Part shown: positions 1 to 64,000 of the stretch, piece by piece
Position numbering within the stretch: the stretch's first letter is position 1
Layout: every line of letters starts with the position of its first letter
From: Dehalococcoidia bacterium
GTDB taxonomy: Bacteria; Chloroflexota; Dehalococcoidia; UBA2979
Assembly: GCA_963667465.2 (NCBI GenBank)
Contig: CAXXDN010000001.1
Span: forward strand, 704,001-768,000
Length of the DNA: 64,000 nt
Direction of reading: 5' to 3'
Notes under the pieces: model-generated
Seen by the model: the letters and a program-made list of their open reading frames with translations, nothing else
Told to the model about the DNA's origin: nothing
Databases searched by the model: none
Translations under genes and position numbers: made by a program

Positions 1-153
1 ATGCTCGGCATCGCGATCGGCGAGTACTTCAACCTCGCCCCGCTCGCGGCGGACTGCGCCGAGGACGGCGTCTATGAGTTCATGCTCGTCTCCTCGCCGC
101 TCAACATCCCCGGCGGCGTCGGCTCCCCGCCCAACGCCTACGCGATCAAGTAG
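1..153 (+). CDS. Cyclase-family (kynurenine formamidase-like) protein, C-terminal end only
   Basis: Frame 1 reads MLGIAIGEYFNLAPLAADCAEDGVYEFMLVSSPLNIPGGVGSPPNAYAIK*, a typical cyclase-family C-terminus (E...L..LA.DC...PL.I.GG.GSP.N); 5' part lies outside the window. Confidence 0.75.
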   Translation: MLGIAIGEYFNLAPLAADCAEDGVYEFMLVSSPLNIPGGVGSPPNAYAIK

Positions 154-181
154 CGATCGAGGCACGGGAGCCGCTGCGACG

Positions 182-1477
182 ATGCCGGAGCCGCTGCTCG
201 ACGATGGAGCCCTCGAGGGCATCCGCGTGCTCGAGCTGGGGACCGCCATCGTCGGGCCCTACTGCGCGCAGAACCTCGCCGACCTCGGGGCGGAGGTGGT
301 GAAGATCGAGCGGCCGGGCGGCGATCCGGTGCGGCGGCTCGCCGGCTTCGCGCCGAACGAGAGCAAGCTCTTCCACACGCTCAACCGCGGCAAGCGCAGC
401 GTCGTCCTCGACCTTCGCGAGGAGGCCGCGCGCGAGGCGGTGCGCCGCCTGATTCCCGGCTTCGACGTGTTCGTGATCAACACGCGCCCCGGCGTGCCGC
501 AACGCCTCGGGATCGACTACGAGACGTTGCGCGCGCGGCGCAAGGACTTGATCTACGTGGAGCACACCAGCTTCGGCACGCGCGGCCCGGACGCCCAGCG
601 GCCCGGCGGCGACGTGGTGATCCAGGCCTACACCGGCCTCATGGCCGCCGAGAGCAAGATCGATGAGTTCGGGGCGCCGCAACGCATGAGCAGCACGGTG
701 CTCTCGGACTACGCGGGCGGCATCGCCGGCGCGATGGGTGTCTGCGCGGCGCTCTACCGCCGCGAGCGCACCGGCCGGGGACAGTACATCAGCGCGCCGC
801 TGGTCGCGTCGGCCGTCTCCTTCCTCTCCTACTACGTCTCCCGCCTCCCGGCCGTCGACGCCGTCACCAGCGACCCGATGCTGGAGCGCGTACGCGCGGT
901 GCGCGAGGCCGGCGGCGGCTACCGCGAGATCCTCGAGACGCGCGGTCTGCAGGTGCTGACCCAGAACGCGGCGGGCCTGCTCTACACCAATGGCTACCCC
1001 GTGCGCGACGGCGCGATCGTGCTCGGCGCGGTCAGCGCCGAGAACCGCGACCAGATCCGGGCCGCACTTGGCATCGAGGACGACCCGACCGCCGATCCGG
1101 ACTTCAACGCGCTCGACCCCGCCAACTGGCCGGTCATCGAGCAGGTCCGCGAGCGCATCCGCTCCGTCATGCGCGAGCGCACGATGGACGAGTGGATGGA
1201 GCGCCTCGACGCGGCCGGCGCGCCCGCCTCGCGGGTCAACCTGCCCGAGGAGATCGCCGACGAGCCGCAGCTCGAGGCGCTGGGGCTGCTGCTCGACCTC
1301 GATCACGAACTGACGGGCCCCGAGCGCATCGTCGGTTCGCTCGTCGAGATGTCGGAGAGCGCGACCGGTGCACGCCGCCCCGCGCCACCCCTCGGCCGCG
1401 ACACCGTCGAGGTGCTGACGGAGGCGGGCTTCAGCGCCGGGGAGATCGAGGCGCTGACGCAGGCGGCGCGTGCGTGA
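182..1477 (+). CDS. Class III CoA-transferase (CaiB/BaiF family)
   Basis: ALEGIRVLELG, GP, LADLGAEVVKIE, NRGKRS, catalytic-position Asp (VLSDYAGG), C-terminal PAPPLG; start taken at ATG 182. Confidence 0.92.
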   Translation: MPEPLLDDGALEGIRVLELGTAIVGPYCAQNLADLGAEVVKIERPGGDPVRRLAGFAPNESKLFHTLNRGKRSVVLDLREEAAREAVRRLIPGFDVFVINTRPGVPQRLGIDYETLRARRKDLIYVEHTSFGTRGPDAQRPGGDVVIQAYTGLMAAESKIDEFGAPQRMSSTVLSDYAGGIAGAMGVCAALYRRERTGRGQYISAPLVASAVSFLSYYVSRLPAVDAVTSDPMLERVRAVREAGGGYREILETRGLQVLTQNAAGLLYTNGYPVRDGAIVLGAVSAENRDQIRAALGIEDDPTADPDFNALDPANWPVIEQVRERIRSVMRERTMDEWMERLDAAGAPASRVNLPEEIADEPQLEALGLLLDLDHELTGPERIVGSLVEMSESATGARRPAPPLGRDTVEVLTEAGFSAGEIEALTQAARA

Positions 1478-1528
1478 GGGCGGCTGGGCGCGCCTGCGGT
1501 AAGGTGAGCGCCGCTGGAGGGAGGCTCG

Positions 1529-2737
1529 ATGGCGCTGCCCGTGACGAGTGAAGCGCTCGACGATGTGCGGGTCCTCGATCTCTCGGAGGGCATCGCCGGG
1601 CCGTTCTGCACGAAGCTGCTGGCCGCCCTCGGCGCCGACGTCATCACCGTCGAGGCGCCCGGGCGCGGCGATCGCGCGCGCTCCGCTCCGCCCTTCGCCG
1701 GCGACGAGCCGCACCCCGAGCTGAGCGGGCTCTTTCTCTACCTCAACACCGGCAAGCGCAGCGTCACGTTGGACCTGCAGCAGGCCTCCGGACGCGCGAT
1801 CGCCGGACGGCTCGTCGCGGAGTGGGCCGACATCGTCATCGAGGACTTCGCGCCCGGACAGCTCGACGCCTGGGGCCTTGGCTACGCGGCGCTCGAGGCG
1901 GCGCGCGATTCCCCGAGGCCGGGCGTGATCGTCGTCTCGGTGACGGACTACGGGCAGAGCGGGCCCTACCGTGACTGGCAGGCGTCGGACCTCACGGCGC
2001 TCGCCCTCGGCGGCTCGCTCTACATCGCCGGCGACGAGGACCGCGAGCCGCTCAAGATCGGCGGGCAGCCGGCGCAGTTCTACGCCGGACTGTCCGCGTT
2101 CAGCGGCGCGCTGATCGCGCTCCACCATCGCGACGCAACAGGCGAGGGCCAGCACGTCGACGTCTCGATGCTCGAGGGCATCGCGACTGCCCAGGAGTAC
2201 CCGGGCGCGGCCTGGGCCTACAAGCGCGAGATCCGCGTGCGCGGCCCCGGCCACGCGCCGATGTTCGAGGTGGAGGACGGCTACATCGGGCTGATGTTCC
2301 CGCAGGCCCGCTGGCCGCGCTTCTGCGAGCTGATCGGACGGCCCGACATCGAGCACGACCCGCGCTTCGAGGGCACGCGGCAGCGCCGCGACAACATGGC
2401 CGAGCTGCGCGAGATCATCGCGGAGTGGACCGCGGGCAAGCGCAAGGCGGACCTCTACCACGCGATACAGGCCGTGCAGGGGCCGGCCGGCTACGTCTGC
2501 ACCGCGCCCGACCTCATCGAGTCGCCGCAGTTCATCGAGCGTGATTTCTTCAGCGAGGTCGACCACCCGGCGACGGGGCCGCTGCTCTACCCCGGGCTGC
2601 CGCTGCGCTTCGGCACGGAGCGCCCGCCGCTGCGGCGCGCCCCGCTGCTGGGCGAGCACAACGCCGAGGTCTACGGCGAGCTGCTCGGCTGCAGCGCCGC
2701 CGACCTCGCGCGCATGCGCGGCGCGGGGGTGATCTAA
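1529..2737 (+). CDS. Class III CoA-transferase, likely non-catalytic (BbsE-like) subunit
   Basis: ALDDVRVLDLS, NTGKRSV, APLLGEH; catalytic Asp position reads Q (GQPAQFYAG); stop overlaps next start (TAATG). Confidence 0.88.
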   Translation: MALPVTSEALDDVRVLDLSEGIAGPFCTKLLAALGADVITVEAPGRGDRARSAPPFAGDEPHPELSGLFLYLNTGKRSVTLDLQQASGRAIAGRLVAEWADIVIEDFAPGQLDAWGLGYAALEAARDSPRPGVIVVSVTDYGQSGPYRDWQASDLTALALGGSLYIAGDEDREPLKIGGQPAQFYAGLSAFSGALIALHHRDATGEGQHVDVSMLEGIATAQEYPGAAWAYKREIRVRGPGHAPMFEVEDGYIGLMFPQARWPRFCELIGRPDIEHDPRFEGTRQRRDNMAELREIIAEWTAGKRKADLYHAIQAVQGPAGYVCTAPDLIESPQFIERDFFSEVDHPATGPLLYPGLPLRFGTERPPLRRAPLLGEHNAEVYGELLGCSAADLARMRGAGVI

Positions 2738-4038
2738 TGGCTGCCGAGCAGGCCGGGCCGGGCACGCCGGGCGGGGGCGCCCTCGAAGGACTGCGGGTCG
2801 TCGACCTCTCGCAGGTCTGGGCGGGGCCGCTGGCGCTCAAGCTGCTCGGCGACATGGGCGCCGACGTGATCAAGGTCGAGTCCGGCCGGCGCACGGACAC
2901 CGCGCGAGGCGACCCCAACCCGCAGGCGAGCAGCGCGATCTACCCCGACGACGACCCCGGCACCGAGCCGTGGAACCGCGCGGGCCTGTTCAACGATCGC
3001 AACCGCAGCAAGCGCGGCATCTGCCTGGACCTCACCATGCCCGAGGGCATCGCGACGCTGAAGCGCGTCATCGCCGCCTCGGACGTGGTTGCGGAGAGTT
3101 ACCGCTTCGGGGTGCTGGAGCGCCTCGGCGCGGGTTACGAGGCGATCCGCGCGGTGAAGCCGGACATCGTCTACGTCTCCTTCTCCAGCCAGGGCGCGAC
3201 CGGGCCGGAGCGCTCCTACGGTTCGTACGGCGCGATCCTCGAGCAGACCGCCGGGATCGCCTCGATCACCGGTTACCGCGACGGCCCGCCCAAGACCTCC
3301 GGCACATTCTTCCCCGACCCGGTCGTCGCGATGCTCGGCGTCGGCACGATCCTCGCCGCCGTACGCCGGCGCGACCGCACCGGCGAGGGGACGTTCGTTG
3401 ACCTCTCGCAGCGCGAGGTCACGACCTCGATCGTGCCGGAGATGCTGCTGGACTACACGATGAACGGGCGCACGCGCGGGCCGCAGGGCAACCGCCACGA
3501 CGTCCACGCCCCGCAGGGCGTCTACCCGAGCGCGGGCGAGGACGACTGGGTCACGATCACCGTGCGCTCCGACGCCGAGTGGCGCTCGCTCGCGGAGCTG
3601 ATCGGCGGCATGGAGCTGGCCTCGGACGCGCGCTTCGCGACGTTGCTCGGGCGGCGACGCCGCCACGACGAACTGGACGCGCTGATCGCCGCCTGGACGG
3701 GGGAGCGCGAGTCGCGCGAGCTGATGGAGCAGCTGCAGGCCCTCGGCGTGCCGGCCGGCATGGTGCATCGCGGCGACACGCTGCTCGATGATCCGCAGCT
3801 CGTCGAGCGCGGCTTCTGGGAGCCGGTGGACCACCCGGCGGCGGGGCTCATCCCCCACCTCAGCCGCCCCTTCAAGCTGGCCCGCACCCCCGGCCGGACC
3901 CCCCGCCCCGCCCCCATGCTCGGCGAGCACACCGAGGAGGTCTTGCGCGACGTAGCCGGCCTCAGCGAGTCCGAGATCGCCCACCTCGCCGCCCTCGGCG
4001 TCACGCGCAACGTGCCGGACGGCGCCGTGGGGGGCTAG
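2737..4038 (+). CDS. Class III CoA-transferase, catalytic (BbsF-like) subunit
   Basis: LRVVDLSQVWAGP, NRSKRG, FPDP with Asp, GNRH, APMLGEHT. Confidence 0.92.
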   Translation: MAAEQAGPGTPGGGALEGLRVVDLSQVWAGPLALKLLGDMGADVIKVESGRRTDTARGDPNPQASSAIYPDDDPGTEPWNRAGLFNDRNRSKRGICLDLTMPEGIATLKRVIAASDVVAESYRFGVLERLGAGYEAIRAVKPDIVYVSFSSQGATGPERSYGSYGAILEQTAGIASITGYRDGPPKTSGTFFPDPVVAMLGVGTILAAVRRRDRTGEGTFVDLSQREVTTSIVPEMLLDYTMNGRTRGPQGNRHDVHAPQGVYPSAGEDDWVTITVRSDAEWRSLAELIGGMELASDARFATLLGRRRRHDELDALIAAWTGERESRELMEQLQALGVPAGMVHRGDTLLDDPQLVERGFWEPVDHPAAGLIPHLSRPFKLARTPGRTPRPAPMLGEHTEEVLRDVAGLSESEIAHLAALGVTRNVPDGAVGG

Positions 4039-4041
4039 GAC

Positions 4042-4433
4042 TCAGGAACGGGCTGCGGCCCAGTGGACGACCGCTTCGGCGATCTCCACCACCATCGCGT
4101 ACTCAGCTTCGGTCACGGGCCTGGCAGGTCCGGGGTATCGCGTGAGCAGTGCGTACGGTGTTAGTTCTCCGGCCTTCAGCACGGTCTCGGGGATGTCCTC
4201 GCCTGCTTCTTCCAACAGTGAGAGGAGGCGAGTCAGGTCATGCACGTACGGGAAGTCGATACCGCGTGCGATCAGTAGGGACTTGGTGGCCTTCTCAGCC
4301 GCTTGTTGCGCCTCGAAGCAAGGTCTTCGAGATAGGTTCCAGGGGCGCGGCTCCTGGCCAGCGCGAGATTGCTGCGCGCCCGATTCAGCCACTCCCGGGG
4401 ATCGTCGGGCGGGTAGCGCTCAGGAGGACTCAT
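4042..4433 (-). pseudogene. HEPN-domain protein of an MNT-HEPN pair, 1-nt frameshift
   Basis: ATG 4433 gives MSPPERYPPDDPREWLNRARSNLALARSRAPGTYLEDL; conserved continuation CFEAQQAAEKATK...HDL..LL...TRYPG is in another frame; one T missing at GACCT(T)TGC near 4320-4323. Confidence 0.8.
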
Positions 4434-4734
4434 ACACCACAAGGCCGTCCTGGACGGCGGGCTTGACGATCAGCGCGTGGCTGTCCTTGTAGCGCTCCAC
4501 GTCCTCCGGCGAGACCACGATGGCGTCGACCGCTGCTCCGACTCCGCGCAACCTCCCATAGATGCGCGCCATCAGCTCGAGCGCGTCGGCGCCGTCCTTG
4601 ATGACAAGAAGGTCGATGTCGCTGTCAGGGTCGGCCTCACCACGGGCCGCGGACCCGAAGAGGATGATCTTCTCCGGCTCCGCTACCTCCACGATGCGGC
4701 CGATGACGTCGTCCAGCGTCGCTTGATCAAGCAT
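4420..4734 (-). CDS. Minimal nucleotidyltransferase (MNT) antitoxin
   Basis: IILFGSAARGEADPDSDIDLLVI motif; overlaps HEPN start. Confidence 0.9.
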   Translation of the reverse strand: MLDQATLDDVIGRIVEVAEPEKIILFGSAARGEADPDSDIDLLVIKDGADALELMARIYGRLRGVGAAVDAIVVSPEDVERYKDSHALIVKPAVQDGLVVYESS

Positions 4735-4773
4735 CGTGACCAGATCGTACCGCACGCGCCCCGCGCGTAGCGC

Positions 4774-6126
4774 CTACGAAGCGTCCTCGAGGTAGGCGTC
4801 GCCGATGATCCGGGAGTCGAGGAGTTGCTGGTAGCGCTCGTCGCTGACGCCGAGCAGGTCTTGCAGCACCTCGCGGTTGTGCTGGCCGAGCAGCGGGGCG
4901 TGGCTGCGGATCTCGAGCGGGCGCTCACGGTAGCGCGCGACGGGGGCGGGGTAGCTGTGTGTGCCTGCCGCCGGGTGGTCGACTTCCTGCCAGAAGCCGC
5001 GCTCGCGCAGGTGCTCGTTCTCGCGCAGCTCCTCCTGGCGCAGCAGCTCGGTGGCGGGCACGCCCGCGGCCTGCAGCCGCTCCATCAGCTCGCGCGCGAC
5101 GTGCTGCGAGGTCCACGCCTCGATCAGCGGCTCCAGCTCGTCCTGGTGCTCGTAGCGCACGTCCGAGGTCGCGAAGCGCGGGTCGCCGGCCAGCTCCGGC
5201 GCGCCCAGCTCGGCGGCGAGGGCGGCGAACTGCTCGTCGCTGGCGACGGCGATCGCCACCCAGCGGCGGCGGCTCGACTCGCTCTGCTCGCCCGGCGCGT
5301 CGAGGCAGCGAAAGACGCCGCTCGGCGCCTTCGAGGGGTGGCGGTTGCCGAAGGTGCTCCGCACGCGCCGGTTGAAGGAGTAGTCCATCAGCGCCCACGA
5401 GACGTGGTGCAGTCCGGCCTCGACGTGCGAGAGGTCGATCAGCTGCCCTCGGCCGGTGCGCTCGCGCGCGAACAGCGCGGCCTGGACGGCGAAGGCGACA
5501 TGGATGCCGGCGTTCGGGTCGCCGTGCGCGAGGCCCGGTGTGTACGAGGGGTCGCTGTCGCGGTAGCCGCGCAGGAAGGTGTGGCCGCCGAGCGCGTCCA
5601 TCGTGGGGGCGAAGCCCTTGAAGCTGCGGTAGGGGCCGGTCGTCCCGAAGCCGGGGAAGCGCGCCTGGATGATGCGCGGATTGAGCTCCGCCAGCCGCGG
5701 GTAGTCCAGCCCGAACTTCTCGACGACCCCCGCCGCGTTGTTCTCGATGTAGACGTCGGAGACCCGCACCAGCTCGCGCAGCAGCGCGATGCCCTCGGGC
5801 CGATCGATGTCGAGCGTGACGCTCTTGTGATTGCGCTTGGAGTAGTTGAAGTGGGCGTTGCGGTTCCAGAAGCCCTCGCTCGGGTCGCGATCGACGTAGA
5901 GCGCGCCGAACGGGCCCTGCAGGTACAGCTCGGGCAGGTTGCGGTAGTTCGAGCGCGTCGGGTTGACGTGCTGGATCGACTCGATCTCGATCACCTCGGC
6001 GCCGAGGTCGCCGAGAATCAGACTCGCTGCCGGTCCCGCCCAGACGATCGCCTGGGAGAGCACGCGCACGCCCTCGAGGGGCAGCCGCGCCTCGCTGCGG
6101 GTTTCCGCCGCACCCTCAGACGACAT
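4774..6126 (-). CDS. Class III CoA-transferase, catalytic (BbsF-like) subunit
   Basis: PLEGVRVL..VWAGP, HGDPNAG Asp, GNRH, APLLGQHN. Confidence 0.92.
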   Translation of the reverse strand: MSSEGAAETRSEARLPLEGVRVLSQAIVWAGPAASLILGDLGAEVIEIESIQHVNPTRSNYRNLPELYLQGPFGALYVDRDPSEGFWNRNAHFNYSKRNHKSVTLDIDRPEGIALLRELVRVSDVYIENNAAGVVEKFGLDYPRLAELNPRIIQARFPGFGTTGPYRSFKGFAPTMDALGGHTFLRGYRDSDPSYTPGLAHGDPNAGIHVAFAVQAALFARERTGRGQLIDLSHVEAGLHHVSWALMDYSFNRRVRSTFGNRHPSKAPSGVFRCLDAPGEQSESSRRRWVAIAVASDEQFAALAAELGAPELAGDPRFATSDVRYEHQDELEPLIEAWTSQHVARELMERLQAAGVPATELLRQEELRENEHLRERGFWQEVDHPAAGTHSYPAPVARYRERPLEIRSHAPLLGQHNREVLQDLLGVSDERYQQLLDSRIIGDAYLEDAS

Positions 6127-7339
6127 CGCGCTGCCTCAGGATCGAGACGTCCTCAGGGGTGTAGCCGAGCAGCTCCGTCAGCACCTCCATGGTGTGCTCG
6201 CCGAGCAGGGGCGCACGGCGGATCGAGGCGGGCGTCGCGCTCAGCTTGAACTGTGCGCCGGGGTACTCGCGGGGGCCGGTCTCCGGGTGGTCGAGCTCGA
6301 CGAAGTAGCCACGCGCGCGCAGCTGGCGGTCGGCGAAGAGGTCCTCGGTAGTGTTGAGGGCTGCAACGGGGACGCCCTGCGCCTGCGCGGCGTCCATCAC
6401 CTCGATCTTGGTGCGTTCCAGCAGCCAGGGGTAGATCAGCGCGTCGATCTGCGGACCGAATTCGGGGTCGAGCAGGTTGCCGGAGTAGCTGGTGTCGTCG
6501 ATCAGGTCCTCGCGGCCGACCATGCGGCAGAAGCGGTCCCACCAGTAGGGGTAGCAGAGGAAGTTGACGTAGCCGTCCTTGCAGGGGAGCTGGCCGCCGT
6601 AGACGCCGTTGGGGAAGGCGCTGGCACGCAGGTTGCAGTCCTCGGTGACGAACAGCTCGCCGCCGTAGGAGTGGGCCATCACGTTTTGCGTGGCGCGGTC
6701 GAGCGAGCAGGCGAGCGCCTCCTGGATCGAGATGTCGACGCGCTCGCCGCGTCCGAGGCGCACGCCCAGCGTGATTGCACCGAGGCTGTACGAGGCTGCC
6801 ATCGCGCCGGCGAGGAAGAGCGGGGCGTAGAGCCACGGCCGGTTTGGCTCGCGGCCGGGATAGGCGGTGACGGCCAGCCCGCCGCCCATCGCGTAGAGCA
6901 GCATGTCGTCCGCCTCGAAGTCGCGGTACGGCCCGTGCTGCCCGAAGTTGCTGATCGAGACGAGCGTGGCGGCCGGGTTCGCCTCGGCGAGTTGCTCCTT
7001 GCTTAGCCCGAGGCGGGCGAGCGTGCCGGGCCGGAAGTTCTCGACGACGGCGTCGGCCCAGGCCCCGAGGCGGCGCAGGATGCGCTGCCCGCTCTCGGTC
7101 TTGAGGTTGAGCGTGAGGCTCCGCTTGCCGGTGTTGAGGTCCAGGAACAGCCCGCTGCGCTCGGGGTGCGGCTCGTCGTCCGGGAACGGTCCGGCCCGCC
7201 TCGAGGGGTCGCCGCCGTTGGGCCGTTCGATCTTGAGCACCTCGGCGCCGTAGTCGCTGAGCAGCTTGGTGCAATAGGGACCGGCGACCCCCTGCGTGAG
7301 GTCGAGGATCCGCAATCCATCGAGGGCGCCCTCGCTCAT
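6116..7339 (-). CDS. Class III CoA-transferase, likely non-catalytic (BbsE-like) subunit
   Basis: MSEGALDGLRILDLT (GGAG RBS upstream), NTGKRSL, APLLGEHT; no Asp at catalytic position (YAPLFLAG). Confidence 0.88.
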   Translation of the reverse strand: MSEGALDGLRILDLTQGVAGPYCTKLLSDYGAEVLKIERPNGGDPSRRAGPFPDDEPHPERSGLFLDLNTGKRSLTLNLKTESGQRILRRLGAWADAVVENFRPGTLARLGLSKEQLAEANPAATLVSISNFGQHGPYRDFEADDMLLYAMGGGLAVTAYPGREPNRPWLYAPLFLAGAMAASYSLGAITLGVRLGRGERVDISIQEALACSLDRATQNVMAHSYGGELFVTEDCNLRASAFPNGVYGGQLPCKDGYVNFLCYPYWWDRFCRMVGREDLIDDTSYSGNLLDPEFGPQIDALIYPWLLERTKIEVMDAAQAQGVPVAALNTTEDLFADRQLRARGYFVELDHPETGPREYPGAQFKLSATPASIRRAPLLGEHTMEVLTELLGYTPEDVSILRQRDVV

Positions 7340-7524
7340 CGCCGCTCCTCCCGGCCGCCGCCGCAGTTGCCCAGCGCCCGGACTCGGCGAGTCCGGATCG
7401 TCTGCTGGACTATAGATGCAGCGGCGCTTCACGATGAAGCGCGGGCGGGTTTGCGCTCGGCGCCGGCTGGCGCGACGACGCCGACGCCATGCTCGAGTGG
7501 CTGGCGCGCACGCCGGAGCCGGAG

Positions 7525-7562
7525 CCCCCTCACCCCGCCCCTCTCCCGCGAGGGGAGAGGGG
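7525..7562 (+). repeat. REP-like palindrome (CCCTCACCCnnCCCTCTCCC-n4-GGGAGAGGG)
   Basis: CCCCCTCACCCCGCCCCTCTCCCGCGAGGGGAGAGGGG hairpin; family recurs across the window. Confidence 0.8.
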
Positions 7563-7617
7563 ACCGGAAGGTGGCGGATGCGGCTTCCGAGGAGACGGGA
7601 AAGCCCGGCGGGCGCCC

Positions 7618-7839
7618 TCAGGCGGGGAGCAGACGGACCGCGCGTTTCAGGTTGTAGGCCGTGCACGTCAGCCACAGCTCGGTGGCGTTGCGCTCCAGGC
7701 CCGGGTAGCGCACCCGGCGGTAGGCGTAGCCGCGCCTGAGCGTCCCGAAGACCCGCTCCGGCGGGCCTGCCCTTCGACGCGGCGTGCAGCTCTGCAACGA
7801 CCGCGCCGCTGCGCTACCGGGGCGTTGCGCAACGGTCTC
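7618..7839 (-). mobile_element. Internally deleted IS5-family remnant (terminal IR plus transposase C-terminus)
   Basis: Minus strand 7758-7618 reads ERVFGTLRRGYAYRRVRYPGLERNATELWLTCTAYNLKRAVRLLPA* (IS5 DDE C-terminus); GAGACCGTTGCGCAA at 7839-7825 resembles IS5/IS1106-type termini. Confidence 0.7.
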
Positions 7840-7869
7840 GCGAGCGGCGAGCAGGAACCGCCGGTGGCC

Positions 7870-8586
7870 CTACCCCTCGCCTGCCAGCGCGGCGTTCTCC
7901 GCGAGCACGCGCTCGACGTCCTCGCGGTAGAGCGCGCCGAGCAGCCTGCCGCCATCGTCGAACGCGCGCGAGGTGACGAGGACGCTCGGGTGCGGGTTGC
8001 GGCGCAGCCGCTCCGCGAGGCTGTGCAGGAAGGTGTCTGGCTTCTCGGTCGGCGGCTGCGGCTCCATCACGTCGCCGGCGCGGGCGGCCGGGTCGCCCTC
8101 GAGGGCAGCGCCGTCGATGCGGCCGAGCAGCACGCCGGAGTCGTCGATCACGGCGCAGAGCGGGTCGCCGGTCGCCTCGGCGCGCTCTCGCGCCTCACCG
8201 AGGGTCGCGTCCGGTCCGCACGTCGCCGGGAGGCGCATCAGGTCCAGCGCACGCCGCCGCCCGGCGCTGCGCCCGGCGAGGGGCAGCCCCTCCAGCGCCC
8301 AGTCGGACTTGCCCGGCACGTAGTCGTGTACGGCCTCGAAGCCGAGTTGTTCGAGCCGCGCCGCGGCTCGGGGCGAGGCGTCTCATTCCCGGTCGTAGCA
8401 GTAGACGATGACCGGCCGGTCGCGCCGCAGCGCGCCGACGGTGTCCGGCCCGAGGGCGGTCGCGGGGACGCTCACGGCGCCCTCAAGGTGCTCGTCCGCG
8501 TACTCGCGCTCGGGCAGCACGTCGACGAGCTGCGCGCCTTCGGCGAGCAGCGCCCGCACCTCGTCGCGCTCGATTTGCTTGACCAT
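7870..8586 (-). CDS. Rhodanese plus CBS-pair protein, probable selenoprotein (UGA at 8383-8385, codon 68)
   Basis: ORFs 8383..8646 and 7870..8319 are one frame: VIVYCYDRE-TGA-DASPRAAARLEQLGFEAVHDYVPGKSDW; rhodanese fold continues across the TGA; CBS pair follows. Confidence 0.8.
8352..8370 (-). promoter_or_regulatory. Candidate bacterial SECIS hairpin
   Basis: CGAGCCGC-GGC-GCGGCTCG perfect 8-bp stem starting 12 nt 3' of the in-frame UGA, G-leading loop. Confidence 0.6.
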
Positions 8587-8639
8587 CTGGGGTTCTCCTC
8601 GTGTGCGTCCGTTCGTGGCCATTGTACGGAGCCGGAGCT

Positions 8640-8673
8640 CCCTCACCCTGGCCCGCTCCCTCGGGGAGAGGGG
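8640..8673 (+). repeat. REP-like palindrome
   Basis: CCCTCACCCTGGCCCGCTCCCTCGGGGAGAGGGG. Confidence 0.7.
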
Positions 8674-8700
8674 ATTGGATGGTAGTCGGGGACGGCCGCC

Positions 8701-10164
8701 TCAGTCCGCCCCCCAGCGCCAGTAGACGGCGATCGCGAAAGCGACGATGGCGGCGGTGAGCAGCAGGCCGGCCTGCAGGCCGTCGATGATCGCCAGCGAG
8801 CGCAGCGGGCTGCCCTCGGCGGCGGCCGTGAGGTTCGCGCCCGCGAAGACGGTGAAGACCGCGCCGGAGACTGCGATGCCGCCCGCCTGCCCGATCCGCC
8901 TCGCCGTCACGATCGCCGCCGAGGCCATGCCGAGCCGCTGCACCGGCACGGAGCCCATGATCGTCGAGTTGTTGGGCGACTGGAACAGCGCCATCCCCAG
9001 CCCGATCAGCGACAGCCGCATGGCAACGTCCGGCACCGCGGTGCCGCTGTCCGCGAGCGCGAGCAGCGCAATGCCGAGGCTCGTCGAGGCGAGGCCAAGC
9101 GGCACGAGCAGCCTCGGGCCGGCGCGGTCGGAGAGGCGGCCGGTGATCGGGGCGAAGACGAACAGCGTGAGCGGCTGCGCGGCGATGATCGCGCCTGCCT
9201 CGAGCGTGCTGAAGCCGCGCGCGCCGACGAGGTAGAACGGCGTCAGCACCATCACGGCGGCGAAGCCCCAGTAGAAGAGGATCGCCGTGCCCACCGAGCC
9301 GCTGAAGGCGCGGATGCGCAGCAGCTCCAGCGAGACCACCGGGCTCGCCGCGCGCCGCTCAATCAGCACGAACAGCGGCGTGAGCGCCAGCCCGAGGACG
9401 AACAGCCCGATGATCCACGGGCTGTCCCAGCCCCAGGCGTTGCCGCGGTTGACGGCCAGCGTGAGGCTCGCGAGGGCGCCGAAGAGCGTGAGCGAGCCGG
9501 GGATGTCCAGCCCGCGCTCGCGGCCCTCGGTGGGGGTGCTGCGCAGCACCAGCAGGAGCACGGCGGTCAGCGTCACGCTCAGCGGCAGCCGCGTGAGGAA
9601 GATCGCGCGCCAGTCCAGCAGTTCGACGAGCACGCCGCCCAGCACCGGACCGGAGGCGAGGCCGAAGCCGACCGTGCCGCCCATGATGCCAAGCGCCTGC
9701 CCCCGGCGCTCCGGGGGCACGAAGGAGGTGACGATCGCGTTGCCGTTGGAGACGACCATCGAGTTGCCAACCGCCTGCAGTCCGCGCGCGGCCACGAGCG
9801 CGGGTAACGAGGGCGCCGCGCCCGCCGCGAGCAGGCTCAGCGCGACGATCGCGTTGCCGCCGACGAAGAAGCGCTTGCGCCCGTAGAGGTCGCCGAGCCG
9901 CCCGAACGGGAGCGCGAGCCCGGTGCCGAGCAGCACGAAGACCAGCATGACCCAGACCACCGCGTCGATCGTCGTCTCGAACTCGGAGGCGAGAGTGGGC
10001 AGCGCGATGTTGATGATCGAGGTGTCCATCGTGCCGAGCAGGACGGATCCGGCGACGGGACCCAGCACCAGCCACGGCAGGCGCGGGGCGCGGCGCCGCG
10101 TGAGGTCCGCGGCGCCCTCGCCGGGCTGTTCTTCGCTCTCGCCGGGCACCGAGTCGTCGGGCAT
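8701..10164 (-). CDS. MFS drug/H+ antiporter (DHA2, EmrB/QacA-like)
   Basis: MDTSIINIALP, GRLGDLYGRKR, GPVLGG motifs; about 14 hydrophobic segments. Confidence 0.9.
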   Translation of the reverse strand: MPDDSVPGESEEQPGEGAADLTRRRAPRLPWLVLGPVAGSVLLGTMDTSIINIALPTLASEFETTIDAVVWVMLVFVLLGTGLALPFGRLGDLYGRKRFFVGGNAIVALSLLAAGAAPSLPALVAARGLQAVGNSMVVSNGNAIVTSFVPPERRGQALGIMGGTVGFGLASGPVLGGVLVELLDWRAIFLTRLPLSVTLTAVLLLVLRSTPTEGRERGLDIPGSLTLFGALASLTLAVNRGNAWGWDSPWIIGLFVLGLALTPLFVLIERRAASPVVSLELLRIRAFSGSVGTAILFYWGFAAVMVLTPFYLVGARGFSTLEAGAIIAAQPLTLFVFAPITGRLSDRAGPRLLVPLGLASTSLGIALLALADSGTAVPDVAMRLSLIGLGMALFQSPNNSTIMGSVPVQRLGMASAAIVTARRIGQAGGIAVSGAVFTVFAGANLTAAAEGSPLRSLAIIDGLQAGLLLTAAIVAFAIAVYWRWGAD

Positions 10165-10262
10165 CGCGCGATGATACGGGGACCGCGGCGCGCGGTCGCC
10201 GATTGAGGAGCCACCGCCGTCGCGAGGTTGCCACGGTGGGCGCCGGGCCTGAGAATCCGCGG

Positions 10263-10820
10263 ATGCGCGGCCGACCCCTGCTCTGGCAGCTCGACGTGGC
10301 GATCAAGCTCGTGATGGTCGCGCTGCTCGCATTCGGCGCGTTCAGCGGCTTGCAGCAGTTCGAAGGCAAGGCGTTCGGCGGGCGGCTGGTCTTCTACCCG
10401 CTCGCCGTCCTCATCCTGCCGGTTGCGTGGCGGATCTTTGCCTCGGGGCGGCCGTTTCCCTACCGCGCCGACGTGCTGATCACGCTGCCGTTCCTGATCG
10501 ATGTCGCGGGCAACGCGGGCGACCTCTACGACACGGTCGTGTGGTGGGACGATGCGAATCACTTCGTGAACTGGGCGCTGCTCTCCGCCGGCGCCGGGCT
10601 GCTCATCCCCCGCGACCGCATCGAGGACTGGGCACTCGCCGGTCTCGTGGTCGGCTTCGGCACGACGACCGCCATCGGCTGGGAGTTGATGGAGTACTGG
10701 ACGTTCATTCGCGACTCGCCGGAGTTCGCTACCGCGTACGCGGACACGCTCGGCGATCTTGCGCTCGGTACGCTCGGTTCGGGGGTGGCCGCGGCCCTCG
10801 TGACGAGGTTCGCGCGCTAG
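10263..10820 (+). CDS. Membrane protein (DUF2238-like, possible metal-dependent membrane hydrolase)
   Basis: LYD...WWDDANHF, WELMEY, DTLGDL motifs in transmembrane context; start uncertain. Confidence 0.6.
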   Translation: MRGRPLLWQLDVAIKLVMVALLAFGAFSGLQQFEGKAFGGRLVFYPLAVLILPVAWRIFASGRPFPYRADVLITLPFLIDVAGNAGDLYDTVVWWDDANHFVNWALLSAGAGLLIPRDRIEDWALAGLVVGFGTTTAIGWELMEYWTFIRDSPEFATAYADTLGDLALGTLGSGVAAALVTRFAR

Positions 10821-11212
10821 CGGTCCTGATCCATGCGGCGGTGCGCGAACTTCCAGGCGCCGTCCACCTTGCGCACGGTGTGGCGGTACATGCCGGTGTG
10901 GCCAATGCGCGGGCCCTCGTGCGGCCGCAGCAGCATCAGGTAGCACGTGACCTGCGCCTCTTCGGCGTCGCCCTCGATCAGCACGTTGTTCAGCCAGTGC
11001 CGTGAGGCCGGCTGGTCCGGGTTGTTCGCGCGCGAGGCAGCAACCTCGCGGAGCTGCTCGATGCCCTCCCAGCGGCGGTCGGGCGGGAACTCGTAGACAG
11101 CGTCCTCGGTAAAGCAGTCGAGCCAGGCCTCGCCGTCGCCGCCGTCGATTGCGTGGTTGTAGCGGGTCAGCAGATCGAGGATTGCCATCCGGTCTTCAGT
11201 CGAGATCGCCAT
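10817..11212 (-). CDS. SnoaL/NTF2-like protein
   Basis: EDRMAILDLLTRYNHAID, CFTEDA, RHW, DGAWKFAHR. Confidence 0.85.
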   Translation of the reverse strand: MAISTEDRMAILDLLTRYNHAIDGGDGEAWLDCFTEDAVYEFPPDRRWEGIEQLREVAASRANNPDQPASRHWLNNVLIEGDAEEAQVTCYLMLLRPHEGPRIGHTGMYRHTVRKVDGAWKFAHRRMDQDR

Positions 11213-11233
11213 CCCGTCTCGCCCCCTCGCGTG

Positions 11234-11665
11234 CTAATCGCCCTCGCGGGCGTCCCAGTCGATCGTTTCGCCGCGGGCGAGCGCCTCGATCTCCTCGAGG
11301 ATGTAGAGCAACTCGCGGTCGTCCCGGCGGGCGATGTCGGGGATGTGGTAGCCGTGGTCGAAGGCGGCGACGACCTGCGAGTGGTCGTCGATCACGTAGT
11401 CCGGCATCACGTGCACGTCCATCTCGTCGAGCCGTTCGCGATAGCGATAGAGCGGCTTGACGAAGTAGTCGTCGACGTAGCCGTCGAGGCCATGCAGGCG
11501 CATGTCGAAGCGCCGGATGCCGACGCCCGACCAGATGTAGATCGCGTGACCGGCCTGCTTGAGGCGGCTGAACACCTCCTCGGTGTGATTGCGCAGCCGC
11601 CCATCCGCCATGATCAGCGTGTAGTCGACGTCGAAGAAGACGTTCAGGCATCGATGCTCGGCCAT
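11234..11665 (-). CDS. Small cap-less HAD-superfamily phosphatase
   Basis: FFDVDYTL (DxD), IWSG, K, IDD motifs. Confidence 0.7.
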   Translation of the reverse strand: MAEHRCLNVFFDVDYTLIMADGRLRNHTEEVFSRLKQAGHAIYIWSGVGIRRFDMRLHGLDGYVDDYFVKPLYRYRERLDEMDVHVMPDYVIDDHSQVVAAFDHGYHIPDIARRDDRELLYILEEIEALARGETIDWDAREGD

Positions 11666-11781
11666 GGCGCCTCGTTCACCGCAGCGGCGGCGCCATCCGG
11701 CGCCCGGCCCGGCCCCGTCCACCCGGGGCACGCGCGATAGCATAACGTGAGGCCGCCTCACGCTCGATAGCGCTCGTCCGG

Positions 11782-11816
11782 CCCTCTCCTGGGGGCGGGG
11801 GTTGGGGTGAGAGGGC
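11782..11816 (-). repeat. REP-like palindrome (degenerate)
   Basis: CCCTCTCCTGGGGGCGGGGGTTGGGGTGAGAGGGC. Confidence 0.65.
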
Positions 11817-12017
11817 TCGCCCGCAGCCCCTCGCTGCGCCGCTGGGTTGTTGCGCCCGACCCCGGCGGGGTGTGGGGGACCTGCGAGGTATCCTCGCGCC
11901 AGATCGAAGCTGCAAAGCCCACTCTGAAGGACGCGCGCCTGTCCTCGATTGGCGCGGCGTGAGCGCCGGACCAGCGCGTGTTGTCGGAGCGGGGCGGCGG
12001 GTCGTAGGCTGGCGGGC

Positions 12018-13229
12018 GTGAGCACGTCCGGGACTTCTCCGTGGGACGAGGCTGCGATCGAGGCACTGGTCGCGCCGTTCCTGCGCGGCCTCGCCCCGCC
12101 GACGTCGCTTTCCGTCCTGCAGTACGACCTCAACGCCGGCGTGCCGGACCGCGCCTCGCTGCCCGCTGCGGAGATCGCCGAGGCCGCAGCCCGCGCGCTG
12201 CGCGATGATCCCGCCGGCGCACTCACCTACGGCGGGGCGCAGGGTTACGCGCCGCTGCGCGCCTGGATTGCCGAGCGGCATTGCGCCGAGGGCCTGACCA
12301 TCGGACCGGAGCACGTCACGCTCTGCTCCGGCAGCGCGCACGCCCTCGACAACATCGCCGCCGCCTTCCTCGGACCCGGCGATGCGGCCGTCGTCGGGGC
12401 GCCGACCTACCCCGGCGCGATCCGCGCCTTCCGAGCGCGCGGCGCCGCGCTGATCGATGTCCCGCAGGACGCCGCCGGCCTGCGTCCCGACGCGCTCCTC
12501 GATGCGCTCGCTCGCCAGGACGGGCCTTCGCCGAAGCTGCTCTACCTGATCCCCACCTACGACAACCCGAGTGGCAGCACGATGCCGCTCGAGCGCCGCG
12601 AGAAGTTGCTGCGCATCGCCGGGGAGCACGGCCTGCTGATCGTCGAGGACGACGCCTACGCGGGGCTCGACCTCGACGGACCGCCGCCGCCCTCGCTGTT
12701 CTCGCTCGCGCGGGGGCGGGGCGTGCTGTACGTCGGCACGTCCTCCAAGACGATCGCGACGGGCCTGCGGCTCGGCTGGACCGTGGCCGCGCCCGAGGTG
12801 ATCCGCCAGCTCGTCTTCGCGCGGCTCGACAACGGCGCCTCGCCCTTCGTGCACCGCACGGTGCTGGAGTACCTGCGGTCCGGCGAAGGGAGCGCATACG
12901 AGGCGCACGTCGAGCGCCTGCGCGCGATCTACCGCGCACGCCGCGACGCCGCCGCCGAGACCGCGCGCGAGGCGTTCGGCGACCTCGTGCGCTTCGAGCC
13001 GCCGGCCGGCGGCTTCTACCTCTGGCTGCACCTCGGCGAGGGACTCGACGCCCACTCGTTCGCGCTGGAGGCGGCGGAACGCGGCGTGGCGGTCACGCCG
13101 GGGCCGCTCTACTTCGCGAACGGCGGAGGCGAACGCAACGTGCGCGTCGCCTGGCCCGCGCTCCCGCCCGAGGATCTGCGCGACGCGATCGCGCGCCTCG
13201 GCGAGGCGGCGTCCGCCGCCTCGTCCTGA
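12018..13229 (+). CDS. PLP-dependent class I aminotransferase (LysN/MocR-type domain)
   Basis: PTYPG, NPSG, EDDAY, GTSSKTIATGLRLGW; TAGGCT -10 lies 7 nt before GTG. Confidence 0.9.
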   Translation: MSTSGTSPWDEAAIEALVAPFLRGLAPPTSLSVLQYDLNAGVPDRASLPAAEIAEAAARALRDDPAGALTYGGAQGYAPLRAWIAERHCAEGLTIGPEHVTLCSGSAHALDNIAAAFLGPGDAAVVGAPTYPGAIRAFRARGAALIDVPQDAAGLRPDALLDALARQDGPSPKLLYLIPTYDNPSGSTMPLERREKLLRIAGEHGLLIVEDDAYAGLDLDGPPPPSLFSLARGRGVLYVGTSSKTIATGLRLGWTVAAPEVIRQLVFARLDNGASPFVHRTVLEYLRSGEGSAYEAHVERLRAIYRARRDAAAETAREAFGDLVRFEPPAGGFYLWLHLGEGLDAHSFALEAAERGVAVTPGPLYFANGGGERNVRVAWPALPPEDLRDAIARLGEAASAASS

Positions 13230-13268
13230 GGGGCGTGCGACTGCGCCGCTACGCGAATTCGCGAGCGC

Positions 13269-13655
13269 TCAGACCACCTGGATGGCGCCGGGATAGCGCC
13301 CGACGGTCTCGTCAGCGGTCAGCAGGGTCAGCGCCTCGATCTGCGCCTGTGCGACGAGGATGCGGTCGAACGGATCGCCGTGAATGGTCGGCAGCAGATC
13401 CACGGCCACGGCGTGGGCTCCGCTGATCGCGAGCTCCTGGTGGCCGTTCTCGATCAGCGCCCGGCGCAACAGGCGGGGATCAACGCGAAAATCGTCGCGC
13501 CCCAACCCGCTCTTGATGGCGACCTCCCACAACGAGGCGGCGCTGAAGTACAGCTCGTTCTCCGGATTCTCGATGACGGCGCGAGCGCTGGGCCGCAGGC
13601 GCTCCGGCATGCCAGCGGCCCAGAGCAGGATGTGCGTATCGAGCAGGATCCTCAC
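13269..13655 (-). CDS. vapC: VapC PIN-domain toxin
   Basis: ILLDTHILLW, SAASLWEVAIK, HGDPFDRILVAQA, LLTAD. Confidence 0.92.
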   Translation of the reverse strand: MRILLDTHILLWAAGMPERLRPSARAVIENPENELYFSAASLWEVAIKSGLGRDDFRVDPRLLRRALIENGHQELAISGAHAVAVDLLPTIHGDPFDRILVAQAQIEALTLLTADETVGRYPGAIQVV

Positions 13656-13891
13656 CGCGACCCCTCGAACATCGTCTCGATCTCATCGGCGCCCATGCGG
13701 TCGAAGTCGTCGGGCACCGAGATGCCGGGGAGGAAGCCGGTCCGGCGCGGTCCGGAGGCCGGCGCCTCAAGCGAGATGACCTTGACCAGCGGCTTGCCAG
13801 CGCGCGCGATGATGAAGGGCTCTCCGTCCACCGCGGCCTGCACGAGCTTCGAGAGCTGCGACTTGGCCTCATGCATATTGACGACACGCAT
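13652..13891 (-). CDS. Phd/YefM-family antitoxin
   Basis: VNMHEAKSQLSKLV...GEPFIIARAGKP; GTGA overlap with toxin. Confidence 0.92.
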   Translation of the reverse strand: MRVVNMHEAKSQLSKLVQAAVDGEPFIIARAGKPLVKVISLEAPASGPRRTGFLPGISVPDDFDRMGADEIETMFEGSR

Positions 13892-13904
13892 GGGAGCCTC
13901 CGGT

Positions 13905-13931
13905 ACTTAGTCCGATCCGATGGACTTAGTC
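13905..13931 (-). promoter_or_regulatory. Putative TA autoregulatory operator
   Basis: ACTTAGTC repeated at 13905 and 13924 (near-palindrome GACTTAGTC), overlapping a minus-strand TAGACT -10. Confidence 0.5.
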
Positions 13932-13935
13932 TATC

Positions 13936-14748
13936 CTACGGCGCATCTTCGCGCACCGCGACGACGCGCAGCCGCCGGTAGTCGACGACCCAGCGCCCGC
14001 CCTCGTCGCCGTCCTCGCGCCAGAGCTGAGGGCGCACGGCCGCCTCGACGCGCGCGATCACGGCGTCGGCGTGGCCGGGGGTGAGGTCCGCGAGCCAGGG
14101 GTGGCCGAACATGCGCAGCCAGCCTGCCAGGCCGGCCGCGCCGTCCTCGAGCGTGGTCGGGCGGTCGAAGAGCGTCATGAGCTGAGGCTCGAACCCGTGC
14201 TGCTCCAGCAGTGCGGCGTACTCGGCGAGGGCAGGGAAGTACCACGGCCGCGGCTGGCGCTCGCGCGGCGCCCCCTCGGCCTCGAGGGCGTCACGCAGCG
14301 CGCCCTCGACGATGGCGACGTTGCCGCGTCCGCCCAGCTCGGCGACGAGCCGCCCTCCGGGCCGGAGCAGGGCGTGCAAGCCTTGCAGCACCGCTTCGGG
14401 ACGCGTCATCCAGTGCAGCGCGGCGTTCGAGAAGACGGCGTCGAACGGTCCCGCCAGCGAGGACTCAGCCAGCGCCTCGCCGTCGCCCTCGATGAACTCG
14501 AGCGTCTGGCGCCTCGAGGCCGGGAACTGCGCCCGTGCTGCCTCGATCATCGCCGCGTCGCTGTCGAGGCCGACGACGGAGGCGCCGCGTGCGGCGATCG
14601 CGGCCGCGAGCAGCCCGGTCCCGCAGCCCAGGTCGAGGATGCGCTCGTCCGGCTGCGGATCGAGCAGCGCGACGAGATCCCCGGCGTGATCGGAGACGAA
14701 GCGAAAGCTCTCGTCGTAGGCGCGCGCGTCCCAGCTCGCGCTGCTCAT
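13936..14748 (-). CDS. SAM-dependent methyltransferase (trans-aconitate methyltransferase-like)
   Basis: ILDLGCGTG, FDAVFSNAALHW, LRPGG. Confidence 0.9.
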   Translation of the reverse strand: MSSASWDARAYDESFRFVSDHAGDLVALLDPQPDERILDLGCGTGLLAAAIAARGASVVGLDSDAAMIEAARAQFPASRRQTLEFIEGDGEALAESSLAGPFDAVFSNAALHWMTRPEAVLQGLHALLRPGGRLVAELGGRGNVAIVEGALRDALEAEGAPRERQPRPWYFPALAEYAALLEQHGFEPQLMTLFDRPTTLEDGAAGLAGWLRMFGHPWLADLTPGHADAVIARVEAAVRPQLWREDGDEGGRWVVDYRRLRVVAVREDAP

Positions 14749-14770
14749 CGTCGGGTCGCGGAGGAGCCCG

Positions 14771-15826
14771 CTAGACGGCCGCCGCGACGCGCTTTGCCGA
14801 TCCGGTCAGCTCCGCCATCAGGTGCATCGACTCAGCCGTGGTGTTGATCCCCATGTTGATCATCGTCACGCGCGAGTCCTCCCAGTCGCGGTAGCGCTCG
14901 CGGATGCGGTCGGGCGGCCCGACGAGGGCGATCTCGTCGCACAGCTCGTCGGGGACGGCCTCCTCCGCCTCCTGCTTGCGGCCGGAGAGGAACAGCTCCT
15001 GGATGCGCTCGGCGGCCTCGGCGTAGCCGAAACGGCGGACCTGGTCGTTGTGGAAGTTCATGTTGCGGGCGCCCATCCCGCCGACGTAGAGCGCGAGGTT
15101 CTCCTTCATCTTGTTGAGCCCCTCCTGCACGTCGTCGGTGACGATCACCTGCGTGGAGGATGCGATCTCGAAGTCGTCGCGGCTCTTGCCGGCGCGGCGC
15201 AGACCCTCGTCGATGTACTTCTCGTACTCGCCCAGGCGCTTCGGAGGACAGCGCGAGGTGACCCAGCCGTCGCCGAACTCGGCGGCGTTGCGCACGTTGA
15301 TCGGCCCCATCGCGCCGACGTAGATGGGCAGCCGGCGGGGATGCAGCACGGACTTGAGCGGCTTGCCGAGGCCGGTCGCATCCGGGCCGTCGTAGGGCAG
15401 CCGGTACTCCTCGCCGTCGAAGGCGAGCGGCTGCTCGCGGTCCCAGACCATGCGCATGATCTGCATGTACTCGGCGACGCGCTTCGCGGGCTTGCCGAAC
15501 GGCACGCCGTGCCAGCCCTCGATCACCTGCGGGCCGGAGAGCCCGATGCCGACACCGCGCACGCGGCCGCCGGAGAGCATGTCGATCGTGGTCATCGTGT
15601 TCGCCGCCAGCGCCGGGGAGCGCCCGTGCAGCTGCAGGATGTTGGTGCCAAGGCCGATCTTCTCCGTGTTCGCCGCGATCCAGGTCAGCGGCACGACCGC
15701 GTCGTGCCCCCAGATCTCCGCGCACCAGACCATGTCAAAGCCCAGATCCTCCGCCAGCTTGATCCGCTCCCAGGGGATATCGATCGATGTCGATCCAAGG
15801 TGTCCGAGTCCCAATGCCAGCTTCAT
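14771..15826 (-). CDS. Luciferase-like F420-dependent oxidoreductase
   Basis: AEIWGHDA, GLSGPQVIEGWHG, TGLGKPLKS, YVGGMGARNMNFHN. Confidence 0.88.
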   Translation of the reverse strand: MKLALGLGHLGSTSIDIPWERIKLAEDLGFDMVWCAEIWGHDAVVPLTWIAANTEKIGLGTNILQLHGRSPALAANTMTTIDMLSGGRVRGVGIGLSGPQVIEGWHGVPFGKPAKRVAEYMQIMRMVWDREQPLAFDGEEYRLPYDGPDATGLGKPLKSVLHPRRLPIYVGAMGPINVRNAAEFGDGWVTSRCPPKRLGEYEKYIDEGLRRAGKSRDDFEIASSTQVIVTDDVQEGLNKMKENLALYVGGMGARNMNFHNDQVRRFGYAEAAERIQELFLSGRKQEAEEAVPDELCDEIALVGPPDRIRERYRDWEDSRVTMINMGINTTAESMHLMAELTGSAKRVAAAV

Positions 15827-15861
15827 GCGGGTTCCTTCCCGTCAGGCGCAGCCCGGCAACG

Positions 15862-17049
15862 TCAGGAGACGATGCCGGCCTCGCACAGCTCCTCGATTTG
15901 CTCGTTCGCGAGGCCCAGGTCGGCGGCCAGCACCTCGCTCGTGTGCTCGCCGTAGTCCGGGGCCAGCTCGATCGGGACCTCCGAGGCCGACATGCGGGCC
16001 GGCAGGCGCATCAGCTCGATCGTGCCGTACTCGGGGTGCTCGTGGTGCTCGAAGAGGCCGCGCTCGCAGAGGTGCGGGTCCGTCCGCAGGTCGCGGGTGG
16101 AGAGCACGGCGGTGCAGGGCACGCCGGCGGTGGCGAGGATGTGCATCGCCTCGTACTTGGTGCGCTGCAGCGTCCACTGCTCGACCTCGGCGTAGAGTTC
16201 GGCCTGGTGCTCGCGGCGGCTGGCGGCCGTCTCGAAGCGCGGGTCGGTCGCCAGGTCGGGGCGGTCGAGGGCGACGCAGAACGTGTCCCACATCCGCGAA
16301 GTCACCACGCAGATGTGCACGTAGTCGTTCGGCCCGTCCCCCTTCGAGGGGTAGACGTTCGTCGGTGCGCCCAGGCCGTTGCCGAGGCGCTGCGCCTCCC
16401 GATCCGTGCCCCAGGCCTCGCGGCCCATGGTCTTCATGAAGTAGGTCACGGCCTCCTGCATCGAGAGCTCGATCAGCTGCCCCTCGCCGGTGCGCTGTTG
16501 CTGCACGTAGGCGGAGACGATGGCGAGCGCCAGCTGCAGGCCCGTGCCGGTGTCGCCGTAGGAGGCCCCCGGCCGCATCGGCGGTCCGTCCGGCTCGCCG
16601 TTGATCGAGTAGGCGCCGCCCGCTGCCAGCGCGACACTGTCGAAGCACTTGTAGTCTGCGTACGGCCCGCTCAGCCCGAAGCCCTTGATGCGCGCGTAGA
16701 TGATCGAGGGGTTTCGCTCGCGCAGCGCCTCGTAGCCGATGTTCAGCTTCTCGATCACGCCCGGCCCGTAGTTCTCGACGAAGACGTCGAAGCGCGGCGC
16801 GAGATCGAGCAGCAGCTCGCGCCCGCGTTCGGTCGCGAGGTCGATCACGATGCTGCGCTTGTTGCTGTTGTAGTTGAGGAAGTACTGGGGTGGGCGGCCC
16901 TCGGTGGTCAGTCCGCGGCCGGGGTCGCCGATACCGGGCGGCTCCACCTTGACCACGTCGGCGCCCTGCCAGGCGAGGGCCTGGGTGCAGGACGTACCGG
17001 CCTCGTACTGCGTCATATCGAGGACGCGCATCCCGTCGAGTGCGGGCAT
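15862..17049 (-). CDS. Class III CoA-transferase (formyl-CoA transferase-like)
   Basis: VLDMTQYEAGTSCTQ, NSNKRS, GDTGTG Asp; AAGGAGG RBS before ATG 17049. Confidence 0.9.
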   Translation of the reverse strand: MPALDGMRVLDMTQYEAGTSCTQALAWQGADVVKVEPPGIGDPGRGLTTEGRPPQYFLNYNSNKRSIVIDLATERGRELLLDLAPRFDVFVENYGPGVIEKLNIGYEALRERNPSIIYARIKGFGLSGPYADYKCFDSVALAAGGAYSINGEPDGPPMRPGASYGDTGTGLQLALAIVSAYVQQQRTGEGQLIELSMQEAVTYFMKTMGREAWGTDREAQRLGNGLGAPTNVYPSKGDGPNDYVHICVVTSRMWDTFCVALDRPDLATDPRFETAASRREHQAELYAEVEQWTLQRTKYEAMHILATAGVPCTAVLSTRDLRTDPHLCERGLFEHHEHPEYGTIELMRLPARMSASEVPIELAPDYGEHTSEVLAADLGLANEQIEELCEAGIVS

Positions 17050-17170
17050 CGGGACGCCTCCTTCCGTGCAGCGGCGAGCCGGGGAGCGGCGCCGCCGCGT
17101 CGTCGTCGGCATCCTACCGCGCGCGGGCGAGGGGTGCAGCGGGGAGTTGCCCGGGGCCGGGTGCGGGGAG

Positions 17171-17557
17171 TCAGGCAGCGGGGATGCCGGTGCGCGCGAA
17201 GTCCTCGCCCTTGTACAGCAGCGGTTCCCCTGTGGCCTCGGCGAGCGCGTAGGAGAAGCAGTCGCCAAGGTTCAACGCGGCCGGGTGGTTGCCCCTGCCG
17301 AAACGCCGCCAGGCCCGGCGCGCTGCGCGCGCCTGCTCGATGGTTACCGGGACCAGTTCGATCGATGCCTCTTCGAGGTAGGCATCGAAAACAGGCCCGG
17401 CCCCGCTGCCTTCCCGGCCCTCAAGAACGATGGTCGCTTCGAGGAAGTTCGCGACAGACATGCGACAGACCGGATCCGCCACTATTGCTCTGTCGTAAAG
17501 GTCTGCATCGGCCTCGTCGAACAGGATTGCGATGATCGCCGACGTATCGACGATCAC
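17171..17557 (-). CDS. vapC: VapC PIN-domain toxin
   Basis: VDTSAIIAIL, HPAALNLGDCFSYALA, LLYKGEDF. Confidence 0.92.
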   Translation of the reverse strand: MIVDTSAIIAILFDEADADLYDRAIVADPVCRMSVANFLEATIVLEGREGSGAGPVFDAYLEEASIELVPVTIEQARAARRAWRRFGRGNHPAALNLGDCFSYALAEATGEPLLYKGEDFARTGIPAA

Positions 17558-17811
17558 TTCGGCAGACCCCGCTCGTCGTACAGCAGTTCGCCGTGATCGA
17601 TCGGCGGGCCGCCCGCGCGGAGACGCGCGGCGAGGGGTTTCGAGATGGCCCGCATTCTCCGGAGACGCTCTTCCATACTGCGTTGGTGCTGCTCGCGCTC
17701 CAGGCGCTCCTCGAGGGCGACCGTGATCGCGCCAGTCTTGGTCTCGCCGGTCAGTTGCGCCAGTTCGTCGGCCAATTGGCAAGTCCGCTCGTTCTTGATG
17801 TTGAGGCTCAC
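17554..17811 (-). CDS. vapB: VapB antitoxin (Rv0623-like)
   Basis: SLNIKN...LAQLTGETKTGAITVALEERL...LLYDERGLPK; GTGA overlap. Confidence 0.88.
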   Translation of the reverse strand: MSLNIKNERTCQLADELAQLTGETKTGAITVALEERLEREQHQRSMEERLRRMRAISKPLAARLRAGGPPIDHGELLYDERGLPK

Positions 17812-17824
17812 GGGCGTCCCCCAG

Positions 17825-17851
17825 GGTAGAAGTGTGGTCACTGTGTCTACC
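17825..17851. promoter_or_regulatory. Putative vapBC operator
   Basis: Inverted repeat GGTAGA-N15-TCTACC just upstream of vapB. Confidence 0.45.
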
Positions 17852-17949
17852 ATACATGGTCGTGCTGGAGGAGGCGCACGCCGCCCGCCCTCGTGAAGCG
17901 CCGCGGTGTGGCAGACTGCGCGGCGAGCGCGGGACGAGAGGGGCGCAGC

Positions 17950-18909
17950 GTGCAGTTCGGCATCCACATCATCGTCAACCACCTCACGCTCTCGCCCGCC
18001 GAGGTCGCCAGAGCCGTCGAGGATCGCGGCTTCGACTCGCTCTTCCTCGGCGAGCACACGCACATCCCAGTGCAGCGCGAGACGGCCTACATCGGCCTCG
18101 GCGACCGCACCGCGCCGCAGCCGGGCGAGGGCGCCGACGAGCTGCGCAAGCGCCGCCCGGACCTGCGCGCCAACTTCTGGTACCTCTACGACCCGTTCAT
18201 CGCCCTCGCCGCCGCCTCGGCCGTGACCGGGCAGATCAAGCTCGGCACCGCGATCTGCCTCATCCCGGAGCGCGACCCGATCACGCTTGCCCAGGAGATC
18301 GCGACCCTCGACCAGATCTCGGGCGGCCGCGTCATCATCGGCATCGGCAGCGGCTGGAACCGCGAGGAGATGGCCAACCACGGCGTCGCCTGGAAGGACC
18401 GCCACAAGGTCACGCGCGAGCGCGTCGAGGCGATGAGGGTGCTGTGGAGCGAGGAGGAGGCCGAGTACCACGGCGAGACGGTCGACTTCGATCCCGTCTG
18501 GTGCTACCCGAAGCCGGTGCAGGAGGGCGGCCCGCCGATCCTGATGGGCCAGAACAGCCCGCGGACCTTCGAGCGCATCGTGCGCTACTGCGACGGCTGG
18601 ATCCCCTACCGCATCCCGATCGGCGATCCCGACATCCTGCCCGCCATCGCCCGGCTGCGCCGAGAGTGGGCTGACGCCGGCCGCGACCCGGACGCGCTGC
18701 ATGTCAGTATGAACGGCCCCGCCATCCCACCCGCCGGCGACGACCCCACCGAGGCCGACTCCGCAGTCCTCGACGCCGCCGCCGCCGAGGCCGAGCGACT
18801 ACGCGAGGGGGGCGTCGACCGGCTGCTTTTCAACCTCGGCAGCCCCAAGCGCGACCTCGGCTACCCCACGCTCGACCGTTACGCCAGCTTCCTCAAGCGC
18901 ATCAGCTAG
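17950..18909 (+). CDS. Luciferase-like F420-dependent oxidoreductase (Rv2161c-like)
   Basis: GEHTHIP, DPFIALAAA, ERDPITLA, GWNREE, PKPVQ, DGW. Confidence 0.9.
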   Translation: MQFGIHIIVNHLTLSPAEVARAVEDRGFDSLFLGEHTHIPVQRETAYIGLGDRTAPQPGEGADELRKRRPDLRANFWYLYDPFIALAAASAVTGQIKLGTAICLIPERDPITLAQEIATLDQISGGRVIIGIGSGWNREEMANHGVAWKDRHKVTRERVEAMRVLWSEEEAEYHGETVDFDPVWCYPKPVQEGGPPILMGQNSPRTFERIVRYCDGWIPYRIPIGDPDILPAIARLRREWADAGRDPDALHVSMNGPAIPPAGDDPTEADSAVLDAAAAEAERLREGGVDRLLFNLGSPKRDLGYPTLDRYASFLKRIS

Positions 18910-18929
18910 GCCGGGAGAGGACCACCGAG

Positions 18930-19736
18930 ATGCCGACTGCCCGCATCGACGACACGCTGGAGCTGCACTACGAGCTCGACGACTTCACGCCGCCCTGGGA
19001 GGGCGACGCGGAGGCAATCCTGCTCCACCACGGAGCGGGCAAGAGCGGGAAGCTCTGGTACTTCTGGGTGCCCGGTCTGGCCAGCGACTACCGCGTGATC
19101 CGCCCGGACGCGCGTGGCTTCGGCCACTCCTCGCCGATCCCCGAGGGCTACCGCTACAGCCTCAGCGGCCTCGCCAACGACCTGCGCCTGCTGCTCGACT
19201 CGCTTGGCATCGAGAAGACGCACCTCGTCGGGGAGACGGTCGGCGGGCCGGTCTGCCTGCAGTTCGCCTACGAGTACCCCGATCGCACGCACAGCCTCAC
19301 GCTCTGCGGCGCGCCCTACCGCCTCGACAGGCTGCCGGAGCACTTCCTGCACTCCGCCGAGATCATCCATGAGCAGGGTGTCGAGGCGTGGGCGACGGGC
19401 AACGGGGACCGCCGCTTCGGCGACAAGGCGGACCCGGAGCTGGTGCGCTGGTACCACCACGAGATGGGGAAGACCTCGGCACGCACGCTGATCGCGCTGT
19501 TCGACTACGTGCCGACGGTGGATCTGACGGACATCCTGCCGCACATCCGCGTGCCGACGCTGGTCTTCGCGGGCCTCGAGAGCGGCATCACGCCGCCGGA
19601 CGACTCGCGCTTCATCGCCGCGACGATCCCCGGCGCGCAGCTGGTGGAGATCGAGGGCGCGCCGACCCAGCTGCACATCACGCACCAGGACATCGCGCTG
19701 CCGAAGTTCCGGGAGTTCCTCGCCGGCCTCGACTGA
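18930..19736 (+). CDS. Alpha/beta-hydrolase fold protein
   Basis: LHHG, PDARGFGHS, elbow G-E-T-V-G, VPTLVFAG. Confidence 0.85.
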   Translation: MPTARIDDTLELHYELDDFTPPWEGDAEAILLHHGAGKSGKLWYFWVPGLASDYRVIRPDARGFGHSSPIPEGYRYSLSGLANDLRLLLDSLGIEKTHLVGETVGGPVCLQFAYEYPDRTHSLTLCGAPYRLDRLPEHFLHSAEIIHEQGVEAWATGNGDRRFGDKADPELVRWYHHEMGKTSARTLIALFDYVPTVDLTDILPHIRVPTLVFAGLESGITPPDDSRFIAATIPGAQLVEIEGAPTQLHITHQDIALPKFREFLAGLD

Positions 19737-19791
19737 TTCCGGCCAGTGCCTCGCGTCGCCTCGATCCGTGTGTAGCGCCTGCCGCGCGTCG

Positions 19792-21129
19792 CTACGAGGG
19801 CGAAGCGCCGCCGGCGTCGCCCTGGGCGACCGAAGCGCCGGCGGCGTCGCCCCGGGCGACGGGCAGAGAGGGTTTGACGGCCAGCCAGAAGAACAGCGCA
19901 CCGACCACCGCGGCGCAGGCCAGCACCATGAAGGCGCCCCGGTAGCTGCCCGTCGCGTCAAAGACCACGCCGGCGAAGATCGGCCCGAAGATCATTCCGA
20001 ACATGATCACGAGCGACGAGAAGCCCATGATCCTGCCGAAGGCCTTGCCTCCGAAGTAGTCGGCGCGCAGCGCCTGCATCGCCGGCACGCGCGCGCCCCA
20101 GCCGACGCCCGCGAGGATCCCGAAGATGATCAACATCCAGTAGGCGCTCGCCAGCGCCAGCACGACCAGGCTGACCGCCTGCGCGAGCAAAGCGCAGACG
20201 ATCATCAGTCGCTTGTTCGTCCGGTCCGCGAGGTAGCCGCCACCAAGCTGCCCGACCACCGTCGACACGGTCATCACGAGGATCACGAACGCGCCCTCGC
20301 TGAGCGTGAAGCCCAGCGAGGCGTTCGAGTAGAACTGGAAGTGCACGAAGATCACGCCGATCACGAGCGCCGCCATCCCGTGCCCGAGGGCGAGGAACCA
20401 GAACGCGCGGGTGCGCAGCGCCTGCTGGGTGGTGAAGTTGACCTCCTCGGGCGGTGTCTCGTACCCCGCTTCGCCGTCGCCCGGGCCGCCGTCGATCCGG
20501 TAGCCGTGATCCTCGGGGCGGTGGCGTATGGCGGCGGCGAGGGGGACGCCGATCGCGATGACGAGCAGGCCGGAGACGAAGGCGCCGGTACGCCAGCCGT
20601 ATTCCTCGAGCGCCGGGACGACGACGGGCTGCAGCAGCCCGCCCGCGGAGGTGCCCGTCATCAGCAGCGCCAGCGCCCACGCGCGGTGGCGATAGAACCA
20701 GTGCACCACCGCCACCGTCACGCCGAGGTGCGTGCCCAGGCTCGCTCCCACCGCGATCACGAGGTAGGCGCTGTAGAAGCCCTCGATCGAGTCGATGCGG
20801 CTGAGCAGCATGAAGCCGGCGCCGAAGATCAGCATCCCGACGATCATCACGCGCCGCGGCCCCCAGTTGTCGATCATCCAGCCCTGTGCCGGGCCGAGCA
20901 GCCCGCTCTCGACGCGCTGCATCGCGAAGGCGCCGGCAAGGGCCGCCCGGCTCCAGCCGAACTCGTCCCCGAGCAGCACGACGTAGGTGCCGAAGGCGTG
21001 GAAGAGCAGCGCGCCGTTGATCGTGTGCGTCCCGAAGCCGGCCGCGACGATCCACCAGCCGTAGAAGATCCGCTTGCGCCCTGTCGCGAGGTCCCGTGCC
21101 GCCTCGATGCGTGAGGCCAGCGTCGTCAC
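19792..21129 (-). CDS. MFS transporter (MCT/OFA-like)
   Basis: FYGWWIV, EFGWSR, GGYLADR, ADYFG...FGRIMG, DATGSY. Confidence 0.88.
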   Translation of the reverse strand: MTTLASRIEAARDLATGRKRIFYGWWIVAAGFGTHTINGALLFHAFGTYVVLLGDEFGWSRAALAGAFAMQRVESGLLGPAQGWMIDNWGPRRVMIVGMLIFGAGFMLLSRIDSIEGFYSAYLVIAVGASLGTHLGVTVAVVHWFYRHRAWALALLMTGTSAGGLLQPVVVPALEEYGWRTGAFVSGLLVIAIGVPLAAAIRHRPEDHGYRIDGGPGDGEAGYETPPEEVNFTTQQALRTRAFWFLALGHGMAALVIGVIFVHFQFYSNASLGFTLSEGAFVILVMTVSTVVGQLGGGYLADRTNKRLMIVCALLAQAVSLVVLALASAYWMLIIFGILAGVGWGARVPAMQALRADYFGGKAFGRIMGFSSLVIMFGMIFGPIFAGVVFDATGSYRGAFMVLACAAVVGALFFWLAVKPSLPVARGDAAGASVAQGDAGGASPS

Positions 21130-21280
21130 CGCGCCCGCCCGGCCCGCGCGACGCCTCGATCCGTACCAATCACCATGCCCGCAACTCTACAGGGCTGGCC
21201 GGTGCGTTCATCCCCGGCGTCTGGGCGCTGCCCGCTCCCTGCGGGAGCGGGCCAGGGTACCCGGCTGGCTGCCCGGGGTG

Positions 21281-21988
21281 TTACGCGGGCGCTCCCCAGT
21301 CGGCGGGCCCGTTCTCGGCGATCAGTTCGCCGTCCGCCAGCTCCAGCACGCGCCCGACGTGCTCGATCATCAGCGGGTCGTGGGTGGCGGTGATCACGGT
21401 CGTGCCTGCGGCGCTGATCGCCTGCAGCAGCTCGAAGATCTGCGCGCCGGTTGCCGAGTCCAGCTCGCCGGTCGGTTCGTCGGCGATGAGCAGCGGCGGG
21501 CTGTTCGCGATTGCCCGCGCGATGGCGACGCGCTGCTGTTCACCGCCGGACAGCTCGTAGGGGCGGTGGTCCGCGCGCGGCCCGAGGCCGACGAGGTCGA
21601 GCGCCTCGTTCGCTCGCTGCGCGGTGGCGCGGCCGTGCAGGCCGGCGATGCGCAGCGCCAGCTCCACGTTCTCGCGCGCGGAGAAGAGCGGCAGCAGGGC
21701 GAAGGACTGGAAGATGAAGCCGATGCTGTGGCGGCGCAGCTCGGTCAGCCGCGTCTCGCTCGCGCTGGAGATCTCCTCGCCGTCGAGGTGGACGCTGCCA
21801 CCATCGGGACGATCGAGGCCGGCGATCAGGTTGAGCAGCGTGGTCTTGCCGGAGCCGGAGCGCCCGCGCAGGGCGACGAACTCGCCGCGCTGCACCTGGA
21901 GCGTGACGTCGCGCACGGCGTGCACGACGGCGCCCGCGCCGCGGAAGCTGCGACTCACCTCGCGCACGTCGACGAGCGGCGTGCTCAT
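21281..21988 (-). CDS. ABC ATP-binding protein (LolD/MacB type)
   Basis: GRSGSGKTT, LSGGEQQR, ADEPTG. Confidence 0.93.
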   Translation of the reverse strand: MSTPLVDVREVSRSFRGAGAVVHAVRDVTLQVQRGEFVALRGRSGSGKTTLLNLIAGLDRPDGGSVHLDGEEISSASETRLTELRRHSIGFIFQSFALLPLFSARENVELALRIAGLHGRATAQRANEALDLVGLGPRADHRPYELSGGEQQRVAIARAIANSPPLLIADEPTGELDSATGAQIFELLQAISAAGTTVITATHDPLMIEHVGRVLELADGELIAENGPADWGAPA

Positions 21989-22977
21989 GGCGTCTCCGGC
22001 GGCGGCGCGGTGGGAGGCGTGGGCGGCGGCACGTTCGAGGGCGCGCGCGGCGGCGGCCCGGCGGCCGCGCCCTCGTCCGCGCGCACCTCGATGTGGTCGC
22101 CGACGAGGATCACGTGCGCGCGCCGCCCGAGGCCGAGCGCATCGGCGATGTCGCGCGGCACCTGGAGCCGCCCGCTGCGGTCGACCACGGCGTACTCGTC
22201 GACATCGGACTGCTCCTCGCGGGAGAAGCGCGTGCGGCGCACGATCTCGGCGCTCGTCTTGCCGTCGCGGAAGGCGACGACGCGGTGCACGCGCTCGATG
22301 ATCGAGGCGTCGTGGGTGACGATCACGATCGTCACGCCGGTCTGCTCGTTGAGCTGGGCGAAGACGTCGAAGACCTCGCCGGCGGTCGCGTTGTCCAGTT
22401 CGCCCGTCGGCTCGTCGGCGAGCAGCAGCGGGGGGTTGTTGGCGAGGGCGACGGCGATCGCGACGCGCTGCTGCTCGCCGCCGGAGAGCTGGTCGGGGCG
22501 GTTGCGCGTCTTGTCGCCCAGCCCGACGCGCTCCAGCAGGTCCGTTGCGCGCTCGCGCGCCGCGCCACGCGAGGCGCCCTCGATCATCAGCGGCATCTCG
22601 ATGTTCGCGCGCGCGCCCAGGTAGGGGATCAGGTTGCGCCCGGTCTGCTGCCAGACGAAGCCGACCTCCGAGCGGCGGTAGTCGACGAGTTCCTCGGCCG
22701 GCGTGGTCAGCAGATCGCGCCCGCCCACCTCCACCCGGCCGGCCGAGGGCTGATCGAGGCCGGCGAGGATGTTAAGCAGCGTGCTCTTGCCGGAGCCGGA
22801 GGCCCCGACGAGGGCCATCATCTCGCCGCGGTAGACCTCGAGGTCCAGGCCGCGCAGCGCGACGACCTCGAGTTCTTCGGACTTGTAGATCTTGAACACG
22901 TCCTCGCAGCGGATGTAGGGCTGCTCGACGGATGGAGCGAGGGGTGCGTCGCGCCCGCCGGGGCGTTCGGCGCTCAT
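21985..22977 (-). CDS. ABC ATP-binding protein with C-terminal AbrB-like extension
   Basis: GASGSGKS, LSGGEQQR, ADEPTG; tail VVDRSGRLQVPRDI. Confidence 0.9.
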   Translation of the reverse strand: MSAERPGGRDAPLAPSVEQPYIRCEDVFKIYKSEELEVVALRGLDLEVYRGEMMALVGASGSGKSTLLNILAGLDQPSAGRVEVGGRDLLTTPAEELVDYRRSEVGFVWQQTGRNLIPYLGARANIEMPLMIEGASRGAARERATDLLERVGLGDKTRNRPDQLSGGEQQRVAIAVALANNPPLLLADEPTGELDNATAGEVFDVFAQLNEQTGVTIVIVTHDASIIERVHRVVAFRDGKTSAEIVRRTRFSREEQSDVDEYAVVDRSGRLQVPRDIADALGLGRRAHVILVGDHIEVRADEGAAAGPPPRAPSNVPPPTPPTAPPPETP

Positions 22978-25900
22978 GCGTCACCGACCCGCAGCACGCG
23001 ATGCAGCGCGAGGCGCGCGTAGAGGAGCACGACGGCGAAGACGGTCAGCACGAACACGGCTCCGAGGATGCCCCAAACCAGCGTCACTTCCAATCGCGAG
23101 ACCGCGAGCGCGAACGGCGGGAGTACCTCGGCGCCGCGCTCGTCGAGCGCGAAGAAGTCCATCATCAGGCGTCCCACCTGCAGTCCCACGATCGTGCCGA
23201 GGCCCATGCCGGCGAGCACGACGAAGAGATGTTCCAGCAGCACCACGCCAAACACCTGCACGCGCGAGAAGCCGAGCGTGCGCAGTATTGCGAACTCCAG
23301 TCTCCGCTGCTGCGCCGTCAGGTACGAGTAGATCAGGAACCCGATCGCCGAGAGCAGCAGCACCGCCGCGAACGAGATCGCGAGGATGCCCTCCCAGCCC
23401 GCCGCGATCAGCGGGTCCTCCTCCTGGCGCTGCCGCTCGCCCTCGATGTCGATCACGAAGCGCGGCTGCAGCGCCGCGAGCGCCGCGCTCGTGGCCGGCG
23501 GATCGGCGGACTTGAACCAGGCGCTGTCCAGGGCCAGCGCCTCGCCGGGGAGCGCGGCGTTCGCGTCTACCTGCAGGCGGTTGGCGTGGATCAGCCCGAA
23601 CCCCATGCTGTCGTTGGCCTTGAACGTCGGAAACAGGTCGAACGATCCCGCGTAGCGCGCATCCAGGTACACGCCTCCGATGGTGATCCTCGCCTCGTCA
23701 CCGGGCGCCAGCAGCAGGCGCTGCGCGGTCTCGCTGGAGAGGAAGATCAGCGTGTCGCCTTCGGGGATCGCCTGGCGCACGCCGCGCTGGCGCGGCGGCC
23801 GCTGCTCGTCCAGCCACTCGTAGCGTAGCGAGGTCGTGAAGCCGGGCGGCGCGTCGGCCTCGGCGCGGATCGGGTCGCTGAGCTGGCGCGGGACCAGCCC
23901 CTGCAGCAGCTCGAAGCGGGGATCGGTGAACTCGTGCGCGAGTCGCGCGCCCTCGAACGGCTCGCTGGCCGGTTCAGCGTCGATCGGATCGAAGCCCGGC
24001 CCCGGCGGCAGTGGCGAGGTCATCGCGGGACCGAACAGCACGACGCCGCGCTGAGCGCCGATGGTGCTGCGCGTGCGGACCATGACCGCCTGCAGCACGA
24101 CCGGCGCCTCCAGCAGGGTGGGCTGATTGCGGCGCGAGAGTCCGCGCAGCTGCTGCAGGTCGACGGAGAAGAAGCGCCACTCCTCGGTGGCCGGCTCCTC
24201 CGGCCGCACCGTGCCGAGCCAGGCCTGGAAGAGCAGCCCGCGGTCGTCGCGGAAGACCGCGATCAGGTCCATCGCGGCCCGGATGTCGGGCAGCTTTGCC
24301 CACATCCCGACCTGGCGCGTGTCCGCGGGCAGCGGGGCGTACGTGACCGCCGTCGCGTTGCCCGCGAGTTCCTCCATCATCGAGTCGAGCGAGCGATCGG
24401 CGAAGTCGGAGCGGAACCAGGCGACCTCGCCGAAGGTCTCCGGCTCGATGGCGAGGATCTCGATGCGCGCGATGTCGCCGTTGGCGCTGACCGAGCCGCC
24501 CCGCCGGATCAGCGGGCTTGCCGTCTCCGCCGGGATCGCCGCGATCGCCTCGCGGAAGGCGGCGTCGCCCTTGCGATAGAGCCCGCGCAGATCGGTGGCG
24601 CGCGCGTCGGCTCCGGCCGTGTAGGCGGTGCGGTCGTCGTAGGAGCGGTCGAGCGTGGCGGAGAAGGTCGCCCCGAACATCCCGACGCCGGTGGCGAGCA
24701 TCAGCATCAGGATCAGCCGTGAGTAGTGCGTCGGGTTCCTCGCGAGAGCGCGCGTGCCGACCAGCAGGGCGACGCCGCGGCCTTGCGCCACCAGCCAGGC
24801 GGCGAGCCGCAGCACCAGCGGGAACAGCCTGAGGAAGACGATCCCGGCGGTCAGCATCGCCACTGCGGGGGTGGTGAGCAGGAACGGGTCTGCCTGCGGC
24901 TCGCCGAAGAGCGGCTCCTCGAACAGGTCGTCCTCGCGCCGCAGCCGCCAGAACACGATCGCGAGCAGCAGCACCAGCGCGACGTCGAGGTAGTAGCGCA
25001 GGAACAGCGGCTGCCGCCGCGGGCGCGCCGCGTTGTGCTTGAAGCCGATCACCGTCTGCCGTGTCGCCTGCCAGGCGGGGACCATGAAGGCGAGGAAGGC
25101 GAGCAGCGCCCCCGCGCCTGCCAGCGCGAACGACAGCGCGGAGAGATGGACCTCGAGCGGCGCGCCGCCGGAGAGGTCGGCGAACGCCGGCGTCGGTCCC
25201 AGCGCGGCGATCACCCCGGCCGCGATCGGCGGTCCGGCGCCGACGGCGAGCGCCGCGAGGATCGTGGCCTCGATCCCGTACAGCGCCAGCAACTGCGGGG
25301 TGGTCGCGCCGCGGCTGCGCAGCGTCGCGATCTCCTCGGCCTGCCGCTCGATCAGCATCGTCGAGACGACCAGCAGGTAGTAGGCGACGACGCCGCCGAT
25401 CTGCAGCAGCAGCACGAACAGCGGGATGCGTACGAAGAACAGCTTCTCGTCGAAGGTATCCAGCACCAGCGGGAGCGTTGTCTCGACGCGCAGCAGCCGC
25501 TCCGTCGCCCCGAGGCGGCCCTGCACGAGCGCCACGGCGGTGGACACGGAGGAGGCGATGCGCGAGTCGAGCCGTTCGGGCTCAACCTTGTAGACGTTGC
25601 GGTAGCGCGCCGTCATCGCTGGCAGCGCCCGGGGCGGTTCTCCGAAGAAGCCTTCCTCGGACACGAACAGCAGGTAGGTGACCCAGCGTGTCGTCTCCGA
25701 ATCGAGCAGGTCGGTCTCGCCGTTCCAGTAGCGTTCAGAGCGGTCGTTCGGCTCGAGCAGGCCGACGACCTGGACGCGGATCGGGGCGACGTCCTCGTCC
25801 CAGAAGGGGTGCAGGTCGAGCTGCTCGCCGACGCTGAAGCCCTGCGCCCGCGCCGTCGCGGCGCCGAGCATCACCTCGATCGCCCCGTCCGGCGTCAGGC

Positions 25901-26354
25901 CCGGCTGGGGCAGGCGCCCGGCGGTCAGCGTCGTGTGATCCAGCAGGTTCGTACGGAAGCGGAAGTTCGCGCGCGGTCGCCCCTGGTCCTCGAGATCGGG
26001 CGCGCCACCCGCAGCCGACGGGTAGAAGGTCGCGCTCGTACCCTGCCGCACGATCGCGCTGCCCGCCGGGCCGAGGGCGTCGCGTACGGCCTGGTCGACG
26101 CGTTGCTGCGACTCGGCGTAGAGGTGTGCGCGGATCGCGACGTTGGTCTGGGTAATGCGCAGATCGAGATCGTGGGGCGACTCTTGCTCCAGGGCGTGAT
26201 CGAGCCCCAGGTCGCGGATCGCGTCGGCGTAGATGACGGTCGAGGAGAGGATCGCGCCTGCCACGAGCGTGCCGACGACAACGCTGACGAGCAGCCGCCA
26301 ATTGCCGAGCATGCGGCGGACAGCGAGCACCGGGAGGGAACGGAATTGCCGCAC
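22974..26354 (-). CDS. Large FtsX/MacB-type ABC permease (1126 aa)
   Basis: Two FtsX-type segments (RQAEEIATLRSRGA; RRLEFAILRTLG) with large extracytoplasmic domains. Confidence 0.88.
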   Translation of the reverse strand: MRQFRSLPVLAVRRMLGNWRLLVSVVVGTLVAGAILSSTVIYADAIRDLGLDHALEQESPHDLDLRITQTNVAIRAHLYAESQQRVDQAVRDALGPAGSAIVRQGTSATFYPSAAGGAPDLEDQGRPRANFRFRTNLLDHTTLTAGRLPQPGLTPDGAIEVMLGAATARAQGFSVGEQLDLHPFWDEDVAPIRVQVVGLLEPNDRSERYWNGETDLLDSETTRWVTYLLFVSEEGFFGEPPRALPAMTARYRNVYKVEPERLDSRIASSVSTAVALVQGRLGATERLLRVETTLPLVLDTFDEKLFFVRIPLFVLLLQIGGVVAYYLLVVSTMLIERQAEEIATLRSRGATTPQLLALYGIEATILAALAVGAGPPIAAGVIAALGPTPAFADLSGGAPLEVHLSALSFALAGAGALLAFLAFMVPAWQATRQTVIGFKHNAARPRRQPLFLRYYLDVALVLLLAIVFWRLRREDDLFEEPLFGEPQADPFLLTTPAVAMLTAGIVFLRLFPLVLRLAAWLVAQGRGVALLVGTRALARNPTHYSRLILMLMLATGVGMFGATFSATLDRSYDDRTAYTAGADARATDLRGLYRKGDAAFREAIAAIPAETASPLIRRGGSVSANGDIARIEILAIEPETFGEVAWFRSDFADRSLDSMMEELAGNATAVTYAPLPADTRQVGMWAKLPDIRAAMDLIAVFRDDRGLLFQAWLGTVRPEEPATEEWRFFSVDLQQLRGLSRRNQPTLLEAPVVLQAVMVRTRSTIGAQRGVVLFGPAMTSPLPPGPGFDPIDAEPASEPFEGARLAHEFTDPRFELLQGLVPRQLSDPIRAEADAPPGFTTSLRYEWLDEQRPPRQRGVRQAIPEGDTLIFLSSETAQRLLLAPGDEARITIGGVYLDARYAGSFDLFPTFKANDSMGFGLIHANRLQVDANAALPGEALALDSAWFKSADPPATSAALAALQPRFVIDIEGERQRQEEDPLIAAGWEGILAISFAAVLLLSAIGFLIYSYLTAQQRRLEFAILRTLGFSRVQVFGVVLLEHLFVVLAGMGLGTIVGLQVGRLMMDFFALDERGAEVLPPFALAVSRLEVTLVWGILGAVFVLTVFAVVLLYARLALHRVLRVGDA

Positions 26355-26432
26355 GTCGCGGATTCTACGCGGGCGCCCGGATTCGCGCCCTCCCGGCGGG
26401 TGTCAGAGGCCGCCGCCCGCTAAACTGCGGCC

Positions 26433-29400
26433 GTGGGCGAGCTCTTCTCCGTCTGGCGCTTCGCGCTGCGGCGCTTCGCTGCGAACTGGCCGCTGATGCT
26501 GCTGGTCGGGGCCGGCGCGCTGCTGGCCACCACCGTGCTGGCCGCCGCCCCGATCTACACCGACACGATGTCCGACATCGGCCTGCGTTTCCGCCTGGAC
26601 CGCGAGCTGGACAAGCCGAGCGAGCGAGCGGTCGGCCTCTACGCCGACGGGCTCCGCCTCGGCGACCCGGTGCAGCTGGCGCAGACGCGGGCCTTCCGCG
26701 AGGTCACCGAGGCGCGCGTCGGCTGGCTGGGGCCGGAGATCCTCGTCGAGCAGCGGTCCAATCCGGCGGTGGTGAGCTTCGTCTCCGCCGCTGACGGTTC
26801 GGAGCGGCGCAGCTGGCCCGGCCGGCTGGTCCACCTCAGCGGCTACGAGAACCACGTCGAGGTCGTCGCGGGCCGCCTGCCCTCGCCGCGTGCGGAGGTT
26901 GCCGAGGTGGTGCTCCCGGACGGCTTCCAGCGCGAAGCCGCCGTGGGCGACCGCATCCTGATCACGGCGGGGCGTTACGACGACTGCCGCCGCGTGCCGC
27001 CCGCCGAGGACGCGGAGGTGGCGGCCGACGAGGTGATCTGCCGGCCGACCACGTTCGTGGCCGCGAGCCTCAACGCGGAGGTCGTCGGCTTCGTGCGACC
27101 CAACGACCCCGCCGACCTGCGCTGGCAGTTCTTCGAGGACGGCTGGTCGGTCCCCGCCGAGCCGCCGCGAGGCCGCTCCTTCTTCGGCCCGAGCGGGGGC
27201 ATGCCGCTGCTCACCTCCGGCGAGTACTTCTCCGGGGCGCTCACCACGCAGCTGCCGGAGCTGCTTTCGCGCTACCGCGCGGGCGTCGTGCCGGACCTGC
27301 AGGGCCTGGCCGTGCGCGATGTTCCGCGCGCGCTCGACGACCTCGCGCTCTGGCCGAGCGACCTGCGGGACGGCCTCGGCCTCTTCGTGGGCGGGCGGAT
27401 CGAGTTCGCCGAGGCGCTCGCCCAGTTCCGTAACTCCAGCACCTTCTCGCAGGTGCCGCTGCTGCTGCTGCTTTTGCAGGTCGCGGGCGTCGTCGCCTTC
27501 TACATCGTCGTGCTGACGGCGCTCGCCCGCGAGCGGCAGGCGCAGGAAGTGGCGGTCTACCGCAGCCGCGGCGCCAGCACCGCGCAGTTGCTGGGGCTGA
27601 CGCTGGCCGAGGGCCTGCTGATCGCCGTGCCGGCGGCGCTGCTCGGACCGCTGCTCGCCGTGCTCGCCGTCTCCGCGCTCGGCTACACGCCGGCCTTCGC
27701 CGCGATCACGGGTGGCGAGGCCCTCTCCGCGTCGTTCAGCGAGGACGCCGTGCTGCTCGCCGCCGCCGGTGCAGTGCTCGCCCTCGTGGCGATGCTGCTG
27801 CCGGCGATCGGCGCGGTGCGCCGCGCGATCGTCGATGCGAAGCGCGAGCAGGCGCGACCGCCCGGGCGCAACTGGTTCCGCCGCTACCACCTGGACCTCG
27901 GGCTGGTCGCGCTCGCCGTGTTGCTGTTCTGGCAGCTCGAACGCCGCGGCGCGGTCTTCGACCCGCAATCGGTCGGCGGCTGGCAGGCGGACCCGTTGCT
28001 CCTGCTCTCGCCGCTGGTGATGACCGCGGCGGCGGCCGTGCTGGTGCTGCGCCTCTACTCGCCGCTGCTGCGGCTGATCGCCTGGCTGCTGCGACCGTTG
28101 CGAGGCACCGCCGTCACGCTCGGCATCGGGCGCGCCGGGCGCGACCCGGCGGCCAGCGCGCGCCTGTTGCTGCTCGTCTCCACGGCGGTCGCCGTCGGCG
28201 CCTTCGCCGCCTCCTACGCGCCGACCGTGGACCAGTCGTTCGCGGACCGCGCGCGCTACAGCTACGGCGTCGACCTGCGCTCCAGCGTGGCCGGCTTCGA
28301 GGGGGCGGAGGCCGACGCGGGGCTGGCCCGGCTGCGCGCGCAGGAGGGTGTCGAGCAGGCGCTGGTCGTCCATCGCAGCTCGGCCGGGCTGCCCGGCGGA
28401 GGGCAGGTCCGGCTGTTGGCGATCGACGACCGCGAGGCCGCCGCCTCGATGCTCTGGTTCCGCGAGGACTTCGCGGACGAGCCGCCGGCGCGCCTGCTCT
28501 CGCGCCTGGACCTCGGCGTGCCGCTCGAGAACGGGATCGCGCTGCCCGACGACACGATCGGCTTCGCTCTTGACGTGTACGCGGAGATCACGCCGCGCAC
28601 GGGGCGGCTGCGAGCCTGGGTGGTGGACGCCGCCGGCAAGTACCACGAGGCTGTCTTCGGCGCACCCGTCGCCGGGGAATGGGTGGAGCTCGAGGCCCAG
28701 TTCCGGACCGTCCCGACCCCGCCGCTCGCGCTCGTGAGCCTGCAGACCACGGACCGCCGCATCCTCGTCAACAACGACGGCGCGCTCTTCCTCGACGATC
28801 TGACCGCGCGGCGCAGCGGCGGGGAGCGCGTGCTGGTCGAGGACTTCGAGGGCGAGTTCGACTGGACGATGTACTCGCAGGGCGGGTCGTCCGAGACGTT
28901 CGGACCCTCCGACGAGCGCGCGCAGTCCGGCCAGCAATCGGCGCGCTGGACCTGGACGCGGGAGGTCGGGGAGCGCTCGCGCGTCTTCGCGCCGATCAAT
29001 CCCGCGGTCCCGGTGAACGCGATCTTCAGCGAGAACGCGCTGGCGTTCTTCGGCGTGCAGCCGGGCGGGCGGGCAACCGCGCTCCTCGGCGATGGGTTCG
29101 AGGCGCCGCTGATCGCGCGCGGCTCGGCGCGGCTCTTCCCCACACTCGACCCCTCCGGCTTCGTCGTCGTCGACTACGAGCAATTCCGCGTGCTCACCGG
29201 CGCGATCGCCGCCGAGGGCCAGCGCAAGCCGAGCGAGCTGTGGATCGACTTCGCGGAGGGCGTCACGATCGAGCAGCAGCTGGCCGTTTCCGCCCTCACG
29301 CAGGATCCGGAGTGGATCGGATTCGAGGTCGGCGAGCCGTTGCTGCTGGCCGATCGCCTCGACGAGATCGCCGCGGATCCCACGCTGCAGGCTTCGGGTG

Positions 29401-29816
29401 GCGGCATCCTGCTGCTGGCGTTCGCCGGGGCGATGGGGGCGGCGCTGCTCGGCTTCGTCGTCTCGCTGGCGATCACGCTGCGCGGCCGCACCGTGGAGGT
29501 GGCCGTGCTGCGCTCGCTCGGCGCCTCGCGGCGGGAGCTGCTGCGCGCGTTCGCCTTCGAGTGGGGCGTGGTGCTGCTCTTCGGATCGCTGATCGGCGTG
29601 CTGCTGGGCCGCTGGATCTCGCGGCTGATGCTGCAGTTCCTGGAGGTCACGGAGACGGGTACGCGGGTGGTGCCGGAGTTCTCCGTGCAGACAGAGTGGC
29701 CACTGCTCTCGATCGGCGTGGCCCTGCTGGTCCTCGCGGCCACGTTGACGCTCTGGACGGCCTGGCGAGCGGTGCTGCGGCGCGCGGGCGCCGGCGCGTT
29801 GCGACTGACGCAGTAG
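26433..29816 (+). CDS. Large FtsX/MacB-type ABC permease (1127 aa), paralogue of the divergent permease
   Basis: RQAQEVAVYRSRGA; RTVEVAVLRSLG; same layout including ADPxLL and LRYxLD motifs. Confidence 0.88.
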   Translation: MGELFSVWRFALRRFAANWPLMLLVGAGALLATTVLAAAPIYTDTMSDIGLRFRLDRELDKPSERAVGLYADGLRLGDPVQLAQTRAFREVTEARVGWLGPEILVEQRSNPAVVSFVSAADGSERRSWPGRLVHLSGYENHVEVVAGRLPSPRAEVAEVVLPDGFQREAAVGDRILITAGRYDDCRRVPPAEDAEVAADEVICRPTTFVAASLNAEVVGFVRPNDPADLRWQFFEDGWSVPAEPPRGRSFFGPSGGMPLLTSGEYFSGALTTQLPELLSRYRAGVVPDLQGLAVRDVPRALDDLALWPSDLRDGLGLFVGGRIEFAEALAQFRNSSTFSQVPLLLLLLQVAGVVAFYIVVLTALARERQAQEVAVYRSRGASTAQLLGLTLAEGLLIAVPAALLGPLLAVLAVSALGYTPAFAAITGGEALSASFSEDAVLLAAAGAVLALVAMLLPAIGAVRRAIVDAKREQARPPGRNWFRRYHLDLGLVALAVLLFWQLERRGAVFDPQSVGGWQADPLLLLSPLVMTAAAAVLVLRLYSPLLRLIAWLLRPLRGTAVTLGIGRAGRDPAASARLLLLVSTAVAVGAFAASYAPTVDQSFADRARYSYGVDLRSSVAGFEGAEADAGLARLRAQEGVEQALVVHRSSAGLPGGGQVRLLAIDDREAAASMLWFREDFADEPPARLLSRLDLGVPLENGIALPDDTIGFALDVYAEITPRTGRLRAWVVDAAGKYHEAVFGAPVAGEWVELEAQFRTVPTPPLALVSLQTTDRRILVNNDGALFLDDLTARRSGGERVLVEDFEGEFDWTMYSQGGSSETFGPSDERAQSGQQSARWTWTREVGERSRVFAPINPAVPVNAIFSENALAFFGVQPGGRATALLGDGFEAPLIARGSARLFPTLDPSGFVVVDYEQFRVLTGAIAAEGQRKPSELWIDFAEGVTIEQQLAVSALTQDPEWIGFEVGEPLLLADRLDEIAADPTLQASGGGILLLAFAGAMGAALLGFVVSLAITLRGRTVEVAVLRSLGASRRELLRAFAFEWGVVLLFGSLIGVLLGRWISRLMLQFLEVTETGTRVVPEFSVQTEWPLLSIGVALLVLAATLTLWTAWRAVLRRAGAGALRLTQ

Positions 29817-29835
29817 CAGGCGGCGAGGGAGGACG

Positions 29836-30243
29836 GTGAGCATGATCCCTGCCTGGCGCTGGCGCTCCGTGGCGACGACCGGCTTCGTGCTCGCCGTCGT
29901 GTTCGCGGCGAGCGCCGCCGGCGGCTTTCTGCTGGAGCACGAGCCCGTCCCCGACGAGCGCCGCATCTTCATCGACCGTGAGGCGCCCCCGCCCGGCCCG
30001 CGCGAGTTCAGCGGCGGCGAGGTGACGGAGGTCGGCGGCGGCCGGATCGCGATCCGCACGCCCGAGGGCAGCGCCGAATTCGAGCTGCATCCCGGCGCGT
30101 CCAGCGAGGAGCTGCGCCGCACCACGGAGCCGCGCTTCGCGCCCGGCGACGCCGTCAACCTCGGCGGGGAGCAGAGCGACTTCGGCCTCGTGCTCACCGG
30201 CGTGGTGGCGCTCGAACCGGCAAACGAGGACGTGTGGCCGTGA
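29836..30243 (+). CDS. Hypothetical membrane-anchored protein
   Basis: N-terminal TM, beta-rich body (GEVTEV...FAPGDAV); co-oriented, overlaps next gene. Confidence 0.6.
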   Translation: MSMIPAWRWRSVATTGFVLAVVFAASAAGGFLLEHEPVPDERRIFIDREAPPPGPREFSGGEVTEVGGGRIAIRTPEGSAEFELHPGASSEELRRTTEPRFAPGDAVNLGGEQSDFGLVLTGVVALEPANEDVWP

Positions 30244-30728
30244 GCGCGCGCGAGCGCCGGTCGGCGCGGCGCCTGCCGTGGGCGCTGGTGGCCGCGATCA
30301 CGATCGCCGCCATCACCGCCGCCGCCCTCGGTGGCCTCTCGCTCGGCCGGTGGGCCGGCGCGCGCGCGAGCGAGCCGACGGTCGTGCAGCTCGTGATCGA
30401 GGATCCGGCGCTGTCCGCCGCGCCCGCGATCGAGGGCTGGATCTCGGACGGCGGATTCACCGGCTTTGGCGGGCTGCCTGCGCTGCCGGGCGAGGTCTGG
30501 CGGCGGGCGCGCGTCATCGAGTCGGAGCCCGGCCGCCTCGTGATCGACTCGCAGGGCACGACGACGACGGTTAGCTTCAGCCAGCCGCTGCGCCTCTTCG
30601 AGATCGCGCCGCTGGACGCCGTCGAGGTTGGCGACATCGCCGTGCTGCGCTTCGTCGACGGGGTCGTGGAGGCGGTGCTGGTCGTGCCGCCGGACCTGGA
30701 GCAGGGCAGCGGTGTTTCGTCCCCGTAG
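30240..30728 (+). CDS. Hypothetical membrane-anchored protein
   Basis: N-terminal TM, beta-rich body (VEVGDIAV); start GTG 30240 or 30234. Confidence 0.6.
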   Translation: MSARERRSARRLPWALVAAITIAAITAAALGGLSLGRWAGARASEPTVVQLVIEDPALSAAPAIEGWISDGGFTGFGGLPALPGEVWRRARVIESEPGRLVIDSQGTTTTVSFSQPLRLFEIAPLDAVEVGDIAVLRFVDGVVEAVLVVPPDLEQGSGVSSP

Positions 30729-30731
30729 CAG

Positions 30732-31787
30732 GTGGAGCGCGGCGTGACGCCCTCGGCGGCGCCAGCGTCCGAAGCGCGCCCGGTGGACCTTGGCCCGCAG
30801 CGCCTCAGCCCGCAGCGGCTGGGGCGGATCCGCTCGTTGCTGCTCACCTGGTACGAGGTCCACGGCGAGGACTTCCCCTGGCGGGACGCGCGCAACCCCT
30901 ACTGGGCGCTGGTCGCGGGTGTCTGCTCGCAGCAGACGCAGATGCGGCGCGTGCTCCCGCTCTGGCGGCGCTGGATCAAGGCGTTCCCGGCGCTCGAATC
31001 CCTCGCGACGGCCGATCGCGCCGAGGTGCTGCGCGTCTGGGGAAACGCCGGCTACCCGCGGCGCGCGCTGCACCTGCAGGAGGCCGCGCGCCGTTGCCGC
31101 GACTTGCATGGCGGGCGGTTGCCTCGCGACGAGGCGGCGCTGCTCGCGTTGCCCGGCGTCGGGCCGTTCACCGCCGCGATTGTGCGCAGCTTCGGCTTCG
31201 GCGAGGACGCACCCGCCCTCGACACGAACGTTGCGAGGGTGCTGGGGCGGCTGCTGCACGGCGACCTCCAGCCGGCGCGCGAGACGCCCCCGGCGGCGCT
31301 GCGGGAGGGCGCGCGGCGGCTGCTGCGGCCGGGCACGGCCGCGCGCTGGAACCCCGCGCTCATGGACTACGGTGCGCGTGTCTGCCTGCCCCGCCCGCGC
31401 TGCGAGGAGTGCGTGGTCGCCTCCTGGTGCGCGGCGCGCCCGCGCTTCGCAGCGGGTGAGCAGGCCGAGCCGCTGCGCGCACAGCCGCCCTTCGAGGGCT
31501 CCGACCGGCAGTGGCGGGGCCGCATCCTGGCCGCGCTGCGTGCAGCGCCGCAGCCTCAGCCGGTGGAGGGACTGCTGGGGACGCTGCGCGAGAGCGGGAG
31601 ACGGGGCACGCCCTCGCCGGCGCGGCTGCGGAGGCTGCTCGATCGCCTCTGCGCGGAGGGCTTCGCGTGGCGGCGCGGCGGCTGCTGTGGCCTCGGCGCG
31701 CCGCCCGGGGAGGACGCGACGGGCGCGGACGGTCCCGACTCTGCTAGCCTGCTCGCCGCGAGCGACGGGAGGGGTGACGATGGCTGA
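30732..31787 (+). CDS. mutY: MutY-like HhH-GPD glycosylase with 4Fe-4S motif
   Basis: FPWR, QQT, LPGVGPFTA (HhH), LDTNVARV, ALMDYG..CLPRPRCEEC....WC; catalytic Glu position is Gly. Confidence 0.8.
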   Translation: MERGVTPSAAPASEARPVDLGPQRLSPQRLGRIRSLLLTWYEVHGEDFPWRDARNPYWALVAGVCSQQTQMRRVLPLWRRWIKAFPALESLATADRAEVLRVWGNAGYPRRALHLQEAARRCRDLHGGRLPRDEAALLALPGVGPFTAAIVRSFGFGEDAPALDTNVARVLGRLLHGDLQPARETPPAALREGARRLLRPGTAARWNPALMDYGARVCLPRPRCEECVVASWCAARPRFAAGEQAEPLRAQPPFEGSDRQWRGRILAALRAAPQPQPVEGLLGTLRESGRRGTPSPARLRRLLDRLCAEGFAWRRGGCCGLGAPPGEDATGADGPDSASLLAASDGRGDDG

Positions 31788-32439
31788 GTCCGGCGACCGC
31801 ATGGTCTACGACGACGGCGACGTGACAATCGAGATGCTCAGCGACGTCGGCCCGTACGGGAACGACGCCTACATCGTGCGGCCCGCCGGTGGCGGCGGGG
31901 TCACACTGATCGACGTACCCGGCGGCTACGAGGTGGTGCTCGAGGCACTCGGCGACGCGCCAGTCGAGCGTGTCGTTGTGACGCACTCGCACCGCGATCA
32001 CTGGGACGGCTTCGACGTGATGCGGGCGGCGATCGACGCGCCCGTCTACGCCGGGGCCGAGGAGACCGAGATCGATCCCGCGCGCGGAGTGGAGCGCCTG
32101 GCCGACGGCGCGGAGGTCGCGATCGGCAGGGCGACGATGCGGGTGATCCATACGCCGGGGCACACGCCCGGCTCGATCTGCCTGCTGCTCGGCGGAGCGC
32201 TGTTCAGCGGCGACACGCTCTTCCCCGGCGGTCCCGGCGCCTCGCGCTCGAACGAGCTGCTACAGCAGGAGATCGCCTCGATCACCTCGCGGCTCTACCC
32301 GCTGCCGGACGAGACGCTGGTGCTGCCGGGGCACGGTCCCCGCACCACGATCGGCGAGTCCCGCAGCGAGTACGAGGTGTTCGCCTCCCGTGGGCATGAC
32401 CCGGATCTGCACGGCGACGTGCTCTGGCTGGAATCCTGA
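31780..32439 (+). CDS. Metallo-beta-lactamase fold hydrolase
   Basis: THSHRDH, HTPGHTPG, SGDTLF, PGHG. Confidence 0.9.
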   Translation: MAESGDRMVYDDGDVTIEMLSDVGPYGNDAYIVRPAGGGGVTLIDVPGGYEVVLEALGDAPVERVVVTHSHRDHWDGFDVMRAAIDAPVYAGAEETEIDPARGVERLADGAEVAIGRATMRVIHTPGHTPGSICLLLGGALFSGDTLFPGGPGASRSNELLQQEIASITSRLYPLPDETLVLPGHGPRTTIGESRSEYEVFASRGHDPDLHGDVLWLES

Positions 32440-32556
32440 CGCTCGGGCCGCCTCGGCCGGCCGTGCCGCGGGGCGTTGGACCGCTGGCGAACGGCTCCCT
32501 AGGATTCGCCAGCGCGCCTCCACTCAGCGGCGGCGGTGCGGGCGAGGAGCCCTGCC

Positions 32557-33843
32557 ATGAGCGTTGATTCGCGGCCACACGTCTCAACGCTCGACAACGG
32601 CATCCAGCTCGTGCTCAGCGAGCTGCCCCACGCGCGCTCCGTCTCGATCTCGATCTATGTCCGCGCCGGGCAGCGCTACGAGGCCGCGCCGGCCGACGCC
32701 GGCATCTCGCACTTCGTCGAGCACCTCTGTTTCAAGGGCACGGAGCGCCGCCCCGGCCCGCGCCACGTCGCGGCGGAGATCGACAACCTCGGCGGCTCGA
32801 TCAACGCCGCCACCGACCGTGAACTGACGGTCTACTACGGCAAGGTCACGCCCGATCGCTTCGCCGAAGCGCTCGATCTGCTCGTCGACATGCTGCGCGG
32901 CTCGCTCTGCCGCGAGGAGGAGATCGAGCGTGAGCGCGGCGTGATCCTCGAGGAGCTCGCGGGCGTCGAGGATGCACCGGACGAGCAGGTGAGCGTGCTG
33001 CTGGACGGGCTGCTCTGGCCCGGCGAGCCGCTGGGACGTGACATCGCCGGTGCGCCGCAATCGATCGCCGCGCTCAGCGCCGACCGGCTGCGCGACTACT
33101 ACCAGGACCAGTACGTCGCCAACTCGGTCGTGATCTCGATCGCCGGAGCGCTGCCTGCCGGCGAGGCGCGCGATCAGACTGCGGGCGCCGTCGGCGACTG
33201 GTCCGCGGGCGAACCGGTGGACTGGGTTCGCGCCGCTGGCGATCCGTCCGGTCCGGGGCTGCGGCTGCTGCAGAAGGAGACGGAACAGGCGCACCTCGCG
33301 CTCGGCCTGCGCGGCCTGGACTCGCGAGACGAGGACCGCCATGCCCTCGCCCTGCTCTCGATCGTGCTCGGCGAGGGGATGTCCTCGCGGCTCTTCCTGC
33401 GCCTGCGCGAGGAGCTGGGGCTCTGCTACGACGTGCACAGTTCCGCCGCGTACCTGCGCGACACCGGCGCGTTCGCCGTCCACGCGGGCGTCGATCCGGC
33501 GAACGCCGCGGAGACGGTGCGCGAGATCGTTGCCGCGCTCGCCTGCCTGCACTCCCCGATCGAGGCCGGTGAGCTGGCGCGCGCCAAGCAGGTGGTGCGC
33601 TCGCGTATCCAGCTGCAGCTGGAGGACACCCGCTCCGTCTCTGCCTGGCATGGCTCGCGGCTGGCCCTCGGCCTGCCGCTGCGCCAGCCCGAGGAGGCGA
33701 TCGCCGGATTCGAGCGCGTCACGATCGAGGACGTCGAACGCGTGGCGCGCCGGCTCGTGCGCGGCGATCGCCTGCAGCTGGCGGCGATCGGCCCGATCGC
33801 CGACGCCACGGCGCTCGAGGAGGCGCTGCGGATCGCGGACTGA
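32557..33843 (+). CDS. M16 family zinc peptidase
   Basis: GISHFVEHLCFKGT (HxxEH), ERERGVILEE, SSRLF..LREELGL. Confidence 0.92.
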   Translation: MSVDSRPHVSTLDNGIQLVLSELPHARSVSISIYVRAGQRYEAAPADAGISHFVEHLCFKGTERRPGPRHVAAEIDNLGGSINAATDRELTVYYGKVTPDRFAEALDLLVDMLRGSLCREEEIERERGVILEELAGVEDAPDEQVSVLLDGLLWPGEPLGRDIAGAPQSIAALSADRLRDYYQDQYVANSVVISIAGALPAGEARDQTAGAVGDWSAGEPVDWVRAAGDPSGPGLRLLQKETEQAHLALGLRGLDSRDEDRHALALLSIVLGEGMSSRLFLRLREELGLCYDVHSSAAYLRDTGAFAVHAGVDPANAAETVREIVAALACLHSPIEAGELARAKQVVRSRIQLQLEDTRSVSAWHGSRLALGLPLRQPEEAIAGFERVTIEDVERVARRLVRGDRLQLAAIGPIADATALEEALRIAD

Positions 33844-33870
33844 GCGGCGCCGCGCCGCCCACCGGGCGGC

Positions 33871-34092
33871 ACACGTAAGCAGCCGGGCCGCCCATCGGGC
33901 GCGGTACAGGGGCTGCCCCGGTAAGCAGCCGGGCGGCCGATTGGGCGCGGTACTGGGGCGGCAGAGGTAAGCAGCCGCGCCGCCCATTGGGCAGCACAGG
34001 CAAGCAGCCGGGCCGCCCATTGGGCAGCACAGGCAAGCAGCCGCGCCGCCCATTGGGCAGCACAGGCAAGCAGCCGGGCCGCCCAATGGGCG
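33871..34092. repeat. Intergenic tandem repeat, six copies of an about 26-nt core, periods 46,46,33,33,33
   Basis: AAGCAGCCG at 33877, 33923, 33969, 34002, 34035, 34068; unit CCCATTGGGCAGCACAGGCAAGCAGCCG(C/G)GCCG. Confidence 0.85.
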
Positions 34093-34124
34093 GCCCGCTG
34101 GCGTACTCGTCCCCGGGGGCGAGG

Positions 34125-35828
<1,704 letters not shown>

Positions 35829-36131
35829 CTACTTTCCGTCGACGAGCTTGGCCAGCACGTCCTGGAAGCGGATGATGATGTACTCGACGTTGTCGACGGT
35901 GATGTCCTGGCCCGTGTACTTCTGGTAGAGCACGCGGTCGCCTGCATCCAGCTCCATCGTCTCCATCACGCCGGCGTCATTGGTCTTGCCGGGGCCCACG
36001 GCGACGACGTGGCCGTGCTGCGGCTTCTCCTTGGCGGAGTCCGGAATCACCAGTCCGGACGCGGTGATCTCCTCTTCCTTGACGGACTGCAGCACGATGT
36101 GGTCCGTCAAGGGAACGACTGAAGTACTCAA
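35829..36131 (-). CDS. groES: Co-chaperonin GroES
   Basis: PLTDHI, TASGLVIPDSAKEKP, AVGPG; TTG start after GGGAGG RBS. Confidence 0.95.
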   Translation of the reverse strand: MSTSVVPLTDHIVLQSVKEEEITASGLVIPDSAKEKPQHGHVVAVGPGKTNDAGVMETMELDAGDRVLYQKYTGQDITVDNVEYIIIRFQDVLAKLVDGK

Positions 36132-36187
36132 TTCACTGTCCTCCCGATTGCCTGTTTCGTTGTTCAGCGATCTGTTCGCGCCGAATC

Positions 36188-36214
36188 TTAGCACTCTCCC
36201 CGTTAGAGTGCTAG
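36188..36214. promoter_or_regulatory. CIRCE (HrcA operator)
   Basis: TTAGCACTC-N9-GAGTGCTAG upstream of groES, one mismatch to consensus. Confidence 0.95.
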
Positions 36215-36283
36215 CGTGACGCGCTACATGAATTCGTGTACCTTCCGGGCGGCAGCGTGGCGCCGGCGGAAGCAGGCCCGGGG

Positions 36284-36580
36284 ATGACGGAGCAAGAGCC
36301 CCGCTACGGCGATCGGCTTGGCGATCGATACCGTCGTCCGCCGCCCGGCGATGGCGCGTGGCGCGCGGAAGAGGTGCGCGCGCTGCGCGGCCACCTCGGC
36401 GAGACGCAGCGTCAGTTCGCGGACCGCATCGGCACCAACCAGCAGACCGTCTCCGAGTGGGAGCGCCGCGCGCGCCGGCCGCGCCGGATGGCGCGGCGGC
36501 TGCTGCAGCTCGTTGCCGAGCAGGCCGGCTTCTACCGCCTCGACGGCACGGAGCGCGGGACGGACGGCCCGGAACGATGA
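36284..36580 (+). CDS. XRE-type HTH protein
   Basis: VRALRGHLGETQRQFADRIGTNQQTVSEWE. Confidence 0.85.
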   Translation: MTEQEPRYGDRLGDRYRRPPPGDGAWRAEEVRALRGHLGETQRQFADRIGTNQQTVSEWERRARRPRRMARRLLQLVAEQAGFYRLDGTERGTDGPER

Positions 36581-37743
36581 GCGCAGCGCTGATCGCCGAA
36601 GCGCCCGCGCGGCCGGCGGTGCACGCCGTGCGCGAGTCCGCCCCGCCGCCCTACCGGCTGCGGCCGCGCCCCGGGACGCCGCCCGCGGAGGCAGCGGACG
36701 GGCGGCTGCTGGAGCACGAGCTGGTCGCGCTCTGGCTGCTCGGCCGGACGCCGCCGCAGGCGCTGCCCTGGCCGCTGCTGCGGCCCGGCCGCGCCGGGCG
36801 CGGGCCCGGTCCGGACGTGCGCGAGGCGGCGTTCCTGCTGCCCGAGGGCGTCGTGCGCAGCGGCCCCGTGGAGGTGCACCTGCGGGCCAGCGACTTCCTG
36901 CGCCACGGCCACGATCGTGATCCCGCCTACGGCGCGCTCGTGCTGCACCTCGTCTGGATCGACGACCGCGCGGAGCCCGGTGGACCGCAGCCGCTGCCGG
37001 GCGGTGGACTCGCGCCCACGAGCGCGGTCGGCCCGGCGCTGGACGCTGATCCCGCACGGCTGCGCAGGCTGCTGCGGCTCGGCCCCGGCGGGACGGAGCC
37101 GTGCGCCGCGGCGGCCACGCGGCGCGGCGCCGGGGAGACCACGGCGCTGCTGCGCGCCGAGGGGCGGCGGCGCATGGCGGAGCTGGTCTGGCGCGCCGGC
37201 GCGCTGGCCGCCGGGCAGGGCTGGCACGGGGCCTGGGTGCGGCTGCTGCTGCGCGCGCTGGAGGCCTCCGCCGGTCGCCGCCGCGAGACGCCGCAGGCGC
37301 GTCTCGAGCTCGCCGCCGCGATCGGCCGCGCCCTCGGCGGCGAGCCGCTGCGCCGCCTCGCGGAGCTGGCTGCCGCCGGGCGGCCGGGCCCGCTGATCGA
37401 GGGGCTGCGCGGCGAACGGCTGATCGGTCGCGGGCGCGCGGCGGAGCTGGGCTGGAACGCCGCGCTGCCGCTGCTCGCCGCGCAGGCGGCGGCCTTCGGG
37501 GACCTCGCGCTGGCGCGCCGCAGCGCGGCGCTGATCGAGACCTGGCCGGCGCCCCGCCCCTACGGCCGCACGCTCGCACTGCGCCGCCTGCTCGGACCGT
37601 CGGCGCGCGGGGCGGGCGCGCTCCACGCGCAGGGGCTGCTGCACATGCAGGACCTGTGGTGCCGGCGCGGCGGCTGCGGCGTCTGCCCGCTCTCCGCAGA
37701 TGGCGCGGACGGCGCGGACGGCGCGGTCGGGCGAGCGGACTGA
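36577..37743 (+). CDS. DUF2851-like protein
   Basis: GPD...GPVEVH.RASDF..HGH..DPAY..LVLH motif, C-terminal AQGLL..C...GC..CPL; ATGA overlap with HTH gene. Confidence 0.7.
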   Translation: MSAALIAEAPARPAVHAVRESAPPPYRLRPRPGTPPAEAADGRLLEHELVALWLLGRTPPQALPWPLLRPGRAGRGPGPDVREAAFLLPEGVVRSGPVEVHLRASDFLRHGHDRDPAYGALVLHLVWIDDRAEPGGPQPLPGGGLAPTSAVGPALDADPARLRRLLRLGPGGTEPCAAAATRRGAGETTALLRAEGRRRMAELVWRAGALAAGQGWHGAWVRLLLRALEASAGRRRETPQARLELAAAIGRALGGEPLRRLAELAAAGRPGPLIEGLRGERLIGRGRAAELGWNAALPLLAAQAAAFGDLALARRSAALIETWPAPRPYGRTLALRRLLGPSARGAGALHAQGLLHMQDLWCRRGGCGVCPLSADGADGADGAVGRAD

Positions 37744-37985
37744 GCACTGCGGTTGAGGCGGGGGGACTCAAGCCCCAGATCGGCGGCCACGATCAGGCAC
37801 AGGACGGTGGGCACGATCGACCGCAAGCGGTCCACCCGGGAGTGGCCGCGCGCGAGCAGTGTCAGCACCCGGCACAGCGCAGCCAGGGCGACGTATAGCT
37901 CCAGCGCCGTGCTGTACGGGGTACCCGTCAGCGGATGATCGATGAAGCTGACACGTTCTCAAGCTGGCACGCTCTCAATGCTGGC

Positions 37986-38288
37986 TCAATCGGCGTGCAG
38001 CACGGCCTCCTCAATCGTGCGGTCGACGATCTCGGCGCGGCCGAGCAGCTCGCCGGCGGCGAAGCGCTGCGCCTCGTCGGTCAGCCGCCGCGCGGTCGCG
38101 AGGTCGCCGGAGACGACGGCGAAGCCGATCAGCGCGCGCTGTCGCTGATCCTGCGCGCCCACCTCGGCGGCGCTGAGCTCGAGCCGCCCGCGCAGTCGCG
38201 CGGTCAGCGAGCGCACCACGGCGCGCTTCTCCTTGAGGCTGCGCACGCCCGGCAGGTGCAGCGTCAGCAGCACGCTGATCGTGACCAT
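37986..38288 (-). CDS. DUF503 (YlxP-like) protein
   Basis: LHLPGVRSLKEKRAVVRSL...AEVGAQD. Confidence 0.85.
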   Translation of the reverse strand: MVTISVLLTLHLPGVRSLKEKRAVVRSLTARLRGRLELSAAEVGAQDQRQRALIGFAVVSGDLATARRLTDEAQRFAAGELLGRAEIVDRTIEEAVLHAD

Positions 38289-38314
38289 CGCCGGGCCCGC
38301 CGCGCAGCTCGCGC

Positions 38315-39655
38315 CTAGAGCCCGAGCGAGGGCTGGCGAGGGGACGCCGGCTCGTCGGACTCGGAGGTCGCGGCGCTGGCGGCGCCGTCCTCGTCCGCTG
38401 GCCCGTCGAACTCGGAGGTTGCGGCGGGGGCTGTGGCGGCGTCGTCCGCTGGCCCGTCGGACTCGGAGGTTGCGGCGGGGGCTGTGGCGGCGTCGTCTGC
38501 TGGCCCGTCGAACTCGGAGGTTGCGGCGGGGGCTGTGGCGGCGTCGTCTGCTGGCCCGTCGAACTCGGAGGTTGCGGCGGGGGCTGTGGCGGCGTCGTCT
38601 GCTGGCCCGTCGAGGTCCGAGGTTGCGGCGGGGGCTGTGGCGGCGTCGTCCGCTGGCCCGTCGGACTCGGAGGTTGCGGCGGGGGCGGCGCCGTCCTCGT
38701 CCGCTGGCCCGTCGAACTCCGAGATTGCGGCGGGGGCTGTGGCGGCGTCGTCCGCTGGCCCGTCGGACTCGGAGGTTGCGGCGGGGGCTGTGGCGGCGTC
38801 GTCTGCTGGCCCGTCGAACTCGGAGGTTGCGGCGGGGGCTGTGGCGGCGTCGTCCGCTGGCCCGTCGAACTCGGAGGTTGCGGCGGGGGCTGTGGCGGCG
38901 TCGTCTGCTGGCCCGTCGAGGTCCGAGGTTGCGGCGGGAGCTGTGGCGTCGTCGTCCGGCCGGGGGGCTGTCGCCTCCCCGTCCGGCGGCTCGTCGGACT
39001 CGGACGTCGCGCCGTCCCCGGGTGGCTCCGCGCCGCCCTCCGCCGCGGTCTGCCCGTCGAGCAGCCCTGCCTGCTCCGCGGGTGGGGCAACGCCGAGGCG
39101 CTCGGCGAACTCGTCGAGGCCGGGCAGCTCCGAGGCGCGCAGCAGTCCGAAGTGCTCGAGGAAGCGCTGCGTCGTGCCATAGAGCGAGGGGCGGCCGGGA
39201 CCGGCGGCGCGCCCGACGCGCTCGATCAGCCCGCGCGCGCGCAGCGTGGCCAGCACGTGGTCGCTGCTGGTCCCGCGGATCGCCTCGATCGCGGCGCGCG
39301 TGACCGGCTGGCGGTAGGCGATCACGGCGAGCGTCTCCAGCGCTGCTGTCGACAGCCGCCGCGCCGACTCCAGCCCGAGGAATTGCTCGACCAGCTCGGC
39401 GGCCTCCGGCGCGGTGACCAGCTGCACGCCCTCCGGACCGCGCTGCAGCTGCATACCGTGCCCCTCCAGCGCGCCCTCGAGGGCGTCGAGGGTGAGCTCG
39501 ATGCGGCGCGGGGTGACGTCCAGCGTGCGCGCGAGCGCGCCGGGCGCAACCGGGCCGTCGGAGACGAAGAGCAGCGCCTCGACGAGCGCGCGCAGCTGCG
39601 CGGGCTCGGGCGTGGCAGCCCGGGTGGTGGGTTCGGCGGCCGGTTCGTCAGCCAT
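38315..39655 (-). CDS. scpB: SMC partner ScpB with long acidic repeat tail
   Basis: VEALLFV, LSTAALETLAVIAYRQPVTR..IEAIRG, GRPSLYGTT..FL..FGL. Confidence 0.92.
   Translation of the reverse strand: MADEPAAEPTTRAATPEPAQLRALVEALLFVSDGPVAPGALARTLDVTPRRIELTLDALEGALEGHGMQLQRGPEGVQLVTAPEAAELVEQFLGLESARRLSTAALETLAVIAYRQPVTRAAIEAIRGTSSDHVLATLRARGLIERVGRAAGPGRPSLYGTTQRFLEHFGLLRASELPGLDEFAERLGVAPPAEQAGLLDGQTAAEGGAEPPGDGATSESDEPPDGEATAPRPDDDATAPAATSDLDGPADDAATAPAATSEFDGPADDAATAPAATSEFDGPADDAATAPAATSESDGPADDAATAPAAISEFDGPADEDGAAPAATSESDGPADDAATAPAATSDLDGPADDAATAPAATSEFDGPADDAATAPAATSEFDGPADDAATAPAATSESDGPADDAATAPAATSEFDGPADEDGAASAATSESDEPASPRQPSLGL
38345..38938 (-). repeat. Coding tandem repeat, 51 bp (17 aa) x 11 plus a partial unit
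   Basis: PAATSE(F/S)DGPADDAATA units within scpB. Confidence 0.95.
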
Positions 39656-39727
39656 CGCGGTCCCGATCGGACGGCGGGGAGAGGCCTGCGGCAGGCGGAC
39701 TACCGCCTCCGGCGTACGATGCCCCGG

Positions 39728-40561
39728 ATGATCGTCGATGTCCATAGCCACGTCTTCCCGCCGGCGCTGATCGCGCGCCGCGAGGAGCTCGCGCGCGCCG
39801 ACGCCGGCTTCGCCGCGCTCTACGGCGACGCCCGCGCGCGCATGGCGAGCGCCCCCGAGCTGCTGGCCTCGATGGAGGGCGCGGGCGTGGACCGCGCGGT
39901 CGCCGCCGGCTTTTGGTGGCGTGATCGCGGACACGCTGAGGAGCACGCGGAGTACCTGCTCAACGCCGCGGCGCAGCCAGCGGGATCGTTGCTGCCCTTC
40001 GTGCCGATCGCCTTCGAGGATGGCGGGGCGCGGGAGCGGGCGCGCGACTATGCCGCGGCCGGCGCGTGCGGCCTTGGCGAGGTGCGCCCCGGCGAGCGCG
40101 ACGAGGACGAGGCGGCGGCCTGGCTGGCCGAGGTCACGGCGGGGCTGGAGCTGCCGCTGCTCGTGCACGCCTCGGAGCCCGTGGGGCATGGCTACGGCGG
40201 CAAGGGCGGGGGCTTCACGCCGGGCGGGCTGTGGCGGCTGCTCGAGGCGGGTCGGCTGCGCGTGATCGCGGGGCACTGGGGCGGCGGCTTCCCCTTCTTC
40301 GCGCTGATGCCGGAGGTGCGCGCGCTGCTCGCCGAGGGCCGGCTCGCCTTCGACTCGGCCGCCAGCACGCTGCTCTACGAGCCGCGCGTCTTCGAGGCGG
40401 TGGCGGAGTTGGCCGGCCCGGAGCTCGTGCTGTGGGGCTCCGACTACCCGCTGCGCGCGCAGGGCCGCGACCTCGCCGCGGCGCGAGCGGCCGTCGCCGA
40501 CCCGGTGCTGCGCGAGGCGCTGCTCGGCGGCAACGCCGCGCGCTTCCTCGGGCTCTCCTGA
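39728..40561 (+). CDS. Amidohydrolase_2 family protein
   Basis: IVDVHSH, GLGE, LVHASEPVGH, GHWGGG, WGSDYP, GGNAARFL. Confidence 0.9.
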   Translation: MIVDVHSHVFPPALIARREELARADAGFAALYGDARARMASAPELLASMEGAGVDRAVAAGFWWRDRGHAEEHAEYLLNAAAQPAGSLLPFVPIAFEDGGARERARDYAAAGACGLGEVRPGERDEDEAAAWLAEVTAGLELPLLVHASEPVGHGYGGKGGGFTPGGLWRLLEAGRLRVIAGHWGGGFPFFALMPEVRALLAEGRLAFDSAASTLLYEPRVFEAVAELAGPELVLWGSDYPLRAQGRDLAAARAAVADPVLREALLGGNAARFLGLS

Positions 40562-40563
40562 GC

Positions 40564-41118
40564 GTGCGGCTCTTCCTCGCGATCGAGCCGCCCGAGGCGT
40601 GGCGGCGCGCCGCCGCCGCGGCGCTCGCGACGATCGACGGGCAGCACCCCGGCCTGCTGCGCCCGGTGCGGCCGGAGCTGCTGCACCTCACGCTGCGCTT
40701 CCTCGGCGAGGTCGAAGCGGAGCGGCTGGAGCCGCTGCAGGCGGCGCTGCGCGAGACCGTGCCGCCTGTCGAGGTCCCGCTCGAGCTCGGCGCGGCCGGG
40801 CTGTTCGGCGGGTCACGAGGCGGGGCGGTGTGGCTCGGCGTGGGCGGGGACCGCGAGGGCCTGCGCGCGCTGGCCGCGCGCGCGGAGGACGCGGTCGTTG
40901 CCGCCGGGCTGCCGGAGGAGCGCCGTGAGCTGGGTCCGCACCTCACGATCGCGCGTGTACGGAGGCAGCCGCGGGGGCCCGAGCGGCGCGCGATCGCCGC
41001 CTCGGTGCGCGCGCTCGCGGCGCCCGATGGCTCGCCGTTCGTCGCGCGGGAGCTGGTGCTGGTGCGCTCCTGGCTGCGGCCGGAGGGTCCGCGCTACCGC
41101 GCGCTGGCGCGGTTCTGA
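40564..41118 (+). CDS. thpR: RNA 2',3'-cyclic phosphodiesterase (2H family)
   Basis: RLFLAI, HLTLRFLG, PHLTIAR. Confidence 0.92.
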   Translation: MRLFLAIEPPEAWRRAAAAALATIDGQHPGLLRPVRPELLHLTLRFLGEVEAERLEPLQAALRETVPPVEVPLELGAAGLFGGSRGGAVWLGVGGDREGLRALAARAEDAVVAAGLPEERRELGPHLTIARVRRQPRGPERRAIAASVRALAAPDGSPFVARELVLVRSWLRPEGPRYRALARF

Positions 41119-41779
41119 GGGCGTCCGGCTCGGCCTGCGAGGGTTGCCGCCCCGTCAGTCCCTGAGCCGGGCAGTGAGCGCGGAGCCGCGCAGATCGCGG
41201 TCCGGCGGTGGTAGCGGCGGACCGGCGTGCACGGGCGCGCCCGGGAGCCAGATCGTGCACTCGCTGTCCCACGACCACAGCATCGAAGCGCCGGCCACCG
41301 AGCGGTGGCGAACGAACGGCGTGGTCAAGAGCGCCATGAACGTCAGGTGGACGCCGTGCCACCGCGCGGCGACCCGCGTCCAGTCGGGCACGAGCGTTCC
41401 GGCGCCCGCCGGACTGGTGCGATCCTCGTTGACCCGCGCGTAGCTGACGCACAGGTCGTGCCAGTCGGACGGGCCGGTGATCTCGATCACGCGCGAGGCC
41501 TCGCCGAGCCTGGCTTCGAACCGGCGGTGCGGCGATCCCTCCGCCCAGTCGCCGACACCCGTTGCGATCACCGTGTCCAGGCACGAGGAGCCCCCGCGCA
41601 GCGTCGAGGTGATCCGCCACCCCAGCGGACGCTGGGCGTAGTTCTCCCAGCGCGCATCCGACGCCGGCGAAGCGTGGCGCGGCGAGACCCGGTCGAGTCC
41701 CTCGCCGACGACCAGCCCCTGCGGGGCATCACATCACATCCGGGGCATCAAGAGTACCGCGCGCTGGCGCGGTTCTGAG
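41095..41779 (+). repeat. 25-bp perfect direct repeat (41095-41119 and 41755-41779) duplicating the thpR 3' end
   Basis: TACCGCGCGCTGGCGCGGTTCTGAG at both positions. Confidence 0.9.
41155..41733 (-). pseudogene. Probably 5'-truncated hypothetical gene between the direct repeats
   Basis: Frame is open from 41733 with no start until an internal GTG at 41571; WENYAQRP..W.ITST, EITGPSDWHDLC, PDW..VA..W.GVHLT, WDSECTIW. Confidence 0.55.
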
Positions 41780-41799
41780 CGTGTCCGGCGGCGGGGCGG

Positions 41800-41829
41800 T
41801 TGACTCGCAAGCGGGAGTGATTCTAGGCT
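41800..41829 (+). promoter_or_regulatory. Putative sigma70 promoter
   Basis: TTGACT-N18-TAGGCT upstream of the SWIM gene/rdgB/moaAC run. Confidence 0.55.
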
Positions 41830-41926
41830 CGCAGCGATGGGTGAGCATGCCGACGGAAACCCCTCAACGCGCCGCGGCCGGTCCGCGGCGTTCGCGCGTC
41901 AGACGCCCCGCGAAGAAGGAACGCAC

Positions 41927-42184
41927 ATGGAATCCGGGATGATCGGGAAGGTCGCAAAGGCGCACCGCTACGCCCGTGAGCGGGATCGCCTCCATGTCAC
42001 GCAGCTCACGGTCTCCGTGACCGGGGAAAACAGCACCCACGAGGTGACCCTCGACCACGGCCGCTGGCAATGCAGCTGCGACTTTTTCGTCCATCGCCGG
42101 GCCTGCGCCCACACCATGACCATCGAGCTCGTACTCGAGGGCGCCCTGCTGGAGCCCGAGACTGAGGCCGACGCCGTCGCCTGA
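41927..42184 (+). CDS. Small SWIM-type zinc-finger protein
   Basis: WQCSCDFF....ACAH (CxC...CxH); AAGGA RBS. Confidence 0.75.
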   Translation: MESGMIGKVAKAHRYARERDRLHVTQLTVSVTGENSTHEVTLDHGRWQCSCDFFVHRRACAHTMTIELVLEGALLEPETEADAVA

Positions 42185-42202
42185 GTTGCCGCGCTTCTGC
42201 GT

Positions 42203-42240
42203 CCCCTCTCCCCGGGCGGGAGAGGGTTGGGGTGAGGGGG
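42203..42240 (-). repeat. REP-like palindrome
   Basis: CCCCTCTCCCCGGGCGGGAGAGGGTTGGGGTGAGGGGG. Confidence 0.8.
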
Positions 42241-42243
42241 TCC

Positions 42244-42867
42244 ATGCCCAACCTGCCCCGCCTGCTGATCGCCACCGGAAACGCCGGCAAGGCCGCCGAG
42301 TTCGAGCTGCTGCTCGCCGGCAGCGGCTGGGAGCCTGTCACCCCGGCCGCGATCGGTCTCGCTCCTGTCGCCATCGTCGAGACGGGGCGCTCCTACCTGG
42401 AGAACGCCGTCACCAAGGCGGTTCGCCACGCCGAGGCGTCCGGGCTGCCCTCGCTCGGCGACGACTCCGGGCTGGAGGTCGACGCGCTCGAGGGGCGGCC
42501 GGGCGTGCTCTCGGCGCGCTACGGCGGCTCGCGCGCTCCCGGCGCTCGCGAGCGCAACGCGCTGCTGCTCGAGGCGCTGCGGGGCGTGCCGCCGGGGCGT
42601 CGCGGCGCGCGCTTCCGCGCCGTCGTCGCCCTCGCGCTGCCGGGCGGGCGCAGCTGGGTGCGCGAAGGCGCCGTCGAGGGCCGCATTGCTGAAGCGCCGC
42701 GTGGCGCCGAGGGGTTTGGCTACGACCCGCTGTTCGAGCTGCCGGACGGCCGCACGATGGCCGAGCTGGGCGAGGCGAAGCACGACTTCAGCCATCGCGC
42801 CCGCGCCGTGCGCGCCCTGTTCCCGCTGCTACAACGCCTGGGCGCCGAACGCTCGGAGAGAAGGTAG
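42244..42867 (+). CDS. rdgB: Non-canonical purine NTP pyrophosphatase (RdgB/HAM1)
   Basis: ATGNAGK, ENA..KA, DDSGLEVDAL.GRPGV.SARY, GFGYDP, SHR. Confidence 0.95.
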   Translation: MPNLPRLLIATGNAGKAAEFELLLAGSGWEPVTPAAIGLAPVAIVETGRSYLENAVTKAVRHAEASGLPSLGDDSGLEVDALEGRPGVLSARYGGSRAPGARERNALLLEALRGVPPGRRGARFRAVVALALPGGRSWVREGAVEGRIAEAPRGAEGFGYDPLFELPDGRTMAELGEAKHDFSHRARAVRALFPLLQRLGAERSERR

Positions 42868-42922
42868 GCCCTGCCACGCCGCGACCGCCCGCGTGCGATA
42901 CTGACAGGCCGAAGGAGTCCGC

Positions 42923-43996
42923 ATGAGTGCCGCCCAGCCCTCCGCCGCCCAGACTCCCGCCGCCCAGACTCCCGCCGAGGACCGCGGCGGAGCACTCGCC
43001 GATCGCTTCGGGCGGCCGCTGCGCGACCTGCGGATCTCGGTCACCGACCGCTGCAACTTCCGCTGCCGCTACTGCATGCCGCGCGAGGTCTTCGGGGCCG
43101 ACTTCGAGTTCCTGCCGCGCGACGAGATCCTGACATTCGAGGAGATCGCGCGCCTCGCGGGCATCGCCGCGCAGCTCGGTGTGCGCAAGATCCGGCTGAC
43201 CGGCGGCGAGCCGACGCTGCGCGCGGACCTGCCGGGGCTGGTGCGCCTGCTCAGGGAGGCCGCGCCTGCCGTCGAGCTGGCGATGACCACCAACGGCTCG
43301 CGCCTGACCACGCTCGCCGGCCCGCTCGCCGCGGCCGGCCTCGACCGCGTCACGGTCTCCCTCGACACCCTCGACGACGCCATCTTCCGCGCGATGAACG
43401 ACGCCGACTTCCCGGTGGCGCTGGTGCTCGAAGGCATCGAGGCCGCCGCCGCGGCCGGGCTCGCGCCGGTCAAGGTCAACGCCGTCGTCAAGCGCGGCGT
43501 CAACGACGCGGGCGTCGTCGAGCTTGCGCGGAACCTCAGGGGCGCGGGCGCGGTGCTGCGCTTCATCGAGTACATGGACGTCGGCGTCACCAACGGCTGG
43601 CGACTCGACGATGTCGTGCCGGCGCGCGAGCTGGTCGAGCGCATCGACGCCGAGCTGCCGATCGAGCCCGTCGAGGCGTCGTACCGCGGCGAGGTCGCGA
43701 AGCGCTGGCGCTACCGCGACGGTGCGGGCGAGATCGGCTTCATCACCTCGGTTTCCGCACCGTTCTGCGGCGACTGCACGCGCGCGCGCATCTCCGCCGA
43801 CGGCAGCCTCTACACCTGCCTCTTCGCCGTCGCCGGCACGGACCTGCGCGCACCGCTGCGCGAGGGCGCCGATGACGCCGCGCTGGCGGCGCTGCTGACG
43901 GGCGTCTGGCGCGAGCGCGAGGACCGCTACTCGGAGATCCGCTCCGCGGACACCGGGGAGATCCCGCGCATCGAGATGTCGTACATCGGTGGCTGA
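42923..43996 (+). CDS. moaA: GTP 3',8-cyclase MoaA
   Basis: [25 protein letters not shown]-terminal MSYIGG. Confidence 0.97.
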
Positions 43997-43998
43997 CG

Positions 43999-44499
43999 GT
44001 GGTTGAGTCCGCGGCCGACGACCGCACGCTGTCCCACCTCGACGAGCGCGGCCACTCGCGGATGGTCGACGTCTCGGACAAGGACGTGACGCGGCGCGAG
44101 GCGACGGCACGCGGGCGTGTCGCGATGAGCGCCGGGACGCTGTCCCTCATCGGCGAGGGGGCACTGCCCAAGGGCGACGTGCTGGCAGCCGCGCGCCTCG
44201 CCGGGATCATGGCCGCCAAGCGCACGCCCGACCTGATCCCGCTCTGCCACCCGCTGCCGATCAGCGGCGTGGAGGTGCGGCTCTGCCTCGACCCCGAGGA
44301 TCCCGCGGTCGAGATCGAGGCGACCGTACGCACCAGCGCGCAGACCGGCGTGGAGATGGAGGCGCTGACCGCTGTCTCCGTCGCCGCGCTCACGATCTAC
44401 GACATGTGTAAAGCCGTACAGCGCGACATGCGCATCGAGGCGGTCCGCCTCGTCGCCAAGTCCGGCGGCCGCTCCGGCGACTACCGCGCGGAGTCGTAG
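43999..44499 (+). CDS. moaC: cPMP synthase MoaC
   Basis: [34 protein letters not shown]. Confidence 0.97.
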
Positions 44500-44542
44500 C
44501 CGCCGCCCCACGCGATCCGGCCGCGGTCCGGCCTCAATCCGG

Positions 44543-44580
44543 CCCCCTCTCCTGGGGGAGAGAGGGTGGGGGTGAGGGGG
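44543..44580 (-). repeat. REP-like palindrome (intact copy near the IS110)
   Basis: CCCCCTCTCCTGGGGGAGAGAGGGTGGGGGTGAGGGGG. Confidence 0.8.
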
Positions 44581-44627
44581 AGAAGCCACGGGTGGCGCGA
44601 CTTCCCGAGGACGCACCTCGGCTTGTC

Positions 44628-44737
44628 GTGGGGGGCGCAGCCCCCCACACCCCCACCCCGGACGAGCACGCTGCGCGGCTCGGGCCCACCCACCCGCCCT
44701 CGGAGTTTCTTTCTGTGGGGGCGCAGCCCCCACGCCC
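44628..44737 (+). repeat. About 110-bp dispersed element bounded by GGGGGCGCAGCCCCC hairpins, copy A
   Basis: Aligns with the reverse complement of 61006-61115. Confidence 0.8.
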
Positions 44738-44809
44738 TCCTCGGAGGTTTCGGGGGCGCATCGTCCGGCCCCCTCTCCTGGGGGAGAGACACCCCAGGGT
44801 GCTAAGGCG

Positions 44810-46033
44810 TCAAGCGGCGAGCTGTTCGCGGTCGTGGCGGTGCGCCCAGGCGGTGGCCTCGTCGTAGGGGCGACGTGCCTTCAGGCAGCCGTGGAGGTAG
44901 CCGACGAGGCGGTTGCCGAGAGCGCGCAGCGCCTGGTGGTGGAGGTCGCCCGCGGCGCGGCGGCGGTGGTAGAAGTCATGGCAGCCGGGGCTCGCCTGCA
45001 GCGAGCAGAGCGCCCAGCGGTCCACGGCGTCGGCGAGCCGGCGGTTGCGCACGAAGCGGGCGCGCACGCTGCGCTTGCGGCCCGATGCTACGGTGAGCGG
45101 CGAGGTGCCGGCGTAGTTCCTGCGGGACTTCGCCGACTCGTAGCGTTCGGGGTCGTCCCCGAACTCGCCGAGCACCCGGGCGCCGAGCACGACACCGAGA
45201 CCGGGCAGGGAACGGTAGATTGCGGCGTCCGGGTGCTGCTCAAAATGGCTCGTGAGCGCGGCCTCGAGCTCCGTAAGCTGACGGTTGATCTCGCTGATCT
45301 GCGCGACCGCCGCGCGGGTGCTCGCGGCGAACGCCCGGCTCACGGCAGGCGGCGCCTCGAGTTGCGGGGAGCGCAGCGCGTCGCGCACCGCGGCGGCGCG
45401 CCGCTCGAGGTTGCGCTGACGTCCGCCGCGGCGCAGCGCCGAGCGGATCTTCGACGTGCTCAGGCGCGCCGCCTCGCGCGGCTCGCTCGCCCGCGCCAGC
45501 ACGCCCAGGGCGTCGCCGTGCGCGAGGCTGGGGAAGGCCTGCAGGGCAGCCGGGAAATACTCCCTGAGGGCGTTGCGCAGCCGGTTGGTCTGGCGCACGC
45601 GGTCCCAGATCAGCTGCTGGTGGGCGCGGGCGAGGATGCGCACCGCGGCAGCCTCGTCGCTGTCGCCGGCCAGCGGACGGTGGTTGTGGCGGTCGGTGCG
45701 CACGAGGTCGGCGAGCAGCTTCGCGTCGGCGGCGTCGGACTTGGCGCCGCCCAGGTGGTGACGCTCACGGTAGCGCGCCGCCGAGCGGGGGTTGATCGCG
45801 TAGACGCGGTAGCCGGCCGCGAGCAGGGCCGTGACCCAGGGTCCGCGGTCGGTCTCGATGCCGACCACGACCGCGCCCGGGTCTGAGGCGTGCTCGGCAA
45901 CCAGTTCGTGCAGCACGGCGACGCCCGCGACGCCCTCGGGCAGCCGCCTGGCGGCGAGCCGTTCGCCGGCCTCGTTCATGAGCTGGACATCGTGGTGGTC
46001 TTCGGACCAGTCGTCACCGACGTAGAGGGTCAT
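44810..46033 (-). CDS. IS110 DEDD recombinase/transposase
   Basis: YVGDDWS, VGIE, KSDAADA (RuvC-like), SLPGLG, YAGTSPLTVASG (Tnp-domain Ser), ALRALGNR. Confidence 0.95.
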   Translation of the reverse strand: MTLYVGDDWSEDHHDVQLMNEAGERLAARRLPEGVAGVAVLHELVAEHASDPGAVVVGIETDRGPWVTALLAAGYRVYAINPRSAARYRERHHLGGAKSDAADAKLLADLVRTDRHNHRPLAGDSDEAAAVRILARAHQQLIWDRVRQTNRLRNALREYFPAALQAFPSLAHGDALGVLARASEPREAARLSTSKIRSALRRGGRQRNLERRAAAVRDALRSPQLEAPPAVSRAFAASTRAAVAQISEINRQLTELEAALTSHFEQHPDAAIYRSLPGLGVVLGARVLGEFGDDPERYESAKSRRNYAGTSPLTVASGRKRSVRARFVRNRRLADAVDRWALCSLQASPGCHDFYHRRRAAGDLHHQALRALGNRLVGYLHGCLKARRPYDEATAWAHRHDREQLAA

Positions 46034-46049
46034 CGTGCCTCGCTTTCCT

Positions 46050-46265
46050 GCGCTTCGTGCTGCTGTTTGCGACCTGCCGGGCTGGTCCTGCGACGGCCTA
46101 ATGGACCAGTGCTCTCGGGCACGACACCCCAGGAGTGCTGTGGACCACCCGGACGCACCAGCCGGGGCACGGTCTCTCCCTGGAGATCGCAGTGTCTCGG
46201 GGAGGGGCAGTGCTCACCGGCCGGCCGGTCCAAGACCAGTCTCCCAGATCGCTCCAGGGTCCGGT
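46050..46265 (-). ncRNA. Candidate IS110 bridge RNA (boundaries approximate)
   Basis: Target loop TGCCCCT (46209-46203) and GGGAGAG (46180-46174); donor loop CCTGGGGTGTC (46133-46123) and CCATTAG (46104-46098); these match the target and circle-junction sequences. Confidence 0.8.
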
Positions 46266-46445
46266 CGAACCCCATTAGGGGGGGGGTGAGGGGGCGCGCC
46301 CGGCGCTGCTCGCCGCTGCTCGCCGCAGCGATCGGTTGTTGCGCCCTCGCGGGTGCTCGCCCGGCGGGCGTCGGGAGTTGGTGCGCCCTCGATACTCCCG
46401 AGGGGGCGTGTGGGGGCGCAGCCCCCACACGCCGGACGCGCGCGG

Positions 46446-47273
46446 CTAGCGGGCGTGGTGGTCGGCGGGGCGGATCGAGCCGTCGTCGGCGGGGCTCGAG
46501 GACTCCAGGTAGCCCTGCACCAGCAGCGCGACGCGGCCGCGCTCGATCGCCGCGGCGGCGGGCAGCGGCTCGCCCTCGGCGTCCCCGGCGCCCGAAGCGG
46601 ACACGGCAGCGTGGGCGGCGAGCTGGGGCAGCGCCATGCGCGCGCGGCTGTCCCCCTCCATGCGCAGCAGCGGCTCGCAGATCGTCCAGGCGGCGCAGCC
46701 CTCGTGGCGGGCCGGGTCGATACTCGCGTAGGCGCACCAGTCGAGCGCGCGCTCGCGCACGTCGTAGTGCGAGAACAGCCGGTACTCGTGATCCCACCAG
46801 TCGCGCTCGAAGCAGGCGGGCGACCAGTCGATCGGCAGCGGGTTGTCCGAGCGCGCCTGCGGATCGAGCGCGATCAGCCAGAGCGAGACGGCGAGGGCGA
46901 GCGGCGTCTGGTGGTACGGTGCGCCGCCTTCGGTGGTCCAGGAGAGCGCGTGGGCGGCGGAAGAGGCCCGCGCGACGCGCTCGTCGATCACGAGCCCCGC
47001 CGCGATGAGCGTGCGCGTCACCAGCAGGTGGCCGAGGAAGCGCGCCTCGTCGTCGGAACGGCTCCGCTCGCCGCTCGGCAGCGTGACCGCTGCGTCCTCG
47101 TCCGGACCGAAGCAGGCGAAGGTGCTGGTCAGGCCGCAGTCGTGGCCGGGCGCGCCCGGCTGGCCCTGCGCGGCGAGGAGCGTGTCGAGGGCGCCCGGAT
47201 CGCCGACGGGCGCGCCGTCGCGCACTCCCGGCCAGAGCTGCAGGGCGAGGTCGAGGACTGGGCTCTCGGACAC
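46446..47273 (-). CDS. Hypothetical protein
   Basis: GC3-biased ORF (MSESPVLDLALQLWPG...), Trp/Cys/His-rich; no motif recognised. Confidence 0.65.
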   Translation of the reverse strand: MSESPVLDLALQLWPGVRDGAPVGDPGALDTLLAAQGQPGAPGHDCGLTSTFACFGPDEDAAVTLPSGERSRSDDEARFLGHLLVTRTLIAAGLVIDERVARASSAAHALSWTTEGGAPYHQTPLALAVSLWLIALDPQARSDNPLPIDWSPACFERDWWDHEYRLFSHYDVRERALDWCAYASIDPARHEGCAAWTICEPLLRMEGDSRARMALPQLAAHAAVSASGAGDAEGEPLPAAAAIERGRVALLVQGYLESSSPADDGSIRPADHHAR

Positions 47274-47360
47274 GCCTCGCACGCTACGAACGCACACCCT
47301 CGCGGTCAACCTCGCGGGCTCGCGTGGCCGCCCGATGGCAGGCCGCGTACGATCGGCCCG

Positions 47361-48224
47361 ATGCCACCGATCGGCCCCGCTCGCCTGCTGCTTGCCTGCT
47401 GCGTGCTCGTCGCGGCGGTAGCTTGCGGCGGCTCGGAGGCGGACCCCGCGGACCAACCGGTGACCGTGAGGTTCACGGGCTCCCCGACGGCGACACTCTC
47501 GTCGGCCGGCACCCCGACGGCGACAGTGTCGCCCTCCGCGACGCCAACCGGGGCCGAGGCGCCTGTCCCGACGGCGCCACCCGCTTCGGAAGCGACGCCC
47601 ACCGCAACACCGGCGCCGACTGCCACCCCGGAGTCCGCCACACCGACCCCGACGCCTGCGGCAACACCGCTACCCACACCGACTGAGACAGCGACCCCGA
47701 CGGCAGCACCAACTCCCACTGTCACACCCTCGGCGACTGAGACAGCGACCCCGACGGCAACGCCGATCCCCAGCGTCACACCCTCGGCGACCGTGCCGCC
47801 GGAGCCGACCGCGACGACGGGTGCGCTGCCCCTTGAGGCGCTCCCCCACATCGAGTTCGCACGCGGCGACGGGGCGGCGGTGTCACTGCCGATCGAGATC
47901 CCGCCGCGCAGCGAGTACTCCATCGGGTTGTCGGGGCGCTACGAGCTGGGCGAGCGGGGGATGCTCTTCCACTACGAGGAGGAGGGACGCCGCTCGTTCT
48001 GGATGAAGAACACGCATATCGACCTCGACATCGCCTTCATCGGCGCGGACTTCGTGATCCGGGAGATCTTCGGCATGGAGGCGGAGTCGCTCGAGATTCG
48101 CCGTCCCGGCGACGTCTATCAGTACGCCGTCGAGGCGCCGTCGGGCTGGTACGCCGCGAACGGGGTGCAGGTTGGCGACACAGCGCGCTTTGCCTTCGAC
48201 CTCGCGGACTACCCGGTCGAGTGA
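47361..48224 (+). CDS. DUF192 lipoprotein with Pro/Thr-rich linker
   Basis: Lipobox-like AVAC; GLSGR..L..RGMLF, FWMKNT.IDLDIAFI, AVE...G...GD. Confidence 0.85.
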   Translation: MPPIGPARLLLACCVLVAAVACGGSEADPADQPVTVRFTGSPTATLSSAGTPTATVSPSATPTGAEAPVPTAPPASEATPTATPAPTATPESATPTPTPAATPLPTPTETATPTAAPTPTVTPSATETATPTATPIPSVTPSATVPPEPTATTGALPLEALPHIEFARGDGAAVSLPIEIPPRSEYSIGLSGRYELGERGMLFHYEEEGRRSFWMKNTHIDLDIAFIGADFVIREIFGMEAESLEIRRPGDVYQYAVEAPSGWYAANGVQVGDTARFAFDLADYPVE

Positions 48225-48234
48225 GCGCGGGCTG

Positions 48235-48765
48235 CTAGTACCACTCCTCCTCGATGACGCGGGAGGCGTGGACGGCGAGGGTTTCAAGGATGCGCTCGTC
48301 GTCTTCCCCGAAGCTGCGGCCCTCGCGGCGGTCGGCGACGTAGAGCGAGCCGCGGACGTGGCCCTGCGACCAGATCGGGACGCCGGCTAGGGCACGCATC
48401 TCCGGATGGTGCGGCGGGAAGCCGAAGGCGCGCGGGTGGTCCTGCACGTCCTCGAAGCGCACGGGCCGGCCGTCGGCGCGCAGCGCGCCGAGCGGGCCGT
48501 GCCCCTGCGGCGGCGCCTTGAGGCCTCGCAGCTCGATCGGCGTGAGGCCGGAGGTGACGAAGCCCTGCGTGGTGTCGTGCTCGTCGGTGACCGCGAGGGC
48601 GGCGTAGTCAGCGCCCGTCGCCTCGCGCGCGAGGTCGACGACCACCTGCAGGGAGTCCTCGGGGCGGTGGCGTTCGGGCAGGATCTTCAGGCCTCGCGCC
48701 AGCGCGCGCAGCGCCCGCGCCTCGGGGTCGCGCCGTAGCAGCCTCCGGAGACTCGCGATCGCCAC
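48235..48765 (-). CDS. Stand-alone GAF-domain protein (DosS/DosT GAF-like)
   Basis: ADYAAL, PQGHG.LG, HPRAFGFPPHHPEM...GVPI...G.LY...F...DE. Confidence 0.8.
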   Translation of the reverse strand: MAIASLRRLLRRDPEARALRALARGLKILPERHRPEDSLQVVVDLAREATGADYAALAVTDEHDTTQGFVTSGLTPIELRGLKAPPQGHGPLGALRADGRPVRFEDVQDHPRAFGFPPHHPEMRALAGVPIWSQGHVRGSLYVADRREGRSFGEDDERILETLAVHASRVIEEEWY

Positions 48766-48887
48766 GCCTCGCTCCTCCCGCGCTGAGTCTATCGCGAGGC
48801 GGCGTTGGGTGCGGGGAAGGGGGTCGGCGGCGTGTGGCCTCGGCGTGGCGGGCGTGGTCGGCGTATCGTGTATGCGGGAGAGGCGTG

Positions 48888-49197
48888 ATGGACAGGATCG
48901 TTGAAGAGCGGCTGGCCGAAATCGAGCAGCTCTGCCGGGACCACCGGGTGCGGCGACTTGATCTCTTTGGCTCGGCGGCGAGCGGGGAGTTCCAGCCGGA
49001 CGAGAGCGACCTCGACTTTCTGGTGGACTTCGATCCGCCGCCGTACGGCGCATACCGCAAGACCTACTTCGGGCTGCTTAACGGGGCTACGGGAGCTCTT
49101 CGGTCGGCCCGTCGACCTGGTGGATGCTTCAGCAGTCAGAAACCCCTACTTCCGCGAGGCTGTCGAGCAGACTCGGGAAACGCTGTATGCGTCTTGA
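48888..49197 (+). pseudogene. MntA-type nucleotidyltransferase antitoxin with +1 frameshift
   Basis: LFGSAASGEFQPDESDLDFLV...YFGLLNG in one frame, LRELFGRPVDLV...NPYF..V in the next; extra G in GGGG 49083-49086. Confidence 0.8.
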
Positions 49198-49528
49198 GGC
49201 ACGCAAGCTCCTCCACGATATTGAGAGCGCCATCACCCTGATCGAGCAGTTCACCAGGGGCCGGACATACCCGGACTATGAGCAAGACGCGATGCTGCGC
49301 AGCGCGGTCGAGCGCCAGTTCGCCATCATCGGAGAAGGGGTGGCGCGACTGGCGAGGTCCGAGCCCGATCTGATCGCGCGGATTAGCGACTACCGCCAGA
49401 TCGTCGACTTCAGGAACTTCCTGATCCACGGCTACGCTGAAGTGAATGACCGGCTCGTCCGGGAGGCTGTCGAAGCGGGGCTTCCGGTTCTTCGCCGTGA
49501 TATCGAGGCGCTACGAGACGGGATCTGA
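49187..49528 (+). CDS. HepT/DUF86 HEPN ribonuclease toxin
   Basis: LRSAVERQFAIIGE, RNFLIHGY (Rx4HxY intact). Confidence 0.9.
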   Translation: MRLEARKLLHDIESAITLIEQFTRGRTYPDYEQDAMLRSAVERQFAIIGEGVARLARSEPDLIARISDYRQIVDFRNFLIHGYAEVNDRLVREAVEAGLPVLRRDIEALRDGI

Positions 49529-49536
49529 CCCCATCC

Positions 49537-51153
49537 TCAGACCCCCGCAATCGCGCCCGCGATCTCGCGGGCGAGGGCGGCGGGCGGGCGTGTGGCGTCG
49601 AGGGCGAGGCTTGGGGCCTCGTCGGGTGTGACCGGCTCGAAGCCGTCGCGCTGCGCCTCGTAGACCGCCCATGTGGCGTCCGAGGTGCGCAGCGGGTCGT
49701 CCTCGCGCCCGGCGATGCGCGTGTGCGCCGTCGCGTCGTCGCTGCGCAACTCGACGACCGTCGCCGGCACGCCGTGCTCGACGGCCAGCGCGCGGACGGC
49801 GTCGCGCTCCGAGCGGCGGCCGTGCATCGCGTCGAGGACCACCGCCCGCCCCTCGCGCAGCAGGCGCGCGGCGCGGGCGCGCAGCTCGGCGTAGGTGCGC
49901 TCCGTCATTTCGGAAGCGTAGAGGCCGGCGCGCCACTCCTTGCGGACCCGCTCGCGCGGGTCGATGCCCGCGAGCTGCTTGCGCACCACGTCGGAGGACA
50001 GGTAGGCGGCGCCGATGCGGCAGGCGAGCGTGGCGGCGACCGTCGACTTGCCGCTCGCGGGCAGGCCGCTGAGCGCGATCAACTGTGGCGCGGCGCGGCG
50101 CTCGGCGTAGCTCGCCGCGAGGCGGAAGAAGCGCGCGGCGGAGGCGGCGAGGGCGCGCGCCTGCTCTTCGGGCGTCTCGGGAGCGTGCGCGCCGATCGAC
50201 TCCACCTTGCCGCGCACGAAGGCGCGGTAGGCGCGATGCAGCGGCTGCAGCAGGCCCAGTGTCTCGTCGGCCGAGGCTGCGAGGTAGCGCCCCGCCAGCT
50301 CCTCGCCGAGGTCCGCGTGGCCGAGCGCCTCGAGGTCCATTGCCAGGAAGGCGACGTCGTAGCCCGTGTCCAGGTAGCGGAAGTGGAACCACTCGTTGAA
50401 CTCGATGCAGTCGACGATCGTGATCGCCTCGTCCGGCCCGCCTGGCTCATCGTCGAACAGGTAGACGTGTGCGGCACGCAGGTCGCCGTGGCCCTCGACC
50501 ACATGCCCGGCAGCGAGGCGCTCATCGAAGAGCGCGGCGTCGCGTTCGAGCGTCTCCTCGATGAAGGCGCGGGTCGTCGTCGCATCGTCGGGCAGCCACG
50601 TATCGCCGATGAAGCCGGCGGCCTCGCCGTACTCGCGCGCCCACCACGCGCGCTCGGCGGACGCGCCGGCGAAGTCCGGGTCGTTCGCCACGACGACGGC
50701 GGACTCGTGGAAGGCGATCAGCCGCCGCGCGAGCCGCTCCGCGAGGTCGGCGGGCGCCTCGCCGGCCGCGAGCAGCCGGTCGAGCGTGCGATCGTCGGGC
50801 AGGCGGCGCAGCTTCACCGCGTGCTCGACGATCTCCCCCGCTGCCGGGTCGCCCTCGACGGCGTGGCGGCCGTCCGGCATCCGCACGACCGGGACGACGT
50901 CGAGGTACACGCCGGGCGCGAGGCGACGGTTAAGCCGCAGCTCGGCGTGGCAGAAGCGCTCGCGCGTCTCCCGGTCGAGCTGGCGGATGAAGCCGAAGTC
51001 GACCGGCTTCTTGGTCTTGTACACGAGGTCGCCGGCGAGGAAGACCCACGAGATGTGGGTCTGGAGCAGCTCGACCCGGGCCGGCGCGTGCGGGTAGGCG
51101 GCGGGGTCGAGCAGGGCCCGGACGTACTCCGGGAGCGCCGCGTCGCCGCTCAT
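49537..51153 (-). CDS. Bifunctional phosphotransferase / P-loop kinase (Rv2004c-like)
   Basis: THISWVFL, KKPVDFGF, GHGDL, DCIEFN; GLPASGKST, SDAT. Confidence 0.88.
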   Translation of the reverse strand: MSGDAALPEYVRALLDPAAYPHAPARVELLQTHISWVFLAGDLVYKTKKPVDFGFIRQLDRETRERFCHAELRLNRRLAPGVYLDVVPVVRMPDGRHAVEGDPAAGEIVEHAVKLRRLPDDRTLDRLLAAGEAPADLAERLARRLIAFHESAVVVANDPDFAGASAERAWWAREYGEAAGFIGDTWLPDDATTTRAFIEETLERDAALFDERLAAGHVVEGHGDLRAAHVYLFDDEPGGPDEAITIVDCIEFNEWFHFRYLDTGYDVAFLAMDLEALGHADLGEELAGRYLAASADETLGLLQPLHRAYRAFVRGKVESIGAHAPETPEEQARALAASAARFFRLAASYAERRAAPQLIALSGLPASGKSTVAATLACRIGAAYLSSDVVRKQLAGIDPRERVRKEWRAGLYASEMTERTYAELRARAARLLREGRAVVLDAMHGRRSERDAVRALAVEHGVPATVVELRSDDATAHTRIAGREDDPLRTSDATWAVYEAQRDGFEPVTPDEAPSLALDATRPPAALAREIAGAIAGV

Positions 51154-51170
51154 CAGGCTATGGATCGCGC

Positions 51171-53171
51171 CTACACGTAGAGATCGAGGCGCTCCTTGCG
51201 GAGCCGGTCTCCGAACGTCTCGCGCAGCACGTCGAAGCGGTCGAGGTCCATCTCGCTGGCGAAGGTGATCGCCTTGCCCTCGCGGCCGGCGCGGCCCGTG
51301 CGGCCGGTGCGGTGCACGTACTCCTCGGCGTTGTCGGGCACGTCGTAGTTGACGACGTGCGTGATCTCCGGGATGTCGATGCCGCGGGCGGCGACGTTGG
51401 TGGCGATCAGGATGTCCAGCTCGCCATTGCGGAAGCGCCGCACCATGCGGTCGCGGCGGCGCTGGTCGAGGTCGCCGTGCAGTGCGCCGACGTTCACGCC
51501 GCGGCCCTGCAACTCGCGCGCGAGGAAATCGACGCCGCGCTTGGTGCGCGAGAAGACGAGCGTACGCCCTCGCAGCTCCCGCTCAATCAGCTCGCTCAGG
51601 CCGTTGACCTTGTCGCGCTGGGCGACCTCGAAGTAGATGTGCTCGATCGACTCGACCGTCTCGAGGTCCGAGGCGACGGCGACGCGTTCGGGGTTCTCCA
51701 TGTAGCGGCGGATCAGGCGCGTGACGGTGTGCGGCATCGTGGCGGAGAAGAGCGCCGTCTGCCGGCTGCGCGGGGTGCGGCCGAGGATGTGCGTGATGTC
51801 CGGCAGGAAGCCGATGTCCAGCATCTGGTCCGCCTCGTCGAGAACGGCGAGCCGCACCCGCCGCAGCGAGAGCGTGCCACGGCGCAGGTGGTCCTTGATG
51901 CGCCCCGGCGTGCCGACCACGATCTGCGGGCCCTGCTCCAGCGCGCGGAAGTCGCCCTCGAGGGCATGACCGCCGAGCAGCCCGATCGCCTGCATCCCGA
52001 AGGGGCGCGAGAGGTCGATGAGCACGCCGAGCACCTGCTGCGCCAGCTCGCGGGTGGGCACCAGCACGAGCCCCTGCACGTCGTTCTGCTCGGGGTCGAG
52101 CGAGTCCGCCATCGGGATGCCGAAGGCGAGCGTCTTGCCGGTGCCCGTCTGGGCGATGCCGACCACGTCCCGGCCTTCGAGCAGCACGGGAATCGAGCGC
52201 TCCTGTACCGGCGTCGGCTGCTCGAAGCCCATGCGCGCGACGGCCGTAAGCGAGCGCTCCGAGATGCCGAGGGCGGCGAACGCCTCCGGCAGTTCGAGGT
52301 CGGCGTCAGCCTCGGCCTCCGGCGTGGCTTCGGCCCGTGTGGCGTCGGGTGTCCTCGCTGTATTGCCGTTGGCCGACGGCGCGGCGGCCTCGGCGTCCTC
52401 GGCGGCCTCCTCGCGCTCGCCGCGCCTGCGCCCGCGCCCGCCGCGCCGCCCGCGGCGGCGGCGACCGCCCGAGGCGGTCTCCTCGGCGCCGGACGCATCG
52501 GCGGCCGAGTCGTCGGCGGTGTTGTCGTCGCCGGTGTTGTCGATGACGGCTTCCGGCGCTTCCTCCGGCTCGGCTGGAGCGTCGTCATCGTCGACGTCGT
52601 GGAACACCGGCAAGTTGCGCTTGCCGGTGACGAGGACTCGAGGGGTCGTGCGGGCGCCGGGCGGGGGGCGTCGCCGGCCGGGCAGGATGCTGCTGTCGCC
52701 GCCCTCGGCGGCGGGCCGGAAGGCCACGTCCTCGGGCAGCGGTGCATCGAGGTCGGCGCGCCGCCTGCCGCGGCGGTCGTAGCGACCGCGTCCGCCGTCG
52801 TCGCGTCTGCGTCCGCCGTCGTTGCGCCTGCGTTCGCCGTCGTTGCGCGTGCGTCCGCCGTCGTTGCGTCTGCGTTCGCCGTCGTTGCGCGTGCGTTCGC
52901 CGTCGTTGCGCGTGCGTTCGCCGTCGTTGCGCGTGCGTGTTGGTGCTTCTGCGGTGGGTGTGATGGGTCCTCCGTGTTGTTGGGTCTGCTGTTGGGACTG
53001 CGCGTTGTCGGAGCCGCCGCCCCGCCTGCGGCCGCGGCCGCCGCGCCGCCCGCGCCTGCGGCGTGAGCGTTTGCCGCTCGCGTCCTCGTCTGCGGGCGCG
53101 CTGCTGGATGACGCTTCGGGGTCGCGTTCGCCTCCGCCGATGAGGCCGCGGATGCGGCGCAGCAGGCTCAC
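51171..53171 (-). CDS. DEAD-box RNA helicase with long low-complexity N-terminus
   Basis: Q motif [47 protein letters not shown]. Confidence 0.95.
52791..52937 (-). repeat. Coding tandem repeat 21 bp x 7 (R(T/R)RNDG(E/G))
   Basis: Direct translation of the helicase N-terminus. Confidence 0.9.
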
Positions 53172-53314
53172 GGGCGAGCGCCTGCGGTGGGCAGCGTCGC
53201 GCGAAGGGCGGCGCCGGGCCGCGCGAGGGCTGCCGCTGGTGTGAACGCCTCGGGTGCGGTGCCGGTGTGGTCCCCGTGGTGCAAGCCGACGGGCGACGCT
53301 GCGTGTTGCGTCAT
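53168..53314 (-). CDS. Putative leaderless upstream ORF (48 aa) coupled to the helicase
   Basis: TATCAT -10 lies 7 nt before ATG 53314; its TGA overlaps the helicase GTG (GTGA). Confidence 0.4.
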   Translation of the reverse strand: MTQHAASPVGLHHGDHTGTAPEAFTPAAALARPGAALRATLPTAGARP

Positions 53315-53358
53315 CGGGATGATGATACCAAGGAGCCGCCGGAGCCGCATCCGTGGCC

Positions 53359-54684
53359 TCAGCGCGGCGCTGACCGGCCCGCGAGCGGGGGCGCTCCGGC
53401 CCTCGCCGCGGCGTGCATCGCGGCGAAGTCCGCGCGCGCCCGCCGCATCAGCACGAAGAACAGCAACGCGCCCGCGAACACCACCACGCCGGCGTAGCGG
53501 AAGACCGACTCGAGGCCGAACAGCTCGACGACGCCGGCGCCGACGAGCGAGCCCGCGAGGAACCCGAGCGAGCTGCCCATTTGCGTCAACCCCATCACCG
53601 CGCCCATGCCGACGTTGCGGCCGACATCGACGAAGATCGCCTGCTGCGCCGGGAAGGCGATCGCCTCCGCGAGCCCGATCAGCAGGAAGATCGCGAGCAG
53701 CCAGGGCGCGATCACGAGCGTGCCGACCTCGAACGTCCCGACTGGCACGTTCGGGATCGCGAAGTGCCCGCCGGCCGAGAGCAGCAGTCCAACCATGACC
53801 AGCGTAAGCCGGCTCGTGCGATCGGCGAGGCGGCCGAACCAGGGCTGGAGCATGCCGCCGGCCAGCGCACGGCAGGCAAGCAGCAGGCCGACGAGAGTCG
53901 CGCTCTCCGTGCCCAGTCCGTCCTCGCTGATCACGTAGATCGCGAGGAAGGTCGCACCCGCACCCCAGCCGAGGGCGACGACGGCCTGCGCGGTGAAGGC
54001 AGCCTGGACCGGCGCGAAGCGCAGCAGCTGGACCCAGGAGCGCGTCGGCCCGCGGGCCGCGGGGTCAGTCGCTGCGGGCGTGTTCGCGGCCTCGTTGCTC
54101 TCGCCTGTTGCGACGGCGCTGTCCGGATCCACCTCCGAGGGCGGCAGTAGCAGAAAGGTGGCGATGCCGGTTCCGACGAGCAGCACCACGAGCGTCACAA
54201 AGGCCGCGTCCACGCCCGCGGCGTCGCGGATCAGGCCGCCCAGCAGGGGACCGGTGCCGAAGCCGATCACCTGCGAGACCGCGAAGGCTCCGACGTAGGC
54301 GCCCTCGCGGCCGGGCGGCGCGAGGCGGCCCACGTAGGCGAGCGCCATCGGGAAGATCGCGGCGGCGCCGACGCCGGAGAGCACGCGGAAGGCGACGACG
54401 TGCTCCCACCTCCCCGCGATCAGGTAGCCGGACGCCGCCAGCCCGTACAGCAGGAAGCCCCCGGCAACGAACGGCTTGAGCCCGAAGCGGTCACCGAGGC
54501 GGCCGACGATTGGCGAGAAGATCATCATCGGCACGGTCACGCCGGCGAAGGAAATCGCGACGGCGATCTCGGGACCGCCCAGGTCCTCGCGCACGAAGAC
54601 GGGCAGCAGCGGCGAGATCAGCGCGATGCCGATCATCGCGACGAACATGGCGAGCCAGAGCACGACGAACGGGCGCGTCCACAT
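53359..54684 (-). CDS. MFS transporter (DHA1-like)
   Basis: GRLGDRFG, FRVLSG, GPLLGG, GRLADR; GAGGAGG RBS. Confidence 0.88.
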   Translation of the reverse strand: MWTRPFVVLWLAMFVAMIGIALISPLLPVFVREDLGGPEIAVAISFAGVTVPMMIFSPIVGRLGDRFGLKPFVAGGFLLYGLAASGYLIAGRWEHVVAFRVLSGVGAAAIFPMALAYVGRLAPPGREGAYVGAFAVSQVIGFGTGPLLGGLIRDAAGVDAAFVTLVVLLVGTGIATFLLLPPSEVDPDSAVATGESNEAANTPAATDPAARGPTRSWVQLLRFAPVQAAFTAQAVVALGWGAGATFLAIYVISEDGLGTESATLVGLLLACRALAGGMLQPWFGRLADRTSRLTLVMVGLLLSAGGHFAIPNVPVGTFEVGTLVIAPWLLAIFLLIGLAEAIAFPAQQAIFVDVGRNVGMGAVMGLTQMGSSLGFLAGSLVGAGVVELFGLESVFRYAGVVVFAGALLFFVLMRRARADFAAMHAAARAGAPPLAGRSAPR

Positions 54685-54769
54685 CGCCGGCAGGCCTCCT
54701 CGATCGCTTGCGGCCTCGCCGCACGTCGTCGCCCGGCGCGGCTCCGAGACGGGAGGAGCTGGACAAGTG

Positions 54770-55393
54770 GGAGCGCTGCTGCGACGACGTGTCACTCTGA
54801 TATTCGCGGGTTGCCCGAGGGCTTGCCGCATGACCGTGCTTTGCCGGGAGGGGTCGCCGTCTCACGTCGCGGGTTGACGGCGCCGGACGCCGTTGCCGCA
54901 AGGGTGAACCGCGCATCCTCCAGAGCCTGCCCGCGCTCATCCATCCTCTCCCTGCCTGAGCAGCGTAGCGCCGCCTCCGGCATCCGTGTGTGCTGTCCCG
55001 TCCGCTCGGGCCGCGGTGCACTGCCCGGCCTGCATGCTCAGTACCGTCCAGCTGTGGCTCGCCAGCTCACGCGCCACGGCGACGTTCGCCACCACAGCCG
55101 GCGTTGCAGCGCGAAGATCGTCGGACCCGCTTCGTAGCAGGCGACGAGTGGCCCCGCTGTATCGCGCAGCAGGTCCGCGCCAGGCGCTTCACTGCCCGCG
55201 GCTCGTTTGCCAACTGCCGCTCCTCGGGCCGCTCCGCCCCGGCGCCAGCACCGCGACCTGGATCGTTCGCGCGTGTGCAGCCATCCCCGCGTAATGTGGT
55301 AGTCATCGTCATGAACGGCTCCTTTGCATGCGGCTCTGCAGCCCTCGCGTCTGTAACCCGCGAGTTTGCGAACTCGGAGCCGGTCACTCCATA
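54770..55393 (-). mobile_element. Decayed, internally deleted IS110-family element with retained 3' non-coding region
   Basis: Frameshifted pieces YAGMAAHARTIQVAVL / ANEPRAVKRLAR / LVACYEAGPTIFALQRRL joined directly to C-terminal VANVAVARELA.H.W; boundaries approximate. Confidence 0.75.
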
Positions 55394-55455
55394 CGGTCCA
55401 GCCCGCTCCCCAAGGGCGAGGGGACCGGAGGGGCGAGGCGCGAAGGGAACTGGCG

Positions 55456-56532
55456 ATGAACGATGTCAGGGCGATGGTGCTGACCGGGCCGAACCAGATG
55501 GAGCTGCAGCACTTCCCGCGACCCGAGACTGACGAGGACAGCGCGCTGCTGCGGATCGAGGCGTCCGGGATCTGCGGCACGGACTACGAGTCGCTGAGCG
55601 GCGAGTACTCGCGGGCCTACCCGGTGATCCTCGGCCACGAGCCACTGGGAGTGATCGAGGAGATTGGCGATCGCGCGGCCGCGCGCTGGGGCGTCGAGGC
55701 CGGCGATCGCGTGGTCGTGCAGCCGAACCACGGCTGTGGCGCATGCCGCCGCTGCAACGACGGCGCGCGCTGCAACCTCGTCGACGGCGGCTACGGCTCG
55801 ACGCCTGTGGCCGTCGAGCCCTCGCTGTGGGGCGGCTTCGCCGAGTACATGTACCTCGCGCGGGGCTCGAAGCTGCACAAGGTGCCGGACGGGCTGCCGC
55901 TCCAGCTCGCGGCGCTGACGAACCCGATCGCCGCCGGCTTCGGCTGGGCCGTCCGTGCGGGTGGGCTGCAGGCCGGCGACCGGATCGCGATCCTCGGCGC
56001 GGGCCAGCGTGGCCTCGCCTCGACGGTCGCGGCGAGTTACTCGGGCGCGGACTTCATCGCCGTCACCGGCCTCGCGCGCGACGAGCACAAGCTCGCGCTC
56101 GCGCGCCAGCTCGGCGCGCACGCGACGATCAACGTCGACGCCGAGGACCCCGTCGACGCCGTGCTCGAGCGCACGGATGGCGAGGGTGTCGATGTCGTCG
56201 TGGACCTCACGCCGTACGCGACGCAGCCGGTGGCGCAGGGCATCGAGCTGCTGCGCCCGGGCGGGACGATGGTGCTGGCCGGACTGAAGGGCACGCACCG
56301 CGTCGCCGAGTTCGACTCGGACTCGATCATCCGCCATGAGGCGAACGTGCGCGGCGTGCGCGGCGTCCCTCGCGACTCGTTCGTCCGCGCCTTGCGGCTG
56401 ATCGCCTCGGGCCGCTACCCGCTGGAGCGGATGCACACGCACGAATTCCCCCTCGAGGAGGTCGAGCGCGGGATCCGCACGCTCTCCGGCGAAACCGGCG
56501 AGCCCGCGATCTCGATCACGGTGGAGCCGTAG
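55456..56532 (+). CDS. Zinc-dependent alcohol dehydrogenase family protein
   Basis: GICGTD, GHE, CGACRRC...C, GAGQRG. Confidence 0.92.
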   Translation: MNDVRAMVLTGPNQMELQHFPRPETDEDSALLRIEASGICGTDYESLSGEYSRAYPVILGHEPLGVIEEIGDRAAARWGVEAGDRVVVQPNHGCGACRRCNDGARCNLVDGGYGSTPVAVEPSLWGGFAEYMYLARGSKLHKVPDGLPLQLAALTNPIAAGFGWAVRAGGLQAGDRIAILGAGQRGLASTVAASYSGADFIAVTGLARDEHKLALARQLGAHATINVDAEDPVDAVLERTDGEGVDVVVDLTPYATQPVAQGIELLRPGGTMVLAGLKGTHRVAEFDSDSIIRHEANVRGVRGVPRDSFVRALRLIASGRYPLERMHTHEFPLEEVERGIRTLSGETGEPAISITVEP

Positions 56533-56967
56533 GTGAGCGGGGCGACGGACGAGGCCGAACGCGCCGCGATCGAGGCCTACCGCGCGTGGCAGGACGCGTT
56601 CAACGCGCGCGATGTCGAGGGCATGCTCGCGCGCATGCACTTCCCGCACGTGCGCCTCGCCGGCGCGAGCCTGCACACCTGGGATTCGGGCGAGGACTTC
56701 GCGGCTGGCCAGGAGCGCATGACGGCGCAACTCGCGGCGGAGGGCTGGGCGCGGACCGATAACGTCTCAGCCGAGGTCGTCCACGCCTCGGAGGACAAGG
56801 TGCACCTCTCGCTGCGCAACGCGCGCGTCGGTGCGGACGGCACTGTCTACCACGCCTTCGATGCGCTCTGGATCTTCACGCTGATTGATGGGCGCTGGGG
56901 CGTGCAGTTCCGCTCGTCATACATCGAGGGCGTCGTGCACGCCCTCGGCGCGGCCTCGATCGGCTGA
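56533..56967 (+). CDS. SnoaL/NTF2-like protein
   Basis: AFNARD, HFPHVRL, DKVH, DGRWGVQFRS. Confidence 0.75.
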   Translation: MSGATDEAERAAIEAYRAWQDAFNARDVEGMLARMHFPHVRLAGASLHTWDSGEDFAAGQERMTAQLAAEGWARTDNVSAEVVHASEDKVHLSLRNARVGADGTVYHAFDALWIFTLIDGRWGVQFRSSYIEGVVHALGAASIG

Positions 56968-56987
56968 GCCGCGCCGCCGTCCGCGCT

Positions 56988-57389
56988 CCACAGCGCCGAG
57001 TCGACGACCAGCCCGACCGTATTGCTGCCGACGATCGCGAGCAGCCGCGAGTGCTGCCGGATGCGCCCGTAGCCGACCGCGCCGGAGAACTCTGAGACGG
57101 CGAACGCGGCTGCCGAGGCGATCGCGATCCTCGCGATCAGGTCGCTGTCCTGCCGGACCGCGAGGATGTAGCTGAGGATGCCGCCGATCGCGATCGCGAT
57201 CAGCGCGCCCTTGAACCCGAGCCGCTACCGCAAGCCGTCGCGGAAGGTGAAAGTGAGCCCCATGAGGTAGACGCTCGCCGGAGCGTCCAGCCCGAAGCCG
57301 ATGGAGACGACGCCGTAGGTCAGCAGCGACCAGTTCGCCCCCACCGCCGTGATCACGAAGGCGACGAGGAAGGCGATTCCGATCGTCCT
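56988..57389 (-). pseudogene. VUT/YhhQ-family (queuosine-precursor-type) transporter fragment
   Basis: ANW...APA.VY..GLTFTFRD..*RLG...RIAIASAAAFAVSE...SNTVGLVVDS; TAG at 57225-57227, no start codon upstream, C-terminus missing. Confidence 0.7.
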
Positions 57390-57493
57390 GTCGGCGATCC
57401 TCGAGGGTGGAACTCACGACGCGGTCTCAGCTCGGCTGCGATCGGGGTTCCCTGGTTTCGTCCGCTCCTCAGTGCTCGCCGGGGCGACTGAGG

Positions 57494-58285
57494 TCAGCCG
57501 CGGCTCCGACCCTGACCTTGCTCCAGCCGCCCAAGGAAGTTGCGCAGCAGCACGTTGACCTGCTCCGGCGCCTCGAGCTGCGGGAAGTGCCCGCAGCCGA
57601 TCACCCACGCCTGCTCGGCGTGCGGGAGCAGGTCGCGCAGGAAGCTCAGGCTTGGGCGCGTCGAGTTGATCCACAGCGTCGGCTGCTCGATGCGGCGCAG
57701 CAGCGCGGCGTGGCTGAACTGCGTCGAGCCTACGCGGTTGGCCATCGCCACGTGGCGAGGCGTGCGCGCCGCCTCGGTGGCCCAGCCGCGCACCCTGTCC
57801 TGGTCGACGTGCGGACCGAAGAAGGCCTCGTAGCGCTGGGCCAGGACCTGCTCGTAGCCCTCGTCCTCGGTCGGGAGCTGGCCGACGCGGCCGCGGCGCT
57901 CGCGCAGCGGCCGCAGGTCCGGGCCCCAGTCGATGACGACGATGGCGCTGATCAGTTGCGGGTGGCGCGCCGCGAGCTGGAGCGTCGCCGGTGTCCCGCC
58001 GGCGTGGCCGATCGCGACGAGGTCGCGCAGCCCGAGCGCCTCGATCAGGCCCGCGATCTCGTCGGCCTGGTCGCGCGGGTCGTAGCCGCCTGGGGGGGCG
58101 TCGGAGCGCCCGTCGCCACGCCGGTCGACGCGCAGCACGCGGTGCGTACGCGCGAAGGCGCGTGCCTGCGGCTCCCAGTGCCCGGTGTTGCCGCACCAGC
58201 CGTGGATGAAGACCAGCCCCTGCTCGCCCGACCCCGCGAGGCGGTAGTGCAGCCGGGTTCCGTCCGGCGACTCATGGAACGGCAT
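57494..58285 (-). CDS. Alpha/beta-hydrolase fold protein
   Basis: FIHGW, DRRGDGRSDAP, elbow G-H-A-G-G, GHFPQLEAP. Confidence 0.85.
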   Translation of the reverse strand: MPFHESPDGTRLHYRLAGSGEQGLVFIHGWCGNTGHWEPQARAFARTHRVLRVDRRGDGRSDAPPGGYDPRDQADEIAGLIEALGLRDLVAIGHAGGTPATLQLAARHPQLISAIVVIDWGPDLRPLRERRGRVGQLPTEDEGYEQVLAQRYEAFFGPHVDQDRVRGWATEAARTPRHVAMANRVGSTQFSHAALLRRIEQPTLWINSTRPSLSFLRDLLPHAEQAWVIGCGHFPQLEAPEQVNVLLRNFLGRLEQGQGRSRG

Positions 58286-58302
58286 CGCTCGCGCCCGCCC
58301 TG

Positions 58303-59094
58303 CTACCCGGAGTGGAAGCGCACGCCGAGCAGCCTCTCCGCCTCGGCCGCCGCGTCCCCACCCGCGAGGTCTGTCGAGCCATCGGAAGCAGCGATCGTGC
58401 AGTCGCGGATCACGGGTGCGCCTTCGATAGCCTCGTTGCGCAGCTCCAGCCGCACGCCGCCTGCCATCGTCAGCGTCGCCTCGCCGTCGCGGATCGCGGG
58501 CGGATCGAGGCCGAGCACGCGCGCCCAGCCCTCGGCGGCGGCGGCGACATCTGCCACGGCGAAGCCGATCGAGGCGAGCTGCGGTGCGTCCGCTGCCGCA
58601 TCCGGCGTTGCGCTGCCGCCCGGCGCCGCGCGCCCGGGCAGGATCTCGAGGTAGGCGCCGAGCTCCTCGCGCGCGTCGCCGTAGCCGTAGGACGCACCGC
58701 CCCCGGTGCGTCCCGTCTGCACGGTCGGGTAGCCGAGTGTGGCGAGCGCCTCGAGGGTGGCTGCGGAGTCGGAGACGGCGAACGCCAGGTAGCACGGGCC
58801 CGGCCCGAGGGTGTCGAGGTGGTCGCTCCAGGGGCTGGGGCCGCCGTTGGGCGCCATCAGGTTGACACTGGCAGTGGCGAGGCTGAACCAGGCGGCGTAG
58901 GTGCCACCGCCGATCAGCTCGCCTCGGTAGCGCACGCCGCGCGCGCGCATGCCTTCGCCATGGTTGTCGCGGATCTGCGGGACGGGCAGGCGGGTCAGCG
59001 CGGAGAACGCCCCGGCGGCCTCGGGCGCGGCGGCGACGACGATCCCGAGGTGGTCGAGCGCCCCGATGCCGGTAGCGGTCACGGCAAACCCCAT
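58303..59094 (-). CDS. VOC/glyoxalase-superfamily protein
   Basis: LDHLGIVV, SPWSDHL...GPG..YLAFAV, LEI. Confidence 0.75.
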   Translation of the reverse strand: MGFAVTATGIGALDHLGIVVAAAPEAAGAFSALTRLPVPQIRDNHGEGMRARGVRYRGELIGGGTYAAWFSLATASVNLMAPNGGPSPWSDHLDTLGPGPCYLAFAVSDSAATLEALATLGYPTVQTGRTGGGASYGYGDAREELGAYLEILPGRAAPGGSATPDAAADAPQLASIGFAVADVAAAAEGWARVLGLDPPAIRDGEATLTMAGGVRLELRNEAIEGAPVIRDCTIAASDGSTDLAGGDAAAEAERLLGVRFHSG

Positions 59095-59261
59095 CGTTGC
59101 GTGCGGATCGCTCCGCGCGCGCGATGCTACAACGTTCGTCGCCGACTGGTCGGGAGCCGCTCCCGTCGCCGGGGCCGACGCCTGCCTCGGGCAGGCCCGA
59201 CACCGAACGGAAGGGCTATGCCGGCGACCGCGTCCTCGCGGCCGCCGGCCGGTGTCGAAGG

Positions 59262-59546
59262 CTAGCTGTCGACGCGGTCGCGGAGGGCGCGCGCCGCCTT
59301 GAAGGCCGGGACGGTCTTCGCGGCGATCATCACGGACTCGCCGGTCGCCGGGTTGCGGCCCTCGCGCGCGGCGCGCTCACGCGCCTCGAACTTGCCGAAG
59401 CCGGCGATGGTTACGGCATCGCCGCCCGCGAGCGCGCCCGCGATCAGGCCGTCGCCGCCGAAGATCGCGTCCACGGCGGCCGCTGCGTTTGCCTGCGTCA
59501 GGCCGGTCTGGTCCGCGACCTCCTGCGCCAGATCTGACTTGTTCAT
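59262..59546 (-). CDS. hup: Histone-like DNA-binding protein HU
   Basis: MNKSDL, GFGKF, RAAREGRNPATG, PAFKA. Confidence 0.96.
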   Translation of the reverse strand: MNKSDLAQEVADQTGLTQANAAAAVDAIFGGDGLIAGALAGGDAVTIAGFGKFEARERAAREGRNPATGESVMIAAKTVPAFKAARALRDRVDS

Positions 59547-59782
59547 GCCTCGCTCCTGTCCTGCCCCAACGGGCTACCGATGTGCGGTGGTTCACCCCGC
59601 TGCCGCTAGCCTAGCGTCACTCGCGAGTTTGTGCGAGTGGGTATGCGGGTGATCAGTGTGGCGATCTGCCAACGACAGATGCACAAATCCGCGCTTCGGG
59701 CCGCGAACCTGAGCGGCGGGGGTGGTAACGTGTGCCCTCAGAGCGGCGGAAGCATGCGTCGCGTTGACGGAGGTCTCGCCAG

Positions 59783-60388
59783 ATGACGTTCGTGATCACG
59801 CAGCCCTGCATCGACGTGCAGGACCAGTCGTGCGTCGAGGTTTGCCCGGTCGACTGCATCCACTACGACGAAGACTCGGACCGGATGCTCTACATCGAGC
59901 CGGAGGTCTGCATCGACTGCGGCGCCTGCGAGCCGGCCTGTCCGGTGAGCGCCATCTTCGCCGAGGCCGACGTGCCCGAGGACCAGGAGCACTTCCTCGA
60001 GATCAACGCGCTCTGGTTCGAAGACGCCGCCGCCGCGCGAGCGAAGGTGGTGGACATCCCGGCGCTCGAAGAGGCTGTCGCCGCGGCCGCTGCCAGCGCC
60101 CCGGCAGCCGAAGAAGCCGCGGAGGCTCCCGCTGCCGTCCCGGCAGCCGAGGCTGCTGCTCCGGCCGCCGCGCCGGAGGAGGCCGCCGAAGCAGCCATCG
60201 AGGAGCCCTCGCGCGGCGCCTACAAGTACGGCGACGGTGGCAACATCGAGGGCAAGTGCGCGCTCTGCGGTACCTACGTGATCCGCGGCGGCACGATGTT
60301 CCGGGAGAAGTCCGTGCTCTGCGCCGACTGCGCCCCCAGGGGCGAGCGCATGCCCGACCCCTACCGCAAGCGCGCCGGCGTCCGCTAG
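59783..60388 (+). CDS. 7Fe (FdxA-type) ferredoxin fused to an Ala/Glu linker and C-terminal Cys4 module
   Basis: C....D.SCVEVCPVDCI, CIDCGACEPACP; tail CALC...CADC. Confidence 0.88.
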   Translation: MTFVITQPCIDVQDQSCVEVCPVDCIHYDEDSDRMLYIEPEVCIDCGACEPACPVSAIFAEADVPEDQEHFLEINALWFEDAAAARAKVVDIPALEEAVAAAAASAPAAEEAAEAPAAVPAAEAAAPAAAPEEAAEAAIEEPSRGAYKYGDGGNIEGKCALCGTYVIRGGTMFREKSVLCADCAPRGERMPDPYRKRAGVR

Positions 60389-60813
60389 CCGCTACCCATC
60401 ACCGCACGCGCGCACGGCAGCGAGCGCCTGAGGCTCGCGAAGCGCCACTCGCCGTCCTCGCGGCGCAGCTCCGCGTCGCCGAGCGCGAGCCAGGCGATCG
60501 CCGGACTGCCAGCCTCCGCGGCTCCGAGGTCGAAGCCGAGCAGGTAGCAGCGGACCCGCACGTTTGCCGCGTCGCCTTCGAGGATGACGTTGTTCGTCCA
60601 GTGCTGGCTGCCGTGCACGTTCGCGGCCTCGTGCGCGCGGACGAAGGCGGCGATCGCCTCGCGGCCCTCGAAACGGCCGTGCGGCGGGATGTCGAGCACG
60701 CCGTTCGTAGTGAAGCCGCCGGCGACCGCGTCGCCGTCGCCGCTGTCGAGGCCTCGCAAGCCGCGCGCGAGCAGCCCGAGGATCGCGAGCCGGTCGGCGC
60801 CGGGGAGCGTCAT
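60385..60813 (-). CDS. SnoaL/NTF2-like protein
   Basis: DRLAI, FT..G, GREAI, QHW..N, DGEWRF. Confidence 0.8.
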   Translation of the reverse strand: MTLPGADRLAILGLLARGLRGLDSGDGDAVAGGFTTNGVLDIPPHGRFEGREAIAAFVRAHEAANVHGSQHWTNNVILEGDAANVRVRCYLLGFDLGAAEAGSPAIAWLALGDAELRREDGEWRFASLRRSLPCARAVMGSG

Positions 60814-60917
60814 GCCGTCACGCTCTTCTGGCCCCGCGCTGCGCGCGGGCACCCCTTCACCCGCCCCCGCGAGGGAACTCTTGCAGGACTTCCTTGCGGC
60901 GCTCTGGCTTCCGGAGT

Positions 60918-60955
60918 CCCCCTCACCCTAACCCTCTCCCGCCAGGGGAGAGGGG
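60918..60955 (+). repeat. REP-like palindrome
   Basis: CCCCCTCACCCTAACCCTCTCCCGCCAGGGGAGAGGGG. Confidence 0.8.
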
Positions 60956-61005
60956 ATCGGAGGGGCGCCCCTCGATGCGCGTCGGTCCGGCTGCGGATCC
61001 GGCGG

Positions 61006-61115
61006 GGGCGTGGGGGCGGAGCCCCCACATGAAGGAAATCCGAGGGTGGGTGGGTGGGCCGGAGCGGCGCGCAGCGCACGCTCGTCCGGGATGGGGTGTG
61101 GGGCGCAGCCCCCGC
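61006..61115 (-). repeat. About 110-bp dispersed element, copy B
   Basis: Reverse complement aligns with 44628-44737. Confidence 0.8.
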
Positions 61116-61171
61116 AGGCAACGCGCGCGCCTGGCATCGAGTGCTCGTTGCCCCTCAGGGAACGGGGCAGG

Positions 61172-61573
61172 CTAGCGGGCCCACCACTCCGGCACGAAGC
61201 GGCGCAGGCTGAACTTCCACTTGCCGTCCTCGCGGCGGAGGCGATCGTCGTACTGGCCGATCAGCGTCACGCGGCCGTCCCCCGTGTTGTCGAACATCAC
61301 GAGGTAACAGCGCAGCTCGGCCTCGTCACCCTCGCCCTCGATCCAGATGTTGTTGACCCAGTGGCGGAAGCGGTCCGCGCCGTGCCGCTCGTTCAGCGTC
61401 TCGGCCCACGCCGCGAGGGCGTCGCGGCCTTCGTGGCGGCGTCCGTTCAGGTCCAGCACGCCGTCCTCGGTGAAGGTGTCGGCGAAGGGCTCCGGGTCGC
61501 GGCGGTCGTAGTGGTGGTAGTGGGCGGCGACCAGTTGCTCGATCTCGGTGATGTCGGCGGCGCTCAGCGGCAT
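61172..61573 (-). CDS. SnoaL/NTF2-like protein
   Basis: FTEDG, GRDAL, RHW, GQYDD, DGKWKF. Confidence 0.85.
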   Translation of the reverse strand: MPLSAADITEIEQLVAAHYHHYDRRDPEPFADTFTEDGVLDLNGRRHEGRDALAAWAETLNERHGADRFRHWVNNIWIEGEGDEAELRCYLVMFDNTGDGRVTLIGQYDDRLRREDGKWKFSLRRFVPEWWAR

Positions 61574-61648
61574 CGGGGGCTCCTCTCGAGGCGTGCCGCG
61601 GCTCGGTGCGGCGAGGGCAAGATAGCAACCGCCGCCGCCCGGGGCGCG

Positions 61649-62542
61649 TCAGACCTCGCGGAGGTCGTCGAGGTAGGCGCGCGCGAAGCCGCCGATCAGC
61701 TCGGCGGACTGCCCGGCGGACGCCTCGACGCTGAGCCGGACGTGCTCCACGCCGCGCTCGCCGGCCTCGCGGAGCATGGTTGCCGTCTCCTCCTCGCGGC
61801 CCGGGGCGAGCGAGGGCAGGTTGACCATGCCGAAGATGAGCGCGTCGGGGTCGCGCCCGGCGTCCCCGGCGGCCTGGCGGACAGCAGCGATGTCCTCGGG
61901 GAACGTCGGCAGGCGATGTGCGCCCGCGATCCAGCCGTCGCCGAGGCGTCCCGCGCGGCGCAGCGCGGGCGGTCTCGCGCCGCCGATCCAGAGCGGGATG
62001 GGCCGCGCCGGGGTGGGGCGGCAGATCCAGCCGTCGACGTCGTAGAACTCGCCGTGGTGGGTGACCTCCTCGCCGCTCCAGAGCGCGCGCATCAGCACGA
62101 TCTGCTCGTCGACGCGCGCGCCGCGGCGCTCGAAGGACGCGGAGAGCACCTCGAACTCCTCGCGGCACCAGCCGACGCCGACGCCGAAGACGAAGCGCCC
62201 TCCGGCGAGCACATCGAGCGAGGCGATGACCTTGGCGTGGAGGACGGGATTGCGCATCGGCAGGACCATCACCGCCGTGCCGATCTGCACGCGCTCGGTA
62301 ATCGCGGCGACGTAGGCGAGCAGCGTCAGCGGCTCGAGCAGATCGGCGTCGCTCTGGAAGCGATCGGGCAGGCGGCCGCTCGCGGCGTAGGGGTAGCGGG
62401 ACGTGAACTGGCGAGGATAGACGACGTGGTCGCTGACCCAGAGCGAGGCGTAGCCCGACTGCTCGGCCGTGCTCGCGAAGCTGGCGAGGTGCTCACGGGT
62501 GGCGTCGCGGCCGGTCTGCGGGAGCACGAGTCCGATCTCCAT
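61649..62542 (-). CDS. Luciferase-like F420-dependent oxidoreductase (Rv2161c-like)
   Basis: WVSDHVV, EPLTLL, GVGWCREEF, IGG, GDGW. Confidence 0.9.
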   Translation of the reverse strand: MEIGLVLPQTGRDATREHLASFASTAEQSGYASLWVSDHVVYPRQFTSRYPYAASGRLPDRFQSDADLLEPLTLLAYVAAITERVQIGTAVMVLPMRNPVLHAKVIASLDVLAGGRFVFGVGVGWCREEFEVLSASFERRGARVDEQIVLMRALWSGEEVTHHGEFYDVDGWICRPTPARPIPLWIGGARPPALRRAGRLGDGWIAGAHRLPTFPEDIAAVRQAAGDAGRDPDALIFGMVNLPSLAPGREEETATMLREAGERGVEHVRLSVEASAGQSAELIGGFARAYLDDLREV

Positions 62543-62628
62543 GCCGGCGCCCTCCTCGTGACCGTTCTCACCGGGAACGGCTAGGGTACGCTGCCCGGCG
62601 CGACGGCGCTCACGGGAGGTGGACGGCG

Positions 62629-63438
62629 ATGGGTGAGTTCGACGGCAAGGTGGCGCTGATCACGGGTGGCGGCTCCGGCATCGGGCGCGCCTCGGCGGTG
62701 GCCTTCGCGCGCGAGGGCGCGCACGTCGTCGTCGCCGACAGCAACGGCGAGGGCGCCGAGGAGACCGTGAGTCTCGTCGAGGCCGACGGCGGCGGCGCGA
62801 ATGCAGTCACGGTAGAGCTCACGGCCCCGGCTGCCGTCGCGGAGCTGCTGCGTGGCATCGCCGACATGCACGGACGGCTCGACTACGCCCACAACAACGC
62901 CGGTATCAACGACGCGCCCGTGAAGCTCCCGGAGCTGAGCGACGAGCGCTGGGACCGCATGATCGCGGTCAACCTGACCTCGGTCTTCTACTGCCTGCGC
63001 GAGGAGCTGCCGCTGATCGTCGAGACGGGCGGCGGGGCGATCGTCAACACCGCGTCCGGCGCGGGCGTCTTCGCCTCGGCGAACATCGCGCACTACGCCG
63101 CCGCCAAGCATGGCGTGATCGGCCTCACTCGCAGCGCGGCGATCGAGTACGGCGAGCACGGCGTGCGCGTCAACGCGGTCTGCCCCGGTCTGGTCGACAC
63201 GCCGATGCGTGGCCGCCACGTCAGCTACGACGCGGAGCACGCGCAGCGCACGCTGGCCTTCTCGGGCGGGAGAGTGAACCCGCCCGAGCTGATCGCCGAC
63301 ACCGCCGTCTGGCTCTGCCGCGAGGAGGCCTCGAACGTCAACGGACAGGCGCTGCTCGGCGACGGCAAGTACGGGCCGGAACTGCGCCTCGGCAGTTGGC
63401 AGCACTGGGTGCCCCTCGAGCAACTGACGGGCGGCTAG
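62629..63438 (+). CDS. Short-chain dehydrogenase/reductase
   Basis: TGGGSGIG, NNAG, YAAAK, CPG..DT. Confidence 0.95.
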   Translation: MGEFDGKVALITGGGSGIGRASAVAFAREGAHVVVADSNGEGAEETVSLVEADGGGANAVTVELTAPAAVAELLRGIADMHGRLDYAHNNAGINDAPVKLPELSDERWDRMIAVNLTSVFYCLREELPLIVETGGGAIVNTASGAGVFASANIAHYAAAKHGVIGLTRSAAIEYGEHGVRVNAVCPGLVDTPMRGRHVSYDAEHAQRTLAFSGGRVNPPELIADTAVWLCREEASNVNGQALLGDGKYGPELRLGSWQHWVPLEQLTGG

Positions 63439-63467
63439 CGCCATCGAGGCAGGCCCGCCGGCGAGTC

Positions 63468-64000
63468 CTAGAAGCCGAGCGCGTCCTTGCCGAGCAACTG
63501 GCGCAGCACCTGCACCTGCCCGTAGTGCTCGCGCCCGTGCGCGATCACCACCTGCCCGAGCGTCTCGATACGCGCCCGCTCAGTCATCTCGCCGGCGATG
63601 CGGGCGGGCGTGGTGCCGACGAGGAAGGCCTCGTCCATCGCCTCGATCTTCGGCTGCACGGCCTCGCGCACGCCCGCGCCGTAGGCCGCGAGGTCGGTGG
63701 CGCTCGCGAACTGCAGCGCCGTCGACTCCTCGGCGGTCATGCCGGTGCCCTGGTCGATGCGAGGCATCGCCCAGGCCTCGTCCAGGCCCTCGGCGACCCA
63801 GATCGGCCGGTCGCGGTGGAAGACGAAGTTGACGATGTTGTCGACCGTGCGCAGCACGTGCCAGACGTGGAAGCCGATCGACGGCGCGCCCTCCAGTGGC
63901 TGGGCGTTCAGCTCCTCGGCGCTGAGGTCCTCGATGGCCGTGTTGAGGTCGCCGAGCAGGTTGCCGACCAGGGTGGCGAGCGGTGCGGCGAGCGCACTGG
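63468..64000 (-). CDS. DinB-family protein (5' end outside the window)
   Basis: Frame open to the window edge: SIGFHVWHVLRTVD...HGREHYGQV. Confidence 0.8.
   Translation of the reverse strand, partial: SALAAPLATLVGNLLGDLNTAIEDLSAEELNAQPLEGAPSIGFHVWHVLRTVDNIVNFVFHRDRPIWVAEGLDEAWAMPRIDQGTGMTAEESTALQFASATDLAAYGAGVREAVQPKIEAMDEAFLVGTTPARIAGEMTERARIETLGQVVIAHGREHYGQVQVLRQLLGKDALGF

Follow-up and report, generated by a model that had tools for sequence, protein, structure and literature searches.

An IS110-group element occupies a REP hairpin

The minus strand of the window (the whole 64-kb stretch of DNA that was analyzed) carries a 1,490-bp IS110-group element, which together with both of its flanking CT core dinucleotides spans 44787-46278; the length counts the element plus one core, and the core-to-core distance is 1,490 in all 10 full copies found in the genome. 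Read on the minus strand, as are all features of the element below, the left junction is ...CACCCCCCCC-CT-AATGG, with the core at 46278-46277 and the left target (LT) upstream of it, from 46279 up, and the right junction is ...CCTGGGGTGT-CT-CTCCCCC, with the core at 44788-44787 followed directly by the right target (RT) CTCCC at 44786-44782. Within these boundaries lie a 5' non-coding left end of 243 nt (46034-46276), predicted to encode a bridge RNA, a recombinase gene of 407 aa (44810-46033) and, overlapping the stop codon of this gene, a -35-like TTGACG in the right end (44808-44813). The first-pass annotation had described an IS110 bridge-recombinase system aimed at the REP palindrome, and every string that it quoted is present in the sequence, on the minus strand. 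Its suggestion of a probable Chloroflexota host also agrees with the nearest related records, which are titled Dehalococcoidia MAGs.

Genome-wide, the 10 full copies are 99-100% identical with identical ends, and one further copy is cut by a contig end. The REP is a short imperfect palindrome in many dispersed copies, with 68 hairpins found by a strict pattern versus 0-3 in three shuffled genomes. An unoccupied copy of the same family, read directly, lies at 44540-44582, about 200 bp from the occupied REP. All 10 element copies are inserted in one face of the REP hairpin, at one position and in one orientation, so that a check of the other genomic copies for the same REP position, proposed at the outset, found 10 of 10 there and none at an unrelated site. 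Their sites share an LT ending in CCCCNCC and the core CT, followed by the RT CTCCC in nine copies and AACCC in one. CT precedes AATGG at the left end and follows GGGGTGT at the right end in each copy, as had been proposed for the core; the dinucleotide therefore flanks the integrated element on both sides (10/10), and in unoccupied REPs, which read ..CC-CT-CTCCC, it is present once at that place.

A search for sequencing runs containing the element listed none of RNA. Among the contigs of four sequencing runs, one from X9 goes from 44786 straight to 46277, a jump of 1,490 bases, and in contigs from X2, X3 and X4 the jump is 1,717 bases, from 44560 to 46278. These contigs were not scored as empty sites, as their shorter sides comprise 23-24 letters, the likeness threshold was 90, and they may represent other REP copies or other organisms; thus, no empty allele of the 44787-46278 locus was counted among the contigs of the four runs, and no circle junction was seen.

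The recombinase resembles solved bridge recombinases in predicted fold

The recombinase contains both domains of the IS110 group, an N-terminal DEDD RuvC-like domain (PF01548; E 6.9e-38, residues 5-161, whole profile covered) and a C-terminal Tnp domain (PF02371; E 7.1e-11, residues 273-356), and scores 185.8 bits against NF033542, "IS110 family RNA-guided transposase", for which the cut-off is 140. The open frame is 467 aa in 10/10 copies and its N-terminal domain match is uninterrupted by stops. Using an AF2 model of moderate confidence (pLDDT 68, falling below 50 over residues 287-329) as query, Foldseek placed ISCro4 and IS621 synaptic-complex chains at ranks 1-10 (E 9e-10 to 6e-8; TM by target 0.60-0.65), the top matches being ISCro4 9t56 and IS621 8wt6/8wt9 at E ~1e-9. 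As modeled, the protein appears to share the fold of the solved bridge recombinases. HMMER searches of the PDB by sequence, with the protein as query or with a 14-sequence profile, found no IS110 recombinase, so the link to IS621 is made by fold and Pfam/NCBIfam assignment only. A search of plasmid records returned only the generic name "IS110 family transposase".

In a 14-sequence alignment, all members of which are at least 70% identical, residues D7/D8, E60, D100, D103 and S317-G318 are invariant and their motif context fits; placed by this context, they are candidate catalytic residues, with S317-G318 lying in the segment (287-329) where the model has a pLDDT below 50. The available text of the IS621 report gives D11, E60, D102, D105 and S241-G242 as the catalytic residues of that enzyme (PMC11208158).

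Covariation supports a two-loop RNA in the left end

The left end can be aligned over 63 distinct orthologous left ends, and compensatory changes in this alignment point to a 5' stem-loop followed by two larger loops. The arms of the 5' stem-loop (46236-46264) are 46264-46261 and 46239-46236 (helix 1), with both-sided changes in 3/4 pairs and 96.4% of cells paired. The target-binding loop (TBL) is enclosed by an outer stem (helix 2; 5' strand 46210-46225, 3' strand 46157-46170) with both-sided changes in 9/14 pairs and 98.8% of cells paired. Within it, an 11-nt 5' internal loop, UGCCCCUCCCC (46199-46209), and a 9-nt 3' internal loop, CAGGGAGAG (46174-46182), hold the left and right target guides, respectively, on either side of an inner hairpin, GAGA...UCUC (46183-46198; helix 3), in which 5/6 pairs have both-sided changes. 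The outer stem of the donor-binding loop (DBL) is formed by the 5' strand GCAC (46135-46138) pairing with 46094-46090, one C being bulged (helix 4); here, alignment columns 183:229 are G-C in 39 and A-U in 22 of the 63 sequences. Its 5' internal loop, UCCUGGGGUGUC (46123-46134), holds the left donor guide and faces UGGUCCAUUAGGCC (46108-46095) across the inner hairpin GUGC-CCGAGA-GCAC (46109-46122), the stem of which is invariant in 63/63 sequences and hence uninformative for covariation.

Over five helices, 98.3% of 2,008 cells are paired and 18/32 pairs show both-sided changes; none of 500 shuffles reached the observed values, and controls with slid stems dropped to 20-47% paired. The layout is also widely conserved among 90 loci, with the donor loop present in 88, the target-loop anchors in 86 and the inner hairpin in 84, and the combination of an 11-nt 5' loop and a 9-nt 3' loop in 74 of these 84. 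In contrast to the stems found by covariation across orthologues, single-sequence folding of 46034-46280 gave -109.1 kcal/mol versus -107.5 +/- 5.4 kcal/mol for shuffles (z = -0.29), and the two-loop layout is absent from the MFE fold of the left end. The fold check suggested by the first-pass annotation thus gave a divided answer, and because single-sequence folding is no better than shuffles, the structural support is that of covariation alone. An Rfam 15 scan of the left end returned no family at E <= 1; the sole Rfam match above threshold, Ms_AS-4, is on the opposite strand, inside the recombinase gene.

Taken with the domains, the fold and the copies, this covariation favors the original reading, in which the 5' end of an IS110-group element encodes a bridge RNA. 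We consider it very probable that the element belongs, in intact form, to the IS110 group, whose recombinases are guided by bridge RNAs; judging from the sequences, it is real and apparently active.

Donor-loop guides match the element's own ends

The guides in the donor loop are complementary to the ends of the element itself. The left donor guide (LDG), UGGGGUGU followed by C (46131-46123), lies in an 11-nt identity with the right end; the 64-kb window has exactly two occurrences of this 11-mer, CCTGGGGTGTC, one at the right end and one within the second loop, against an expectation of 0.01 from shuffles, 0/100 of which gave at least two occurrences. Across the family, identity between the LDG and the right end is at least 0.85 at positions -8 to -1 and at the core C and 0.19-0.33 further out. 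At position -4, the guide and the left donor (LD) of 62 elements read A/A in 30, G/G in 22, G/A in 10 and A/G in 0, an asymmetry of the kind expected for an rG:dT wobble with the bottom strand. The right donor guide (RDG), CCAUUAG (46098-46104), is the reverse complement of CT-AATGG, and in 23 distinct pairs its identity with the left end is 100% at the core and +1 to +4, 91% at +5 and 0-17% past it. Both guides had been correctly placed from the sequence of the single element, the LDG as ..UGGGGUGUC with its 11-nt match to the right end.

The donor loop also holds a base that follows the target. In 56/58 distinct pairs, CAUUAG is followed by a base complementary to LT position -1 (permuted mean 38.2, maximum 47 in 5,000), as would be expected of the handshake guide of the DBL (46096-46097). 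In this copy, the G at 46097 has its complement, C, at target -1; the second handshake base gave no signal in the same 58 distinct pairs (15/58 versus 14.2). For the target loop, the sequence together with the description of IS621 in the available text of PMC11208158 suggests a candidate handshake guide AC at 46172-46173, the complement of the GT with which the donor ends, and the family has AC or AU at this position.

Target-loop guides covary with the flanking DNA and set the register

Guide/target covariation, which had been proposed as a check, was assessed in 84 elements drawn from Dehalococcoidia and Actinomycetota records, among which 61 distinct target loops occur. Left out of the 90 loci were L034 and L071 (without a donor-loop match), L039 and L097 (without target-loop anchors) and L067 and L092 (without an inner stem of at least 4 bp), as were flanks absent at contig ends. 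Both target guides vary together with the target DNA beside the element: of 7 non-core positions, the left target guide (LTG) is identical to its own LT at 5.00, compared with 2.28 after permutation (maximum 2.80 in 2,000 permutations), and the right target guide (RTG) matches its own RT at 4.72 of 7 (permuted 2.58, maximum 3.00). The result is unchanged with one pair per loop and in 52 pairs with non-REP-like targets. By position, RTG and RT match in 91-99% of 67 pairs at +1 to +4, 55% at +5, 12% at +6 and 22% at +7. In this element the RTG is GGGAGAG (46180-46174), the reverse complement of CT-CTCCC, just where the first-pass annotation had put it.

The LTG, however, had been misplaced. It was originally read as UGCCCCU, that is, loop positions 1-7 with the core CU at 6-7, and the ideal target would then be GCCC-CT-CTCCC, as near 7540. 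The string is indeed present in the loop, one genomic CT-CTCCC site lies within 1 mismatch of it and, the element being C-rich, the two registers differ modestly on the ten own sites of the element (5.1 versus 6.9 of 9). Nevertheless, in a register shift scan of 69 guide/flank pairs, the last 9 nt of the 5' loop matched at 6.67 of 9 positions, compared with 2.62 at the shift of -4 that corresponds to UGCCCCU and 1.83-2.99 at the remaining shifts, and in the 52 pairs with non-REP-like targets the values were 6.69 and 2.33. Moreover, UGCCCCU requires a G at -4, which 0/10 occupied sites have, and it has only CCCCU in common with the left target and core of this copy (CCCCCC-CT). The earlier register is therefore very improbable, and we place the LTG at 46207-46199, reading CCCCUCC plus a core-facing CC. 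Since the guide is CCCCUCC-CC, not UGCCCCU, the unoccupied REP near 7540 (given as 7525 at first), whose LT is CCCGCCC, is not the best genomic match to the guides as had been claimed, and the corrected register alters which REP copies count as predicted targets. At its ten own sites this LTG matches 6-8 of 9 positions; its U at -3 is mismatched at 7/10, where the site has G in five cases and A in two. The core-facing dinucleotide is CC, as here, in 11/61 family loops and CU in 42/61.

Site choice among REP copies

CT-CTCCC is found on both REP faces: 40 unoccupied sites have the LT CCCCGCC, versus 41 with CGGCCCC, 20 with CGATCCC and 12 with CGGCTCC, so that the two major LT 7-mer classes number 40 and 41 copies. 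That all 10 copies nevertheless use one face indicates that the left flank is read. Of 504 unoccupied CT-CTCCC sites in the genome, none matches CCCCUCC without a mismatch and 42 do so with one; the only perfect left target, CCCCTCC, is already occupied, by copy L002. Among sites of the form CCCCNCC-CT-CTCCC, 3/5 with a base other than G at -3 are occupied versus 4/44 with G (Fisher p = 0.017); this comparison is post hoc, covers seven occupied sites after dropping L007, L009 and L010, which do not fit the form, and is to be taken as a lead only. One explanation, which we offer as doubtful, is a natural retargeting series in which sister Dehalococcoidia elements reach either REP face by a change of the left guide alone, with the U(-3)/CC guide of this element fitting rare REP variants better than the common one. 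If so, the mismatch between guide and REP would be a built-in copy-number brake, perhaps with the REP stem on the RT side as a gate for insertion.

Could the hairpin itself contribute to site choice? RNA pairing would pick the sequence while the REP hairpin, on the right-target side, would also gate or enhance insertion, as proposed for ISPpu10. Consistent with such dual recognition, 10/10 sites lie in a hairpin arm, the mismatch at -3 is tolerated (7/10), the one site with two RT mismatches still has a REP-like context, and the opposite face of this hairpin serves as the target of sister elements in related MAGs. However, 52/69 family pairs are at sites that are not REP-like by sequence, and in ISPpu10 the stem-loop lies on the 5' side of the core, with the LT inside it, a geometry that differs from that seen here. 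On balance, a contribution from the hairpin is possible, though selection by RNA pairing without it is the likelier reading.

Alternatively, the copies could have been amplified recently and now be inactive or weakened, with CC at the core and U opposite the usual REP G. The core-facing CC is a minority state in the family and a perfect unoccupied match to CCCCUCC is lacking among the 504 sites, in line with this idea, but the near identity of the ten copies (99-100%) and the 467-aa open frame in each, with its N-terminal domain match free of stops, argue for recent activity with exactly this guide, and the 42 one-mismatch sites remain available; we therefore regard loss of activity as unlikely. 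Finally, it is highly improbable that the protein itself recognizes the REP hairpin or sequence and that the RNA-DNA matches are by-products of similarity between ends and REP: the target does lie within a stem-loop, and the available text on ISPpu10 reports that its target stem-loop adds specificity (bioRxiv 10.64898/2026.03.19.712850), but orthologues that share the donor ends of this element are inserted at unrelated sites that are not palindromes, with their loops changed accordingly (52 pairs), the handshake base follows target position -1, and one face is used by all copies although the hairpin is equal on both.

A putative junction promoter and a proposed model for transposition

Selection of the target by the RNA guides can be placed in a model that combines the anatomy, copy number, site specificity, RNA stems, guide-DNA covariation and protein fold found here with transcription, circle formation and catalysis as taken over from the IS621/ISCro4 literature. 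The element would excise as a circle in which its right end is joined to its left end via one CT, and the circle junction would assemble a promoter, TTGACG-18 nt-TCTAAT. All 60 distinct end pairs have TCTAAT, preceded in 58 of them by TTGACN at a distance of 17-18 nt, an arrangement that arises only at the circle junction, suggesting that the pair may act as a promoter. Transcription from it would yield the left end as a bridge RNA of ~190-240 nt, followed by the recombinase gene. Of the two internal loops of this RNA, the donor loop would pair with the circle junction and the target loop with one face of the genome's REP hairpin, and one base after each right guide would make the handshake with the other DNA. 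Strand exchange at the CT core by the DEDD/Ser recombinase would then leave the integrated element flanked by CT on both sides, within the 5' arm of the REP stem.

Comparison with known bridge-RNA systems

The mechanism is already known, and the element adds to the IS110 bridge-RNA systems. What it provides is a natural example, clean and quantified, from a Chloroflexota lineage of high GC content; we found nothing specific in print for such an example, and supplements of large surveys may already list the family. The first-pass description of guides aimed at a different repeat family was right in that a REP is targeted, but this adds little, as the available texts of two reports (PMC1525189; bioRxiv 10.64898/2026.03.19.712850) indicate that REP targeting by IS110 elements has long been known.

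As far as the available texts and structures describe IS621 of E. coli and ISCro4 (Durrant 2024, PMC11208160; Hiraizumi 2024, PMC11208158; PDB 8wt6, 8wt9, 9t56), the element resembles both in having the bridge RNA encoded on the 5' side of the recombinase, a target loop that precedes the donor loop, left guides that read the bottom strand and right guides that read the top strand, the CT core, the handshake base, a REP target and the fold, as well as a promoter split across the circle junction, which here is predicted from sequence. Unlike these systems, the recombinase shows 17-18% identity in structural alignment and the PDB gave no HMMER match; it has 407 aa versus 305-319 residues in the matched IS621/ISCro4 PDB chains. 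The guides differ as well. The RTG here reads 4-5 bases past the core, the LDG pairs with the first core base only, since the position after it is taken up by the invariant G of the inner stem, and in this copy the core-facing bases of the LTG are CC. The RDG here is an uninterrupted 7 nt, whereas the pairing described for IS621 is discontiguous, with 9 RNA bases to 7 DNA bases.

According to the available parts of the reports on ISPpu10/ISPpu9 of Pseudomonas putida (bioRxiv 10.64898/2026.03.19.712850; PMC12288879), these are likewise multi-copy IS110 elements with every copy at one REP position, a CT duplication and a target overlapping a stem-loop, but in another REP family and another phylum. 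In addition, the core here lies in the 5' arm of the hairpin and the RT is followed by the loop and the 3' arm, whereas the ISPpu10 stem-loop is on the 5' side and includes the LT.

The closest relatives are orthologues in Dehalococcoidia MAGs (L018-L033, L075) and in Actinomycetota, including Mycobacterium and Rhodococcus (L036-L097). With 65-92% protein identity, they share the donor ends CT-AATGG.. / ..TGGG[GA]TGT-CT, the donor loop and the RNA architecture, but their target loops and targets differ. For example, L018-L021 and L033 use the opposite face of the same REP, with the LT CCGGC[CT]CC or CCGGTCC, and L022-L027, L032 and L075 use the same face as this element but have G instead of U at -3. 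One fixed donor combined with 61 different target loops thus constitutes a natural reprogramming data set, usable for deriving rules on guide length, wobble, core pairing and the handshake.

Properties of the element and its recombinase

The insertion element, as read from the sequence, has CT at both ends and occupies positions 46278-44787 on the minus strand, where its left junction reads ...CACCCCCCCC-CT-AATGGGG and its right junction ...CCTGGGGTGT-CT-CTCCCCC. Its sole long ORF (44810-46033, minus strand) encodes a 407-aa recombinase that matches PF01548 (DEDD_Tnp_IS110) along the full length of the profile (E = 6.9e-38), PF02371 (E = 7.1e-11) and the NCBIfam model NF033542, IS110 family RNA-guided transposase (185.8 bits; cut-off 140). 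HMMER returned no solved relative with either the single sequence or a 14-sequence profile as query. When an AlphaFold2 model (mean pLDDT 68.4, with residues 287-329 below 50) was submitted to Foldseek, the top ten matches were synaptic complexes of ISCro4 (9t56) and IS621 (8wt6, 8wt9), with E values of 9e-10 to 6e-8 and 17-18% identity. It is highly likely that the element is real and complete, and that it has probably been recently active as a bridge-RNA element; by analogy, it would be transcribed, form a circle and be catalytically competent.

Further Foldseek matches were TIGR-TasR (9mty) and the Nop5/Nop56/58 box C/D proteins, and the recombinase also gave a weak NCBIfam match to the TIGR-Tas RNA-guided endonuclease (30.7 bits; cut-off 100). 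These matches fit the kinship between IS110 and Nop5 that was reportedly proposed in a 2024 bioRxiv preprint. Antisense to the recombinase gene, where it encodes the conserved Tnp domain, positions 45128-45209 (plus strand) match Rfam Ms_AS-4 (RF02464, 'Actinobacteria sRNA') at 65.1 bits (gathering score 50); RF02464 may be no more than a model of the strand antisense to IS110-family transposase genes.

All full copies occupy one face of a REP-like repeat

The source genome (two contigs, 2.97 Mb, 71% G+C) contains ten full copies that are 99-100% identical, an eleventh truncated at a contig end, and six matches that are short and weak. The N-terminal domain is an open frame without a stop in all ten full copies. 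The first-pass annotation had proposed a REP palindrome as the target, and all ten lie in one repeat, at an identical position and in identical orientation. Their left flank reads ...C(T/G)CACCCC-N-CC or a near variant, followed by CT-element-CT, and the right target after the element is CTCCC in nine copies and AACCC in one. The repeat is a REP-like hairpin in which a short loop separates CCCTCTCCC from GGGAGAGGG and the CCCCCTCACCCC arm is asymmetric. Strict pattern matching recovers 68 such hairpins in the genome versus 0-3 in three shuffled genomes. Contig joints across the element were discounted as evidence of empty sites because the sides were too short.

The CT core is part of the 5' arm of the REP stem, and the palindromic nature of this stem places CT-CTCCC on both faces. 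Forty unoccupied sites on the face used by the element have the left 7-mer CCCCGCC, and on the opposite face the left 7-mers are CGGCCCC (41 sites), CGATCCC (20) and CGGCTCC (12). With random face use (a share of ~0.4, to the tenth power), the chance of finding all ten copies on the first face would be ~2e-4, and the left flank is therefore read. Inside the window, unoccupied copies of the target REP lie at about 7540, 42205, 44546 and 60933. The AACCC right target is found at two independent insertions, L010 in the source genome and L018 in a Dehalococcoidia MAG record, and the right guide at both nonetheless reads CTCCC; they represent either a tolerated off-target that recurs or a variant of the REP.

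Guides covary with target and donor DNA across the family

Covariation was examined in 90 loci, comprising the ten own copies and 80 loci from genome records with 65-92% protein identity. The nearest records bear Dehalococcoidia MAG titles, and Actinomycetota account for most of the others. The second-loop motif was found in 88 loci, the first-loop anchors in 86 and, by our own rule, the inner hairpin in 84; of the latter, 74 have a first loop with 11 nt on its 5' side and 9 nt on its 3' side, ending in AG. The donor ends CT-AATGG... and ...TGGG[GA]TGT-CT are common to the whole family, the flanks are highly diverse, and 61 distinct first loops are present. Orthologues L030, L051, L055 and L091 are longer (1,573, 1,812, 1,800 and 1,609 bp); in the first three, sequence continues past the stop codon and the right end is not reached in the stretch read. 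L075 is short (1,340 bp), with a shortened gene match.

Both target guides covary with their flanks above every permutation. The left guide, which comprises the final 9 nt on the 5' side of the first loop, matches its own left flank plus core with a per-position identity of 0.46-0.97 that increases as the core is approached; over the seven non-core positions the mean is 5.00/7 versus 2.28 when permuted (maximum 2.80; 2,000 permutations). Its register is a single sharp peak, 6.67/9 at shift 0 compared with 1.83-2.99 at other shifts (69 pairs), and 6.69 versus 1.58-2.50 for the 52 pairs with targets that are not REP-like. The right guide (3' side, reverse complement) matches the right flank in 91-99% of pairs at +1 to +4, 55% at +5, 12% at +6 and 22% at +7 (mean 4.72/7 versus 2.58 permuted, maximum 3.00).

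The left donor guide, on the 5' side of the second loop, corresponds to the right end at -8 to -1 plus the first core base, with identity of at least 0.85 over this interval and 0.19-0.33 farther out. Its sole variable position is -4, where 62 elements show A/A 30, G/G 22, G/A 10 and A/G 0 times (guide/right end), the skew predicted for an RNA paired with the bottom strand. The right donor guide is CCAUUAG on the 3' side of the second loop, complementary to CT-AATGG. In 56 of 58 distinct pairs, the handshake base directly 3' of CAUUAG is the complement of target position -1 (permuted mean 38.2, maximum 47; 5,000 permutations), both exceptions being G opposite T; the second base after CAUUAG gave no complementarity signal to the target.

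The left target guide of this copy is shifted from the initial reading

The right target guide and both donor guides had been placed correctly by the first-pass annotation; the 11-mer CCTGGGGTGTC occurs in the window solely in the right end and the second loop (0.01 expected). The left guide plus core, read there as UGCCCCU (loop positions 1-7), is displaced by the family register to positions 3-11, that is, CCCCUCC followed by a core-facing CC. At the ten occupied sites the family register gives 6-8/9 identities (mean 6.9) and the UGCCCCU register 5-6 (mean 5.1); the latter needs G at -4, which is seen at none of the ten. The core-facing dinucleotide here is CC, not CU; among the 61 family loops it is CU in 42, CC in 11, CA in four and others in four, and the AG of the right guide is invariant across the family.

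Since the left guide spans positions 3-11, the unoccupied REP near 7540 (left 7-mer CCCGCCC) loses its earlier designation as best match. None of the 504 unoccupied CT-CTCCC sites matches CCCCUCC perfectly and 42 are one position off; copy L002 sits at the sole perfect left target, CCCCTCC. Opposite the guide U at -3, the ten sites have G (5), A (2), C (2) or T (1). Sister elements L022-L027, L032 and L075 use the same REP face with G at -3, and others (L018-L021 and L033) have left guides that match the other face of this REP. Of the CCCCNCC-CT-CTCCC sites, 3 of the 5 that have non-G at -3 are occupied, compared with 4 of the 44 that have G (post hoc Fisher test with three sites left out, p = 0.017), and we regard a preference for non-G at -3 as a lead, not a finding.

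Conserved structure of the left end

The 243-nt left end could be aligned with 62 other distinct left ends. Five helices make up the structure that was tested: a 5' stem-loop and, at each of the two loops, an outer stem plus inner hairpin, the first-loop outer stem being the long one. In this structure 98.3% of 2,008 cells are paired and 18 of 32 pairs have changes on both sides; none of 500 shuffles reached the observed pairing values on any measure, and pairing fell to 20-47% when the 3' partners were displaced by 1-3 columns. The GUGC/GCAC hairpin of the second loop is invariant and hence carries no covariation information. Against this structure, the single sequence, when folded, is no more stable than its shuffles (z = -0.29) and adopts a different layout that lacks the two loops.

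RNAalifold, also run on the left-end alignment, pairs the starting CUAAUGG (46278-46272) with the right donor guide CCAUUAG (46104-46098) in every one of the 63 sequences (columns 3-9 and 218-224 of alignment A2). This pairing is the guide-donor complementarity within one strand. We speculate that the right donor guide could be masked by the transcript itself in a read-through RNA that includes the first bases of the element, and that it would stay unmasked in one started at a junction promoter.

Joining the right end to the left end creates TCTAAT across the junction in all 60 distinct end pairs, and 58 of these have TTGACN in the right end, 17-18 nt upstream; in this element the box is TTGACG and overlaps the stop codon. 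The two boxes would function as a promoter in the circle.

Other repeats and IS110-family elements

A second palindromic repeat, GGGGGCGCAGCCCCC, lies on both sides of the element (44631, 44717 and 46412), with a shorter form at 61100; the genome contains 18 exact copies and 21 of the shorter core. A different IS110-family element of ~1.5 kb (PF01548, 142.5 bits), with unlike ends and flanks, is present in three copies in the source genome (G000), at C2:26930 (L013), C1:460108 (L014) and C1:223676 (L015); the left flank of one copy terminates in a GCGCAG palindrome.

Comparison with known systems

REP targeting by IS110-family elements was reportedly described in a 2006 study. Our literature search found no work on IS110 in Dehalococcoidia, and the supplements of large surveys may list this element family; for bridge RNA with Chloroflex, some match exists. 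IS110 bridge RNAs, the CT core, the two loops and REP targets are already described in the consulted portions of PMC11208160 and PMC11208158, and the portion of a preprint consulted on ISPpu10 dissects its REP targeting (bioRxiv 10.64898/2026.03.19.712850). The element is thus filed as an additional member of the published IS110 bridge-RNA elements. Its handshake base corresponds to the handshake guide of IS621 in the sections of PMC11208158 consulted, and its putative split junction promoter has an equivalent in IS621 according to those of Durrant et al. (PMC11208160).
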